From Squalus acanthias (lineage: Eukaryota): a stretch of 64,000 nucleotides of DNA. A model generated the notes under the pieces. That model was not told the origin of the DNA. It made no database searches and worked only from the letters and a program-made list of their open reading frames with translations. This document shows positions 1 through 64,000 of this stretch, piece after piece (positions within the stretch are counted from its first letter, which is position 1; each line of letters starts with the position of its first letter). A program made the position numbers and the translations under genes. The stretch lies in assembly GCA_030390025.1 (NCBI GenBank), contig CM059432.1, forward strand, positions 22,880,001 through 22,944,000, given 5' to 3'.

Positions 1-1086
1 CAGGAGGGTCGGTAACCAGAGGAAACAGATTTAAGATAATTGGCAAAAGAACCAGAGTAAAGATGAGGAGAATTTTTTTTACGTAGCGAGTTGTTATGAT
101 CTGGAATGCACTGTCAGAAAAGGTGGTGGAAACAGATTAAATAGTAACTTTCAAAAAAGAACTGTATATATACTTGGAAAGGAAAAATGTGCAGGGGTAC
201 AAGAACAACAACTTGAATTTATATAGCACCTTTAACGTAGTCAAATGTCCCAAGGCGCTTCACAGGAGCGTTATCAAACTAAATTTGACACCAAGCCACA
301 TAAGGAGATATTGGAGCAGATGACCAAAAGCTTGGTCAAAGAGGTAGGTTTTAAGGAGCGTCTTAAAGGAGGAAAGAGAGGTAAAGAGGCGGAGAGGTTT
401 AGGGAGGGAATTCCAGAGCTTAGGGCCTTGGCAGCTGAAGGCACGACCGCCAATGGTGAAACGATTAAAATCGGGGATGCTCAAGAGGCCAGAATTGGAG
501 GAGTGCAGATATCTCAGAGGGTTGTAGGGCTGGAGGAGATTGCAAAGACTGGGAGGGGTGAGGCCATGGAGAGATTTGAAAACAAGGATGACAATTTTAA
601 TATTGAGGCATTATTTAACTGGGAGCCAATGTAGGTCAGTGAGCACAGGGGTAATGGGTGAACGGGATTTGGTACGAGTTAGGAAACGGGCAGCAGAGTT
701 TTGGATGAACTCAAGTTTACGGAGGGTAGAAAATGAGAGGCCGGCCAGAAGTACGTTGCAATAGTCAAGTCGAGAGGTAACAAAGGCATGGATGAGGGTT
801 TCAGCAGCAGATGAGCTGAGGCAGCGGTGGATTCGGGCGATGTTCCGGAGGTGGAAATAGGCGGTCATAGTGATGGCGCGGATATGTGCTCAGAAGCTCA
901 TCTTGGGGTCAAATATGACACCAAGGTTGCGAACAGTCTGTTCAGCCTCAGATAGTTGCCAGAGAGAGGGATGGAGGCTATGTGGAAAGAGCAGCGGAGT
1001 GGGACTAATTAGATAGCTCTTTCAAAAACCTGGCACAGGCACAATACGCTGAATAACCTTTTTCTGTACTGTATAATTTTATGATC
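1..1086 (+). mobile_element. CR1 LINE 3' end, split by an L2 insertion
   Basis: Typical CR1 C-terminal sequence (…ACCAGAGGAAACAGATTTAAG…) to about 197 resumes at about 976 (GGCTATGTGGAAAGAGCAGCGGAGTGGGACTAA); homologous to 59250-59550. Confidence 0.8.
200..975 (-). mobile_element. L2 LINE 3' fragment nested in CR1
   Basis: Minus ORFs 611-868 (AETLIHAFVTSRLDYCN…LHWLPV) and 260-484 (GGRAFS…LWNSLP…FKTLLKTYLF) are L2 RT C-terminal motifs; (TTG)n-like tail near 200. Confidence 0.9.
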
Positions 1087-2552
1087 CTGTAGTGGGGTTT
1101 GAACCCACAAACATCTGACTCAGAGGTGAGAATGCTACTACTGAGCCACAGGATTTCATAAGAAGCTTGTGAGCAATGTGCTGAGAGAGAATAAATTAAG
1201 GCCAGGAAAAGCCACGGCTATTTCAGCGTAATCCTGCTGTAACTTCGGTGGCCGACAGTGACTGGACCCCAATTTCCATATTAAAAAGGGCCTATCACCT
1301 GAAACAGGCGGGCGATTTGGACACCCAACAGTAGGCCCCTTTCAAAATGGAGCTGGCTGCGTCGTCGGTGTTAACGGGGCGCTAAGGCTACTGACCCCAT
1401 TTTGAGGCTCTTATCACCCCATTAACGCCAGGCAAAGGCAGTGAAAACTGACCTCAATTAGCTTAATTGTGAATTAAAGCTAAGAACCAGTCTGAAGCCC
1501 ATTTCACCTTCTTTGTCTAAGGGACGGGAGAACACTTATGAAACGAGATAAGGGGAAATAATCAATAAACAGCTGATACAGTATTATTGAAAAAAATGTT
1601 AGACCTGACCACAGTGTCACGTACACATAAGCTATGGTTCAATGTCCCCAAGAAATCCTTGGCCATTATCAAAATCAATTATTCAGTGCAAGTGTTGAAA
1701 ACATTATGTCACTTTGGACTAATGGGTTTAGTTATTTTAGGGAAAGGGTGAAAGTGCTATTTTTCCAATGTGAACTTGTCAGTGGAAAATGACAGCTACG
1801 AAAGAAAAAGATAAAGCATAAAAGCCTCCCGGTTTCACATCTGCTCATGCAGTGCAGTAATTTCTCAAGTGACATTTCGCCAAACAGTCAGATCTGCACC
1901 GTTCACAGTCCTGCCTGCAGTCTATTAAGTTTGACCTGATGATTCTCATGTAATGGTTCACCAGCAAATAGCAGAGAGATTGGCTTCACTGAGTGAATAT
2001 TTTCAGATCGCGAAGTGTAACACGGACAGCCAGCTCCTGATCTTGATCCCAGCAACTGAGGAAATCTCAAGGGAACGTGATGGTGCTTCTTCACAATGGC
2101 ATTAAATGAAATACACGGTAATAGACCGGGGAGGGGATTGGCAGAATTTCCACAGGGTACCAGACTCATGCATAAATATTTCTTTTGGATAATTAAAAAG
2201 CTTGTACAAGAAAAGCTGTTTGAGCCACAAGCTGCGAATAAGAGCTGCCAATCAGAATCCCCAGTGGCTGAGTTGTTAAATGTATTATACGTTGTGGCAT
2301 TGAGTCATTCAGATTAGCTTTGATTGCTGACCTGTGCTGAGATGGTTGATCTTAGCTGGGGTAATGGTGCAGTATTATGATTGGACCTTTCTTGTCTCCG
2401 GTCTCCAACCTCTTTCTTCACTGTAATGTTGTTTGGCTTTTTCTATTTTATCAATAGTATTGAAGTCGTTACTCTTCTGAACTTTCCTGCCTTGTTCTTC
2501 CTCAGTTCCAAATACGTTACTCCTTCCTTCCTACACAGGGGGTAATTTGATT

Positions 2553-3020
2553 TTTTTTTATTTGTTCCTGGGATGTGGGCATCGCTGGCAAAGCCAGCAT
2601 TTATTGCCCATCCCTAATTGCCCTTGAGACAGTGGTGGTGAGCCACTTTCTTGAACCGCTGCAGTCCGTGTAGTGAAGGTAGTCCCACAGTACCATGGAC
2701 TCGAGAGGAATCAAAGGATATAGGGATAGGGCAGGAAGGTGGAGTTGAGGCTGAAGATCAGCCATGATCTTATTAAGTGGCGGAGCAGGCTCGAGGGGCC
2801 ATATGGCCTACTCCTGCTCCTAATTCTTATGTTCTTATGTTCACAGTACTGTTAGGGAAGGAGTCCCAGGTTTTTGACCCAGCGACAATGAAGAAGCAGC
2901 GATGTATTTCCAAGTCAGGGTGGTGTGTGACTTGGAGGGGAACTTGGAGGTGATGATGTTCCCATGCGCCTGCTGCCCTTGTCCTTCCAGGTGGTAGAGG
3001 TCGTGGGTTTGGCAGGTGTT
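2553..3020 (-). mobile_element. 3' end of the tRNA-headed CR1-like LINE family, interrupted by a + strand CR1 tail (about 2695-2840)
   Basis: Matches 38185-38470; the inner fragment carries the CR1 tail GATCAGCCATGATC…(TTCTTATG)n. Confidence 0.75.
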
Positions 3021-3092
3021 ATAGCTCTGTTCCAGATGCAGAGCCGCTAATGTTGCAGCCTTATTTCTGCTAACACTTGCCACTAACAATGA

Positions 3093-3335
3093 TAGAATCA
3101 TAGAATCATAGAATAGTACAGCACAGAAGGAGGCCATTCAGCCCATCGAGTCTGCGCCGGCTCTTTCGAAGAGCAATCTAGTTAGTCCCACTCTCCTGCT
3201 TTTTCCCCATATCCCTGCAATTTTTTCTCCTTCAAGTATTTATCCAATTCTCTTTTGAAAGCTGCTAATGAATCTGTTTCCACCACCCTATCAGGCTGTG
3301 TATTCCAAATCCTAACCATTCGTTGCCTAACCACT
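3093..3335 (-). mobile_element. CR1 3' tail fragment
   Basis: (ATAGAATC)n terminal repeat plus reverse complement of the CR1 3' end. Confidence 0.8.
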
Positions 3336-3351
3336 CAATGCTCTACAGTAT

Positions 3352-3757
3352 CAGCTTGGCTCAATTGGTATCACTCCTATCCCGGAATCAGAAGTTTGTG
3401 GGTTTGAGCTCCACAGCACGAACTTGAGCACCTTATCTAGGCTGACAGTACTGATAGAGTGCTAGATTGTCAAGGAGATATCCTTTGAACAAAATCTTAA
3501 AGTAAAAATCCCATCTGCCTTTTTAGGTGTATACTAAATATCTCATCGCACTATTTGAAGAAGAGCATTGATTTCTCTCAAAGTCCTGGACAACTTTCAA
3601 AAATAGATTATCTGCTTTTTTAAAAATCTCATCACAGTTTGTGAGATGCTGAACATTCACTGAACTCCAAATAAGTAATCCAATGTGTGTGAAACACTTT
3701 GAGAGATTCTGAGAGATGTGACATAACACTATATAAATGCAAATGTTTCTTTCTTCT
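3352..3757 (+). mobile_element. Old tRNA-derived SINE with L2-like tail
   Basis: A-box-like TGGCTCAATTGG, degenerate B-box GGTTTGAGCTCC, tail …CTATATAAATGCAAATGTTTCTTTCTT. Related fragments near 1090-1150 (-), 20510-20600 and 44765-44960. Confidence 0.6.
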
Positions 3758-4102
3758 CCCTGCATCCGAACTGTGTTCAAATCAAGATTCATCACATTAT
3801 CTTCAACTGCAGCTTATTATTTCCCTGTGTTAACTTTTTCTTTCCCCCCAACAACCTACAGGCTTGGTATCATCTAGACTACTTCTTAATGTATCTTCTT
3901 TCCTACTCTTTCCAGCCTTGGTGATTAGTCCTCCACTGTGACCCATCACTTAGGTTTCTCAGTTAAGAAAGAAGACCATTCTGAGCAAACACAAAGTTAG
4001 GGTAAAGGTTGACTCTGTTTTGCTGAATCCCTTTTATCAAATGTTGGGTATTGAAAGCTTTCAGCAGATTTCAAATATGCATATTTCTGAGCGATTCCTT
4101 TT

Positions 4103-4385
4103 GAATCATAGAATCATATTATAGAATCGGCCCATCGTGCCTGTGCTCTTTGAACGCGCTATCCACTTAGTCTGACTGGTTCTTTTGCTAATTATCTTAA
4201 ATCTGTGTCCTCTGGTTACCGACCCTTCTGCCAGTGGAAACAGTTTCTCCTTATTTACTCTATCAAATTCCCTCATAATTTTGAACACCTCTATTAAATC
4301 TCACCTTAACCTTCTCTGCTCTGAGGAGAACAATCCCAGCTTCTCTAATCCCACCGCATAACTGAATTCCCTCATCCCTGGTTCC
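4103..4385 (-). mobile_element. CR1 3' fragment
   Basis: Minus ORF FKIMREFDRVNKEKLFPLAEGSVTRGHRFK. Confidence 0.85.
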
Positions 4386-4897
4386 TGAACCTTTAACAAA
4401 ATGATTCTCTGTAAAGTTTGAATGTAAAATGCAAAGTAAAGTTCGAAAATTGATATATAAATGGTCAGGCAGAATATTCCTCTTCTGAATCCATACTGAC
4501 TGCCGTTAACGAGGTTACTGTTGTACAGATAATCCGCAAGTTTACTCCTGACATTATTTTACGCGGAATTGAAGTACGATTAATGGGCCAGTAGTTGGCT
4601 GTGTCTATTCTGTCACTTTTTTTTGAGTATGAGCACCACCTTAGCTTGTTTCCAATCTACTTGTACCTCCCAGTGTCCATTCATGCCCTTAAAATGATTG
4701 TCAGTGCCTTACAAATCTCTTCTCTAGCCTCTTTTAGTATTCTGGGATAAATGACATCTATCCCTGGGGATTTATGTGAAGTCAGTCAGTTGAATTTTTT
4801 TTTATAATAGCCTTCTATGCACAATTACATCTCATGTTTCAGGGAGTTGAAGCTATCATGTGGTATAATATTTCATTCACAATATCCATAAATGTTA

Positions 4898-5420
4898 CAA
4901 CAACAACAACGTGTATTTATATAGCGCCTTTAACGTAGTAAAATGTCCTAAGGTGCTTCACAGGAGGATTATAAGACAAAAGATTTGACACCAAGCCACA
5001 TAAGGAGAAATTAGGGCTGGTGACCAAAAGCTTGGTCAAAGAGGTAGGTTTTAAGGAGCGTCTTAAGGAGGAACGAGAGGTAGTGAGGCGGAGAGCTTTA
5101 GGCAGGGAATTCCAGAGCTTAGGGCCTAGGCAACAGAAGGCACGGCCACCAATGGTTGAGCAGTTATAATCAGGGATGCTCAAGAGGGCAGAATTAGAGG
5201 AGCGCAGATATCGTGGGGAGGGTTGTGGGGCTGGAGAAGATTACAGAGATAGGGAGGGGCGAGGCCATGGAAGGATTTGCAAACAAGGATGAGAATTTTG
5301 AAATCGAGGCGTTGCTTAACCGGGAGCCAATGTAGGTCAGCGAGCACAGGGGTGATGGGTAAACGGGATTGGTGCGAGTTAGGACACGGGTAGCTGAGTT
5401 TTGGATCACCTCAAGCTTAT
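4898..5420 (-). mobile_element. L2 LINE 3' fragment
   Basis: GGRAFCCLGPKLWNSLP motif, (CAA)n tail; homologous to 200-975. Confidence 0.9.
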
Positions 5421-5982
5421 GCAAGTTACAGCACAGAACGAGGCCATTCAGCCCATAGTGTCTTTGCCAGCTCTTTGCTAGAACAATCCAAAAGTAAGTC
5501 CACTGACTGCACACTCCTCACACTCCTGTATCTTTATCGAACCATAGAAGAATAATCTACATAAATTGGATCTTATTCTGTTTTCTTTCTACTTTCCCAA
5601 GTTTGTGTCAAAATTTCCCTCAGTATTCACAGGATCCAAACAGCAGCATCATGCGTTGATGCACTCAACAAATAACAGGAATGTAGCATTAACATGATGC
5701 CATCTGCTGCTGCAAGTCTCTCAAAACAAAACAGAATTATGGACCTGTTGGGCCTGATTTTTCTCTACTTTACTCCTGTGCAGCCAATAGGGTATGCCTA
5801 TTTCCCAGGTGTGAAACAGTGTGCTCCCCAGAGTGTGGACAGTGTTATCTGACTCAAACAGACAGCTCTTTGTAAATAATGCGGGAGGAATGCCAGAATT
5901 CTTCCTGCATCATTTTCCTGGGGATTCACCTGGCAGAAGCCCATATGCTGCTGTGCTCACTGAAAGTAGGCCTCAGAGGTTA

Positions 5983-8900
5983 CATCTTCATCTTCTTAGG
6001 CAGTCCCTCGGAACCGAGGATGACTTGCTTCCACACTAAAAATGAGTTCTCAGGTGACTGATGAGTCCAATGCGGGACCTACAGTCTCTGTCACAGGTGG
6101 GGCAGACGGTGGTTGAAGGGGCAGGTGGGTGGGGTTCTCGGGTTGACGTGCGCTCCTTGCGCTGTTTGCGCTTGGCTTCCGCTTGCTCCCGGCGAAGAGA
6201 CTCGAGGTGTTCCGCGCCTTCCCGGATGCTTGTCCTCCACTTTGTGCGGTCTTGGGCCAGGGATTCCCAGGTGTCGGTGGGGATGTTGCACTTTTTCAAG
6301 GAGGCTTTGAGGGTGCCCTTGATGCGTTTCCTCTGCCCACCTGGGGCTCTCTTGCCGTGTCGGAGCTCCGAGTAGAGCGTTTGTTTTGGGAGTCTCGTAT
6401 CGGGCATGCGGATGATGTGGCCCGTCCATCGGAGCTGATCGAGCGTGGTCAAGGCTTTGATGCTGGGGATGTTGGTCTGAGCGAGAACACTGACGTTGGT
6501 GCACCTATCCTGCCAATGGATTTGCAGGATCTTGCAGAGGCAGTGTTGGTGGTACCTCTCCAGTGCTTTGAGGTGCCTGCTGTACATGGTCCATGTCTCT
6601 GAAGCATACAGGAGGGCGGGTATCACTACTGCTCTGTAGACCATGAGCTTAGTGCTGGGTTTGAGGTCCTGGTCTTCAAACACTCTCTTCCTCAGGCGAC
6701 CGAAGGCTGCACTGGCACACTGAAGGCAGGTGTTGGACTTCGTCATCGACGTCTGCCCTTGTTGACAGTAGGCTCCTGAGGTATGGAAAGTGGTCCACGT
6801 TGTCCAAGGCCTCTTCATGGATTTTGATAATCGGGGAGCAGTACTGTGTGGCGGGGGCAGGTTGGTAGAGGACCTTTGTCTTACGGATGTTTAGTGTAAG
6901 GCCCATGCTCTCGTGCGCTTCGTTGAAGGTGTTGACGATGGTTTAGAGTTCAGCCTCAGAGTGTGCGCAGACGCAAGCGTCGTCTGCATACTGTAATTCG
7001 ATGACAGAGGATGGGACGACCTTGGATCTGGACTGGAGGCGACGGAGGTTGAACAGTTTCCCGTTTGTTCTGTAGATTAGCTCCACTCCAGCGGGGAGCT
7101 TACTGAGGGTGAGATGGAGCATTGCAGCCAGGAAGATCGAGAAGAGCATTGGTGCAATGACACAGAATTGCTTGACCCCGGTCCGTACGTGAATTGGGTC
7201 TGCGGTGGATCTGTTGGTCAGGATCATGGCTTGCATGTCGTCGTGAAGCAGACGGAGGATGGTGACAAACTTTTGAAGGCAGCCGAATTTGAGGAGGACA
7301 CTCCATACTCCCTCATGGTTGATGGTGTCGAAGGCCTTTGTGAGATCAAAGAAGGCCATGTGCAGCGGTTGGTGCTGTTCCCTGCATTTCCCTTGTAGTT
7401 GACGCGCGGTGAAGATCATGTCCATTGTGCCTCTTAGTGGGCAGAATCCGCATTGCGACTCTGGGAGGAGCTCTTCAGCCACTGGGAGAAGGCAATTGAG
7501 GAGCATTCTTGCGATGACTTTTCCTGTGGCAGACAGCAGGGAGACTCCTCTGTAATTACCGCAATCGGACTTGTCACCTTTCTTGAAGATGGTCACGATT
7601 ATGGCGTCTCTGAGATCCCCTGGCATGCTCTCCTCCTTCCAAATAAGAGAAATGAGTTAATGTATTCACGCCAGTAGTACTTCTCCGCCATGTTTTAGCG
7701 CCTCGACGGGGATTCCATCTGCTCCTGAGGCCTTGTTCTTCAGTTGTCGGATGGCCTTTTCAACCTCATGCCGGGCTGCGGTTGTGCTGAGGTGGTGGCG
7801 GGTAGAATGCTGCGGAATGGAGTTGAGGACACTCACCTCGAAGACAGAGTCTCGGTTAAGGAGGTCTTCGAAGTGCTCCTTCCAGCGGGCACTGACTGCC
7901 TCTCTGTCCTTGATGAGTACCTCTCCATTCTTGGCCCGCAGTGGGGTAGGACCTTGGGTGCTTGGGCCGTAGGTGGTCTTGACTGCGCTAAAGAATCCAC
8001 GCATGTCGTGGTTGTCGGCTAGCTGCTGGATCTCCTGCGCTTTCTCCACCCACCATCTGTTCTTTAGGTTGCGAGTTTTTTGTTGGACCTCGGCCTTCAG
8101 GCGTCTGCAGAGCTGCTTTCTTGCCATCGAGTTCTGTTGCTGTTTCCAGATCAGGGATGTCTTGTGCTTGCGGTTTATTAGCTCCTGGATCTCCTGGTCG
8201 TTCTCGTCGAACCAGTCTTGGTGTTTCCTGGTCGAGTGACCGAGCGTCTCTTCACAGGTGCTGATTATGGAGGCCTTGAGTGCAGACCAGGCGCTGTGGA
8301 CACTCTGTGTCTCTGAATCACTGGGAGTTGTCAGGTTGGTTGTGAGGCGCAGGCTGAATAGGGCTTTCTTAGCAGGGTCTTTGAGTGCTCCAGCGTTGAT
8401 TTTCCTGCGGCATTGCTTATGTTGCCACCACTGTTTTGGGGCTACGTTGATAGAGAAGACAGAACGGATTAGGATCTGGTCTGTCCAGTAGTCGTCAGCT
8501 CCTGTCATGGCGCGGGTGATGCGGACTTCCTTGCGTTTCCTCGCTCGGACGATGACGTAGCCCAGCAGATGCCAGTGCTTGGAGCGAGGATACTTATCTC
8601 TCTGACGGAACAAGGTGTTGGTTATGACAAGGCCATGTTCTAAGCATTTCATCAGGAGGAGGGTATCATTGGTGTTGGCTTTCCCTACCCCCTCTGCTGA
8701 TCACACCTCCCCAGAGGTCTGTGTCCTTTTCAACTCTGGCTTTAAAGTCACCAAGGAGGATCAGTTTGTCGCCCATTGGGACTCGGGACAGGAATTGTTC
8801 GAGGCTGGAGTAGAATTCCTCTTTGGTCTCGTCTGTGGCTTCCAGTGTTGGGGGGTACACACTGATGACCGTAGCACACTGGTTCTGGGCTATGGTGAGC

Positions 8901-9012
8901 CGTAGAGTCATGAGGCGTTCGTTTATTCCACAAGGGGTGTCTCTCAGACATTCAAATAGCTTATTTTCTATGGCGAAGCCTACCCCATGGAGGCGGCGTT
9001 CTTCTTCAGGTT
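5983..9012 (-). mobile_element. RTE-clade LINE, 5'-truncated and frameshifted (APE endonuclease, RT, C-terminal C2H2 finger)
   Basis: ORF pieces: LHGVGFAI…ISVYPPT…LILLGDF; HGLVITNT…SKHWHLL; NYRGVSLL…QCGF…FFDLTKAFD…LQYADD; CPTCDRDCRSRIGLISHLRTH. Short 3' UTR ending in AAGAAGATGAAGATG. Confidence 0.92.
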
Positions 9013-11253
9013 TGCATTTCTCATCATCCAATGTCATGTCCACCTGTTCTATCTCCCTGTTAAATACTGAAGCAAAATAATTATTTAATATTTCTGCCAT
9101 CTCTCTATTGTTACCTGTGGTATTATCCTGTCTATCCCTTAATGGCCCTCTTCCCATCCTAACCTTCCTTTTTTTATTGATGTGCCTATAAAATATTTTA
9201 CTATTTTGTTTTATGTTCCTTAAACATTTAATTTCATAGTTCCTCTTTGCCTCCCTAATTGTTTTTTTCACTTCTCTCCTAAACTTTTCGTATTCTCCCT
9301 TATCATGCATTCCCCTGCTGTCTATGTATTTAATGTATGCCTCTTTCCTTACCCTCAGTTGTACCCTTATGGCTTTATTCATCCATGGAGTCTCATCAGT
9401 GTTTAGTTTGTTCTTTCCTTTTAGCGGAATATATTGTTCCTGCACTCTGTTGAACACCGTTTTAAATGTTTCCCATTGCTGTTCGACATTGTTTTTTGCC
9501 AATATTGTTGCCCATTTTTTTCCCCAAGTTCTATTTTCAGCCCCACAAAATCAGCTTTTCTCCAATCTATTACCCTGGATTTTGTCATTCTTATGTCCTT
9601 CTCAATTAACATCTTAAAGCATATTATATTATGGTCACTATTGCCGATATGTTCCCCTACTTTTACTTCTCTTATCTCATTCCCCATAACTAGATCCAAT
9701 AGCAATTCCTCCCTTGTTGGGTTTTTTACATATTGGGTTAGAAAGGAGTCCTGTACACATTGTAGGAACTCCATTCCCTTATCCCCTTTACCTACCTCTT
9801 CTGTCCAATTACTATTGGGGTGGTTGAAATCCCGCATGATTATTATTCTATGTTTTTTATTCATTTCCCTAATTTGTCTGCATATTTCTTCCTCCACTAT
9901 TTGGTGTTCTGTAGACTAGACCTATTAGTGTGATCGATCCTTTATTATCTTTTATCTCTATCCATATGGATTCTATTTTTGTCTTACTGCCATTATGTTA
10001 TCCCTAATAAGTACAGCTATTACACCTCCCCTTTTTCCCTCCCTATCTTTTCTAAATATGTTATACACTGTAATGTTTAATTCCCAGTCCTGATTTTTCT
10101 GTAGCCATGTGTCAGTAATCCCTACTATGTCTGGTTCCTCGCAACGCAAGATTGCCTCCAGCTCCCCTGTTTTATTACGGACACTGTGTGCATTGCTGTG
10201 CAGACAGTTTAACTTATCTTTAATAGGATTTCCTCTCACTTTATGTTTAACCATCTTTTTAGACTCCTGTTCTATAACTCTATTTATTCCCTTGCCATCA
10301 ATGCCCTCCTTTACTTTATTCTTTCCTATGCTCTCTTTTCCTGTTTTGTTTATATTTAGGCTGGTTACATTTCTTGTAGATCCCTCCCCCCATCTCACTA
10401 GTTTAAAGCCTTTGCCACCTCCCTATTTACCCTTTCTGCTAGGACATGGATCCCATCCCGGTTCAGGAGGAGCCTGTCCCATCGGTACAGCTCCTTCCTG
10501 TCCCAGAACTGGTGCCAGTGTTCCATGAAAAGGAACCCCTCTTTCCCACACCAGCCTTCAGCCATGTGTTAATTCTCCTGATCTGTCTGCTTCTATGCCA
10601 ATTTGCACGTGGCTCAGGCAATAATCCAGAGATTATTACCCTCGAGGTCCTGCTTTTTAATTTAGATCCTAACTCCTGATACTCTTTCAGCAGGACCTCC
10701 TCCCTGTTCCTACCTATGTCGTTTTTTCCAACATGGACCATGACAACTGCATTTACCCCCTCCCTTTCCAATATCTTCTCCAGCTGCCATGAGATATCCC
10801 TTACCCTGGCACCGGGTAGGCAACACACCCTTCGGGATTCTCGTTCTTGGCTGCAGAGGATGCTATCTATCCCCCTAATTATAGAGTTCCCTATCACTAC
10901 CATATTTCTATTCTTCTCTTCCCCGCCTTGGACAGCCTTCTGAGCCATGGTGCCTTAGTCTGCATTGTGGCTGTCCTCCCTGAAGTCTTTCTCCTTGTCC
11001 TCACAGGTAGTGAGTACATTGTACCTGTTGGACAGGACCAGTGTCTGCAGGACCTCCTTCTCAACCTCTCCTAAGTCCCGGCAACCCATCTCCCTAACAG
11101 TCACACCCTCCCTTTCCTGAACCTGTGCTTTCCTCTGGGGTGTGACTGTATTGTGGATAAAGCTGTCCAGAAATTCCTCCCCCTCCCTTATGTGACGGAG
11201 TGTCTCCATCTCGCACTCCAGCTCAATGACTCTGAGCTGGAGAGATTCGAGAT

Positions 11254-12759
11254 AGCATAGAAGATAGGAGCAGGAGTAGGCCATTCGGCCCCTCGAGCCT
11301 GCTCCGCCATTCAATAAGATCATGGCTGATCATCCAAATTCAGTACCCTGTCCCTGCTTTCTCCCCATAGCCCTTGATCCCTTTAGCCTTAAGAAAAATA
11401 TCTATCTCCTTCTTGAATATATTTAATGAATTGGCCTCAACTGCCTTCTGTGGTAGAGAATTCCACAGGTTCACCACTCTCTGGGTGAAGAAATTCCTCC
11501 TCATCTCAGTCCTAAATGGCTTACCCCTTATCCTTAGACTGTGACCTCTGGTTCTGGACTCCCCCGCCATCAGGAACATCCTTCCTGCATCTAGTCTGTC
11601 TAGTCCTGTTAGAATTTTATAAGTTTCAATGAGATCCCCTCTCATTCTTCGAAACTCTAGCGATTATAAGCCTAATCGACCCAATCTCTCTTCACACGTC
11701 ATTCCTGCCATCCCAGGTATCAGTCTGGTAAATCTTCGCTGCACTCCCTCCATGGCAAGAACATCATCCTCAGATAAGGCGACCAAAACTGCACACAATA
11801 CTCAAGGTATGGTCTCACCAAGGCCTTGTACAACTGCAGCAAGACATCCTTGCTCCTGTACTCGAATCCTCTCGCTATGAAGGCCAACATACCATTTGCC
11901 TTCTTAACCGCCTGCTGCACCTGTATGCTTACCTTCAGCGACTGGTGCACAAGGACGCCCAGATCTCGTTGCACTTCCCCTTTTCCCAATCTATTGCCAT
12001 TCAGATAATAATCTGTCTTCCTGTTTTTGCCACCAAAGTGGATAACCTCGCATTTATCCACATTATACTGCATCTGCCATGCATCTGCCCAATCACCCAA
12101 CCTGTCCAAATCATACTGGAGTTTCTCTGCATCCTCCTCACAGCACACACGCCCACCCAGCTTTGTGTCATCTGCAAACTTAGAGATATTACATCTAGTT
12201 CCCTCGTCTAGATCATTAATATATATTGTGAATAGCTGGGGTCCTAGCACCGATCCCTGCGGTACCCCACTAGTCACTGCCTGCCATTCGGAAAAAGGCC
12301 CGTTTATTCCAACTCTTTGCTTCCTGTCTGCCAACCAGTTCTCTATCAAAATCAGTACCTTACCCCCAATCCCATGTGCTTTAACTTTGCACGTTAATCT
12401 CTTATGCGGGACCTTATCGAAAGCCTTCTGAAAGTCCAAATACACCACATCCACTGGTTCTCCCTTATCTATTCTACCAGTTACATCCTCAAAAAATTCC
12501 AGTAGATTAGTCAGGCATGATTTACCTTTTGTAAATCCATGTTGACTTTGTCCGATCCTGTCACTGTTTTCCAAGTGCTCTGCTATTACATCTTTTATAA
12601 TGGACTCTAGCATTTTCCCCACAATCGATGTCAGGCTTACAATTCCCCATTTTTTCTCTACCACCTTTTTTAAATAGTGGGGTTAGATTAGCTACCCTCC
12701 AATCCATGGGAACTGTTCCAGAGTCTATAGAATTTTGAAAAATGACCAGCAATGCACTA
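11254..12759 (-). mobile_element. CR1 family C, 5'-truncated, inserted in ORF1 of family B
   Basis: RT motifs [35 protein letters not shown] at 11249-11253 and 12760-12764; host ORF1 rejoins (CLHLESLQLRV) when the insert is removed. Confidence 0.93.
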
Positions 12760-13109
12760 GAGATGGAGACATCTCCTGCAGATGTGTTTGCTCGGGACAG
12801 TCTCGCTGTCCACAAACTCCCACATACTGCAGTCCAGACACACAACCTGCCCTGACATATCTTAGTCTAGCCTTATTTTATTTATTTAATGAGTTAAAAT
12901 CTTTATTCAACGATTATTTATAGTTATATTAATTAGTTTAACTAGTTAAGCTATAAATTTAATACAGTATGCTATGGTTTCCCGCTCCTAGTATAAACCA
13001 CTGTCCTAGGTTAGAGAGAAAAAAAAACTTAATACTCACCAACCAATCACCAACCTGCTGTCCTGTGACATCACACCTTGTTTTTTTTTGGAACTCGTGG
13101 AAAGTTCAG

Positions 13110-13557
13110 CCGTCGCCTCCTCCGATTAGGTCCACACTGTTCCTCCGCTCTCTCCTTTATGTCCCGCCCCTGCCACTGCCTCCAATTGGGCCCGTGCTGT
13201 TCCTCCGCTCTCTCCTTTATGTCCCCCTGCCGCTGCCTCTGATTAGGTCCACACTGTTCCTCCGCTCTCTCCTTTATGTCCCCCTGCCGCTGCCTCCGAT
13301 TAGGTCCACACTGTTCCTCCGCTCTCTCCTTTATGTCCCGCCCCTTCCGCTGCCTCCGATTAGGTCCACACTGTTCCTCCGCTCTCGCTTTATGTCCCGC
13401 CCCTTCCGCTGCCTCCGATTAGGTCCACACTGTTCCTCCGCTCTCTCCTTTATGTCCCGCCCCTTCCGCTGCCTCCGATTAGGTCCACACTGTTCCTCCG
13501 CTCTCTCCTTTATGTCCCGCCCCTGCCGCTGCCTCCGATTAGGTCCGCGCTGTTCCT
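13110..13557 (-). repeat. About 8 tandem 57-60 bp monomers at the 5' end of CR1 family B (putative promoter array)
   Basis: Sense-strand unit GAGGAACAGTGTGGACCTAATCGGAGGCAGCGG(C/A)AGGGGCGGGACATAAAGGAGAGAGCG, with GC box and TATA-like CATAAA. Confidence 0.9.
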
Positions 13558-13834
13558 GGTCAGGCGCATCAGGTGGAGGAGTTGAGAAGAGGTAGCTAGC
13601 AACCTCCTCACACTATCGTACATGTAAAGACTTCCTCTTTGGAACTAAAGGAGAATAAGCGGGACTGAGAGCCTTCTGTCCAGTGCTTTTGAACAGCAGC
13701 TAGGATGCCTAAAGCCAACAGCTATTATCAAGTTTGTGATTTGAGAGTCCATTTCCCTCCCCTGATTTTGGGCACACACCCATTCCAAGGCCATGCTAAT
13801 GACCTGAACCCAGAAATACAGGCATGTTGAGGTC

Positions 13835-14592
13835 TGTTAGCGGATTTCCTGTGGTTACGGTCACAACACAGGGTTGTTAGTCCGGCAACAATAACCTTCG
13901 CTTGATTCAGGCCCGAGTGGCTTTAAACAACAAGCTTTAATATACATGGACTAACAATAATTTTTTTACACAACTGTTCCACAGTATTACATTAAATGGC
14001 AAACAATTAATACAACCTGTTTCATTCACAAAGTCTCATTCAAGCTGATCAGATTTGTAACCTTCGTGGATCACCGTTAAGGCGAATGGATTTCCGACTG
14101 TCCCGCTAGCGCTCTAACTTTTAGAGGATAAAGGTCCCATTCTTATACCATTCGGCTACCTTGGGCTGCACCTATGCACAACAATATGTGTAAGTGCATG
14201 TTTGCTGAGCCCACGTATTGATGTGTTTACCCCGCTTAGAATAGAATCATAGAAATTTACAACACAGAAGGAGGCCATTCGGCCCATCTTTCAGCCCGTC
14301 ATCTAATCTTTCGGCCTTCATCTCTGCTCTACAAGCTTTGTTTATTGTACTTTAAATGAGTAGGCCCAGTGGCCTTGCAGGCTTTCATATATAGTGTCTT
14401 CGCAACTGCCCACTTATCTTGGCATGGGCCTGCTCTTGACCTGGGTGTTTATCATTCTCCGTCTTTTTAGTTTCCGAACTGTCTTTGGTCATACAGTTCC
14501 CCCTTCCTCCACATTCGCTCTCTGGCTAAAATGCTAAAGCAAAGCATACTGGGATACTTTGACCATTTAAACCACTTTAAAATATCCTAACA
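13835..14592 (-). mobile_element. Solo LTR, 758 bp including a small CR1 tail insert (about 14237-14290)
   Basis: Termini TGTTAG…CTAACA, 5-bp TSD AGGTC (13830-13834, 14593-14597). Orientation inferred from minus-strand TATAAG and ATTAAA. Confidence 0.8.
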
Positions 14593-14926
14593 AGGTCCAT
14601 TTGGGTGGTTCACACTATGTTGGTAGGGACAAGTAGGATTTTGCTTTGAAACACACTGCTATCCAAGCTAAGTCACCTCAACTGGCAGAGAAGGGAAAAC
14701 TCGAATGCAGAGGCAAGGTCCATCCTCCAAAAGGAAGAAAAGTCAGATCGGAAATTATCCTCTAGTGATCAGGTAGAGTTATATTGGAAAACTCTTGGAG
14801 AAAGTTGTTTGTCTTTCATCTTGGTTAAGGATTGGTGGTGTAATCCAGGAAAGAATCTAAAAAAGAGGGGGAAGAATTATTAGAAAATATAAATGTATCA
14901 CCCCAACATATTATGGTAGTTAAACT

Positions 14927-15549
14927 CTTTTTTGCAGAGGCCAGTGTCGGGAGCGGAGAGAGCAGCAGCACAGTGAGTATTTAAACTCACTTTTCGCGGG
15001 CTTTTTTTGCAGAGGCCAGTGTCGGGAGCGGAGAGAGCAGCAGCACAGTGAGTATTTAAACTCACTTTCGCGGGCTTTTTTTGCAGAGGCCAGTGTCGGG
15101 AGCGGAGAGAGCAGCAGCACAGTGAGTATTTAAACTCACTTTCGCGGGCTTTTTTTTGCAGAGGCCAGTGTCGGGAGCGGAGAGAGCAGCAGCACAGTGA
15201 GTATTTAAACTCACTTTCGCGGGCTTTTTTTGCAGAGGCCAGTGTCGGGAGCGGAGAGAGCAGCAGCACAGTGAGTATTTAAACTCACTTTCGCGGGCTT
15301 TTTTTGCAGAGGCCAGTGTCGGGAGCGGAGAGAGCAGCAGCACAGTGAGTATTTAAACTCACTTTCGCGGGCTTTTTTTTGCAGAGGCCAGTGTCGGGAG
15401 CGGAGAGAGCAGCAGCACAGTGAGTATTTAAACTCACTTTCGCGGGCTTTTTTTTGCAGAGGCCAGTGTCGGGAGCGGAGAGAGCAGCAGCACAGTGAGT
15501 ATTTAAACTCACTTTCGCGGGCTTTTTTTGCAGAGGCCAGTGTCGGGAG
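14927..15549 (+). repeat. About 8.4 tandem 74-75 bp monomers at the 5' end of CR1 family A
   Basis: Unit T(6-8)GCAGAGGCCAGTGTCGGGAGCGGAGAGAGCAGCAGCACAGTGAGTATTTAAACTCACTTTCGCGGGC; copies differ only in T-run length. Confidence 0.97.
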
Positions 15550-16002
15550 AGACGAGACCGGAAGCGGACCAGGTGGGAAGCACCCAGGTGAACAGCATTT
15601 AAGGAGGGTGGTGGCTTAAACCCGAGTTCCTACAGAGTAGGAACCCCCACCCGCCCTCCTCCTCTAACCTACTAGTCTTTTAGCAGTCTAAAAACAGAGG
15701 TCACAAATTTTTTGGTCTCAGTTTCTTTTCAGCAGGGCAGGAACCGGGAGGAGCGGGAAGTCGGCGTAGGACCAAGGGGACACAAGACCGGGAAGTCAGC
15801 GAAAGACCAGGGAGGTAAGACTAACTGGTAAGTACTTTCCTCAAACCTTCCTAGAAAGTAAAACTAAAACTAGTGGGATTTGGTTAGTTTAAAAAGGAAT
15901 AAGAGGAGTACAGTATACATTGGTCTAAGTAAGCTTCGGGAAAACAAAAGTCAATAAATAAACTAAAACTAGAAAATTAAAAAGTAATATAAGGGTTAAG
16001 TC

Positions 16003-16950
16003 ATGGCAGTAGAGCTCGGACCTGTGTCATGCTCCTCCTGTAACATGTGGGAAATCAGGGACGCTTCCTGTGTCCCTGACAACCATGTGTGCGGGAAGTG
16101 TGTCCAGCTGCAGCTCATGTGGGACCGCATGACGGCCCTTGAGCTGCGGATGGACTCACTTTGGAGCATCCACGATTCTGAGAGGGTTGTGGATAACACA
16201 TTTAGTGAGTTGGTCACACCGCAGGTTAAGGCCAGCGTAGATAGTACATGGGTGACCAAAAGGCAGAGCAAGGGCAGGAAGGTAGTGCAGAAATCCCCTG
16301 GGGTTGTCTCCCTTAGCAACAGGTTCACCGCCTTAGGTGCTGTTGTCGGGGGGGATGACTCATCGGGGGAAGGCACCAGCAGCCAGGCTCATGGCACCAT
16401 GACTGGCTCTGTTGCAAAGAAGGGAGGGAAAAAGAGTGGCAGGGCTATAGTAATAGGGGATTCGATTGTAAGGGGAATAGATAGGGGTTTCTGTGGTCGC
16501 GACCGAGACTCCAGGATGGTATGTTGCCTCCCTGGTGCAAGGGTCAAGGATGTCTCGGCGCGGGTGCAGAACATTCTGGAGGGGGAGGGGGAACAGCCAG
16601 TTGTCGTGATACATGTTGGTACCAACGACGTAGCTAAAAAAAGGGAAGAGGTCCTACAAGTAGAATTTAGTGAGTTAGGAGCCAAGCTAAAAAGTAGGAC
16701 CTCGAAGGTAGTAATCTCTGGATTACTACCAGTGCCACGTGCTAGTAAGAGTACAGAGAACAGGATAGTTAGGCTAAATACGTGGCTTGAGCAGTGGTGT
16801 AAGAGGGAGGGTTTTAAATTTTTGAGGCATTGGAACCAGTTTTGTGGTAGGTGTGACCTATACAAAAGGGACGGTCTACACCTGTGCAAAGATGGAACTG
16901 ATGTTCTCGGGGTAATTTTTGATAAAGCAGTTCGGGAGCATTTAAACTAG
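16003..16950 (+). CDS. CR1 ORF1p (zinc finger, coiled coil, SGNH-esterase-like domain), 315 aa, intact
   Basis: CSSC…CGKC, IVIGDSIVRG, CCLPGA, HVGTND, DGLHL motifs. Confidence 0.93.
   Translation: MAVELGPVSCSSCNMWEIRDASCVPDNHVCGKCVQLQLMWDRMTALELRMDSLWSIHDSERVVDNTFSELVTPQVKASVDSTWVTKRQSKGRKVVQKSPGVVSLSNRFTALGAVVGGDDSSGEGTSSQAHGTMTGSVAKKGGKKSGRAIVIGDSIVRGIDRGFCGRDRDSRMVCCLPGARVKDVSARVQNILEGEGEQPVVVIHVGTNDVAKKREEVLQVEFSELGAKLKSRTSKVVISGLLPVPRASKSTENRIVRLNTWLEQWCKREGFKFLRHWNQFCGRCDLYKRDGLHLCKDGTDVLGVIFDKAVREHLN
16941..16950 (+). promoter_or_regulatory. Candidate -1 ribosomal frameshift site T_TTA_AAC followed by TAG
   Basis: X_XXY_YYZ heptamer in ORF1 phase; ORF2 lies in the -1 frame; same motif at 10407-10398 (-) and 39891-39900 (+). 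Confidence 0.7.
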
Positions 16951-19892
16951 TATGGCAGGGGGCTAGAAACCTATGTAGTGAAATAGAGGAAAGTGAAAGG
17001 CAGACAGAAATAAATGGTAAAAGGGTGAGGAACAAAAAACAAAGGGCCAAACCAATTCATAAAAAATGTGAGCATAAAAAAAGCCTGAGGGTTTTATACC
17101 TTAATGCGAGAAGCATCAGGAACAAGGTAGATGAATTAGCTGTGGAAATAGAGGTTAATAATTATGATCTAATTGGGATTACGGAAACATGGTTGCAGGG
17201 TGAGCAGGGCTGGGAGCTTAACATACAGGGGTATTCAGTATTTAGGAAGGATCGACAAAAAAGAAAGGGAGGAGGGGTAGTATTGCTGGTAAAAGAAGGG
17301 ATAAATGCAATTGAAAGGAAGGATATTAACTCAGTTAATACAGAATCTATATGGGTGGAGCTAAGAAATAGCGAGGGGCGAAAAACATTAATAGGAGTGG
17401 TATATAGGCCTCCAAATAGTAAAATAGAGGTTGGGGAGGGCATCACGAGGGAAATTAGAGAAGCGTGCAATAAGAGCACAGCTGTCATCATAGGTGACTT
17501 TAACTTACATATAGATTGGAATAGCCTAATCAGTAAAAATAATGAGGAGGAGGAATTCCTTGAGTGTTTAAGGGATGGTTATCTGGATCAATATGTCGAG
17601 GAACCAACTCGGGAACAGGCTATATTGGACTGGGTACTGTGCAATGAGAAGGGACTAATTAGTAATCTTGTTGTACGGGGACCCTTGGGTCAGAGCGATC
17701 ATAACATGATCGATTTCTCACTCGAAATAGAGAGCGAAGAAATTGACTCAGATACTAAGGTCCTGAATTTAAACAAGGGGAATTATGATGCCATTAGACG
17801 GGAACTGAGTAGGTATGATTGGACAACGTTCCTGGGAGGACTGGAGGTAGATAAACAATGGCAAGCATTTAAAGATAGAATGACAAAATTGCAAAAATTG
17901 TTTATACCAATCTGGCATAAAAGGAAATCTAAAAAGGTGACTCAACCGTGGATAACAGGGGAAATTAGAGACAGCATAAAATCCAAAGATAGGGCGTATA
18001 AAATAGCCAAAAAAAGCGCCAGAGCGGAAGATTGGGAACAGTTTAAGATAGAGCAAAGGAGGACAAAGGGCTTAATCAAGAGGGGCAAAATAGCTTACGA
18101 AAGCAAGCTGGCGGAAAATATAAAAACTAACTCCAAAAGCTTTTATAAGTATATCAAGAGGAAAAGACTGGTGAAAACCAAAGTTGGCCCATTGCAGTCA
18201 GATACGGGGGAATATATAACGGGAAATAAAGAAATGGCAGACCAACTAAATGCATACTTTGGGTCAGTCTTTACGAAGGAAGACACAAAAAACCTCCCTG
18301 GGATATCGGGAAAAATAGGGACATTTGCAAAGGAGGAACTGACGCAAGTCAATATCTCTAAGGATATGGTGTTAAGGAAGCTAAAGGGATTGAAGGCGGA
18401 CAAATCCCCAGGGCCTGATAACATGCATCCTAGGGTGCTGAAGGAGGTGGCCCTAGAGATAGCGGATGCACTAAGTATGATTTTTCAGAATTCATTAGAC
18501 TCGGGAACAGTGCCCATGGATTGGAGGGTAGCTAACGTTACCCCACTATTCAAAAAGGGGGGTAGGGAAAAAGCAGGTAATTACAGACCTGTAAGCCTTA
18601 CATCAGTTGTGGGCAAAATGCTGGAGTCCATCATTAAGGATGAAATAGCGGAGCACTTAGCAAATGGGGACAGGATAGGACAGAGTCAACATGGATTTAC
18701 AAAGGGTAAATCGTGCTTGACTAATCTATTGGAATTTTTTGAGGGAGTAACTGGTAAAATAGATGGGGGAGAGCCAGTAGATGTGGTGTACCTGGACTTC
18801 CAAAAGGCCTTCGATAAGGTCCCACATAAATGATTAGCAGGGAAAATTGAAGCTCATGGGATAAAGGGGAAAGTATTGACGTGGACAGAGAACTGGCTGT
18901 CAGATAGAAAACAGAGAGTTGGAATAAACGGCTCATTTTCTGAATGGCAGGCAGTAACAAGTGGGGTACCACAGGGATCTGTCCTGGGTCCCCAGCTGTT
19001 CACAATTTACATTAATGACCTGGATCAGGGAGTCGGATGCAGCATTTCCAAATTTGCAGACGACACTAAACTAGGAGGGGGGGTGGGCTCAGAGGAGGAG
19101 ACCAGGAAGCTCCAGAGCGATTTGGACAGACTGGGTGATTGGGCGGATAAATGGCAGATGCACTATAATGTGGACAAGTGCGAAGTTATCCACCTTGGGT
19201 GCAGGAACGGGAGGGCAAATTATTATTTAAATGGCAATAAATTGGGAGAGGGGGAAGTACAGAGAGACCTGGGTGTTCTTGTACACCAGTCACTGAAGGC
19301 GAGCATGCAGGTGCAACAGGCGATCAAGAAGGCAAACGGTATGCTGGCCTTCATAGCAAAAGGGTTGGAATACAGGAACAGGGATACCTTGCTGCAGCTG
19401 TACAGGGCACTGGTGAGACCACACCTCGAGTACTGTGTACAGTTTTGGTCGCCTCATCTGAGGAAAGATGTTCTTGCCATAGAGGGGGTGCAGCGGCGAT
19501 TCACCAGGCTGATACCAGGAATGGCGGGATTGACCTATGAGGAGAGACTATGTAGTTTAGGGATGTACACACTGGAGTTTAGAAGATTGAGAGGGGACCT
19601 CATAGAAGTGTATAAAATTCTGACAGGTCTAGACAGACTAGATGCAGAAGGAATGTTTCCCTTGGCGGGTGAGAACAGAACTAGAGGACATAATTTAAGG
19701 ATAAGGGCTAAACCATTTAGGACAGAAATGAGGGGGAATTTCTTCACTCAGAGGGTGGTGAACCTGTGGAACTCATTGCCACAGAGGGCAGTGTACGCCA
19801 GCTCATTAAATATATTTAAGAGGGAATTAGATATATTTCTACAGGCAAAAGGGGTTAAGGGTTACGGAGAGAAGGCGGGGACGGGATACTGA
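16947..19892 (+). pseudogene. CR1 ORF2p (APE endonuclease + reverse transcriptase) with one in-frame TGA at 18831-18833
   Basis: [59 protein letters not shown]. Frame open from 16926; ORFs 17025-18833 and 18876-19892 share a frame. Confidence 0.93.
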
Positions 19893-20105
19893 ATTGGAGG
19901 ATCAGCCATGATCTCATTAAATGGCGGAGCAGGCTCGAAGGGCCGGATGGCCTACTCCTGCTCCTATCTTCTATGTATGTAACCCTTTTCACAGGGAGTG
20001 CAGGTCATAGGATCAGGTTAGTGGTGTATTCCTATTTCTGATCCACACTTCCTTGAGCACAGCTTCTGAGCTGAGGGTGTGGACTTTACCCTTATGGGTG
20101 AAGTG

Positions 20106-20300
20106 AGACTTTGGCGTAATGGTAGCATTGCTGCCTCTGTGTCACGGATCGAATCCCATTCCAGACAGTCCTGACGATTGGAGGCCGGTTCTCTAGCTCT
20201 TAATTCTGGATTGGCATCCAACAGGATGCTCATATCTGGTGGATGGCCCGCCCGTTATGTAGGACGAACCACCCTATCCGCCGGTATAAAGAGGGTTACA
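20106..20300 (+). mobile_element. Degenerate tRNA-derived SINE
   Basis: TGGCGTAATGGTAGC (A box) and GGATCGAATCCC (B box-like). Confidence 0.45.
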
Positions 20301-21053
20301 GCCGTGGATGACGTGTTCACATTGTGGCCGGTCATACTGCTCATGAGCCTGCGAATCCTTCCACTACTTCACACTATTCTCCAAAGGAACAGTGTGAAGA
20401 CACAAAAACAACAGTTAGCCTTGTGGGTAAAAGCAGCAAACTGATGCAGAACTAAGCTATAGAAGCCAGAAGGTTCCATATGTGATCTGTGTTGAGTTAG
20501 CTGCTGTGGGCTATGTATCAGCCTTGGCTTAAGTGGTGCGTTCTGAGCAAGAAGGTCTTGAGTTCAAGTCCCACTCTAGAGACTTGGGCATATTGTTGAA
20601 AAAAATGGTCAAGGTTAATATCCCTGATTGTAATTCAGTGACATTCTATGAAGTGTGCATGCTGAAAAAGCACAGGATCAGGTGAATTTAGATTCATAGC
20701 CACAGTCAAAAAGCTGCTGCCACTCACAGCTCAGGTTTACTTCTGGTTATCTAAATGAGGTGTATTAAGCTTTTGGCACACATGGACCTCTATCCCATAC
20801 TTGAATCAACACCTCCAGGAGGCAGGAAATGAGAGAAAATTAAAATACAAATTAACAATATCAAGGTTTTGGCTTGAGTCTATCAAACGAGCCAGATTCA
20901 GACTCATTGACACTCGTTGTTCCAGTTTAGAACAATGTGGCTCTTGATTCAGATGGTTGTAAATTTAATTCATGCTACAGAGACCTAAGCATGTCATCTA
21001 GGCTGACACTCCAATACAATACTGAGTGAGTATTGCACTGCACCAGACGTGCT

Positions 21054-21172
21054 GGGGTGAAATTGGTCTTGGGCAGTAGCACAAAATGGAAAGGAAAATC
21101 AGGTGGGGTGTAAAACGGGCTGCCAATTCGTTATTGTCCAACTTAGCGCTGCCCCCAAGACCAATTTTACCC
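21054..21172. mobile_element. Small MITE-like inverted repeat
   Basis: GGGGTGAAATTGGTCTTGGGCAG versus CTGCCCCCAAGACCAATTTTACCC. Confidence 0.6.
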
Positions 21173-22265
21173 ACGCTGTTCTTTAAATGAAGTGTTAAAT
21201 TGGGGCCATTGTGTTTCAGCTGGATGTTAAACATTTCAGGACACTATTTCAAGAAGGTCAGGAAGTTTCAGTCCTGGTCAGAATTCCTTCTAGAACTGAC
21301 AGCACCAAAAGTAGATCCACCTCATTGGGATCGTGCTGCGTGCAGAATGGCTGGCATAATTATTGTCACAGCAGAAAGTCACAACTTCAAAGTAATTCAT
21401 TGTTTGTGTGGCATTGTGAGAGGTATGATAAGGGACAACATAAATTGCTTATTTCCATGTTCATCCTTTCTTTAAATACGGTACTGGAGGAACCAATACC
21501 TGACCACTTGATTGACCAAATAAAGGAAGACGTGAACAGATAAGAAAAGGGAAAGCAAATGTTAATTGAAAATTCTAAAAGATTGTCAGGTCGAAGAATT
21601 TTTACTCTTTTAATTATAATTCCAGTTACAGTTTGGTATAATTGCTTTGAAATTATAATAAAGAAGGACAGAAAGCATTCCATCCTGTGTCAGTTCTGCA
21701 TCGGTGCCAAATCATACGGTGGCCAGTGATGAGAGATCAACAATCAGAGCATGAACTGGGAACTTAAATCAGCCTCAGCTTTAATGGGCTGCAAAGTACA
21801 GTATTTACTTAACAACTGAGGCATTTCTGTGGGATTTTCTGCCTGACCATTGGTGAGACTCCAGTGACCCCTTTTTATGAGAAAAGATAGAGGCTTTGTA
21901 AATACTTAATTTATGTTGATTGCTTAGGAGCCAGGCTATTTAAAAAATGAACAGTGCAATGCTTCAGTGCCAGTGCTTTCTCTGCGGCATTAATTTAACC
22001 CAGGATTCGAAGATAGTGTTTGGGCACCACCTACAGGACACTGTGTTGATAACAGGAACAAAATTAATGTTGCAATACTGCGTTTAGAAGAAGGACCAGG
22101 CAACATGTTTCTTCAGTAAATATAAACAAAAAATGCTGGAACTACTCAGCCAGTCAGATAGCATCTGTGGAGAGAGAAAAAGCGTTAACGTTTCAGGTTG
22201 GTAACCTTTTGTCAGAACTGGAAAACAATTTCCAATTGTGACGAAAGGTCACCGAAATTAATTCT

Positions 22266-23045
22266 TGGGGGTAATTTTAAGCCCCCAAAAAGGGGTGGGT
22301 TTGGGTCGGGTGGGAAGTAAAAATGCAAATAATCTCAATCCCCACCCAAACCCACCACCAACCCGCCCACTTCCAGTTTTAATGGAGGCAGGACTGGGGA
22401 TGGGTGACCAACCTGCTCCCAGGAGGCGGGTCGACCATTTAAATATTATAATGAGACTGCGTGCCTCAGATTTTTATCTCTGTTCCAGCTTTAATGCTTG
22501 TCAGCCGGGTTTCCCGGGCCTCAGGAAACCCGGCAGCTTAAAGGGAGGCGAGGGCTGCTGCATGAAACAGGTAAGTGCTTTTCCAGCACTGTTTGTGGGC
22601 TATGAGGAGCAGGAGTGCTCCCCCCCGGCTCCCCAAGCAAATCTGTGAACCTCCCCTGTGAGTGAAACCCCCTCCCCTGCCCCCCCAGCGATCAGATGCC
22701 CTCCCGATGTCCTCCATGGCCAGTGATCTCCTCCCGCCTGACCCCCCTCCCCCCCATGTTAGCCACGGGCCCCCTGCGATCTTCTCCCCTCCTCCCCAGA
22801 TCTCTCTGGCCCCTTCCATGATCTTCTCCCTTCCTCCTCCAATCTCACTGGCCCCCCGCGATCTTCTCCCCTCCTCCCTCAATTTACCCACCCAACAGCC
22901 TCTCAATCTGGCTGGTTGCAGCCGGGAAATGGAGTCAAATAATGGTAATCAGGGCCTGCCTTAAATTCGGCAGGACTTAAAGGCCCTGACCGCAAAATTG
23001 CCCCTCTCCCCCGCTCCTCCCCACCTCCCCGTTAATATTGGGGCT
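22266..23045. mobile_element. Non-autonomous DNA transposon (Harbinger-like MITE, degenerate TIRs)
   Basis: Starts GGGGGTAATTTTAAG, ends …GTTAATATTGGGGC; GC-rich and interrupts the mini-element. Confidence 0.55.
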
Positions 23046-23059
23046 GTTAACTCTGTTAC

Positions 23060-25003
23060 ATGTGGTGTATTTGGACTTTCAGAAGGCTTTCGAAAAGGTT
23101 CCGCATAAGAGATTAGCGTGCAAAGTTAAAGCACATGGGATTGGGAGTAAGGTACTGATTTGGATAGAGAACTGGTTGGCAGACAGGAAGCAAAGAGTTG
23201 GAATAAACGGGTCTTTTTCCGAGTGGCACGCAGTGACTAGTGGGGTACTGCAGGGATCGGTGCTAGGACCCCAGTTATTCACAATATATATTAATGACCT
23301 AGACAAGGGAACTAGATGTAATATCTCCAAGTTTGCAGACGACACAAAGCTGGGTGGGCGTGTGTGCTGTGAGGAGGATGCTGAGAAACTCCAGTATGAT
23401 TTGGACAGGTTGGGTGATTGGGCAGATGCATGGCAGATGCAGTATAATGTGGATAAATGCGAGGTTATCCACTTTGGTGGCAAAAACAGGAAGGCAGATT
23501 ATTGGGCCAGAAATTCGGCTGTTGTAAGGCCACCTGAAGTGCCGGTTTCCTGCATGCACTGCGCATGCGCGGGAAACCGGAACTTCCGTTCCCCTGAAGG
23601 GAGGGGTTCAGAAGTCGAACGCGTGCGCGGGAGAGGCAGCGCGCACGCAGCGAACTTCAGGTTTTTTTTCAGGTTTCTCCGGGAAGGTAAGTATGGAGAA
23701 GCTGCACATTTAAAAAGGAGGCACAAGGCCTGTTTTTAACAAGGTAAGTGGTTAATTAATTACAATTTAAAAAAAATTTCAACAGGTTTATCTTTTTTAG
23801 ATACTTTAAAGAAAGGTAAGTTTATTTTTAGCACCGTTAAAAAGTATAATTAATTTTTTCAAAAATTTAAATTTTTGTTTAAAGTAGTTAATTTATTTAA
23901 CTTATAGTTATTTTAAAAATGTGATGTTTTTTTTTAAATTTATTTGAAGTTTAAGTGTGGTTTTGGGGCCGATCTCTATTCATAGATTTGACAGGTCTTC
24001 CTGTCAAATCTATGAATGAAAATGCCCTGCTAGGATTGGCTCTCCATGGCCCACGTGATCCCAGGGGACGCTTCGAACTAACTGCGCCCCTGGGATACAC
24101 AAGCACTGTGCGCCGGCAGCTGCAGGAGGCCCAGGACCTGAAGTACTAATGTGCCCAAAGCACAACTGCAGGCGCGGTAGGCAAGTACGCGCGTGATGCT
24201 TGCACCCGCAGGAAGCCGGAAAGCCGAATTTCTGGCCCATTATCTGAATGGCAATAGATTGGGAGACAGGGAAGTGCAACGAGACCTGGGTGTCCTTGTG
24301 CACCAGTCGCTGAAGGCAAGCATGCAGGTGCAGCAGGCGGTTAAGAAGGCAAATGGTATGTTGGCCTTCATAGCGAGAGGATTCGAGTACAGGAGCAAGG
24401 ATGTCTTGCTGCAGTTGTACAGGGCCTTAGTGAGACCACACCTTGATTATTGTGTGCAGTTTTGGTCGCCTTATCTGAGGAAGGATGTTCTTGCCATGGT
24501 GGGAGTGCAGCGACGATTCACCAGACTGATACCTGGGGTGGCAGGAATGACGTATGAGGAGAGATTGGGTCGATTGGGCTTATATTCACTGGAGTTTAGA
24601 AGAATGAGAGGGAATTTCATTGAAACTTATAAAATTCTAACAGGACTAGACAGACTAGATGCAGGAAGGATGTTCCTGATGGCGGGGGAGTCCAGAACCA
24701 GGGGTCACAGTCTAAGGATAAGGGGTAAGCCATTTAGGACTGAGATGAGGAGGAATTTCTTCACCCAGAGAGTGGTGAACCTGTGGAATTCTCTACCACA
24801 GAAGGCAGTTGAGACCAATTCATTAAATATATTCAAGAAGGAGTTAGATATATTTCTTAAGGCTAAAGGGATCAAGGGATATGGGGAGAAAGCAGGGACA
24901 GGGTACTGAATTTGGATGATCAGCCATTATCTCATTAAATGGTGGAGCAGACTCGAGGGGCCGAATGGCCTACTCCTGCTCCTATCTTCTATGTTTCTAT
25001 GTT
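23060..25003 (+). mobile_element. CR1 family C, 5'-truncated, interrupted by a MITE
   Basis: RT motifs in ORFs 23038-23739 and 24193-24909; (TTTCTATG)n tail; near-identical to 11254-12759. Confidence 0.93.
23504..24238. mobile_element. Harbinger-like MITE, 735 bp
   Basis: TIR GGGCCAGAAATTCGGCT / AGCCGAATTTCTGGCCC; 3-bp TSD ATT; removal restores CR1 GATTATTATCTG. Confidence 0.92.
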
Positions 25004-25123
25004 TCTCTCTCCACAGCTGCTACTTGACTTGCTGAGTATTTCCAGCATTTCCTGTTTATATTTCAGATTTCCAGCATCCGCAGTATTTTGCCTTTCTTCA
25101 GTAAATGTTTAGTGATTAACATT

Positions 25124-25968
25124 GGGCCATAATTTGCTGCCAAAAATAACTGTGAGGCTCATGGCACTCGCTATTATTTATGCGTAAACAGTACAGCAAC
25201 TTCAGGCGAGGGGCTGATACCCGGATCAAGTCAAAAATCCAAATGTTGCTGTCCGAGATGAGCCGCTCTGTCGTAAGCTTTGCATAAACGGGCCGGAGAG
25301 ATTGGAGGAGGAAGGGAGAAGATCATGGAAGGGGCCGGAGAGATCTGGGGAGGAGGGGAGAAGACTGCCGTGAATCACCATTGACATGCATTGAACGATG
25401 TGAAGTTGCTGCATTTGCGCGGTAGATACGAACTAAACTCGCCACAGAAAGTTACGTCTTGTCTAATTCAGTTTAAGTACCCTTCTAATAACATGGTAAG
25501 TGTTAATTACTGCCAAACAACCTCTCTGATACTGAAAAGTGTGGAGTCATTCCATCAAGTTTTAATTGTTGTTGGAGATTTTTTTTAATGTAAAATTTTA
25601 AATTCAAACATTTTTTTTCCTTTTCCTTTCTGTCTCTGTTCTCTCTCTTTTAATCCAGTCTTTATTTCCCTCTGCTTATTTTCTTTCTGTACCTGATTTG
25701 ACATTGAATTCACCCACTCTAATTTACATTTCCTTCTCAGTCCTTGTGCTATTCATTTCACAATCCTTCAATTTGATTGTGAAGGGCGATACACAGTTGC
25801 TTTCCCTGTTGACTCAGGTCCCAGATACCCTGTTTCCCTCGCTGCGCCGTTATCAGCTCGCACGTTAAACAACTTGCATGCAAAAAATTTTAAAACCTAA
25901 ATGTGCAAGGGTAAGTCTAACTAATGGCAGATGTCATTAGATGCCCTGCTACTGCAAAATTATGGCCC
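25124..25968. mobile_element. Harbinger-like MITE
   Basis: TIR GGGCCATAATTTGC / GCAAAATTATGGCCC; TSD ATT; related copy at about 33440-35050. Confidence 0.85.
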
Positions 25969-25989
25969 ATTAAAGACCGAAAAGGGGAA

Positions 25990-26290
25990 TTTCTCTGATA
26001 GACAAATTTGTGGCACTTTATCAAAGGTTATCTGGAAATCAAGGTGTACAAAATCAACTAGACATCAACATCATCCACTAATGTGGTCATTTCCTCAAAG
26101 AATTCCTAAAGCAATGCTGGGATTCTTTAATTCCTGTTGATCTTTTCTGGTGTTCAGAAACCACATTCCTTACCATGTCCTCCAGCGTCTTCCCTACAGT
26201 CAATGTTAAACTAACAGAGCTATAACGTCCAGCGTCCCACTTATTCCCATTCTTAAATGTTGGGAACACACCAACCTTTCTCCATGTCCG
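25990..26290 (-). mobile_element. Old CR1 RT fragment
   Basis: PTFKNG…GRYSSVSLT…VGK…ESQHCF. Confidence 0.7.
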
Positions 26291-26295
26291 GCTAC

Positions 26296-26743
26296 AATAG
26301 TGCAGTGGCTATATTACTGGACCAGTAATCCAGAGGCCTGGACTAATAATCCAAAGAACGCCAGTTCACATTCCATTATGGCAGTTTGAGAATTTGAATT
26401 AATGTTTTTTTTAAATCTGGGAATAATGAGCTGCTATCAGTAAAAGTGACCATGAAGCTGTTGGATTGTTGTAAAAATTCAACTGGTTCACTAATGCCTT
26501 TTAGAAAAGCAAACCTGCTATCCTTTCTATTATATATATTACCGATACATGACCTACACATTACTCCAGTCCCACACCAACCACCCTCTGAAGTAGCCTA
26601 GCAAGCCACTCAGTTGTAACAAACTGCTACAAATAGCAGTTCAAGAAGGATGCCCACCACCATCTTCTCAGGGTAACTAGGGATGAACATTGAATGTGGC
26701 CTTGCCAGTGATGCCCATCTCCTGAGAATGACGATAAAATAAA
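26296..26743 (+). mobile_element. tRNA-headed SINE made of the 5' UTR and 3' tail of the LINE at 36650-39200
   Basis: Colinear with 36655-36976, then jumps to the tail seen in reverse at 38185-38290. Confidence 0.8.
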
Positions 26744-26919
26744 CTCCATTGGAACCAGCCCAGTTCTAAAAAGCTATTAAATATATGAGCATGTGGTTCA
26801 CATAAAACATCCCCATTTCCTTTAGCACTCTGGGGTGAATGGCATCAGGTCCAGCAGACAATTAGCCTTGAGTGTCTTCATCCCAGCTAAGAGCATTTCC
26901 ACAGTTCTTTCCAAGGAAT

Positions 26920-28330
26920 AAATTTTAAGAGTTACAGAGGAAGGCAACCAAAATGATACCCAGTCTGAGGATCTTAGTTATCAGGATAGGTTTGATTAGC
27001 TGGGGCTATTTTCATTAGGGAAATACAGATTTAGAGGAGAGATAATTGAGGTTTTAAAATTATTTTGTCCAGGTGGTGGGATCACGCTAGAGGTGACTGA
27101 AATGGCGGAGGATGATCTGTTGAATGTGGAGGCAGATTGGGTTGAAGGTGAGGTCAAGGGAAACCCTATCATGGTTCTGGGAGGGAGGAGAAGGGGTGAG
27201 AGCAGAAGTGCAGGAAATGGAACAGACACGGTCGAGGGCCCTGTCAAACACGGTGGATGGGAATCCTCGATTGAGGAAAAAGGAAGACATATCAGAAGCA
27301 CTGGTATGGAAGGTGGCATCGTCAGAACAGATGCGACAGAGCCAGAGAAACTTGGAGAATGGAATAGAGTCCTTATAGGAAGCGGGGTGGGAGGAAGTGT
27401 AGTCCAGGTAGGTGTGGGAGTCAGTGGGCTTATAGTGGATATTTGTCGATAGCCTATCCCCAGAAATGGAGACAGAGAAGTCGAGGAAGGGAAGGGAAGA
27501 GTCGGAGATGGACCATGTGAAGGTGAGGGAAGGGTGGAAATTGGAAGCAAAGTGAATGAAATTTTCCAGTTCAGGGCAAGAGCAGGAAATGGCACCAATA
27601 CAGTCATCAATGTACCGGAAAAAGAGGTGAGGGAGGGGACCTGAGTAGGACTGGAACAAAGAATGTTCCACATTTCCCACAAAAAGTCAGGCTTAGCTAG
27701 GACCCATGCGGGTTCCCAGAGCAACACCTTTAATTTGGAGGAAGTGAATGGAGTGAAAGGAGAAGTTGTCCAATGTGAGAACAAGTTCAGCCAGGGGGAG
27801 GAGGGTGGTGGTGGATTCGGACTGGTTGGGCCTCTGCTCAAGGAAGAAACAGAGCACCCTGGTGGGGGATGGAGGTGTAGAGGCATTTGATGTCTCATAT
27901 GAATGGAAGAACTGGGGATTTGCATATCAAATATATAGGCAGAAAATTAACATAAATATTAGGACGTATTTCCATTAAACCTCTGGAAGAGATTATTGAA
28001 TCATGCAGTGAGTACGGATTCCCTGCGGTCCTTCAAAAGGGAGCTGGGCAAGTTCGCGAGAGGAAGACGTTTCACGTTATAGAGGATATGTTGTGGTGTA
28101 ACTGGTAATAATGAATTTCATGAGTTTACATGGTCTCCTGAAACTTGATTACCTCAGGGCATCAGAGGGGAATTTGCCAGACTTTTTCATGAATTGACCT
28201 CTGGATTGTTTCTCTATTTTTGCCTCTACCAGGAGATCACATGACAGAGAGACGGGTTGCAGGTGTATGGGGCTGTACCATATCTGGAATGAGGTGGGCT
28301 TGAGATGGACCAGATGGTTTGCTTCCCATC
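26920..28330 (+). mobile_element. Old CR1-like 3' fragment interrupted by Penelope
   Basis: …AGGGCAACCAAAATGATACCC-like start, LGLFSL…RGEIIEVLK; resumes at about 27880. Confidence 0.6.
27071..27880 (-). mobile_element. Penelope-like element RT fragment
   Basis: FFRYIDDCIG…LTFTW…LPFLDFSV…HYKPTDSHTYLDYTSSHP…SIPFS, characteristic PLE RT motifs. Confidence 0.9.
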
Positions 28331-28524
28331 CTTTCTGTACATTCATATACACTAAATTAAGGATCTCTTAGATTTTCTATTAAGTAAATGATTACCAATT
28401 TCCATAATTTGTCAATTGGTGCCATGCGACTTGACCAGTAGCGATACTATAAATATTTAACTGAATATTCCAGATTAGTATTACAGCTCGTATATATTAC
28501 CCACAACATAACACATAATCTGGT

Positions 28525-28953
28525 TTAAAGGGTTAAATTATGATGACAGGTTGCATAAACTTGGGTTGTGTTCCCTTGAGATTAGAAGGCTGAGGGTAAT
28601 TTAACTGAGATGTTAAAAATGATAAAATGATTTGATAGAGTCAATACAGAGAAGCTATTTCATCTGGTGGAGGAATCCAAAAACAAGTGGCACAATCTTA
28701 AAATTAGAGATAGGCCATTCGGTAGTAAAATCAGGAAGCAATTTTTCACACAAATGTTAGGGGAAATCTGAATTCTCTCCCCCAAATGGCGGTAGAAGTT
28801 GGGTCAATTGAAATTTTCAAGACTGAGATCGACAGATTTTTATTAGGTAAGGATAGCAAGAGCTATGGATCAAAGGCGTTGAGGTACAGATCAGCCATGA
28901 TCTAATTGAATGGCAGAAAAGGTTCGAGGGGCTGAAGGCCGATTCCTGTTTCC
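28525..28953 (+). mobile_element. CR1 3' fragment
   Basis: CR1 C-terminus and GATCAGCCATGATC tail hairpin. Confidence 0.8.
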
Positions 28954-28954
28954 C

Positions 28955-30617
28955 TACCCTGCTGCTATCTCCATCCCGGTCTCTGAAATGAATTTACCGT
29001 GATTGGGCATGTTAAGCCCACCCAGCGTGTTTCCCGGCCAATTAGAGGAAGTGAGTCTGGTGACGTCATTTCATGATGCGTCATCAGCCGGTTTCCTTAA
29101 AGGGACCATGGCCAAATTTAGTTTGACATTTGTACTGTCAGTGTTCTACAGCATTGAGGTGCTGCAAGTGTGACAAGCACTGCACAGAGGTGTAGGGCTG
29201 CACACAGGCTCTCCCATGACTCCCTCCATAGGCTTATGGGCGGAAGAGCCCTCTCTAGGAGATCAACACAGCCTGGTTGCACATTGCACAGGAGGGCACA
29301 AGCAGGGATGTTGTCAGGAGTACCTGGCTGCAGTGGCGCAAACTTTTCAATGATCTCAGTAGATCACGAAAGGTTAGTACAAAGCCACACTCAGCCTCAT
29401 CCTGCTGTGCCTCTCACACATCCCCATCACTCCGCTTTCCCTACCCTACTCCTGCACATCCTTACTCACACCAACTTACCTTGTACCTCCACCCATCCCT
29501 CTCTATCTACATTATCATATCCCCATCTCACTGGCCACCCCTCACACTCACCCTCATCCTAGTCCAATCATACCAACTACCAACACACAAGAGTAGGCAC
29601 TTGGGTGTTTTATCCAATGTGCAACTAATGTTTCTGTTAATGTGCTGTCAAACATTGAAACCTTTATTTTCAACACTTTGTGTTCCTGGACAGATTTGTG
29701 TGTACCTTTGGAAGTGGCTTAGTGAGTTGCAGTGAATGTTGAGACATAACGGTACCCCCCCTGCAATGATGATGAGTGTGAAAGGAATGGCTTGGGCATT
29801 GTAGGGATGCTTTATGGTGTTGGTGTGGGGTGGTGCCAGCCTGGCACATCATGTGGCAGCCAGGATGTACAGCATCAAGTGAAGTAAATCTTTCCATGGT
29901 GAGGCCATCCCTGGCCTTCCGGGCAGCAATGTGGTCGGGTGTCCTCTGTCCTGTGCAGCAGCAGTTGATTGCGGAGAAGGTTGGTGTTGTTGATGGTGCT
30001 GCCGGTGTGCCTGGTGATGCTGGTGTTGGGGCTGATCGTGGTGGGATTCTGAGGACCAAGGTGAGAGAGTTTCAAGGGCACCCATGCTGATGGAATAGAT
30101 GGCAGGTGAAGTAGAGATGACAGAAGCGATCTGTCAATGGTGGGAGAGGTAATGAGGTCAGACTGGATGGAGACTTGTCTAAAGACTTGCAGCATGCTGA
30201 ATCTGCAGTGGAAATGCAGTTTAGAGAAGCTAGTGGCTGAGGGAACATGTCTCCATCAGCTGGGAGCTCTGACTTGACATTTGAAGCTGTCAACTCATCA
30301 GCTGATTCAATGGCCACTGACCTCCCGCCTCAGCTTCACAGACAAGCTCGAGGCACAGCGGAAAACTGGTGGGCGACCTGTCAAATCCAAAAAGCTGGGA
30401 AAAAAACATTGATAAGTGGTTGTAAACAAGCCACTAATGATTTTAATTGCCTCCCCCGCCGCTACGTGTCGGGTCTGCTCAGCGCTGACAGACCCGATAC
30501 TTGGTAAAGGCATGTGGCAGTGGGTTCACATTGGGGTCCCGACCCGCTGGGAAAAAAAACACTTTCCCACCCAACCCGCCACCGATCGTGCCCGCTGGCC
30601 CCCCGCAAAATCCAGCC
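28955..30617 (+). mobile_element. Internally deleted Harbinger (Myb exon remnant on +, probable transposase N-terminus on -), copy 1
   Basis: HIAQEGTSRDVVRSTWLQWRKLFNDLSRS (Myb/SANT); right end AAAATCCAGCCC; homologous to 46994-48700 and 59557-61345. Confidence 0.8.
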
Positions 30618-30911
30618 CTATGTTCTTGTGTTCCTAAATATGACTTAGGCTCCAATACAATGAAGACTTAAGATAAAACATTCTTTTACTATATCGGAAC
30701 ACCTCCATGTTCAGCCTCCTCCCTGCATGGATCCTGTGCTGAAATCAAGCACCACTGCAGTCTCCTACTGTAACTTATTCTTTCTCAGAGTCTGAAAACT
30801 GTGGACCTCAATAACTCAGTCGCTCCTTCAATCTTTCCTTTCTCCTGCTATCTTCAAGCTTCTAAAGTCCTGATTTAATTCCGGATTTATTCTGTTTTCT
30901 CTTTTTTCCAC

Positions 30912-31532
30912 CTCCTGCCTCAGCTCATCCGCTGCTGAAACCCTCATCTATGCCTTTGTTACCTCTAGACTTGACTATTCCAATATACTCCTGGCCAGCT
31001 TCCCACTTTCTGCCTTCCGTAAACTTGAGGTCATCCAAACCTCAGCTGCCCGTGTCCTAACTCGCACCAAGTCCCATTCACCCATCACCCCTGTGCTCGC
31101 TGACCTACATTGGCTCCCGATTAAGTAATGCCTTGATTTTAAAACTGTCAGCCTTGTTTTCAGATCCCTCTATGACCTTGCGCCTCCCTATCTCTGTCCA
31201 ACAACCCTCAGAGATCTCTGTGCTCCTCCAATTCTGGCCTCTTGAGCATCCCCAATTTCAATCACTCCACCATCGGTGGCTGTGCCTTCAACTGCCAAGC
31301 CCCTAAGCTCTGGAATTCCCTCCCTAAACCTCTCCGCCTCTCTACCTCTCTTTCCGCCTTTAGAAGCTCCTTTAAGACATTACTTAAAACCTACCTCTTT
31401 GACCAAGCTTTTGGTCATCTGTCCTAATAACTCCTTATGTGGCCCGGTGTCAAATTTTATTTTATAACGCTCCTGTGAAGCGCATTGGGACATTTTACTA
31501 GGTTAAAGTCGCTATATAAATACAAGTTGTTG
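30912..31532 (+). mobile_element. L2 LINE 3' fragment
   Basis: AAETLIYAFVTSRLDYSN…LWNSLP…LKTYLF; (TTG)n tail. Confidence 0.9.
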
Positions 31533-31809
31533 TGGTTAATCGCGCGAATCCTGATGGTGTCCCTCACTATGGACTTTGCCCCTTCACCTTGGTTTCTCAA
31601 TAAAAATAAAACTTACATTCCATATAATATATCTAGATTTCTTACTCCACGCTTGGTTTGCAGTCTTAAGTTTGTTACTTTTGCCAGTGGGGCTACTTTG
31701 GAGGGCAGCACAGATTTTGTTTGTGTACCACATGAAGCCATAAGTGATGTTGAGATATTTTTTCTTTCCCTTCCCTCCCTATTTAATCCTCTCTTTTCCT
31801 GAAGAGGCT

Positions 31810-33374
31810 GGGGGCTAGAAATTCATTATAGCCAAGAATTGGGCAGTGTTTAAACTAAAAATGGTTAAGTAGCGCCAGTTGAAAATCGTCTAGGCTGCAC
31901 GCAAAATCCGTCCCCACTCCTCAGTAAAATGATTGCAGTCATGATTCTTGTCTAAAAACCCAAGCTCCTTAGCTTAGACTGAAAAGATGGACCAATATCA
32001 GAGGCAGTCTAAACGCAAGTAATGATTGCCACAGGCTTTTTTCACTACTTAAAGGGGAGGTTCATTGATGCTGCAGCACCTCATTCTCAGCATTGTTGGG
32101 TGTGTAGCTGCCTCAACAACCATAAGAAGTAGGACAAGGAGAAGGAGCACTCATTTACAAATCCTGATGGCAGATCGCCGCCCCAGGTAGAGAGCCCAGA
32201 GGTTTTCCGATGAAGCTTTGGAGGCATTGTTTTAGCGGTGGAGAGAAGGCAGGTGGTCCTGTACCCGTCAACTCGCAGGAGGCCCTCACCACAAGTCTGC
32301 AGGACTATGTGGAGGGAGGTGACACACCATGCCATGGGCAGCACTGTGCTCCCCAGGACCCACACACAGTGCAGGAAGAAGTTAAACAAGCTCACACGGG
32401 TGGTCAGGGTGAGTGAAGGCTTCAACAAATGCTACATACCACCATCTGTACCACAAGCTTCACACACTGCTCAATGCACCATACCCCCACTAACAATCTC
32501 TACCTAGCAACACTCACACCCACATCTCACACCTTGCACACAATGACAGCTATTCAACTATGGCAGGCACAAGCATTATTAGTTATTAGAATTCACGTGA
32601 TATGTGTGATATGTTTATAGATAAATTTATTAAGAGTGTTTGGAATATTTTGTGGTCTCTCTCATTTCACTTTTGCGCCCAGGAGGACGCTGTGATATGG
32701 CGTGAGACAGGGATTGTATGAAGGGGATGTGGGGGATGTGGGGATCTGAGGTTCCATTCATGTGAATCAGAGTCTGATGAGCCCCTCTGGAAGGCCGATT
32801 GTCTCGCAGCCTCCGCTCCCTCCACCGTAGATCCTGGAGGGTGAGGTCCACTGCCAGTACAGCCCCCATGACTTTTAGCAAGTGTTGTAGGTTGAAGCTT
32901 TTCAGAAATAATTGTGGAGTTTTGTCCTTGGCACAACACTCCCTGATACCAAAGATCCATGAAATGAATAAAGAAAACTCTTCCAGTAGCAGGAAGTAGC
33001 ACACAGCCACTCAAACTTCAAAAACCTGTCAGGTCTGAGTGATTCATGATGATCCCTTTAAATAGTGTCACTGGAGCCGGTTTCCTGCTGCTGCACACCA
33101 CCTGAACCTGTCGCTGTTAACTCCAGCCGGTACATTCATTGGCTGTAACGAAGTTGGGAGATCGGGTGTCAAGTGAGCGTTGCACACTCACTGACAGCAC
33201 GATCGCCATGATGGCGATGTCCCCAGCAATTGCATTTAGCAGCAGCACTACCAGCAACACCGATATGGCGTGTGGCGCTGGAACCGACGTCAGGTGGCAT
33301 TAAAGCTCTCAACAGCATTTTAGCGCCATCTCGTGGCGCTAACGTGTGGCGCAAACCACACGAATTTCTCCCCC
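31810..33374 (+). mobile_element. Internally deleted Harbinger, second family
   Basis: TIR-like GGGGCTAGAAATTC / GAATTTCTCCCCC; Myb remnant MWREV…RTHTQCRKKLNKL followed by donor GTGAGT near 32410. Confidence 0.7.
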
Positions 33375-33439
33375 TAAATCTTTTTGGCATGCATTTCCCC
33401 AGTGGCTGACAGTCCACCAGTATCTCATCCAAAAAAACT

Positions 33440-35050
33440 TTGGGCAAAACCTTCCTGGAAAAATAACGGAGTGTTAACAACGCATGCCGTTATTAATGCG
33501 CAAAGCAGGCAGCAAGTTCAGGGGATGAAGAGATACACTGTGCGTTACTTGCTGGTCGATTTACGGCGCTCTTCTGTTTGCATCACACGAGCAGCATCTC
33601 GCCTTTTGCCACCCCATTATTTTGAAGAACTTGCTGGATTTGTAGATTAATTGCCCATTAAACTCACCACAGAAAATTAGGGCTCATAATTAATAGCGTA
33701 AGCAAGCTTTTAACAATGTGATAATTGTTGATGCAAATCAACATCTCTGGCGCAGAAAGGGGACAATTTAAACTTTTTAGTCTCATTCCTGCTTGTAGTA
33801 AATTGTTGTTTGTGATTTTAAGAATGTTCAAATTTTTAATTGTTCAGTGTTTTTCTTACTTTGACTTTCTGCCTATTTTTTTTTTCTCTCTCTTAATCAA
33901 ATCTTTCCTTTCCTCTCTTTTTTCTCTTTCTGTGCATGATTTGAATCGAATTCACCCTCCTTCTCCATCGCTCCTCTCTTTTTCAATCCTTAAATCTCAT
34001 TGATTAAGGAGATGCGCTGTTGGTCCTGCCATTCACTGAGGTCCCATATGCCCTGTTGCCCTCGCCACACCCTTATCAGCTTGCACTTCCAGCAAGTTAC
34101 GACACATAGGGGGAGAAATTCGGTGGGTTCGCGCCTACCGATTGCGCCCCCGGGGGCGGCGAGATGAATGACTCCCGCTAACTTGGCCAGGAGGTTTGCG
34201 GCGGCATTAACACTCTGCGCCACGATCTCCTGCGCCCGGAGATCGTGACATCATTGCCGTGCGCATTGCCCCGGTAGCGCCCCGGACTCAAACTTCGGTT
34301 CCGCCCCCTGCAGCATCGCCGGGCGAAAACACCGACAGCTGCAGAAGGTGTTGTTCGGGAGGCCAATCACCAAACTGTGCAATCCTTTCTCTAGCTCAGA
34401 AACACAAATAGACCATGCATACAATAGTCATTCACACTCTCAGTTATCTAACTGAAATTCAGTGTCTTTAAGAGGCGTGCAATCTGCACGGGTTATTCCT
34501 TTTAATTGGCGGCGGAAGTTAAAGAGGAAGTTGCCGAGGTAAGTAGGAAAATGTCGGGAAAAAAATGTCAATTTTTTTAAATTCTCCTGGGCTGCGATCG
34601 ATCAGCCCGGCACTCTGCTGGAGTGCCTGGGGCTGATCAAGTTGGATTGCGGCTGCCATCGGGGACCAGCTAACTGGTCCCAATGTAGAGCCTGCAGCGA
34701 TGGGCCTTCCCTTTAAGGAAGGGAAGGAGCCTCGGAACGCAGCAGCGCTGCACGGCCCAGTGTGCAGCGCTGCACCACTGCCGCCCCGCCTGCGTCCTTT
34801 AGCGCTCCAGGAAGGAAGTGGAGCGCTTGATTCAGCGCTCTACTTCCTTCCTGGAGTGCAAACACCGAAATGAGAAAAAACTGGGAATCATTAGTGCCTG
34901 GCGCTAAGTTTCCCAGCTTTCAAAACGGGGCGATACTGAATTTCTCCCCCAAAGAATTTTCGAGCTGAAGGTTGCAGGACCATGTCTAACTAACTCGACA
35001 CGCCACGAGATGCCCGGCTCCAGCAAGATGTGGGTCATTGTTTCATTTGG
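33440..35050. mobile_element. MITE of the 25124 family with a nested MITE
   Basis: Colinear similarity to 25124-25968 on both sides of the insert. Confidence 0.6.
34109..34950. mobile_element. Harbinger-like MITE (nested)
   Basis: TIR GGGGGAGAAATTCGGT / ACTGAATTTCTCCCCC. Confidence 0.8.
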
Positions 35051-35399
35051 GACGCTCGGCAGTGAATGTTGGAAAACTATTTGACCATGGAAGGCACCAT
35101 AGCCTCCTTCTGCCCGAACCAAAGTGTATATATGCACTATCCAATGGCAGGCACTGGATAATGATTGAGACTAGAAACACTGACTGATTTTTCTTCCATC
35201 GAACTGAGGGATGAGGACAGGTGTAATTCGCAAACTGGTGCCTTGACTAACTCAACTCAGATTGGACCTTGATGGCCTGTAAGGGTCAAATGCACACTGG
35301 GCACTTCTTTACCACACTAAGAAATTGGAAGAGCTCTGTGATATTAGGATTTAGTTAAGCAGCTGATACAGGGGACCCCTGTGTTCAGAGATCATGGAA

Positions 35400-35735
35400 C
35401 AATACAATCATAGAATGATACAGCACAGAAGGAGGCCATTCGGCCCATTGTGCCCTTGCCAGCTTTTTGAAAGAGCTATCCAATTAATCCCACTCCCCTT
35501 CTCTTTCCCCATGGCCCTGCAATTTTTTCCTTTTCAAATATATATCCAATTTGTTTTTGGAAGTTATTTTTGGGCCCTAATCCACCCTTTCAGGCAGTGC
35601 ATTCCAGATCATAACAACTTGCTGTGTAAAATAAATTCTGCTCATCTCACCTATTTGCCAATTACCTTAAATCAGTGTCCTCTGATTACTGACCCTTCTG
35701 CCATTGGAAACAGTTTCTCCTTATTTACTCTATCA
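35400..35735 (-). mobile_element. CR1 3' tail fragment
   Basis: Similar to 3093-3335 and 4103-4385. Confidence 0.8.
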
Positions 35736-36651
35736 GCTCGATAGGATCCCATATGCCTTTTTTACAGCCTTTCATCTTTCACCGACATTAAAAATTGCCT
35801 CCACAAAGGAGAACTTGACTATCGTAACTATCGCTTCTTTTTTCTTATTTAAATATCATAGTTGAGAGACTGAGTAATACTCAGGCTCGTTCTTGATTTC
35901 TGTTTAAAAATATCTGGCACAAGACATGAATACATGGAGTTTAGATCGACGGACACTTTAATTACCTTCCATGTTCACACATTCCACCTGTCATACGCAA
36001 ATAGGAAGCCCTGAGCAAGGACATCCAATTAATGCTTTGAATGCATAAGTGTATTGTTTAACTGCTTAAAGATTCTAAAGAGGAATTTACTGCCTCTCAT
36101 AAACCTGATCTTCCATCCCTGGTAGTGCTAGGTTCTGAACTGCAATTTCTGCCAGAAATTCTAATACACCACATCAAGGCATCCGACCTACACAGATGGG
36201 CATGTCGCAGCATTTAACCCTCAATCGCTCCATCTGCAAGCTAACCTGCTTCTTCATTTCTGCAGGTCCTCCTTATGAAGCCTGTGAATTTAGCTTCCAA
36301 ACCCTAGGTCGCATTTCAACTTAGTTGTCGAAAGCAAAGGACTTAAAATTCACAGCCTCGTCTATCTGGAAGGCATTTTATGGCTTTGAAGCAGTACCTA
36401 AGGTGTTATAAATGTACAATACATGCAATTCAGCTAAATTGCAATTCTGGAGACTGCAATATTAGCTTGTCTTACTACTCTATGGAAATGGCAGCTCTGG
36501 GACATGCCGAGTATTACAGAGGTATTTGATTTTGACGCAGTTGCAAGAGGGAGTACAAATACAAAGCAAGCGCATTCCCAAAACATAAACTGTGATTTTC
36601 CGTTCTTGTGGAATCCTGGCCACGGCAAGCATCTGCCTACCATGCAGTAAA

Positions 36652-38180
36652 GGCAGCATAGTGGTTATGTTACTGGACTTGTCATCCAGAGGTCTGGATT
36701 AATAATTCATAGATATTAGTTCAAATCCCACCATAGCAGCAGTGGAATTTAAATTCAGTTAATTAAACAAATTTGGAATAAGAAGCTAGTATCAGTAATG
36801 ATGACCATGAAACTACCAGATTGTCATAAAAACCCATCTGGTTCACTAATGTCCTTTAGGGAAGGAAATATGGCATCCTTACCTGGTCTGGCCTACATGG
36901 CCAGCAATGTCGTTGACTCTTAACTGCTCTCTGAAATGGCCTAGCAAACCACTCAGTTGTACCAAACTGCTACAAAGAAGTATACTAAGATTAAAACTGG
37001 ATGGACTAATCAATATCGAACTAGGCAACGGACATGACAAAGGCAGACCCAGCTCAGTCGACCCTGCAAAGTCTTCCTCACTAACATCTGGGGACTTGCG
37101 CCAAAATTGGGAGAGCTGTCCCACAGACTAGTCCTACTCACAGACTCATACCTTTCAGCCAATGTCCCAGACTCCTCAATCACCATCCCTAGGTATGTCC
37201 TGTACCACCGGCAGGACAGACCCACCAGAGGTGCCGGCACAGTGGTATACAGTCAGGAGGGAATGGCTCTGGGAGTCCTCAACATTGACTCCGGACCCCA
37301 TGAAGTCTCATGGCATCAGGTCAAACATGGGCAAGGAAACCTCCTACTGATTACCACCTACCGCCCTCCCTCAGCTGATGAATCAATACTCCTCCATGAT
37401 GAACGTACTCTGGGTGGGGGACTTCAAGGTCCATCACCTAGAGTGGCTCGTCAGCACCACTACTGGCCGAGTCCTGAAGGACACAGCTGCCAGACTGAGC
37501 CTGCGGCAGGTAGTGAGAGAACCAACATGAGGGAAAGCCTACTTGACCTCATTTTCACCAAAATACCTGTCGCAGATGCATCTGTCCATGACACTATTGG
37601 TAGCAGTGACCACCACACAGTTCTTGTGGAGACAAAGTCCCGTCTTAACATCTTCATCATGTTGTGTGGCACTACCACCGTGCTAAATGGGATAGATTCA
37701 GAACAGAATCTAGCATCTCAAAACTCAAATCCGTGATGATCAGTGGGCCATCAGCAACAGCAGATTTGTATTCCACCACAATCTGTAATCTCATGGCCTG
37801 GCATATCCCTCACTCTACCATTACCATCAAGCCATGGGACTAACCCTGGATCAATGAGGAGTGTAGAAGAGCATGCCAGAAGCAGCACCAGGCATACCTA
37901 AAAATGAAGTGCCAACCTGGTGAAGCTACAACACAGGACTACATACATGCTAAACAGTGGAAACAGCATGCTATAGACAGAGCTAAGCGATTCCACAACC
38001 GAAGGATCAGATCAAAGCTCTGCAGTCCTGCCACATCAATTCGTGAATGGTGGTGGACAATTAATCAACTAATGGAAGGAGGAGGATCCATGAACATCCC
38101 CATCCTCAATGATGGCGGAGCCCAGCACGTGAGTGCAAAATACAAGGCTGAAGCGTTTGCCACCATCTTTAGCCAGAAGT
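36652..38180 (+). mobile_element. 5' half of a single-ORF CR1-like LINE with a tRNA-like head
   Basis: GGCAGCATAGTGGTT…AGTTCAAATCCC head, about 400 nt UTR, then APE endonuclease (LTDSYL…RQDR…TYRPP…LDLIFT…SSDH). Confidence 0.8.
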
Positions 38181-39203
38181 ATTTTTTTATTCGTTCCTGG
38201 GATGTGGGCGTCGCTGGCAAGGCCAGAGCATATTGCCCATCCCTAATTGCCCTTGAGAAGGTGGTGGTGAGCCGCCTTCTTGAACCGCTGCAATCTGTGT
38301 GCTGTTAGGGAGGGAGTTCCAAGATTTTGACCCAGCGACAATGAAAGAACGGCAATATATTTCCAAGTCAGGATGGTGTGTAACTTGGAGGGGAAATTGG
38401 AGGTGATGGTGTTCCCATGCGCCTGCTGCCCTTGTCCTTCTAGGTGGAAGAGGTTGTGGGTTTGGGAGGTGCTGTCGAAAAAGCCTTGGCGAGTTGTTGC
38501 AGTGCATCTTGTAGATCATACATACTGCAGCCACAGTGTGCCGGTGGTGGAGGGAGTGAATGTTTAAGGTGGTGGATGGGGTGCCAATCAAACGGGCTGC
38601 TTTGTCCTGGATGGTGTCGAGCTTCTTGAGTGTTGTTGGAGCTGCACTCATCCAGGCAAGTGGAGAGTATTCCATCACACTTCTGACTTGTGCCTCGTAG
38701 ATGGTGGAAAGGCTTTGGGGAGTTAGGAGGTGAGACACTCGCCGGAGAATACCCAGCCCCTGACCTGCTCTTGTAGCCAGAGTATTTATGTGGCTGGTCC
38801 AGTTAAGTTTCTGATCAATGGTGAGCCCCCACCCCCCCCCACCCAGGATGTTGATGGTGGGGGATTTAGCAATGGTAATGCCATTGAATGTCAAGGGATG
38901 GTGGTTAGATTCTCTCGTGTTGGAGACAGTCATTGCCCGGCACTTGTGTGGCGCAAATATTACTTGCCACTTATCAGCCCAAGCCCAATGTCGTCCAGAT
39001 CTTGTTGCATGCAGGCATGGATCGCTTCATTATCTGAAGTGTTGTGAATGGAACTGAACACTGTGCAATCATCAGCGAACATCCCCACTTCTGACCTTAT
39101 GATGGAGGGAAGGTCATTGATAAAGCAGCTGTATATGGTTGGGCCGAGGACACTGCACAGTAACATAACCACTAGTCCATTAACTTAACCACTATGCTAC
39201 CAT
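38181..39203 (-). mobile_element. 3' half (RT and tail) of the same LINE family in opposite orientation, capped by a short head fragment
   Basis: SVLGPTIYSCFINDL…MFADD; QVRSVMEYSPLAW…SWNSLP; A-rich tail at 38181-38190; head remnant 39160-39203. Confidence 0.85.
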
Positions 39204-39734
39204 CCCCGGTGTAACGGGCAGCCGATCCAATAGCGTCCGTTTTACACTATTTCCAAAAGCTAAAATTACCCCCAGTATTTCTTTCTCTGCTTTTTTTCAA
39301 TAAATGAAAAAAACATAGAGAAAGCTTCCCACCAAGTATAGCCCTGATGTAGAGCGAAGCAGGCGGTACTATGCTTGATTCATGTGTTCTGTTCTGAGTC
39401 AGCTTATCTCAGTTGGGAAAACAATTTGGGACCTGCACTTGGTGCGAGCATTCCTGGGTTAGGGAGGGGATAAGATCAGGATTTGTGCTCCTAATTGCTA
39501 TACAGTAAACACTGCTTGAAGAATTTGTGTGTGGACATTGGGTGAGGACAATATTCAGCTGTAATGTGGTTGAATAACCTGTCTAGGCATGCTCATTGAA
39601 AGTCAAGTTGTACAGCAGATGGAAGTCAGTGAATGGTAATGCAATAATTTATTGGGTGAACTATGGTGTCTTTGAGAAATCTTTAAAAAGCCTGCAATGA
39701 CATATTTCATAAAAAATTTATACCACAGATAATG

Positions 39735-42700
39735 TAATAAGGGCTGGTGTGCGAAAGAGGGGTTCCTTTTCATGGGATATTGGCACCAGTTCTGGGACAG
39801 GAAGGAGCTGTACTGATAGGACGGGCTCCACCTGAACCGGGATGGGACACGTGTCCTAGCGGAAAGGGTAAATAGGGAGGTGGCAAAGGCTTTAAACTAG
39901 TAAGATGGGGGGAGGGATCTACAAGAAACATAACCAGCCTAATTATAAACAAAACAGGAAAAGAGAGCATAGGAAAGAATAAAGTAAGGGAGGACATTGA
40001 TGACAAGGGAATAAATAGAGTTATAGAACAGGAGTCTAAAAAGATGGTTAAATATAAAGTGAGAGGAAATCCTATTAAAAATTAGTTAAACTGTCTGTAC
40101 AGCAATGCACACAGTGTTCGTAATAAAACAGGTGAGCTGGAGACAATCATGCGTTGCAAGGAACCAGACGTAGTAGGGATTACTGAGACATGGCTGCAGA
40201 AAAATTAGGACTGGGGATTAAACATTGCAGGGTATAACATATTTGGAAAAGATAGAGAGGGAAAAAGGGGAGGTGGAGTAGCTGTACTTATTAGGGATAA
40301 CATAATGGTAGTAGAAAAAAGTGACGCAGCGATCAGCCAGACAAAAATAGAATCCATACAGATAGAGATAAAAGATAATAAAGGATCAATCACACTAATA
40401 GGTGTAGTCAACAGACCACCTAATAGTGAAAGGGAGGCGGAGGAAGAAATATGCAGACAAATTAGGGAAATGAGTCAAAAACAGAATAATAAATCATGGG
40501 GGATTTCAACTACCCTGATAATAATTGGACAGAAGAGGTAGGTAAAGGAGATAAGGTAAGGAGTTCCTACAATGTGTACAGGATGCTTTTCTAACCCAAT
40601 TTGTAAAAAGCCCAACAAGGGAGGATTCGCTATTGGATCTAGTAATGAGGAATGAACCAAAGCAGATAAGAGAAGTAAAAGTAGGGGAACATCCAGGAAA
40701 CAGTGAACATAATGGGCCAGAAATTCGGGTCTCCACGGGTGAGTACGCGCAGTGTACTCACCTGTAGACCCAACAAAAGTGCCGGTTTCGCGCCATGCAC
40801 TGCGCATGCGCTGGAAACCGGAACTTCCGTTCCCTTGAAGAAAGGGGTTCGGAAGTCAAACGCGTGCGCCGGAGAGGCAGCGCGTACGCCTGGAACTTCC
40901 ATTTTTTTTCAGGTTTCTCCGTGAGGGTAAGTCCCTAGCAGCTGCGCGTTGAAAAAGCAGGCGCAAGGCCTGCTTTTAACAAGGTAAGTGGTGAATTAAG
41001 TAAAATTTAAACATTTTTTCCACAGGTTTATCTTTTTTAAATACTTTAAAGAAAGGTAAGTTTATTTTTAGTCCCGTTAAAAACTGTAAGTAACTTTTTC
41101 AAAAATTTGAATTTTTGTTTAAAATAGTTAATTTATGTAATTTATAGTTAATTTAAAAATGTGATTTTTTTTTTATTTATTTGAAGTTTTAGTTAGGTTT
41201 TGGGGCCAATCTCTATTCATAGATTTGACAGGTCTTCCTGTCAAATCTATGAATGGAGATTCCCTGCTCCGATTGGCTCTCCATGGCCCACGTGATCCCA
41301 GGGGACGCTTCGAACTAACTGCGCCCCTGGGATATGCAAGCACTGTACACCGGCAGCTGGAGGAGGCCCAGGATCGGAATCCCACGCGGGCCCACAGCAC
41401 AATGGCAGGCGTGCTAGGTAAGTGCAGGTTGGGGGCTTGCACCCGCGGGAAGCCTCCGACCCGAACTTCTGGCCCAATATAATAAACTTTAAGGACATCA
41501 GTATGACGAAAACCAGAGTAATAGATTGGAGAAAAGCTGATTTTGAGGGGTTAAGAATAGAACTTGGGAAAATAAAATGAGCAACAATATTGGCAAACAA
41601 CGATGTAGTACAGCAATGGGAAACATTTAAAATGGTGTTCAACAGAGTGCAGGAACAATATATTCTGCTAAAAGAACAAACTAAACACTAATGAGATTCC
41701 ATGGATGAATAAAGCCATAAGGGTACAACTGAGGGTAAGGAAAGAGGCATACATTAAGTACATAGACAGCAGGGGAGTGCATGATAAGAGATAATACAAA
41801 GAGATTAGGAGAGAAGTCAAAAAACAATTAGGAAGGCAAAGAGGAAATATGAAATTAAATTATCAAGGAACATAAAACAAAATAGTAAAATATTTTACAA
41901 GCACATCAATAAAAAAAGGTTGGGATGGGATTAGGGCCATTAAGGGATAGACAGAATAATCCCACAGGAAACGATAGAGAGATGGCAGAAATATTAAATA
42001 ATTATTTTGCTTCAGTATTTACCAGCGAGATAGAACAGGTGGACATGACATTGGATTAGTAATGAGATAAGTACATTTAAAATAAAAACAGGAGATATAT
42101 TTAATAAACTAATCAAACTCAAAGAGGATAAAACCCCTGATCCGATGAATTGCATTTACGCATTTTAAAATAATCTAGGGAAGAGATAGCAGAGGCATTA
42201 CTACACATATTTAATAATTCGTTAGAAAAAGGTGTAGTGCCAGAGGACTGGTGGATAGCTAACATAATACCGATATTTAAGAAGGGAGATAGAACATGTC
42301 CAGGGAATTATAAACCAGTCAGCTTAACATCGGTGGTAGGAAAAATAATGGAATCCCTACTAAAGGAGAAAATAGAAGAACATCTAGAAACCAAAAATAT
42401 AGCAATGACTAGTCAGCATAGATTTCAAAAGGGAAAGTCTTGCTTGACCAACCTCATTGAATTTTCTGAAGAGGTAACAGAGAGAGTAGACAATGGTAAT
42501 GCAGTAGATGTAATTTATCTAGATTTTCAAAAGGCCTTTGATAAGGTACCCCATAATAGACTGATGAACAAGGTCAGAGAATGCAGAGCCAGGGGACAAG
42601 TAGCTGAATGGATAGCTAGCTGGCTTCAAGACAGAAAGCAGAGAGTAGGGGTAAAAGGTAGCTATTCACAGTGGCAGAAGGTGGGTAGTGGTGTTCCACA

Positions 42701-43697
42701 AGGATCAGTGCTGGGACCACTGCTGTTCACAATTTACATTAATGATTTAGACTTTGGAATCAAAAACACAATTTCTAAATTTGCAGATGACACCAAATTG
42801 GGGGGGATAGTCAATACTGAGGAGGACTGCAACAAATTATGGAAGAACATTAATAAACTTGCAGAATGGGCATATAATTGGCAAATGAAGTTCAACACAG
42901 ATAAATGTGAGGTATTACATTTTGGCAGGAAGTATAGGGAGGTCACTTATTACTTGGAGGGTGCGAGTCTAGGTGGGGTAGAGGAACAAAGGGATCTCGG
43001 AGTACAAATACACAAATCACTAAAAGTTGCGACATAGGTTAGCAAGGCCATAAAAAAAGCAAACCAAGCACTAGAGTTTATTTCTAGAGGTACAGAATTG
43101 AAAAGCAGGGAAGTTATGCTAAACCTGTATCGAACCTTGGTTAGACCACAGTTAGGAGTACTGCGTACAGTACTGGTCGCCATATTATAAAAAGGCACTT
43201 GAGAGCGTGCAGAGAAGATTTACAAGGATGATACCAGAAATGTGAGGGTATACGTATCAGGAAACGATGAACAGGCTGGGTCTCTTTTCTCTTGAAAAAA
43301 GGCTGAGGGGTGACCTAATAGAGGTCTTGAAAATTATGAAAGATTTTGATAGAGTGGATACAGAGAAAATGTTTCCACTTGTGGGGAAGAGCATAACTAG
43401 AGACCATCAATATAAGATAGTCACCAAGAAATCCAATAGGGAATTCAGAAGAAACTTCTTTACCCAAAGAGTGGTGAGAATGTGGAACTCGCTACCAATA
43501 GAAGCAAATAGTATAGATGCATTTAAGGGGAGGCTAGATAAGCATATGAGAGAGAAGGGGATAGAGGGTTATGCTGATAGATTTAGATGAGGAAAGAGGG
43601 GAGGAGGCTCGAGTGGACCATAAATGCCGGCATGGGCTGGTTGGGCCGAATGGCCTGTTTCTGTGCCGTATATCCTATGTAATCCTATGTAATCCTA
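39735..43697 (+). mobile_element. CR1 family B, truncated within ORF1, decayed ORF2, with MITE insertion
   Basis: ORF1 end DGLHLN…KALN*, endonuclease, RT ORF 42237-43037, tail (ATCCTATGTA)n. Confidence 0.92.
40714..41475. mobile_element. Harbinger-like MITE, same family as 23504-24238
   Basis: TIR GGGCCAGAAATTCGGGT / ACCCGAACTTCTGGCCC; TSD AAT. Confidence 0.92.
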
Positions 43698-44384
43698 CTT
43701 CAAGTAGTGAAGAGTCGGAGATCCTGATCTTCCTCCCCAGGACAAAATAGATCTAGAGATAGGAATCAGTAAGGTCCGTTGCTTCAAAGAACAATTACAT
43801 CTCGTTATATTATCATGGTGATTTAAGTTCTTTTTGTTAAATAAATTAAGCCATATTAAGCAGCAACAATTTCTATTCCATGAAGATTAGATCAAAAGTA
43901 TGTGCCTAAGATAAATTCTATTTGAACTAATAAGCTTCAGCCACAGTGGCAAGAAAGTCTAATTTGATATCAACTCATACAAATTAAATATGCTGAGTAC
44001 AATAACACTTCTGGATAAATGTAGAACACTTTAAATTTGTTTTATTAAGCTAAATAATTTTTTTACAGATACATAATATCTCTTATTAAATAGTGTTGCA
44101 GGTTCATATTCTGTAGAGGATGTTTATAACCTAAAGTCTACTGCATCAATAATACATTGAGATTAAACCTGACAGTGGAGTATTAACACTATATAACATG
44201 TTGGTCCTATTATGAGAAAGTCAGAAAGCACATGAAGGACAAAGAGTATCTCAGAGAGAAGCGGACCATCTGTAGCTGAAAGTTAAGAAACCTCAGACAT
44301 CATGTTGAATTCCTGCAGCTGCACATTATAGCCTAGAGACTGTAGAGAAAGAAAAAAATTGCAATTATAGAATGCCTTTCATGA

Positions 44385-44762
44385 CAACAACAACTGTCAA
44401 TTATATAGTGCCTTTAACGTAGTAAAACATCCCAAGGCGCTTCACAGGAGTTATCAAATGAAATTTGACACCCAGCTACATAAGGAGATATTAGGACCAA
44501 AGGTTTGGTCAAAGAGGTAGGTTTAAAGGAGCGTTTTAAAAGAGAGGCGGAGAATTTTATAGAGGGAATTCTAGAGCTTAGGGCCTAGGCAGCTGAAGGC
44601 ATGGCCACCAATGGTGGAACGATGAAAATCGAGTCTTTGCAAGAGGCCAGAATTGGAGGAGTGCAGAGATCTCGGAGGATTGTAGGGCTGGAGAAGGTTG
44701 CAGAGCTAGGGAGAGGCGAGGCCATGGAAGGATTTGAAAGCAAGGATGAGAATTTTAAAATG
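44385..44762 (-). mobile_element. L2 LINE 3' fragment
   Basis: Homologous to 200-600. Confidence 0.85.
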
Positions 44763-45315
44763 ACCTCAGGATGTCCCAAGGTGCTTTACAGCCAATGAAG
44801 TATATTTGAAGTGTAGTCACTGTTGTAACATTGTAATGTAGGAAAGGTGGCAGGCAATTAAAACAGTTACTGAACTTCAAAAGTATTTCATTAGCTGTAA
44901 ACTGCTTTACAACGTCCTGAGGTTGTAAAAGGCGTGATATAAATGCATGTTCTTTCTTTTCTTCTCAAAGCACCAACTGCAGCCCAGCACCAGGCCACGC
45001 TTGTCTTTGCCTGTGGCTCTGAAAGTCACTGTCGCCCAGATTTTTTATGCCTCTGGGGCATTCCAGGCTGCAGCAGGTGACATTAGCAAACTCATTTCCT
45101 CATAAAAAGTTCCTGTTTACAAGTCCTGTTAAATTCCTTAGCGATCCAAGAAAATTTGCAATTTACCATTACTTTTGTCACCGCTTACTAATGAGGGTGT
45201 AGGTTTACCTGTGTTCTTTATGACCTCTAAGTCCTCCATTTTATCAAGGTCTATTTTTAGTATTTTTTTCTTGCAGTGCAAATGGTACTTTGCTGCGATG
45301 TATTGCTGGGGTAAC

Positions 45316-45510
45316 AACAACAGAAAATGCTGGAAACACTCTAGCCGGTCAGGCAGCATCGTGGAGAGAGAGAAACAGAATTAACGTTTCAGGTCGATGA
45401 CCCTTCGTCAGAACTCTGTTTCTCTCTCCACAATGCTGCCCGACTTGCTGAGTGTTTCCAGCATTTTCTGTTGTTGTTTCAGATTTCCAGCATCCGCAGT
45501 ATTGTGCTAT
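45316..45510. mobile_element. Penelope-type hairpin mini-element, about 195 bp
   Basis: About 60-bp inverted arms; 17-bp TSD TGTATT(G/C)CTGGGGTAAC at 45299-45315 and 45511-45527. Confidence 0.85.
45376..45418 (-). ncRNA. Minimal type I hammerhead ribozyme
   Basis: CAGAGUU-CUGACGA-AGGGUCAUCGACCU-GAAA-CG-UU-AAUUCUG: stem I pairs, core is intact, stem II present, palindromic stem III. Confidence 0.72.
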
Positions 45511-45904
45511 TGTATTCCTGGGGTAACTTGTTTAATCATCCTGATCCCGTATTCCCTTGGCAAAAACAGTTAATTTTGAAATAAATTGCTTCATTCTTGC
45601 AGAAATATATTCTGTGCAATATATTATTTTGAGCCTTCACTGCAAGCACCCTTTTTTTTCCATATTGAGGTTCCCACAGGCACTGACACCTGAAAGGTGC
45701 TGTAAATCTGTTAGCACCACTACAAATGACAGTTGCAACACATTTTCCTTTCACTGGTGTGTCTACTTCCAAGTATTCTATCACTTTTATTTTAAACTCC
45801 TAGGCGGTCATTATAACATTGTGGGATAGTGTAACACAGGCAATATTAAATTAGACACCCATTGTATACCACACCTGATTTTCCTTTCCATTGAAGTCAT
45901 GGTT

Positions 45905-48876
45905 TTATGAAAGGAAATCGTGTTTAACAAATTTATTAGCGTTTTTTGAGGATGTAACAAGCAGGGTAGATAAAGGGGAACCAGTGGATGTAGCATATTT
46001 GGATTTCCAAAAGGCATCGAAAAGGTGCCACATAAGAGGTTGCTATGCAAAATAAAGGCTCATGGGGTTGGGGGTAATATTTTAGCATGGATAGAGGATT
46101 GGTTAACGGACAGAAAAGAGAGAGTAGGGATAAACGGGTCATTTTCCAGTTGGCAAGCTGTAACTAGTGGGGGGGCCTCAGCTATTTACAATCTATATTA
46201 ATGACTTAGATGAAGGGACCGAGTGCAATGCATCCAAGTTAGCTGTTGATACAAAGCTAGCTGGGAAAGTAAGCTGTGAGGAGGACACAAAGAGCCTGCA
46301 AAGGGATATAGACCGGTTAACTGACTTGGCCAATAGGATGGCAGATGGAGTATAATGTGGGGAAATGTGAGGTTATTCACTTTGGAAGGAAGAATAGAAA
46401 AATAGAATATTTTTTAAATGGTGAAAAACTATTAAATGTTCGTGTTCAGAGAGATTTGGGTGTCCTCGTACAGGAAACACAGACAGTTAACATGCAGGTA
46501 CAACAAGCACTTAGGAAGGCAAATGGCATGTTGGGTTTATTGCAAGGGGGTTGGAGTACAAGAGTAAGGAAGTCTTACTACAAATGTACAGGGCTTTGGT
46601 GAGACCACACCTGGAATACTGTGCACAGTTTTGGTCTCCTTATCTGAGGAAGGACATACATGCCTTAGAGGCGGTGTAACAAAGGTTCACTAGATTGATC
46701 CCTGGAAATGAGAGGGTTGTCCTATGAGGAGAGATTGCGTAGACTGGGCCTATCCTCCCTTGAAGTTTAGAAGAATGAGAGGTGATCTCATTGAAACATA
46801 TATGATTCTGAGGGGGATTGACAGGGTAGATGCTGAGAGGTTGTTTCCCTGGCTGGAGTGTCTAGAACTAGGGGGCATAGTCTCAGGATAAGGGGTCAGC
46901 CATTTAGGACTGAGATGTGGAGGAATTTCTTTACTCAGATGGTTGTAAATCTTTACAATTCTCTACCCCAGAGGCCAGTGAATGCTAAGTGTTGGGCAGG
47001 ATTTTGCGGGGGATCAGCGGGCGTGATCGGTGGTGGGTCGGTTGGGAAAGTGTTTTTTTTTCACATCGGGTCGGACCCTGTTGTGAACCCACCTCCACGC
47101 ACCTTGACTAAATATTGGGTCTGTCAGCGGTGAGCAGACATGACACGCAGAGGCGGGGGAGGCAATTAAAATCATTAGTCGCTTGTTTACAGCCACTTAA
47201 CAATGGTTTTTGCCGAGCTTTTTGAATTTGACAGGTCACCTACCGGTTTCCTACTGTGCCTAGACCTCATCTGTGAAGCTAAGGCAGGAGGTCATTGGTC
47301 ATTGAATCAGCTGATGAGTTGACAGCTTCAAATGTCAAGTCAAAGCTCCCAGCTGACTGAGAAATGTTCCCTTAACCATTAGCTTCTCTAAACTGCATTT
47401 CCACTACAGATTCAGAATGTGGCAAGTCTTTACACAAGTCTCCATCCAGTCTGACCTCCTTACCTCTCCCACCATTGACAGATCGCTTCTGCCATCTCTA
47501 CTTCACCTACCATCTATTCCATCAGCATGGGTGCCCTTGAAACTCTCTCACCTTGGTCCTCAGAATCCCACCACGATAATTCCCAACACCAGCAACACCA
47601 GGTACACCAGCAGCACCAACAACAACACCAAACTTCTCCGCAATCAACTGATGCTGCACAGGACACAGGACATCAGCACCCGACCACATTGCTGCCCGGG
47701 AGGCCAGAGATGGCCTCATCATGGCCAGATCTACTTCACTTGATGCTGTACACCCTGGCTGCCACATGATGTGCCAGGTTGGCACCACTCAACACCAACA
47801 CCATAAAGTATCACTACAATGCCCAAGCCATTCGTTTCATACTCATCACCATTGCGGGGACTACCGGTACGTCTCACCATTCACTGCAACTCACTGAGCC
47901 ACTTCCAAAGGTGCACACAAATCTGTCCAAGAACACAAAGTGTTGAAAATAAAGGTTTCAATATTTGACACCACGTTACATGAACATTGCATAAAACACT
48001 CAAGTGCCTACCCATGTGTGTTATTAGTTGGTATGATTGGACTAGGATGAGGGTGAGTGTGAGGGGTGGCTAGTGAGATGGGGATGTGTTAATGTAGATA
48101 GAGAGGGATGGGTGGAGGTCCAAGGTAAGTTGGTGTGAGTAAGGATGTGCAGGAGTAGGGTAGGGAAGGCAGAATGATGGTGACGTAATGAGAGGCACAG
48201 CAGGATGAGGTTTCGTGATCTACTGAGATCATTGAAACATTTGCGGCACTGCAGCCTGGTCCTCCTGACGACATTCCTGCTTGTGCCCTCCTCTGCAATG
48301 TGCAACCAGGCTGTGTTGATCTCCTAGGGAGGTCTCTTCTGCCCAGGGGAAGGGAAGAGGACCTCCCTGTGTTCTGTGACTCCCTCCATAAGCATATCGA
48401 GGCAGTCATGGGAGAGCTTGGGTGCAGTGTTTACAGCACCTCAATGCTGTAGAACACTGACAGCACAAATATCAAAAGAAAGTTGGCCATGGTCCCTTTA
48501 AGGAAACCGGCAGATGACGCGTCATCAAATGACGTCACCAGACCCGCTTCCTCTAATTGGCCGGGAAATGCGCTGGGTGGGCTTAACAAGCCCAATCAGG
48601 GGAACTTCATTTCAGAGGCCGGGATGGAGACAGCAGCAGGGCCGGGACCTGCCACCGACGTTGCCCGCCACGGACCCGCTGAGGTTCGTAAAATCCAGCC
48701 AGTAGAGTATATTCAAGGCTGAGATAGGTAGATTTTTAGACTCTAGGGGAATCAAGGGATATGGGGATTGGGCATGAAAGTGGAGTTGAGGTCGAAGATC
48801 AGCCATGATTTTATTGAATTGCAGAGCAGGCTCGAGGGGCCCTCTGGCCTACTCCTGCTCCTAATTCTTATGTTCT
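45905..48876 (+). mobile_element. Decayed CR1 3' half interrupted by a Harbinger derivative
   Basis: RT motifs 45905-46993; tail resumes at about 48702. Confidence 0.85.
46994..48700 (-). mobile_element. Internally deleted Harbinger, copy 2
   Basis: Ends GGGCAGGATTTTGCG / CGTAAAATCCAGCC; Myb remnant RTRLQCRKCFNDLSRS on -. Confidence 0.85.
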
Positions 48877-49524
48877 AATGTAGGGAAAATGGGCAACTAA
48901 TTAAACGTCGCCCATTTTACACCATCACGCAATAAGAAAATTTAGAGATATTTAGTAGACGAGAATCATATACATATAAATTCAAATAATATTACCCATA
49001 ATTACTCCTGGGTAACCAAAAAGCTAAGACTTGTTCAGAATGCAGTTGCGGGGACAGCCAAACGCAGTTTTGACTAAGCTTTGATAACAAGCAGCTACAG
49101 GCTGCAAGTGAAGGTCAAATCATTAAATAACATATTATAATGCTGAATAGAACTTAGAATTCGCTTACCAAAACTAAGTGCAACGATATTTAAAGGATAA
49201 TTAGTATAAGGACATAAAATGAGAGAGATCATGGAAGTTAAGGTATTTATCTGGTAAATTAAAGAGAGATAGTCTGGATACCTCAAGACAAGTGAGACAG
49301 CAGGATGATATGGGCCCTTGGTATAAAGGCCTTGTACCAGGGAGGCAATGAAATGAAAGAGATATGGTAAATTCTAATGGCGTGAAAAACTATAAACAAG
49401 ATAACAAGACAGCAGGATTAGGGTTGACGGAAAAATACTGGAAAGGAGGAATGCTACCTTAGTCTGAGTGACAATGATATTTTGACCATTAGAACCAATT
49501 AAAAAAGATGATTTTGTTAAAGAC

Positions 49525-51189
49525 TGTAAAATTCGCAATTATCGCGATTCGAAATAACGAGATAAAGCAGATTCGTTTCATCAGTTTTATTTCAACGAAA
49601 TGCTGTCATGATTAAACAAGACACAGAAGCCTGTAAAATGGCTGCCGCACCTCGTGGCAGAAGCTTCCAGAATTTTCAGTGGGCAGACAAGATGACGTTC
49701 TAATAAACATTTCAGTATAAGATTGGTTAATACGCAGCAAACACTGATAAAGACAGGATGCAACCTGTCTGCATTCGACACAATAGCAAAGATATAAGTG
49801 CTGGAATCATTTTCCATGCACAAGTAAGGACCATTGTAATGGGCAATCGAAGGCCCATCCAGAGACATCAATACGCAAATTCCCCACGGCTCTACAATGA
49901 GAGAGCCATTCTCGGGTGCTTACACAAGTATTCGGAGGCCCCCAAAACCCCGCCAGGGAGGCTCCTAGCCGGTTCGACAATGGGGAAAACATTAACGGAT
50001 AGTTGGCCAGTTTAAGGTGCTACCGAAACCCATTAAAGGAAAGAATCGCCCCATGCTGGGAGTTTTGTGCACCAGTATTACACAAAGGACAAACATTAAG
50101 ATTTGGGCGGGAGATAAGGGAACACAGCACTATAACTATAATGAACAAACGTCCATCGCTCTCTTATTCCTCTGATCCTCCCGGGGCTTATTCGTTTGAA
50201 CTGACTCCTGACGCGGGCTGAACTTTTATTCTCCTATGTTGGGTGGAGCTCAATTTGGAGCGAGTCGCCTCAACGAAGGCCAGTGACCGGGTGCACCATC
50301 CCGAGGGTCGGTAAACGGTGTTCTGGACCCGAAGGCCCGAAGAGACGAGACGAGATGAGATGAGAAGAGAAGAAGAAGAATCCACGTGCCGCCGCGGTCA
50401 GTAAACCCTGACCGCACCCGTAAATATAAAGACCATTTTTGAACTCTATCAGGTTGCTGCCGAACCAGTGGAAGACTGTCTTTCGAATTCTATCGACAAC
50501 CGGTGTCAATACAGGAAGACTCTTCCTTGAATTTTACCGGCTAACTGGTGTCGGTCCAGAAAGACTTTTCTTTGAATTCTACAGCCGGGCCCGAGCACTG
50601 TCGAGTTCTTCATGACAACGGGGAGCCCAGCCTGCTAGCCGGAGAAGAGAAGATAAACAAGTGGGGTACAGAGACCCCTTCCAACACGTGACAGTCAGGT
50701 GTTGCAGCAAAACAAGCCGAGTGCCTCGTTTAAAATTCTCCGAAGTATCACGAGTGGTGAGCATGTTTCCCCGATCCTGCAAATCTAGATTAGTGTAGGT
50801 ATTGATAGGGGAGGGTGGTTTTATTAAGGATAAATATAATGTGTTCCCCTTTTTACGATGTGCCGTGCGTTCCTCATTACACTAGACCAAGTTTTATGAA
50901 TGTATGTATACTTGTACTGTCATTAATTTGTGCCTATGACATGTACTTCATGATTTTGGATGTTATGCAATAAAGATTTCCATTTCGTACTATTCAACCG
51001 GGTCTATTTGAGTTTTTCTCTGCATTACTGCTCTCGCACCTAAGTCCAGTGTTAGAACCATAAGGGCGAGTGGGTCGAACCACTCACAGGTGCTTATTGC
51101 AACAAGGCTGGCCGGAGACCAGAGCAAGCAATAGTATTAGGCAACGAAAGCCTAACCCCGCACAAGCACCTACGACCGAACCCCTTACA
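49525..51189 (+). mobile_element. Long solo LTR, 1665 bp
   Basis: TGTAAA…CTTACA termini; 4-bp TSD AGAC; TATA-like ATATAAA near 50424; AATAAA near 50969. Confidence 0.85.
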
Positions 51190-51730
51190 AGACCATATAT
51201 GGACACTGGCCAAACAAACTTTTGATATGAAAAGGGTTAAAACCTCGATACTCAAAGAACAACTTCACACAGACGCACTTCGAGAACAAAGGAACAGTCT
51301 TAAGACGATGTCATCTGTGTCTGAGAGGTTCCAGAGACCAAGGACTGCGAGCTACTCGTTAAAACTATTGCCTAATATTAAGTATATTACGCTGTATGCT
51401 TAATAAATCTTGATCTATTGCTCAAACATACTGGCTGCTGCCTATTGGTGTCTTGTCCAAGAACTCAGAGATCATTAAGATCTTACATGACCTTGTGACT
51501 GTTCAAGCTGACACCCATCTGCAGTGTGACATGAATGGAATAATTTCAGGCCACTTTGACTGTGCGCTTGCAAGATTGTTACCTCAAATGAAATCTATAG
51601 CAAGGGAATGGGAAACATTTATGCCCTCTCATCCTGGTCCTCTTAATTGGGGGAGTAGCAGCCGCGTGGCTCACCACAGAACTTCCTGGGAGGAGGAGTA
51701 GGAGGAGGACGAGGGGCACCTTGCATGCCC

Positions 51731-53364
51731 TGTAAGGGGTGACCTGCGGCTCTGTGCTTAGCCTGGGTGCTAGTGCGGGGTTAGGCCTTGTTGCCTGTTC
51801 TGGTCTCCAGCCAGCCTGATAACACTAGACACCTGTGAGTGGTTTGACCCACTCGCCCTTACGGTTCTGACACTGGACTTAGGTGCGAGAGCAATAATGC
51901 AGAGAAAGACTCAGGTAGACCTGGTTGAATAGTGCGAAATGGAAAATCTTTATTGCATATTATTCAAGATTACGAGATACATGTCATAAGCACAGATTAA
52001 TGACAGTACAATCTTACACACAGTTATGGAACTAATTTTAGGGAAACGAGGAGCGCACGACACATCGTAAAAGGGGACACACATTATAATTATCCTTAAA
52101 ACTTAAACCCTCCCCTATCAATACCTGTCCTAATCTAGATTTGTAGGATCGAGACTCATGCTCACCACTCGTGATAACTCGGAGAATTCCGAAACTCTGC
52201 TCGGATGTTTTACCGCAGCACCTGACTATCCACGTGTTGATCAGAGGTCTCTGTACCCCACTTGTTTACTCGTTTCTGCTCCGGCTAGCAGGCTGGACCG
52301 TCTGCTGTCATGAAGATCTGTGTTGTCCTCGGAGTTCCGATACTACTCAAAAAAGAGTCTTCCTGTGCCCTACACCAGTTGTCTGTAAAACTCAAAGAAG
52401 GGTCTTCCTAGGCAAGGAAGTGTTTATTCGACTTACAGGCGCGGTCGGGGCTTACTGACCGTGGCGATGCGTATTGTCGTCTTCTTCTCTTCTCATCTCA
52501 TCTCATCTCATCTCATCTCCTCTCGGGCCTTCGATTCCAACACCGTTTACCGACTTCTCGGGATGGTGCGCCCGTTTCAAGGCCTCACAGCCCAGTTCTC
52601 CACAGATCTTCGCGGCAAGCCACGAGGTTGATCCTAGCGGATCAGAGTCCAGAGCCGTCAGGCAAGAGAATAAAAGTTCAACAGCCTTCCAGCGAGTCAA
52701 AGCAGCAAGCGCAAGAAGAAGCAGAGGCAGCAGAGCGATGGACGGTTGTACCTTACAGTTATAGTGCTGTAATTCCTCTTTTCCCGCCCAATCTTAATGT
52801 CTATCTTTTGTCAGGTTTTGGCGCTCAAACTTCTTGTATAGGGTGATCTCCGTCTTTAATGGGTTTCGGTGATACTTGTAACTGTCTGAGTACCCGTTAA
52901 TACTTCTCCCATTGTGGAACCGGCTAGTAGTCTCCCTGGAGGGGTTTTGGGGCTTCCAAATGCTTTCTGTAACTACCCGCAAACGGCTCTCTCATCGTAG
53001 AGTCGTGGGGATTTTGCATATTAATGTCTTTGGATGGGTCCTTGATCACTCGGTACAATAGCCCTTATTCGCACCTGGGAGACCGATTCCAGTATTTATG
53101 TTTAAAATGCAAACCCATCATGTCTTGTCAATTATCTCAAATGTGCTGAGTCCTGTACGATCTTGCACCAATGTTTATTGGAACGCCATCTTGTCTGCCC
53201 ATTGAAAGTCTAGAACTTTCTGCCGCGAGGCATGGCGGCCATTTTACAGGCTGTTTGTGTCCGTTTTGAAACCTGACAGCATTCTGCTGAAATAAAGCTG
53301 TTTGTACGAAACTTTATGTCTCCTTCTTATTTTATAAAATCGCGATAATTTTGCGAATTCTACA
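51731..53364 (-). mobile_element. Related long solo LTR (about 1634 bp) in inverted orientation, inserted in a Harbinger remnant
   Basis: Reverse-complement homolog of 49525-51189 along its length; TGTA…TACA termini; flanks GCCC/CCCT (imperfect TSD). Confidence 0.82.
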
Positions 53365-53744
53365 CCCTATTGTGACCAATGCAGCATTCCTCCAGTTCAC
53401 TGCTGCCCGTCAAGCAAGGTATGCACACTGCCATGCCACATTAGCATAAGCTTACTCTTCAACCATAGGTGGCCACCATATGGCTCTCTAATTGCAGGCG
53501 ACACTTGTCCAACATAATACATCATCTCTGCTATACCCTGTTATTTCCCATCACTTTTACCATCAGCATTACAAAAGCAAGTCGCCCTGAGCCCTCAATG
53601 TGCTTTTGCCATTTCCCATAACACATAGGCCACTCAATCAACTGTTTGACATAATTTTTCTTTTACACATCACAAAAGGATAATAAAGCAGCAACAGCCA
53701 GGAAAAAAAGATAAATCACCCAAGTGACTCCCCTTGTGACTATA

Positions 53745-55683
53745 GGTGCTTAATCTTTCTCTTATGTGTGCTTCTACGTGGTGCTTCCCCTGTGTCTTCA
53801 GCAAATGTAGAGGCACCTTGCTGACTAGGATGCTGCGCCTGCTTAGATACCTTTGGTGGGTGTCATCTGGGTTTGGGAGCCTGGGAGGGCTCTTCAACAG
53901 TCTGCTCTTCCTGCAGCTGTGCAGGGGCTGAAACGGCCATCTCAGTTGTCTCCGCAAAGTGGGTCTCTGACCGAAGTTTCCGCAGTGGCATGGTCGTGTG
54001 AGCGCTTTGAGAGGAGCCCATACTTCCTTCTGTCCTGCGAACAACATCCCTCTCATGGGTCAGTCACACCTTAGTGCTGGCAAGTGGCTGGAGAGCACCT
54101 TGCTGCACTTCAGGGGGACCATGAGGACCTGTATCTGCACTGGCAGTCCTCCTCAAAAGGACGTCCATGATGCTCTGGTCTCTCTGCTCAATAGCTGCCC
54201 ATCGCTCCTCCAGAGGTGACATTCTATTTTGAACAGTCACCATGTTTTCCTGACTCTGGCGACTTATTTCCTCCATGGCCGTAGCCATCCTTTCCACTGA
54301 GGTAGCCAGTCTTTTCACGGAGGTTGCCATCCTATCCATGGTGGTGCGTTCATGCGCCATTGCCTCCACCACAGCAGTACTGATATTACAGATGGACTCC
54401 TCCATTCTCTCCACACTCGCACTAACCCTGGAGGCAAACCCTTCCAGAGACACCTGCACTTGTTCCTGTATTTCCCGAGATGCTCTTTTTTTGGATGGCC
54501 CCAGAGGCACAGCATCTGCATGCAGCTCAGCAGAGCTAGGAGAGTCCTGCGACCTCCGCTGAGGACTCTCCACTGCTGTCGCTGTCTCCACCATCTGCTG
54601 ATGCTCACTTGTGCACTGTGATAGACCAGGTGGCAACACTACGCTAACTCGCGAGGGCCCCACCGAGGTGAGCGTTGTTGCTCTGGTGCTGGGTGCGCTG
54701 AGTCCTGATGACGCTGCTCTCTCTCAGAGGCTTCAGGTTCCTCTGAGGAGTCGTCCAGCTCTTCGTCCTGGATCGTGGGGAGGGGGGCGCTTGATGGTCC
54801 TGTGGGAGAGTAAAGGCATGATTTAGACATCTGATATTGATGTAGCCGACACATCCTTTTGAGCAGATGATACAACGCGATTCTCTATAAACATCATATG
54901 CCATTGCATTCTGAGAGGGATGAAAGTCTATTATGTCACCAGCTTCCTCTAGTGTGCCCGTCTCTCCATCGCCCACTTCCAGGTCCTTGCCACCTCCAAC
55001 AATCTCGTTTGCAGCCTCCTCAGCACTGGTCAATGTGGCTAGGGTAGGAGTTCATCCTCCAGTCATTGCTCTCTCCCTCTTATTGTGGGCTATCTTTTCC
55101 TGCAAGGAGGGGCACAAGCGGTGTTTCAGCCACAGTGATGGAGTGAGTTTGAATAATCCCGACCATAGAAGCTTTGAGGGAGACGAAGATGGGGTAAGGT
55201 GCCAAGAGGAAGCCAGCTCCCTGTGCATTGTTAGTTGTTGTCACTGCATGACAGTGAGAGCGAGTCTAAGGGGTGCATAAGCAGGATGCTGAAGTGATTC
55301 AGTGCAGAGACAGAGATGGATAGGTAAGAGTGCAAGGGAAGTAAGGGTAAGGTGGGATGTGAAGGAGGAGGCTTACAACGCAGAGTGCTGGTGATGAGAA
55401 GAGAAGGGAAGCAAATTGAAGGCAAGTGTGATGGGATAGTCACTTTTGATGTTCGCACAAGATCATTAAACCTTTTTCGGCACTGGATCCATGAGCGTGA
55501 ACATATGGACCTTGCGCTGACCTCCTGAGCAATGCGCAGCCAGGCTGCCTTGGTCTGCTGAGGAGGCTTCCTCAGGCCATCAGGAGTGAAGAGAATCTCC
55601 CTGCGCCCTCTGACAGCATCCACAAGAACATGGAGGGAGTCATCATTAAAACGAGGAGCTGCCTTGCCTCTGGAAGAAGTCAT
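53745..55683 (-). pseudogene. Spliced Harbinger Myb/SANT DNA-binding protein pseudogene (exons 55683-55444, 55099-54940, 54799 to about 53745)
   Basis: APRFNDDSLHVLVDAV…AAWLRIAQEV…RSWIQCRKRFNDL; GT-AG introns in phase; exon 2 EKIAHNKRERAMTGG* contains a stop; coiled-coil C-terminus after a frameshift. 3' end approximate. Confidence 0.8.
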
Positions 55684-55954
55684 TGCATCAAAATCAATTT
55701 CAATGAGTCCAGGAATCCACAAGAGAAAGGCTTAGGCTGAATGGCAGCTTTAAAAGCAGCAGCGATGATGACGTCATCAGAGGCGGCCAGCCAACCCGAT
55801 CGCTCATTGGACTGGCCAGCGCGCCTCATTGAAATCAACAAGCTCATTGAATCAAAATCGGACATCAGCAGCTGATCCCACCGGAAGCGGCTCCAGAACC
55901 CGCCCACCACGCAACCCGACTTCAAACCGCCTCGGCAATTAAAATCGAGCCCCT

Positions 55955-57995
55955 TGTGTCCTTCTCACAACTTGATTTCCCACCTATCTTTGTATCATCA
56001 ACAAATTTGGCTACAGTACACTCGGTCGCTTCATCCAAGTCATTAATACAGATTGTAAATAGTTGAGGCCCAAGCACTGATCCCTGTGGCACCCCGCTAA
56101 TTACAGTTTGCTAACCTGAAAATGACCCATTTATCTCGACTCTCTGTTTTCTGTTAGTTAGCCAATCCTCTATCCATGTTAATATATTACCCCCAACACC
56201 GAGAGCTCTAATCTTGTGCTGTAACCTTTTATGTGGCACCTTATCGAATGCCTTTTGGAAATCCAAATACACTATATCTACTGATTCCACTTGATCCGCC
56301 CTGCTCGTTACATCGTCAAAAACTCTAAGAAATTTGTCAAACACGATTTCCCTTTCATAAAACCATGTTGACTCTGCTTAATTGTATTATGAGTTTCTAA
56401 ATTTCCTGCTACTACTCCCTTAATAATGGATTCCAGCATTTTCCCAATGACAGATGTTAGTATAGGTAAGTATGCAGGTGCAGCAGGCGGTTAAGAAGGC
56501 AAATGGTATGTTGGCCTTCATAGCGAGAGGATTTGAGTACAGGAGCAAGGATGTCTTGCTGCAGTTGTACAGGGCCTTGGTGAGACCACACCTTGAGTAT
56601 TGTGTGCAGTTTTGGTCGCCTTATCTGAGAAAGGATGTTCTTGCCATGGAGGGAGTGGAGCGAAGATTCACCAGACTGATACCTGGGATGGCAGGAATGA
56701 CGTATGAAGAGAGATTGGGTCGATTAGGCTTATATTCGCTAGAATTTAGAAGAATGAGAGGGGATCTCATTGAAACTTATAAAATTCTAACAGGACTAGA
56801 CAGACTAGATGCAGGAAGGATGTTCCCGATGGTGAGGGATTCCAGAACCAGGGGTCACAGTCTAAGGATAAGGGGTAAGCCATTTAGGACTGAGATGAGG
56901 AGGAATTTCTTCACCCAGAGAGTGGTGAACCTGTGGAATTCTCTACCACAGAAGGCAATTGAGGCCAATTCATTAAATATATTCAAGAAGGAGTTAGATA
57001 TATTTCTTAAGGCTAAATGGACCAAGGGATATGGGGAGAAAGCAGGGGCAGGGTACTGAATTTGGATGATCAGCCATGATCGCATTGAATGGCAGAGCAG
57101 GCTCGAGGGGCCGAATGGCCTACTCCTGCTCCTATCTTCTATGTTTCTATGTTTCTATGTTAGGCTAAATGGCCTATAGTTTCCTGCTTTCTGACTCCCT
57201 CCTTTCTAGAATAGGGGCGTTATATTTGCGATTTACCAATCAGCTGGGACCTTCCCAGAATCTAGGGAATTTTGGAAGATCACAACCAATGCATCCACTA
57301 TCTCTGCAGCCACCTCTTTTAAGACCCTAGGATGCAGACCATCAGGCCAAGGGTTACTTGTCAGACTCTAATCCCATTAGATTGCCTAGTACATTTTTTC
57401 TAGTGATAGCGATTGTTTTAAGTTCCTCCCTCCCTTTTGCCCTTTGATTATCTTCTATTATTGGGATGCTTTTAGTGTCTTCTACCGTGAAGACAGATAC
57501 AAAATATTTGTTCAAAGTCTCTGCCATTGCCTTGTTTTCCATTATTGATTCCCCAGTCTCATCCACTAAGGGGCCAATGTTTACTTTAGTTATTATCTTC
57601 TTTTTTATGTACTTGTAGAAGCTCTTACTGTCTGTTTTTACATTTCTTGCTAGTTTACTCTCATAATCTATTGTCTCCCTCTTTATAATTTTTTTTAGTC
57701 ATCCTTTGCTGGTTTCTAAAGATTTCCAAATCTTCTGGCCTACCACTAATCTTCGCAACATTGTATGCATTTTCTTTCAATTTAATACCCTTCTTAACTT
57801 CCTTAGTTAGCCACAGATGGTTCATCCTTCTCATAGAGTCTTTCTTACTGGAATATATCTTTGTTGAGAGTTATGAAATATCTCGTTAAATGTCTGCCAC
57901 TGCTTATCTACTGTCTTACCATTTAATCTATTTTCCCAGTCCACTTTAGCCAACTCCGTCTTCATACCTTTGTAATTGCCTGTATGTAATTCCCT
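55955..57995 (-). mobile_element. CR1 internal fragment interrupted by a family C insertion
   Basis: YLDFQKAFDKVPHK (56111-56344) and linker ORF 57354-57566. Confidence 0.85.
56461..57156 (+). mobile_element. CR1 family C, short 5'-truncated copy
   Basis: Open 195-aa RT C-terminus; TSD ATGTTAG (56454-56460, 57157-57163). Confidence 0.93.
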
Positions 57996-58004
57996 GAGCA
58001 TCCT

Positions 58005-59553
58005 AGGATGGGATGCATCCTAGGATGCTGAGGGAAATAAAGGTGGAAATTGTGGAGGTACCGGCCACAATCTTCCAATCCTCCTTAGATATAGGGGTGG
58101 TGCCAGAGGACCAGAGAACTGCAAATGTTACACCCTTGTTCAAAAAAGGGTGTAAGGATGAACCCAGCAACTACAGGCCAGTCAGTTTAACCTCGGTAGT
58201 GGAGAAGCTTTTAGAAATGATAATCCGGGACAAATTTAACAGTCACTTGGACAAGTGTGGCTTAATTAAGGAAAGCCAGCACAGATTTGTTAAAGGCAAA
58301 TCACATTTAACTAACTTGATTGAGTTTTTTGATGAGGTAACAGAAAGGGTTGATGAGGGCAATGCGGTTGATGTGGTGTACATGGACTTCCAAAAGGCGT
58401 TTGATAAAGTGCCACATAATAGGTTTGCCAGCAAAGTTGAAACCCATGGAAAAAAAGGGACAGTGACAGCATGGATATGAAATTGGCTAAGTGACAGGAA
58501 ACAGAGAGTAGTGGTGAACGATTGTTTTTCGGACTGGAGGAAGTTCCACAGTGGTGTTCCCCAGGGCTCGGTACTGGGACCACTGCTTTTCTTGATATAT
58601 ATTAATGACTTAGACTTGGATGTACAGCGCACCATTTCAAAATTTGCAGATGGCACAAAACTTGGGAGTATAGTGAACAGTGAAGAGGATAGTGATAGAC
58701 ATCAAGAGAACATAGACAGGCTGGTGGAATGGGTGAAAACATGGCAGATGAAATTTAACGCAGAAAAGTGCAAAGTGATATATTATGGTAGGAAGAACGA
58801 GGAAAGGCAATATAAGCTAAAGGGTACAATTCTAAAAGGGGTGCATGAATAGAGAGACCTGGGGGTATATGTGCACAAATCGTTGAAGGTGGCAGGGCAG
58901 GTTGAGACAGCGGTTAACAAAGCATACGGGATCCTGGGCTTCATAAATAGAGTACAAAAGCAAGGAAGTTATGATGAAACTTTATAAAACACTGGTTCGG
59001 CCTCAACTGGAATATTGTGTCCAATTCTGGGCACCGCACTTTAGGAAGGATGTGAAGGCCTTAGAGAGGGTGCAGAAAAGATTTACAAGAGTGGTCCAGG
59101 GATGAGGGACTTCAGTTACGTGGATAGACTAGAGAAGCTGGGGTTGTTCTCCTTAGAGCAAAGAAGGTTGAGAGGAGATTTGATAGAGGTGTTCAAAATC
59201 ATGAGGGGTCTAGGCAGAGTAGATAGAGAGAAACTATTCCCATTGGCGAAAGGGTCGAAAACCAGAGGACACAGATTTAAGGTGATTGGCACAATAACCA
59301 AAGGCGACATGAGGAAAAACTTTTTTACGCAGCGAATGGTTAGGATCTGGAATGCACTGCCTGAAAGGGTGGTGGAGGCAGATTCAATTGTGGCTTTCAA
59401 AAGGGAATTGGATAAGTACCTGAAGGAAATTTTTTTGCAGGGCTACGGGGAAAGGGCAGGGGAGTGGGACTAGCTGACGTGCTCTTGCAGAGAGCCAGCA
59501 TGGGATTGACGGGCCGAATGGCCTCCTTCTCTGCTGTAACCATTCTATGATTC
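58005..59553 (+). mobile_element. CR1 3' half, another family
   Basis: ORFs 58013-58480, 58511-58852 and 59102-59473 with RT motifs; ATTCTATG tail. Confidence 0.92.
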
Positions 59554-59556
59554 AAT

Positions 59557-61345
59557 GGTCGAGATTTTCCTCAGCTCGGTAGGTCCATGGTCGGTCCCAA
59601 CCCCGCTTCTGGTTCCATCCCGCTGTCTGAAATGAATTTACCTTTATAGGGCTTGTTAAGCCCGCCCAGCATGTTTCCCAGCCAATTAGAGGAAGTGGGT
59701 CGGGTGGCGTCATTTGATGATGCGTCATCAGCCAGTTTCCTTAAAGGGACCATGGCCAAATTTATTTTGACATTTGTGACGTCAGTCTTCTACAGCATTG
59801 AGGTGCTGCAAACGCTGACAATAACTGCACAGAGGTGTAGGACTGCACCCAGGTTCTCCCATGACTCCCTCCACATGCTTATAGAGGGAGTCACAGCACG
59901 CAGGGAGGTCCTCTTCTCTTCCCATGGGTGGAAGAGACCTCCCTAGGAGATCAACACAGCCTGGTTGCACATTGCACAGGAGGACACAAGCAGGGATGTG
60001 GTCAGGAGGACCTGACTGCAGTCCCGCAAATGTTTCAATGATCTCAGTAGATCACAAAATGTTAGTATAAAGCCACACTCAACCTCATCCTGCTGTGCCT
60101 CTCATCACATCCCCATCACTCTGCCTTCCCTACCCTACTCCTGCCCATCCTTACTCACACCAACTTACCTTGCACCTCCACCCATCCCTCTCTATCTATG
60201 TTATCACATCCGCATCTTATTAGCAACCCCTCACACTCATCCTCATCCTAGTGCAATCATACCAACTAACAACACACAAGGGTAGGCGCATGGATGTTTT
60301 ATGCAATGTTCATGTAAAGTTTGTGTTAACGTGGTGTCAAACATTGAAACCTTTATTTTCAACCCTTTGTGTCCTTGGACAGATTTGTGTGCACCTTTGG
60401 AAGTGGCATAGAGAGTTGCAGTGAATGGTGAGACATAACTGTACCTCCCCCCCCACCCCCCCCCCCCCACCCCCCACCACCGCAATGGTGATGAGTGTGA
60501 AAAGAATGGCTTGGACATTGTAGGGATGCTTCATGGTGTTGGTGTGGGGTGGTGCCAACCTGGCACATCATGTGGCAGCCAGGGTGTACAGGGTCAAATG
60601 AAGTAAATCTGGCCATGGTGAGGCCATCCCTGGCCTCCCGGGCAGCAATGAGGTCGAGTGCTGATGCCCTGTGTCCTGTGCAGCATCAGTTGATTGCGGA
60701 GAAGTTTGGTGTTGTTGTTGGTGATGCTGGTGTGCCTGGTGTTGCTGTTGTTAGGAATTATCGTGGTGAGATTCTGAGGACTAAGGTGAGAGATTTTCAA
60801 GGGCACCCGTGCTGATGGAATAGATGGCAGGTGAAGTAGAGATGACAGAAGTGATCTGTCAATGGTGAGCGAAGTAATGAAGTCAGACTGGATGAAGACT
60901 TGCATAAAGACTTGCAGCTTGGCGAATATGTTGTGGAAATGCAGTGAGAAAGATCTTGTGGCTGAGGGAAGATATCTCTGTAAGGTGGGAGATTTTACTT
61001 TACATTTGAAGCTGTCAACTCAACAGTTGATTCAATGGCCACTGAACTCCCGCCTCAGCTTAACAGACATGATCCCCGAGCAGCGAAGACCCCGTAGGTG
61101 AGCAAGTAAAATCAAAAGGTGAGCAGAAATATATTCTTAATAATTTCTAAACAAGGTCAGAATTATCTGAATTGGGTCCCCCGCCGCTGTGTGTCGGGTC
61201 TGCTCAGCGCTGACAGACCCGACATCGGGGAAAGGCGCATGTCGGCAGGTTCACAGCGGGATCCCGACCCGCTGGGGGAAAAAAACAGTTTCCCACCTGA
61301 CCCGCCACCGATTGCGCCCGCTGACCCCCCGGAAAATCTCGGCCC
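59557..61345 (+). mobile_element. Internally deleted Harbinger, copy 3
   Basis: Ends GGTCGAGATTTTCC / GGAAAATCTCGGCCC; Myb remnant APRFSHDSLHMLIEGV. Confidence 0.85.
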
Positions 61346-61728
61346 ATGATTCTGCACTCCACATCATCTTTTTTTTTATTCGTTCCTGGGATGTGGGTGT
61401 TGCTTGCAAGACCACATTTATTGCCCATCCCTAATCTAACCCTAGTTTTGACAGATCACATTTCAGATTTGTTTTAATGTTTGCTAATATCTTTCTTAAC
61501 CATGGACATACAAAACTGAAGAACAGGAAGAGCCCACTGGTCTATCCAGCCCACCCCATACACCCATGATTTTATTGAGCATCATGATCCTCAATCCGCG
61601 CACCATCAGAAGTCATCTGGGAGAGGCAGAAAATAAGCAGACTTATAAAAACGCTAGGCCGTTCGTGAAAATAAATCTGGGAAATTCCTCTCCGACTCCC
61701 GGAGTGATCAAAACAAGTTTGAGTAGAC

Positions 61729-61974
61729 TGTGGCGGATCGCCACCTAAACGGGCGCAATCCACTTTTCCGTCCGTGGACAATATATCGGGCACCTTGCCT
61801 TTAAGGCACCTTGCCTTTAAGGCAGGAGAAAAGGAGTGGGCGGGGCCTCAGGGTTTTTCCAGATAATTCTGTGAGCAGTTGTTTTCAGCCATTTTGACCA
61901 GGCAGTTGTAATAAAAAGCTTTATGTCCCACACATGGACTTGGCCTTAATTCGTGTTTCGCGGCAGCCTCAACA
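61729..61974 (+). repeat. 5' LTR (246 bp) of a Gypsy/Ty3 retrotransposon
   Basis: TGT…ACA termini, AATAAA near 61910, immediately followed by a PBS. Confidence 0.85.
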
Positions 61975-61975
61975 T

Positions 61976-61989
61976 TGGTGACCCCGACG
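61976..61989 (+). promoter_or_regulatory. Primer-binding site, complementary to the tRNA-Trp 3' end
   Basis: TGGTGACCCCGACG; tRNA assignment from recalled vertebrate tRNA-Trp 3' sequence. Confidence 0.8.
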
Positions 61990-62014
61990 CTCAGAACGTA
62001 TTCCGAGCACTGCA

Positions 62015-64000
62015 ATGGCGGACACGAACGCAGTTTCCGTGAAACTGCTGGAGTTTTGGGAAAACCAGCCCGAAGCCTGGTTTCTCCAAGCCGAATCCCG
62101 CTTCCGGCTGCAACACATCACCACAGATGGGACGCAGTACGACTACCTCGTCACATCACTCGGTAGCTCCACATTTACGAAGGTCTGGACAACGCTGCAG
62201 AACCCACCAGAGGAAGGCAAGTATGCACATCTTAAGGAAGCGCTCCTTAAAAAATTTACGGCCTCGGCATACCAGCGAAACTGCCACCTCCTCGACCTTC
62301 CAGGCCTCGGTAATACCTCACCGTCAGACCTCCTCTCCCACATGCTCTCCCTCACCGACGAGAGCCCACCCGGATCCCTCTTCCGCACGCTGTTCATCCG
62401 CCAGCTACCTCTCAGCATCCGCCCAGCGATCGTGGCGTCCGGCCTCATGAACCTGGAAGCCCTGGCCGATGAGGCCGACAAGCTGCTGTCCGCTCACTCC
62501 AGCCGCGACGTCACTCCGGACCTGGCAGCCAATGCCTGGGCGCGCCCCTCACCGGCCACCACGCGGCCACAAGGACCAGCCACCAGGCCCACGGGGCCTT
62601 CGCGCCCCACTAACCCGGGCCACTGTTACTACCACGCACGGTTCGGCGCCAGGGCACAACGGTGCACACCTCCCTGCTCTTTCAAGTCCGCCCCCGTACC
62701 AGCCCCCGTGATCGCCGTGGGCCACGCGGGCTCCCTGCTGTACATCACGGATGACAAAACCAGCCGCCGGTTCCTGTGCGACACTGGAGCTCAGCACAGC
62801 ATCATCCCGGCCTCCTCCCTCGACATCCAAAAGGGCGAATGAGGACCGGCGCTGGCTGCTGCTAACGGCTCGGAAATCCGGACGTACGGCACCCGCACAG
62901 TCACTCTCGACCTCGCTGGTCGCCACTACCGATGGGAGTTCATCACTGCCAAGGTGCTCTCCCCTCTCATCGGCGGAGATTTCCTGTGCGCCCACGGCCT
63001 ACTGGTAGACATCCCTCAACACCGCCTCGTGGACATGAACACCATGTCCCCCATCCTGGGCGCCATGGCCCCCCGTCAACCCGCCGACATGGCGTCACAG
63101 TGCCACGCCCGGGCCACGGATGACTACTCGGCACTCCTGGCCGAATTCTCGGCCCTTACCAATCCGACCTTCTCCACGGAGGCCGCCAAACACGGGGTGG
63201 AACACTTCATCCCCACCACAGGCCCCCCAGTGTACGCCCACGCCCGCAGGCTGGACCCGGCCAAACTGGAGATCGCACGGACCGAGTTTGCCACCATGGA
63301 ACAGCTCGGCATCATCCGCTGCTCCAACAGTCCCTGGGCCTCCCCACTCCACATCGCCCCCAAACCAGGCGGGGGTTGGCACCCCTGCGGGGATTACCGC
63401 CGCCTCAACGACGCCACCACCCCTGATCGGTACCCCGTGCCGCACATTCAGGACTTCTCGGCTAGACTGGCCGGCCGCTCAGTCTTTTCCAAGGTCGACC
63501 TGGTGCGCGGCTACCACCAAGTCCCCGTCCACCCCGCGGACGTCCCCAAGACGGCCGTAATCACCCCCTTCGGCCTGTTCGAGTTCCTGCGGGAGCCCTT
63601 CGGCCTCAAAAACGCGGCCCAGGCATTCCAACGGCTCATGGACTCGGTCCTTCGGGACCTGAAGTTCCTGTTCGTCTACCTGGACGACATCCTGGTAGCC
63701 AGTTCCTCCAAGCAGGAACACCTCGAACACCTTTGCATCCTGTTCGGGCGACCATGGGCTCATCCTCAGCCCAGCCAAATGCCAGTTCGGCCTGGACAAG
63801 ATCGACTTCCTCGGCCACCACATCACCCATGCTGGGGCCATTCCCTTGCCCACCAAGGTGCAGGCCGTCCAACAATTTCCCCGCCCCACCACCATCAAAG
63901 GCCTCCAGGAGTTCCTCGGGATGGCAAATTTCTACAACCGCATCATCCCCAAAGCGGCGTCCCTCATGAGGCCCCTGTATGAAGCCCTCCGGGGCAGGAG
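62015..64000 (+). pseudogene. Gypsy/Ty3 gag-protease-RT polyprotein, truncated by the window edge; TGA at 62840-62842 and a frameshift near 63750
   Basis: Gag FWENQPEAWFLQAE, CYYHARFG…C…C knuckle, protease FLCDTGA…IGGDFL, RT SPWASP…DYRRLN…PFGLKNA…YLDDIL. Confidence 0.92.

What the first reader, a model, noticed from the sequence alone, without database searches (positions are those of the whole stretch)
16923..17710. Candidate programmed -1 ribosomal frameshift fusing CR1 ORF1 and ORF2
Seen: ORF1 ends CAT TTA AAC TAG, placing T_TTA_AAC (16941-16947) in the correct phase right before the stop. The -1 frame reads TTT AAA CTA GTA TGG CAG… and stays open into the endonuclease-RT. That frame is closed by TAA at 16923 and has no ATG until 17706, after the endonuclease SDH motif; the 17025 start in the ORF track is GTG. 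Established: U_UUA_AAC is a canonical X_XXY_YYZ slippery site (coronavirus 1a/1b). Studied LINEs (L1, SART1) make ORF2 by reinitiation or coupling, not gag-pol-style frameshifting. Inference: this LINE makes ORF1p plus an ORF1-ORF2 fusion of about 1,300 aa, with the A-site stop codon and the G-rich downstream sequence as possible stimulators. I cannot check whether this has been reported.
Basis: partly seen in the sequence, partly recalled or inferred. Interest (0 to 1): 0.85.

Follow-up and report, generated by a model that had tools for sequence, protein, structure and literature searches.

The report
Conserved frameshift site joining CR1 genes
A young jumping gene (CR1-type LINE) of a shark-like fish keeps a classic "slippery" seven-letter site exactly at the end of its first gene, and so do its diverged relatives, which suggests that its second gene is made by ribosomes slipping back one base.

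Summary
ORF1 (16003-16950) ends CAT TTA AAC TAG, with T_TTA_AAC (16941-16947) in phase. The endonuclease/RT frame is the -1 frame, open from 16926, with no ATG before 17706.

One copy alone is weak evidence: a codon shuffle gives 1.7% for the overlap. The comparison carries the case.
- All nine diverged subfamily representatives in this genome have xTTAAAC plus an abutting stop. ORF2 is in -1, and the hypervariable linker has no stop in that frame.
- Of 17 invariant leucine columns in five ORF1 genes, only this one keeps the same codon.
- The codon before it ends in T although its amino acid differs.
- ORF1 proteins of sharks, rays, lizards, a snake, turtles and alligator end in LN.
- Two stingray gene models read through as GFKL.

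No downstream hairpin is predicted; only a G-run at +8 to +11 is shared. RNA reads show no indel or splice at the junction.

Best reading: a programmed -1 ribosomal frameshift giving an ORF1-ORF2 fusion (about 0.7), not shown experimentally. I found no report of this for CR1. The scan noted a similar LINE junction in another genome.

The parts
15465..19982 (+). Full-length copy of a very young CR1-like LINE
   Evidence: 5' limit: 5 of 30 fetched copies begin to match the window at 15465, and the rest are 5'-truncated. 3' end: short TTCTATG-type tail with no poly(A) (loose ends). At least 40 places in the genome are 100% identical over 16700-17200.
16003..16950 (+). ORF1, 315 aa, with a GDSL/SGNH esterase domain, ending HLN + TAG
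   Evidence: Pfam PF13472, E 1.4e-10, residues 150-298.
16923..16925 (+). TAA that closes the -1 (ORF2) frame upstream. The ORF1/ORF2 overlap is 16926-16950.
16941..16947 (+). Slippery heptamer T_TTA_AAC in ORF1 phase
   Evidence: TTAAACTA is invariant in the five-family alignment. TTA is the only one of 17 invariant Leu columns with the same codon in all five families.
16948..16950 (+). ORF1 stop (TAG) directly abutting the heptamer
   Evidence: TAA or TAG abuts the heptamer in all nine subfamily representatives.
16958..16962 (+). G-run (GGGGG) 11 nt after the heptamer. It is a possible stimulator, and it also codes Gly in the -1 frame.
   Evidence: A run of 4-8 G starts 8-11 nt after the heptamer in 9 of 9 representatives.
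16941..17099 (+). Linker read in the -1 frame (FKLVWQGAR...) between the slip site and the endonuclease domain
   Evidence: 0 stops in the -1 frame against 5 and 9 in the other frames. No ATG.
17100..17705 (+). Apurinic-type endonuclease domain of ORF2
   Evidence: Pfam PF03372 and PF14529.
18561..19194 (+). Reverse transcriptase domain of ORF2
   Evidence: Pfam PF00078 on both halves.
18831..18833 (+). In-frame stop inside ORF2, private to this copy
   Evidence: Reads and contigs of all four runs differ from the window at 18831.
19890..19892 (+). ORF2 stop (TGA)

Best explanation
The element is a full-length, very young CR1-like LINE. Its ORF2 (endonuclease plus reverse transcriptase) has no start codon of its own.

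Proposed mechanism: most ribosomes translating ORF1 stop at the TAG and release ORF1p. A minority slip back one base on U_UUA_AAC, the last two codons of ORF1. They then read CUA GUA UGG... through a glycine-rich, fast-evolving linker into ORF2. The product is an ORF1-ORF2 fusion of about 1,300 aa, as in retroviral gag-pol.

Shown here: the anatomy, the conservation of the heptamer at synonymous sites, the open linker, the lack of a conserved AUG, and the wide spread of the LN C-terminus.

Inferred: that the slip occurs, its rate, the tandem (two-tRNA) mode, and any help from the abutting stop codon or the G-run 8-11 nt downstream.

A low slip rate without a strong RNA structure would fit the very low ORF2p to ORF1p ratio that LINEs need. 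That ratio is recalled from L1 work and comes from no call.
For: **1. Anatomy.**

**2. The family is active, so the layout works.** At least 40 places are 100% identical over 501 nt (40 scored of 256 candidates). Other copies differ from the window by 5-13 mismatches per 2.0-3.2 kb in 26 of 29 copies.

**3. Conservation inside the genome.**
- Nine representatives of subfamilies A, E, B, D1, D2 and C1-C4 were compared. Their ORF1p identity is 40-77% and their 4-fold-site identity is 0.37-0.75.
- All nine have xTTAAAC plus TAA or TAG, with the endonuclease frame in -1.
- Among 49 loci where my script found an ORF1 end, 47 had xTTAAAC plus stop.
- Among 20 further small loci, 18 had TTTAAAC, 1 had TTTAAAT and 1 had TTTGAAC.

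**4. Synonymous constraint.**
- Of 17 Leu columns invariant in five families, only the slip-site Leu uses one codon (TTA) in all five.
- TTA is 10 of 125 other Leu codons.
- The preceding codon is CAT, GAT, GGT, GGT or GCC, and GCT in the other seven family-C loci. The amino acid varies but the last base is T.

**5. Control.** The other two in-phase heptamers of the window's ORF1 are kept in only 1 of 5 and 3 of 5 families.

**6. The linker.**
- The -1 frame has 0 stops in 9 of 9 representatives.
- The other frames have 2-13 stops, and composition predicts 2.6-5.9 per frame.
- The linker is almost unalignable between families (pair identity 0.07-0.5).
- There is no ATG in the linker in 5 of 9 representatives.

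**7. Beyond this genome.**
- L314 and N315 are invariant in 27 aligned ORF1p.
- 58 of 150 cluster representatives end in LN.
- Only 1 of those 58 has K, Q, E, M or W (which cannot end in U) before the LN, against 20% background. The binomial is 3.8e-5, not corrected for relatedness.
- Named LN-enders include Zootoca, Erythrolamprus, Macrochelys/Chelydra, Varanus, Alligator, and several sharks and rays.
- 10 representatives end in GN, 9 of them after Q, and 3 end in KN. These fit G_GGA_AAC and A_AAA_AAC.

**8. Stingray gene models.** Two Hypanus sabinus models (P0260, P0035) run from the ORF1 tail through GFKL into the endonuclease. FKL in the -1 frame together with LN-stop in relatives fixes the DNA as TTTAAACT.

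**9. Alternatives at the RNA level.** Raw RNA reads cover the junction at depth of about 85-117. They show no inserted or deleted letter at 3% or more and no joint from ORF1 to ORF2.
Against: - No conserved or stable RNA structure follows the site.
  - The window's 103 nt give z +0.50, and 139 of 200 shuffles fold as well.
  - RNAalifold finds 0 pairs in nine sequences.
  - z lies between -0.49 and +1.21 in 8 of 9 representatives, and is -2.0 in one.
  - A G-quadruplex is predicted in 4 of 9, not in the window's family.
- The strict abutment of the stop is not required by ordinary tandem slippage. It could point to a termination-linked process.
- In-phase heptamers are not rare.
- The subfamilies are related, so their agreement is not fully independent.
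- Evidence from other species is at the protein level only. No DNA of another species could be fetched.
- There is no protein, ribosome-profiling or reporter data.
Confidence: 0.7

Rival explanations
1. AUG-independent termination-reinitiation. Ribosomes finish ORF1 at the TAG, stay on the RNA and restart in the -1 frame at a nearby non-AUG codon, giving free ORF2p. This is the mechanism proposed for human L1, and for SART1 with its UAAUG.
For: - The stop codon abuts the conserved motif in every family.
- There is no downstream structure.
- LINE precedents: SART1 coupling (PMC3894237, passages) and AUG-independent L1 ORF2 initiation (PMC5009743, passages).
- The open linker fits a restart next to the stop as well as it fits a slip.
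Against: - It does not explain why the motif is a phase-correct X_XXY_YYZ.
- It does not explain why the base before TTA is T whatever the amino acid.
- It does not explain why other ORF1p clades end in (Q)GN and (S)KN, the other XXA_AAC slippery types.
- No ATG lies near the stop in the -1 frame in 5 of 9 families.
Confidence: 0.15
2. Internal initiation. ORF2p starts inside the linker or at the front of the endonuclease, at a non-AUG codon or through an IRES. The heptamer would then be a by-product of a conserved LN C-terminus of ORF1p.
For: - GTG at 17025.
- ATGs exist in the linker of 4 of 9 families.
- A review argues for IRES-like entry in many non-LTR elements (PMC3894237, passages).
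Against: - The linker has no stop in the -1 frame from the heptamer onward in 9 of 9 families, although it is hypervariable and 2.6-5.9 stops are expected.
- A protein-level LN constraint would allow six Leu codons, yet only TTA is seen.
- The linker ATGs are not conserved in position.
Confidence: 0.07
3. The frames are joined at the nucleic-acid level. A minority of DNA copies or transcripts carry a one-base length change (homopolymer slippage by polymerase or reverse transcriptase) that puts ORF1 and ORF2 in frame, and these supply the ORF2 activity.
For: - In subfamily D a poly-G run sits just 5' of the heptamer.
- Of the first 100 of 172 pattern matches, by my count of the listing, 68 have the two-ORF length, 18 are one base longer and 1 is four bases longer. 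Those 19 are in frame.
- Such copies carry single ORFs of up to 1290 and 1192 aa (L067, L068).
- Two stingray gene models are fused in the same way.
Against: - The window's family has no homopolymer at the junction.
- RNA reads show no inserted or deleted letter at 3% or more at depth of about 85-117.
- The heptamer is conserved in families without the poly-G run.
- Homopolymer length differences may be post-insertion mutations or assembly errors.
Confidence: 0.04
4. Chance. The heptamer is a coincidence of an ordinary overlap and has no role.
For: In-phase heptamers occur about once per 100-200 codons in this element. 337 of 20000 codon shuffles place one in the last 8 codons.
Against: Conservation across all sampled subfamilies and across vertebrate classes, with a synonymous-site signal unique to this codon.
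Confidence: 0.02

Closest known systems
Gag-pol -1 programmed frameshifting of retroviruses and LTR retrotransposons, and the U_UUA_AAC sites of coronaviruses and arteriviruses
   Same: There is a phase-correct X_XXY_YYZ heptamer at the end of the upstream gene. The polymerase gene lies in the -1 frame without its own start. The expected products are abundant upstream protein plus a rare fusion. PMC5009743 (passages) describes this for animal LTR elements.
   Different: This is a non-LTR element. No pseudoknot or hairpin follows the site. The stop codon abuts the heptamer in every relative. The fusion would join an esterase-type ORF1p, not a capsid protein, to EN-RT. No protease is present to separate them (Pfam).
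Dictyostelium TRE5-A / TRE3-A (APE-type LINEs)
   Same: These are LINEs whose ORF2 is stated to require a -1 frameshift (figure legend of the review PMC5911963, passages only).
   Different: They are amoebozoan, tRNA-gene-targeting elements of another clade. I did not see their site or any conservation analysis. Here the signal is a canonical heptamer conserved across a vertebrate LINE clade.
Human/mouse L1 and Bombyx SART1 ORF2 translation
   Same: These are bicistronic LINE RNAs with ORF2 made rarely and dependent on events at the ORF1 stop.
   Different: - L1 has a spacer and an AUG-independent, unknown initiation (PMC5009743).
- SART1 uses overlapping UAAUG plus a downstream structure (PMC3894237).
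- Here there is no AUG, a -1 overlap and a slippery heptamer.
Luteovirus/dianthovirus-type sites with the stop codon directly after the heptamer (recalled, from no call)
   Same: The heptamer is immediately followed by the zero-frame stop.
   Different: As I recall, those viruses rely on strong local or long-range RNA structures. None is detectable here.
Drosophila HeT-A gag
   Same: It is a non-LTR retrotransposon gene said to need frameshifting for expression (PMC5009743, passages).
   Different: The frameshift lies within gag of an element that lacks RT, not at an ORF1/ORF2 junction.

Membership tests
Programmed -1 ribosomal frameshift site (X_XXY_YYZ type) | Canonical slippery heptamer in the phase of the upstream frame | tested here: met
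   T_TTA_AAC at 16941-16947. ORF1 codons are CAT TTA AAC.
Programmed -1 ribosomal frameshift site (X_XXY_YYZ type) | Downstream gene in the -1 frame, open across the site, without a conserved start codon of its own | tested here: met
   The -1 frame has 0 stops in the linker in 9 of 9 families. There is no ATG in the linker in 5 of 9.
Programmed -1 ribosomal frameshift site (X_XXY_YYZ type) | Heptamer conserved among relatives beyond what the encoded amino acids require | tested here: met
   TTA is the only one of 17 invariant Leu columns with one codon in five families. The preceding codon ends in T under four different amino acids. 18 of 20 plus 47 of 49 loci keep the site.
Programmed -1 ribosomal frameshift site (X_XXY_YYZ type) | Stimulatory RNA structure 5-9 nt downstream | tested here: not met
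   No hairpin is found: z +0.50, 0 consensus pairs, and 8 of 9 with z between -0.49 and +1.21. A G-quadruplex is predicted in 4 of 9, not in the window. Pseudoknots were not modelled. Only a G-run at +8 to +11 is shared.
Programmed -1 ribosomal frameshift site (X_XXY_YYZ type) | Trans-frame protein actually made, and dependent on the heptamer | not testable with these tools
   This needs a reporter assay, mass spectrometry or ribosome profiling.
CR1 clade of non-LTR retrotransposons | ORF2 with an apurinic-type endonuclease followed by reverse transcriptase | tested here: met
   PF03372/PF14529 and PF00078.
CR1 clade of non-LTR retrotransposons | ORF1 with an esterase (SGNH/GDSL) domain. This feature of CR1-like elements is recalled from Kapitonov and Jurka 2003, which I did not read here. 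| tested here: met
   PF13472, E 1.4e-10. Homologues are found in reptiles whose main LINEs are CR1.
CR1 clade of non-LTR retrotransposons | 3' end without poly(A), ending in short direct repeats (octamer motif recalled) | tested here: inconclusive
   The tail reads ...TTCTATGTATGTAA at about 19968-19982, with no poly(A). Reads run on into TTCTTATG/TTCTATG repeats. I had no reference CR1 tail to compare with.
CR1 clade of non-LTR retrotransposons | RT domain groups with CR1 references in a phylogeny | not tested
   No reference RT set was available. An L2-clade position is not excluded.
Termination-reinitiation / stop-start coupling (SART1, L1 type) | Restart codon (AUG) overlapping or close to the ORF1 stop in the ORF2 frame | tested here: not met
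   There is no ATG in the -1 frame before 17706 in the window, and none in the linker of families A, B, D1, D2 and C1. AUG-independent restart cannot be excluded.

The most novel reading that the evidence does not exclude
CR1-type LINEs of jawed vertebrates (sharks, rays, squamates, turtles, crocodilians), and sister clades whose ORF1p ends in QGN or SKN, all make ORF2 as an ORF1-ORF2 fusion. They do so through a compact, structure-independent -1 frameshift signal made of an XXA_AAC-type heptamer, an abutting stop codon and a G-run about 10 nt downstream. This would be a gag-pol-like strategy in a major vertebrate LINE clade. It would also be a kind of frameshift signal in which the terminating stop, not an RNA fold, sets the slip.
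Probability: 0.4. Interest if true: 0.8.

Novelty: new member of a known kind. Interest (0 to 1): 0.68.

Why it matters
How LINEs translate ORF2 from a bicistronic RNA is a long-standing open question. The 2013 review PMC3894237 (passages) calls it open and does not use the word frameshift. The large recoding review PMC5009743 (passages) mentions only HeT-A and unknown initiation for non-LTR elements.

CR1 is the dominant LINE of birds, reptiles and cartilaginous fishes. If it uses a conserved -1 frameshift, three things follow:
- ORF2p would be delivered as a fusion with ORF1p. That gives a simple physical basis for cis-preference and for the ORF1p:ORF2p ratio.
- Genome annotation of CR1 ORF2, now start-less or mis-modelled into host genes as, could be corrected.
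- A heptamer-plus-stop signal with no RNA structure would be a useful minimal model for frameshifting.

The claim can be tested directly with a 150-nt reporter.

Tried and rejected
- **DNA of relatives from other organisms: nothing found.**
  - Metagenome contigs with the ORF1p alignment and with P0012.
  - Genome contigs with P0009 and with the alignment.
  - Viral contigs.
- **QGN-type family in the own genome.** A search with P0177 returned only LN-type families at about 40% identity. The G_GGA_AAC prediction could therefore not be checked on DNA.
- **Downstream hairpin.** None was found. G-quadruplex-aware folding was inconsistent across families.
- **Transcriptional slippage or editing at the heptamer, and a spliced ORF2 mRNA.** Neither was seen in two raw RNA runs. 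The reads lie on both strands, so they show presence in RNA preparations, not a defined sense transcript.
- **NCBIfam scan of ORF1p.** No family matched.
- **Earlier scan notes.** Searches by sequence and by the full word set returned nothing.
- **Literature searches for CR1 or LINE frameshifting**.
  - They gave only the TRE5-A legend and the HeT-A remark.
  - One search was rejected for a malformed term.
  - Older subscription papers on CR1 structure (Haas 1997, Kajikawa 1997, Kapitonov and Jurka 2003; recalled, not read) are not in the searchable library and might mention the overlap.
- **Loci left out of the junction table.** My script passed over 17 of 66 loci because it requires 150 open codons before the esterase motif. 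They were 8 5'-truncated copies and 9 decayed copies with stops.
Full report
**What is in the window.**
- The finding lies in a full-length copy (about 15465-19982, + strand) of a very young LINE.
- ORF1 (16003-16950, 315 aa) carries a GDSL/SGNH esterase domain (PF13472, E 1.4e-10).
- The long downstream frame carries an apurinic-type endonuclease (PF03372, PF14529) and a reverse transcriptase (PF00078).
- The sequence reads ...GAG CAT TTA AAC TAG TATGGCAGGGGGCTAG....
- ORF1 codons begin at positions with remainder 1 on division by 3. T_TTA_AAC (16941-16947) is therefore in X_XXY_YYZ phase and the TAG abuts it.
- The -1 frame has TAA at 16923 and is then open from 16926 into the endonuclease and RT. 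Its first ATG is at 17706, after most of the endonuclease domain.
Reads and contigs of four public runs almost all differ from the window at 18831, so this stop is private to the copy.

**The family is recently active.**
- A 501-nt query across the junction found at least 40 places that are 100% identical (40 scored of 256 candidates).
- Of 29 other fetched copies, 26 differ from the window by 5-13 mismatches over 2.0-3.2 kb. Another has 51, and two fell out of register.
- 5 of 30 copies share the 5' end at 15465 and the rest are 5'-truncated.
- A family that has just amplified must be able to make ORF2p from exactly this layout.

**Chance.**
- In-phase heptamers are not rare here: 3 in ORF1 and 5 in ORF2.
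- In 20000 codon shuffles of ORF1, 337 placed one in the last eight codons and 59 placed one against the stop.
- One copy alone is therefore weak evidence.

**Comparison within the genome.**
- ORF1p relatives from public collections were used as queries against the window's own 3.7-Gb assembly. The assembly holds 61,000-92,000 first-look candidates.
- I read junctions in subfamilies A (the window), E, B, D1, D2 and C1-C4.
- ORF1p identity between five of them is 40-77%, and identity at 4-fold sites is 0.37-0.75.
- Every representative has xTTAAAC followed at once by TAA or TAG, with the endonuclease frame in -1.
- Counts:
  - 47 of 49 loci in which my script found an ORF1 end. The exceptions were one decayed copy with an earlier stop and one with TTTAAAA.
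  - 17 of the 66 loci were passed over by the script's filter.
  - Of 20 further small loci, 18 have TTTAAAC, one has TTTAAAT and one has TTTGAAC.
- In a five-family nucleotide alignment, TTAAACTA forms eight invariant columns. It lies between a moderately conserved ORF1 tail and a linker that is almost unalignable (15-nt windows: 0.80 at the site, 0.07-0.5 from +25 to +190).

**Synonymous-site signal.**
- Of 17 leucine columns invariant in the five ORF1 proteins, 16 vary in codon. Only the slip-site leucine is TTA in all five.
- TTA is otherwise a minor codon, 10 of 125.
- The codon before it encodes His, Asp, Gly, Gly or Ala, but ends in T in four of the five representatives. It also ends in T in the other seven family-C loci read.
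- As a control, the two other in-phase heptamers of the window's ORF1 are kept in only 1 of 5 and 3 of 5 families.

**The linker.**
- Between the heptamer and the first endonuclease motif lie 37-71 codons that differ greatly between families.
- The -1 frame has no stop in 9 of 9 representatives. The other two frames have 2-13 stops, and base composition predicts 2.6-5.9 per frame.
- Translation in the -1 frame must therefore begin at or before the ORF1 stop, not near the endonuclease.
- There is no ATG in the linker in 5 of 9 families. Where one occurs, its position is not conserved.

**Beyond this genome.**
- In an alignment of 27 ORF1 proteins (mean column identity 49%) the last two residues, Leu and Asn, are invariant.
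- In an exhaustive profile search, 58 of the best 150 cluster representatives end in LN. Many of the rest are fragments.
- The residue before LN is varied (A, Y, S, T, G, F, N, C, H, V). Only 1 of 58 is K, Q, E, M or W, whose codons cannot end in U. Background is 20%, and the binomial is 3.8e-5, uncorrected for relatedness.
- Named LN-enders come from several sharks and rays, Alligator, and Zootoca, Erythrolamprus, Macrochelys/Chelydra and Varanus.
- Ten representatives end in GN, nine of them after Gln, and three end in KN. That is what G_GGA_AAC and A_AAA_AAC followed by a stop would encode.
- This switch between slippery heptamer types would be strong evidence, but I could check it only at the protein level. 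The own genome has no such family.
- Two Hypanus sabinus gene models (P0260, P0035) run from the ORF1 tail through GFKL and a linker into the endonuclease. Their two-ORF relatives end in GLN. FKL in the -1 frame fixes the DNA as TTTAAACT.

**What stimulates the slip?**
- No hairpin was found:
  - The window's 103 nt fold no better than shuffles (z +0.50).
  - RNAalifold finds no pair in nine sequences.
  - Eight of nine 100-nt segments have z between -0.49 and +1.21, and one has -2.0.
- With G-quadruplexes allowed, one is predicted in 4 of 9, not in the window.
- The shared features are the abutting stop and a run of 4-8 G that starts 8-11 nt after the heptamer (9 of 9).
- The G-run also encodes glycines of the linker (QG.G, GG), so an RNA role and a protein role cannot be separated.
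- The signal is thus a non-standard one, and the slip rate may be low.

**Alternatives at the RNA or DNA level.**
- Two raw RNA-seq runs cover the junction bin at summed depths of about 85 and 117. They show no inserted or deleted letter at 3% or more there, and no joint linking ORF1 to ORF2.
- The reads lie on both strands, so they do not define a sense transcript.
- In subfamily D a poly-G run precedes the heptamer and varies in length:
  - By my count of the first 100 of 172 matches, 68 have the two-ORF length and 18 are one base longer.
  - Such copies have single ORFs of up to 1290 and 1192 aa.
  - They show that the linker can be read through, but they are a minority. They may be post-insertion or assembly changes, and the window's family has no such run.

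**Literature.**
- I found no paper that describes frameshifting in CR1.
- From PMC3894237 I saw passages. ORF2 initiation is called an open question, SART1 uses UAAUG, and the word frameshift does not occur.
- From PMC5009743 I saw passages. HeT-A gag needs a frameshift, and L1 ORF2 uses an unknown AUG-independent initiation.
- From PMC5911963 I saw passages. A legend states that TRE5-A and TRE3-A require a -1 frameshift for ORF2. An earlier scan note (e1-7350016) led me to this.
- PMC2734521, PMC11835228, PMC4255032, PMC1965478, PMC5006619, PMC7175516 and PMC11203168 (passages) say nothing on the point.
- The original CR1 descriptions in subscription journals could not be read and may mention the overlap.

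**Verdict.**
- The best-supported reading is a programmed -1 ribosomal frameshift at a conserved U_UUA_AAC that abuts the ORF1 stop. It would give ORF1p and a rare ORF1-ORF2 fusion (confidence about 0.7).
- AUG-independent termination-reinitiation is the main rival (about 0.15).
- In kind this is a further member of the gag-pol-type frameshift family, already claimed for Dictyostelium LINEs.
- If confirmed, it would be new for the major vertebrate CR1 clade and unusual in lacking an RNA structure.

Noticed in passing
L067 (G000:C10:954000-959100), L068, L069-L078; pattern matches: In subfamily D a poly-G run directly 5' of the heptamer is hypervariable (7 to 13 or more G). About a fifth of listed copies have a length that fuses ORF1 and ORF2 in frame, with intact single ORFs of 1290 and 1192 aa. 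One extra G is much commoner than one fewer (18 against 4 of 100).
   Followed up: partly
window 18831-18833: The only defect of this copy's ORF2 is one in-frame stop. RNA reads and contigs of four runs almost all differ from the window at its first base, so the expressed population lacks it.
   Followed up: partly
proteins P0164, P0170, P0171, P0177, P0182, P0187, P0191, P0219, P0228, P0259 (end GN); P0194, P0255 (end SKN): Other clades of esterase-type ORF1 proteins, from unnamed ENA/Logan contigs, end in QGN or SKN instead of LN. That would fit G_GGA_AAC and A_AAA_AAC slippery sites abutting the stop. Their DNA could not be read.
   Followed up: partly
window 14898-15343, - strand ORFs: Just upstream of the LINE's 5' end the ORF list shows repeated peptide blocks (KKARESEFKYSLCCCSLRSRHWPLQ...). 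This indicates a tandem repeat of roughly 80-160 nt.
   Followed up: no
proteins P0009, P0024, P0260, P0057/P0058, P0277: Public records name LINE ORF1-derived sequences as host or bacterial proteins: 'SGNH/GDSL hydrolase [Pseudomonas aeruginosa]', '40S ribosomal protein S24 isoform X2', 'hydroxyacid oxidase 2 isoform X1', 'transmembrane protein 204 isoform', 'prefoldin subunit 5'. These are likely contamination or gene models that swallowed a LINE.
   Followed up: no
window 16700-17200; runs: Runs labelled with at least six different coded organisms hold 83-91% of the sampled words of this 501-nt stretch. The family is therefore near-identical in several labelled species or samples. Another organism (runs X9, X10) holds about a quarter.
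   Followed up: no
window 19876-20000: Read depth rises 10- to 40-fold over the last about 100 nt (3' UTR and tail) in all four runs, and reads run on into TTCTTATG/TTCTATG repeats. This fits very many 5'-truncated copies or tail-derived repeats. An earlier scan note (e1-7790172) reports a CR1-tail-derived satellite in this genome.
   Followed up: no
window 16952-16966 and family E loci (L056-L066): An ATG lies two bases after the ORF1 stop in the +1 frame and opens only a 4-9 codon ORF. It is present in families A and E only.
   Followed up: partly

Follow-up and report, generated by a model that had tools for sequence, protein, structure and literature searches.

How the second open reading frame of a CR1 LINE comes to be translated is the question raised by the DNA studied here, a window of 64,000 nucleotides from Squalus acanthias in which ORF2 continues in the -1 frame where ORF1 ends. 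For vertebrate LINEs, translation of ORF2 is usually modeled as reinitiation. The translation of LINE ORF2 is described as an open question in the portion of PMC3894237 that was available. Judged from sequence, esterase-type CR1 LINEs probably carry a programmed -1 frameshift site where ORF1 and ORF2 meet, which would yield an ORF1-ORF2 fusion.

CR1 copies and junctions in the window

Three copies carry the junction, one of family A and two of family B (B1 and B2), and their features are collected in Table 1. The sequence TTTAAACTAGT matches exactly at 39891-39901 (+, B1), 10407-10397 (-, B2), and 16941-16951 (+, A). A first-pass annotation of the same DNA had placed the family B motif at 39891 (+) and 10407 (-), and it is exact at both. 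The longer pattern TTTAAACTAR-N7-GGGGG has three exact occurrences in the window, which are the A, B1, and B2 junctions, and none in 100 shuffles. Matches with one mismatch at 23878 and 31497 were rejected, as neither is an ORF junction. Each of the three copies has an ORF1 C-terminus of Leu-Asn-stop. There, T TTA AAC, divided as ORF1 is read, has the form of an X XXY YYZ heptamer with the stop codon immediately 3', and the -1 frame consists of a stop, five codons, and then TTT AAA CTA. The continuation of ORF2 in the -1 frame after the end of ORF1, as first annotated, is seen in all three.

Table 1. Positions of CR1 features within the window.
Feature	Position	Strand	Basis
Family A ORF1, intact, 315 aa, SGNH esterase, end ...VREHLN-stop	16003..16950	+	
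Family A junction: heptamer 16941-16947, TAG, 7 nt, G5 16958-16962	16941..16962	+	
Family A ORF2, -1 frame, one internal stop 18831-18833	16926..19892	+	
B1 ORF1 3' remnant (SGNH esterase end), ...VAKALN-stop	39745..39900	+	tblastn to family A ORF1, 49%; translation
B1 heptamer T TTA AAC, ORF1 frame	39891..39897	+	
B1 ORF1 stop TAG, immediately 3' of heptamer	39898..39900	+	
B1 G5 run, +11..+15, 10-nt spacer, candidate 3' element	39908..39912	+	
B1 upstream stop of -1 frame, bounding possible frame switch; distance unconserved	39873..39875	+	
Stem proposed in first-pass annotation, unsupported	39900..39922	+	
B1 ORF2, decayed (linker, APE endonuclease, RT), -1 start; insertion ~40710-41480	39891..43581	+	
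KKMVK ATG, codon 52 of -1 frame, possible family B reinitiation codon	40044..40046	+	
B1 3' terminal tandem repeat ATCCTATGTA x2.6	43672..43697	+	
B2 junction: heptamer 10407-10401, TAG 10400-10398, G5 10390-10386	10386..10407	-	
B2 ORF1, decayed, one frame break, SGNH esterase	10398..11251	-	
B2 ORF2 5' part; -1 frame open, heptamer to endonuclease	9053..10407	-	

Both families possess the canonical CR1 features, namely an esterase ORF1, an ORF2 with APE endonuclease and reverse transcriptase (RT), and a 3' tandem repeat without poly(A). In this they are like the canonical vertebrate CR1 described, with its terminal microsatellite, in the parts of PMC13343379, PMC4120745, and PMC4316615 that were available. 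Family A is nearly intact, with Pfam matches to PF13472 in ORF1 (1e-10) and to PF14529, PF03372, and PF00078 in ORF2, and TTCTATGT at its 3' end. The first Met of its -1 frame is codon 256, at the endonuclease end, leaving no AUG before the endonuclease. Family B was matched less evenly. PF13472 was found in B2 ORF1 at 3.5e-4, weaker than the curated cut-off, and PF00078 in the B1 RT; the endonucleases were detected by tblastn only. A profile matches the ORF1 esterase 4c1b at 4.6e-46. The -1 frame of B1 has a stop at codon 65, attributable to decay, and that of B2 is open as far as the endonuclease.

The flanks of B1 and B2 are nearly identical (56/60 and 57/60). These two copies are one family and therefore one lineage, so that the window holds two independent lineages, A and B, and not three. 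A and B1 share 31/60 positions upstream, 24/60 downstream, and 3/7 in the spacer, which agrees with the earlier remark that the flanks of the two families are quite different. RT identity is 59% between A and B, 56-57% between A and the bird-type loci L004 and L010, and, likewise as pairwise values, 36% and 26% between A and the teleost sequences P0282 and P0283. By eye, the family B junction closely matches the consensus SquAca_CR1-22 in the portion of the PMC13343379 supplement that was covered.

Other repeats surround these copies. Tandem arrays lie at 14928-15549 (75-bp, x8.4) and 13119-13557 (60-bp, x7.4). The first starts the family A 5' UTR and includes TATTTAAAC. The second is upstream of a minus-strand ORF1 N-terminal fragment (12852-12760), so that the two elements stand head to head. 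TTTAAACTAR also occurs at 15884-15893 (-). An element of ~750 bp is present twice, at ~40710-41480 (+) and 23505-24240 (+), 86% identical and each time within a CR1 ORF2. The former copy has short inverted ends, GGGCCAGAAATTCGG ... CCGAACTTCTGGCCC, and an apparent 3-bp AAT duplication, and the element looks like a non-autonomous DNA transposon. At 11251-12770 (-), an A-like CR1 3' tail (~82% at the amino acid level to family A RT) is directly joined to B2 ORF1. This join, with B2 lacking a 5' end, is a nested insertion or a chimera. B2 ORF2 ends abruptly at ~9026 against another LINE, ~6960-9025 (-), whose RT is ~25% identical to that of CR1.

Conservation of the junction beyond the window

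A metagenome scan that used the upstream peptide VCCLPGA as its key, and was independent of the motif, returned 54 loci, 29 without and 25 with a match to the ORF1 tail. Of the 25, 17 could be anchored, 4 stopped short of the junction, and 4 had lost register through indels or a contig end. These last four, L004 TTTAAACTAG, L037 TTTAAACAAG, L002 (degraded), and L001 (cut at GGGCTT), were excluded from the counts. By similarity the 17 anchored loci are of the amniote type; they are decayed, and one assembly supplied most of them.

When these loci and the three window junctions were anchored on the ORF1 protein tail, T-TTA was found in 20/20 junctions, and in 15/15 lineages after thinning to <80% identity. 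Upstream Leu codons of the same tails are TTA in only 7/95. The codon preceding the Leu ends in T in 20/20, through six different codons (GCT, TCT, TGT, GTT, ACT, CAT). The full TTTAAAC is present in 16/20, so that the proposed fixation of TTA AAC after a T holds without exception for T-TTA and less completely for the whole heptamer; an X XXY YYZ heptamer is found in A, B1, B2, and 13/17 other junctions. AAC by itself is uninformative, because it makes up 9/10 of the Asn codons in family A ORF1. Free synonymous variation at the Leu-Asn codons, which would have spoken against the first-pass annotation, was not seen. The junction is real, and the proposal made there that it is under nucleotide-level selection is strongly supported, well beyond the window. 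Conservation at synonymous positions is also a hallmark of -1 frameshift signals.

An uninterrupted -1 frame reaches the endonuclease in L003, L005, L009, L010, A, and B2, the other loci being cut short or decayed. A -1 stop lies 1 to 5 codons upstream of the heptamer in 13/20 junctions, and therefore any frame switch would be confined to the heptamer spot. The five-codon overlap that had been described as shared holds for A, B1, B2, and L034; elsewhere the distance ranges from 1 to 37 codons, and the overlap was rejected as a signal.

Published consensuses extend the host range. In Supplementary Table 2 of PMC13343379, of which approximately the first 400 letters per consensus were covered, TTTAAAC followed by TAG, TAA, or TGA occurs at 23 places in CR1-group consensuses, 18 of them at ORF1 ends as judged by eye. 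The hosts, read from name prefixes, are sharks, rays, chimaera, bowfin, another bony fish, coelacanth, frog, lizard, and crocodilians. None of six synonymous spellings with TAG (14 places) and none of three spellings with a different base before TTA (10 places) marked an ORF1 end in the covered part of this supplement. Two more consensus junctions, ScyCan_CR1-13 and AquChr_CR1-5, are imperfect in these noisy consensuses with dropped columns, and the figures count places, not a share of all consensuses. The conserved core is therefore not TTTAAACTAGT, as first annotated, but TTTAAAC plus any stop codon, and its final T was not supported as a conserved position.

Protein endings point in the same direction. 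Among 260 ORF1 homologues, those with names being mostly from sharks and rays, 182 extend to the esterase end. Found with search profiles that themselves ended in LN, 114/182 have a terminal Asn (LN 98, GN 10, KN 2, SN 2, EN 1, FN 1); it is missing in 68/182, including teleost esterases. If LN is encoded as T TTA AAC, the residue before it needs a T-ending codon. Residues E/K/M/Q/W precede LN in 1/98 sequences versus 94/490 at positions -4 to -8 (p = 2e-7), a comparison imperfectly matched, as E/K/M/Q/W are scarce at several buried positions (-6, -7, -9, -10) too; after thinning the count is 0/45. The preceding residue is otherwise chemically incoherent, with twelve kinds from Gly to Tyr, among them A, G, Y, T, S, C, D, F, N, H, and V. 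The residue before GN is Q or S and that before KN is S, which fits G GGA AAC and A AAA AAC as predicted from protein only. The portion of PMC5009743 that was available names four heptamers as the shiftiest, and U_UUA_AAC, G_GGA_AAC, and A_AAA_AAC are three of them. With its codons predicted from protein, this LN/GN/KN switch ranks as the most specific evidence for a slippery heptamer.

A few further homologues deserve mention. Distant ORF1s ending in FFH, FFR, or FFN (P0169, P0185, P0217, P0237) could reflect a U-rich slippery site. CR1 ORF1s were also found under misleading database names (P0009, P0024, P0057, P0058), one as Pseudomonas aeruginosa, likely by contamination, and the others as ribosomal protein S24 or transmembrane protein 204 isoforms. 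In gene models from a ray and a turtle (P0035, P0155) the ORF1 tail continues into F-K-L; these models show the same DNA read in -1, not expression. A search for long fused proteins found three, none of the GN type. In prokaryote genomes the A4 search had no match, and the GN-type alignment gave five loci with no CR1 ORF2 nearby. Two loci in bacterial genome bins, L055 and L056, have a distant esterase-like ORF (24-28% to the GN-type alignment), also with no CR1 ORF2 nearby. No relative was found among viral contigs and plasmids, and none of these searches yielded DNA of a GN- or KN-ending family.

The region downstream of the heptamer

The downstream G-run noticed at first in the window is real and is conserved beyond it. 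Among the 18 junctions that are long enough, G5 is complete at +11..+15, after a 10-nt spacer, in 14. Codon 6 of the -1 frame has G in third position in 18/18, while encoding six different amino acids. At codon 7, GGG is found in 16/18, versus 59/122 Gly codons of the ORF1 tails. Since codon 6 is G-ending and codon 7 shows this excess, the G5 run also looks conserved at the nucleotide level. In the published consensuses, where columns were dropped, G5 is exactly placed in 6/18 junctions and shifted or missing in the others in the part covered.

RNA structure was not found in support. The stem GTAAGAT...ATCTAC, which the first-pass annotation had drawn around the G-rich loop, exists as letters in B1 (GTGAGAT in B2), but its helix is absent from predicted folds and is not conserved. 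In a 12-sequence alignment 38.9% of its cells are paired; shuffling gives 35.4% and sliding as much as 44%. The stem has its 5' end within the stop codon, 2 nt from the heptamer. Its covariation was nominal (12/500 shuffles), but slid controls equalled or exceeded the score. RNAalifold predicted no pairs downstream of the junction, and local folds of the A, B1, and B2 junctions were no better than shuffles. Across 17 junctions, one computed z-score was below -2 and a G-quadruplex was predicted in 2/17. Among 8 elements, the top long-range partners lack homology to one another and none is shared. Thus, nested folds, G4-aware folds, and duplex scans found no stimulatory stem-loop or pseudoknot 5-9 nt downstream, and nothing in the window matched Rfam. 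A hairpin of 6-7 bp (CAGGC...GCCTG) is present at ~+28 to +55 from the heptamer in some bird-type loci, L003, L016, and L022. It is too distant for a classical stimulator, and the shark copies lack it.

In its heptamer, frame, and conservation, then, the junction appears to be like a -1 frameshift site, but the downstream structure of a canonical signal was not found. A short motif ~10 nt 3' of the heptamer, as in PRRSV, is present in the form of G5. In PRRSV nsp2, according to the available part of PMC7618472, a conserved motif rich in a single base replaces RNA structure 10 nt downstream, as G5 may do in CR1. The PRRSV motif is C-rich and bound by PCBP and nsp1beta, whereas the CR1 motif is G5 and is known from sequence; the match in 10-nt spacing is an analogy, not evidence. 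As G5 has no conserved pairing partner, it would, if stimulatory, most likely be a protein-binding or ribosome-contact motif.

Translation of CR1 ORF2

With a programmed -1 frameshift, most ribosomes would terminate directly after U_UUA_AAC, which sets ORF1p free. A minority, holding tRNA-Leu and tRNA-Asn on the heptamer, would move back by one base and then read ORF2. The fusion product would have ~1,296 aa in family A, and the predicted junction peptides are EHLN/LVWQGAR (A) and KALN/LVRWGEG (B). Such frameshifting would fix a low ORF2:ORF1 ratio, like Gag-Pol frameshifting.

The main alternative is termination-reinitiation, in which ribosomes that have terminated at the end of ORF1 resume translation close by, at an AUG or near-cognate codon of the ORF2 frame. 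On this view TTTAAAC-stop-N7-G5 would signal termination or 40S retention, and ORF2p would be made separately. The strongest result against frameshifting belongs here, since codon 5 of the -1 frame, 2 nt past the stop, is start-like in 11/20 junctions (ATG 6/20, GTG 3/20, TTG 2/20). L034 has a TAATG stop-start, and the in-frame ATG that had been noted as a caveat before the family B endonuclease (KKMVK, Table 1) was confirmed. Reinitiation is also the published model for SART1 and mammalian L1, and a caliciviral case tolerates changes of start codon, in the available text of PMC5972666. The missing frameshift stimulator in the fold and duplex scans favors it too. However, codon 5 is TGG, AGA, TCG, or GAC in the other 9/20, including A, B1, and B2, and it is TCG, CCG, or TCA in three crocodilian consensuses of the covered supplement. 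A conserved start codon beside or overlapping the stop, of the SART1 type, was not found, and it is absent in A, B1, and B2, where the ATG nearest the stop in A and B1 is in the +1 frame. Reinitiation predicts neither the X XXY YYZ pattern nor the LN/GN/KN switch. As the sole explanation it appears unlikely, and frameshifting and reinitiation could both operate.

A role in DNA or pre-mRNA is very improbable. The motif would be an internal promoter element, a splice acceptor, or a site of polymerase slippage, giving a separate or frame-corrected ORF2 mRNA. Two published shark CR1 consensuses (SquAca_CR1-18 and SquAca_CR1-3, in the covered part of the supplement) have TTTAAACTAR in the 5' UTR with a G-rich stretch after it, TATTTAAAC lies within the family A 5' tandem repeat, and in one RNA run 14 reads start at 16935, against a depth of 62. 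On the other side, the position of the motif is fixed relative to the ORF1 frame and stop, and in family A an mRNA that began at the junction would lack an AUG ahead of the endonuclease. Two RNA runs over 16700-17220 had no splice joints, indels, or depth step past the junction, which is weak evidence because the reads are on both strands and from many copies. Two DNA read runs gave 7 and 0 reads.

Least probable of all is that Leu-Asn is required at the esterase helix end, with codons inherited and the -1 phase incidental: the junction Leu (Leu167) is the last helical residue in a predicted model and may be packed, AAC is common in family A ORF1, and all elements share an ancestor, but other Leu codons in the tails vary freely, the wobble T before the Leu is fixed over six codons, the preceding residue is incoherent yet avoids E/K/M/Q/W, the RTs are just 56-59% identical, and the fold is independent of LN because the solved L2-type ORF1 esterase 4c1b and teleost homologues have the same helix end without it.

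Frameshifting, the preferred reading, has precedents. In the available parts of PMC5009743 and PMC7618472, IBV and other coronaviruses are like CR1 in having U_UUA_AAC in the correct frame and the polymerase ORF in -1. CR1 differs in having no pseudoknot or stem-loop 5-9 nt downstream, in its stop directly after the heptamer, and in being a LINE and not a virus. Closer in kind are TRE5-A and TRE3-A of Dictyostelium, for which a -1 frameshift is stated to be needed for ORF2 translation, with no shift site or experiment given in the available text (PMC5911963). They are APE-type LINEs like CR1 and differ in lineage, ORF1, and tRNA-gene targeting. SART1, with UAAUG coupling, and L1, with reinitiation, are like CR1 in having a bicistronic LINE RNA and low ORF2 output (available parts of PMC5972666, PMC3894237, and PMC5009743). 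They are also like some amniote-type CR1 copies in having a start codon beside the stop. They are unlike the frameshift reading of CR1 in having a separate ORF2p and no slippery heptamer, with a 63-nt spacer in L1.

Thus, a -1 frameshift has already been stated for Dictyostelium non-LTR elements, and for CR1 no earlier report was found in the literature searched. Neither the main texts of PMC4120745 and PMC4316615 nor the searchable supplement of PMC13343379 contain the word "frameshift". In the available text of PMC13343379 "translat" and "overlap" are absent and passages with "frame" concern other matters. The available parts of PMC8665684, PMC4255032, and PMC3905857 had nothing on CR1 ORF2 translation. 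No report of a CR1 slippery site or frameshift was found in the literature searched; the founding CR1 papers of 1997-2003 (Haas 1997 and 2001, Kajikawa 1997, Kapitonov and Jurka 2003) or the Repbase entries may mention the overlap.

Overall, the interpretation given in the first-pass annotation is partly supported. A wider reading is tentative and as a whole somewhat doubtful. It holds that jawed-vertebrate CR1 and the distant GN/KN group have kept a Gag-Pol-like -1 fusion for >400 million years, with esterase ORF1p fused to endonuclease-RT, stimulated by a protein-bound G5 that would replace RNA structure at a fixed 10-nt spacer. The G5 binder might be a host G-run protein or ORF1p itself, in which case the level of ORF1p would control ORF2 output.

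If frameshifting is true, the CR1 replication protein would be an ORF1-ORF2 fusion and annotated CR1 ORF2 starts would be wrong. The junction would be a natural frameshift signal without RNA structure, and host anti-frameshifting factors could restrict CR1 elements.
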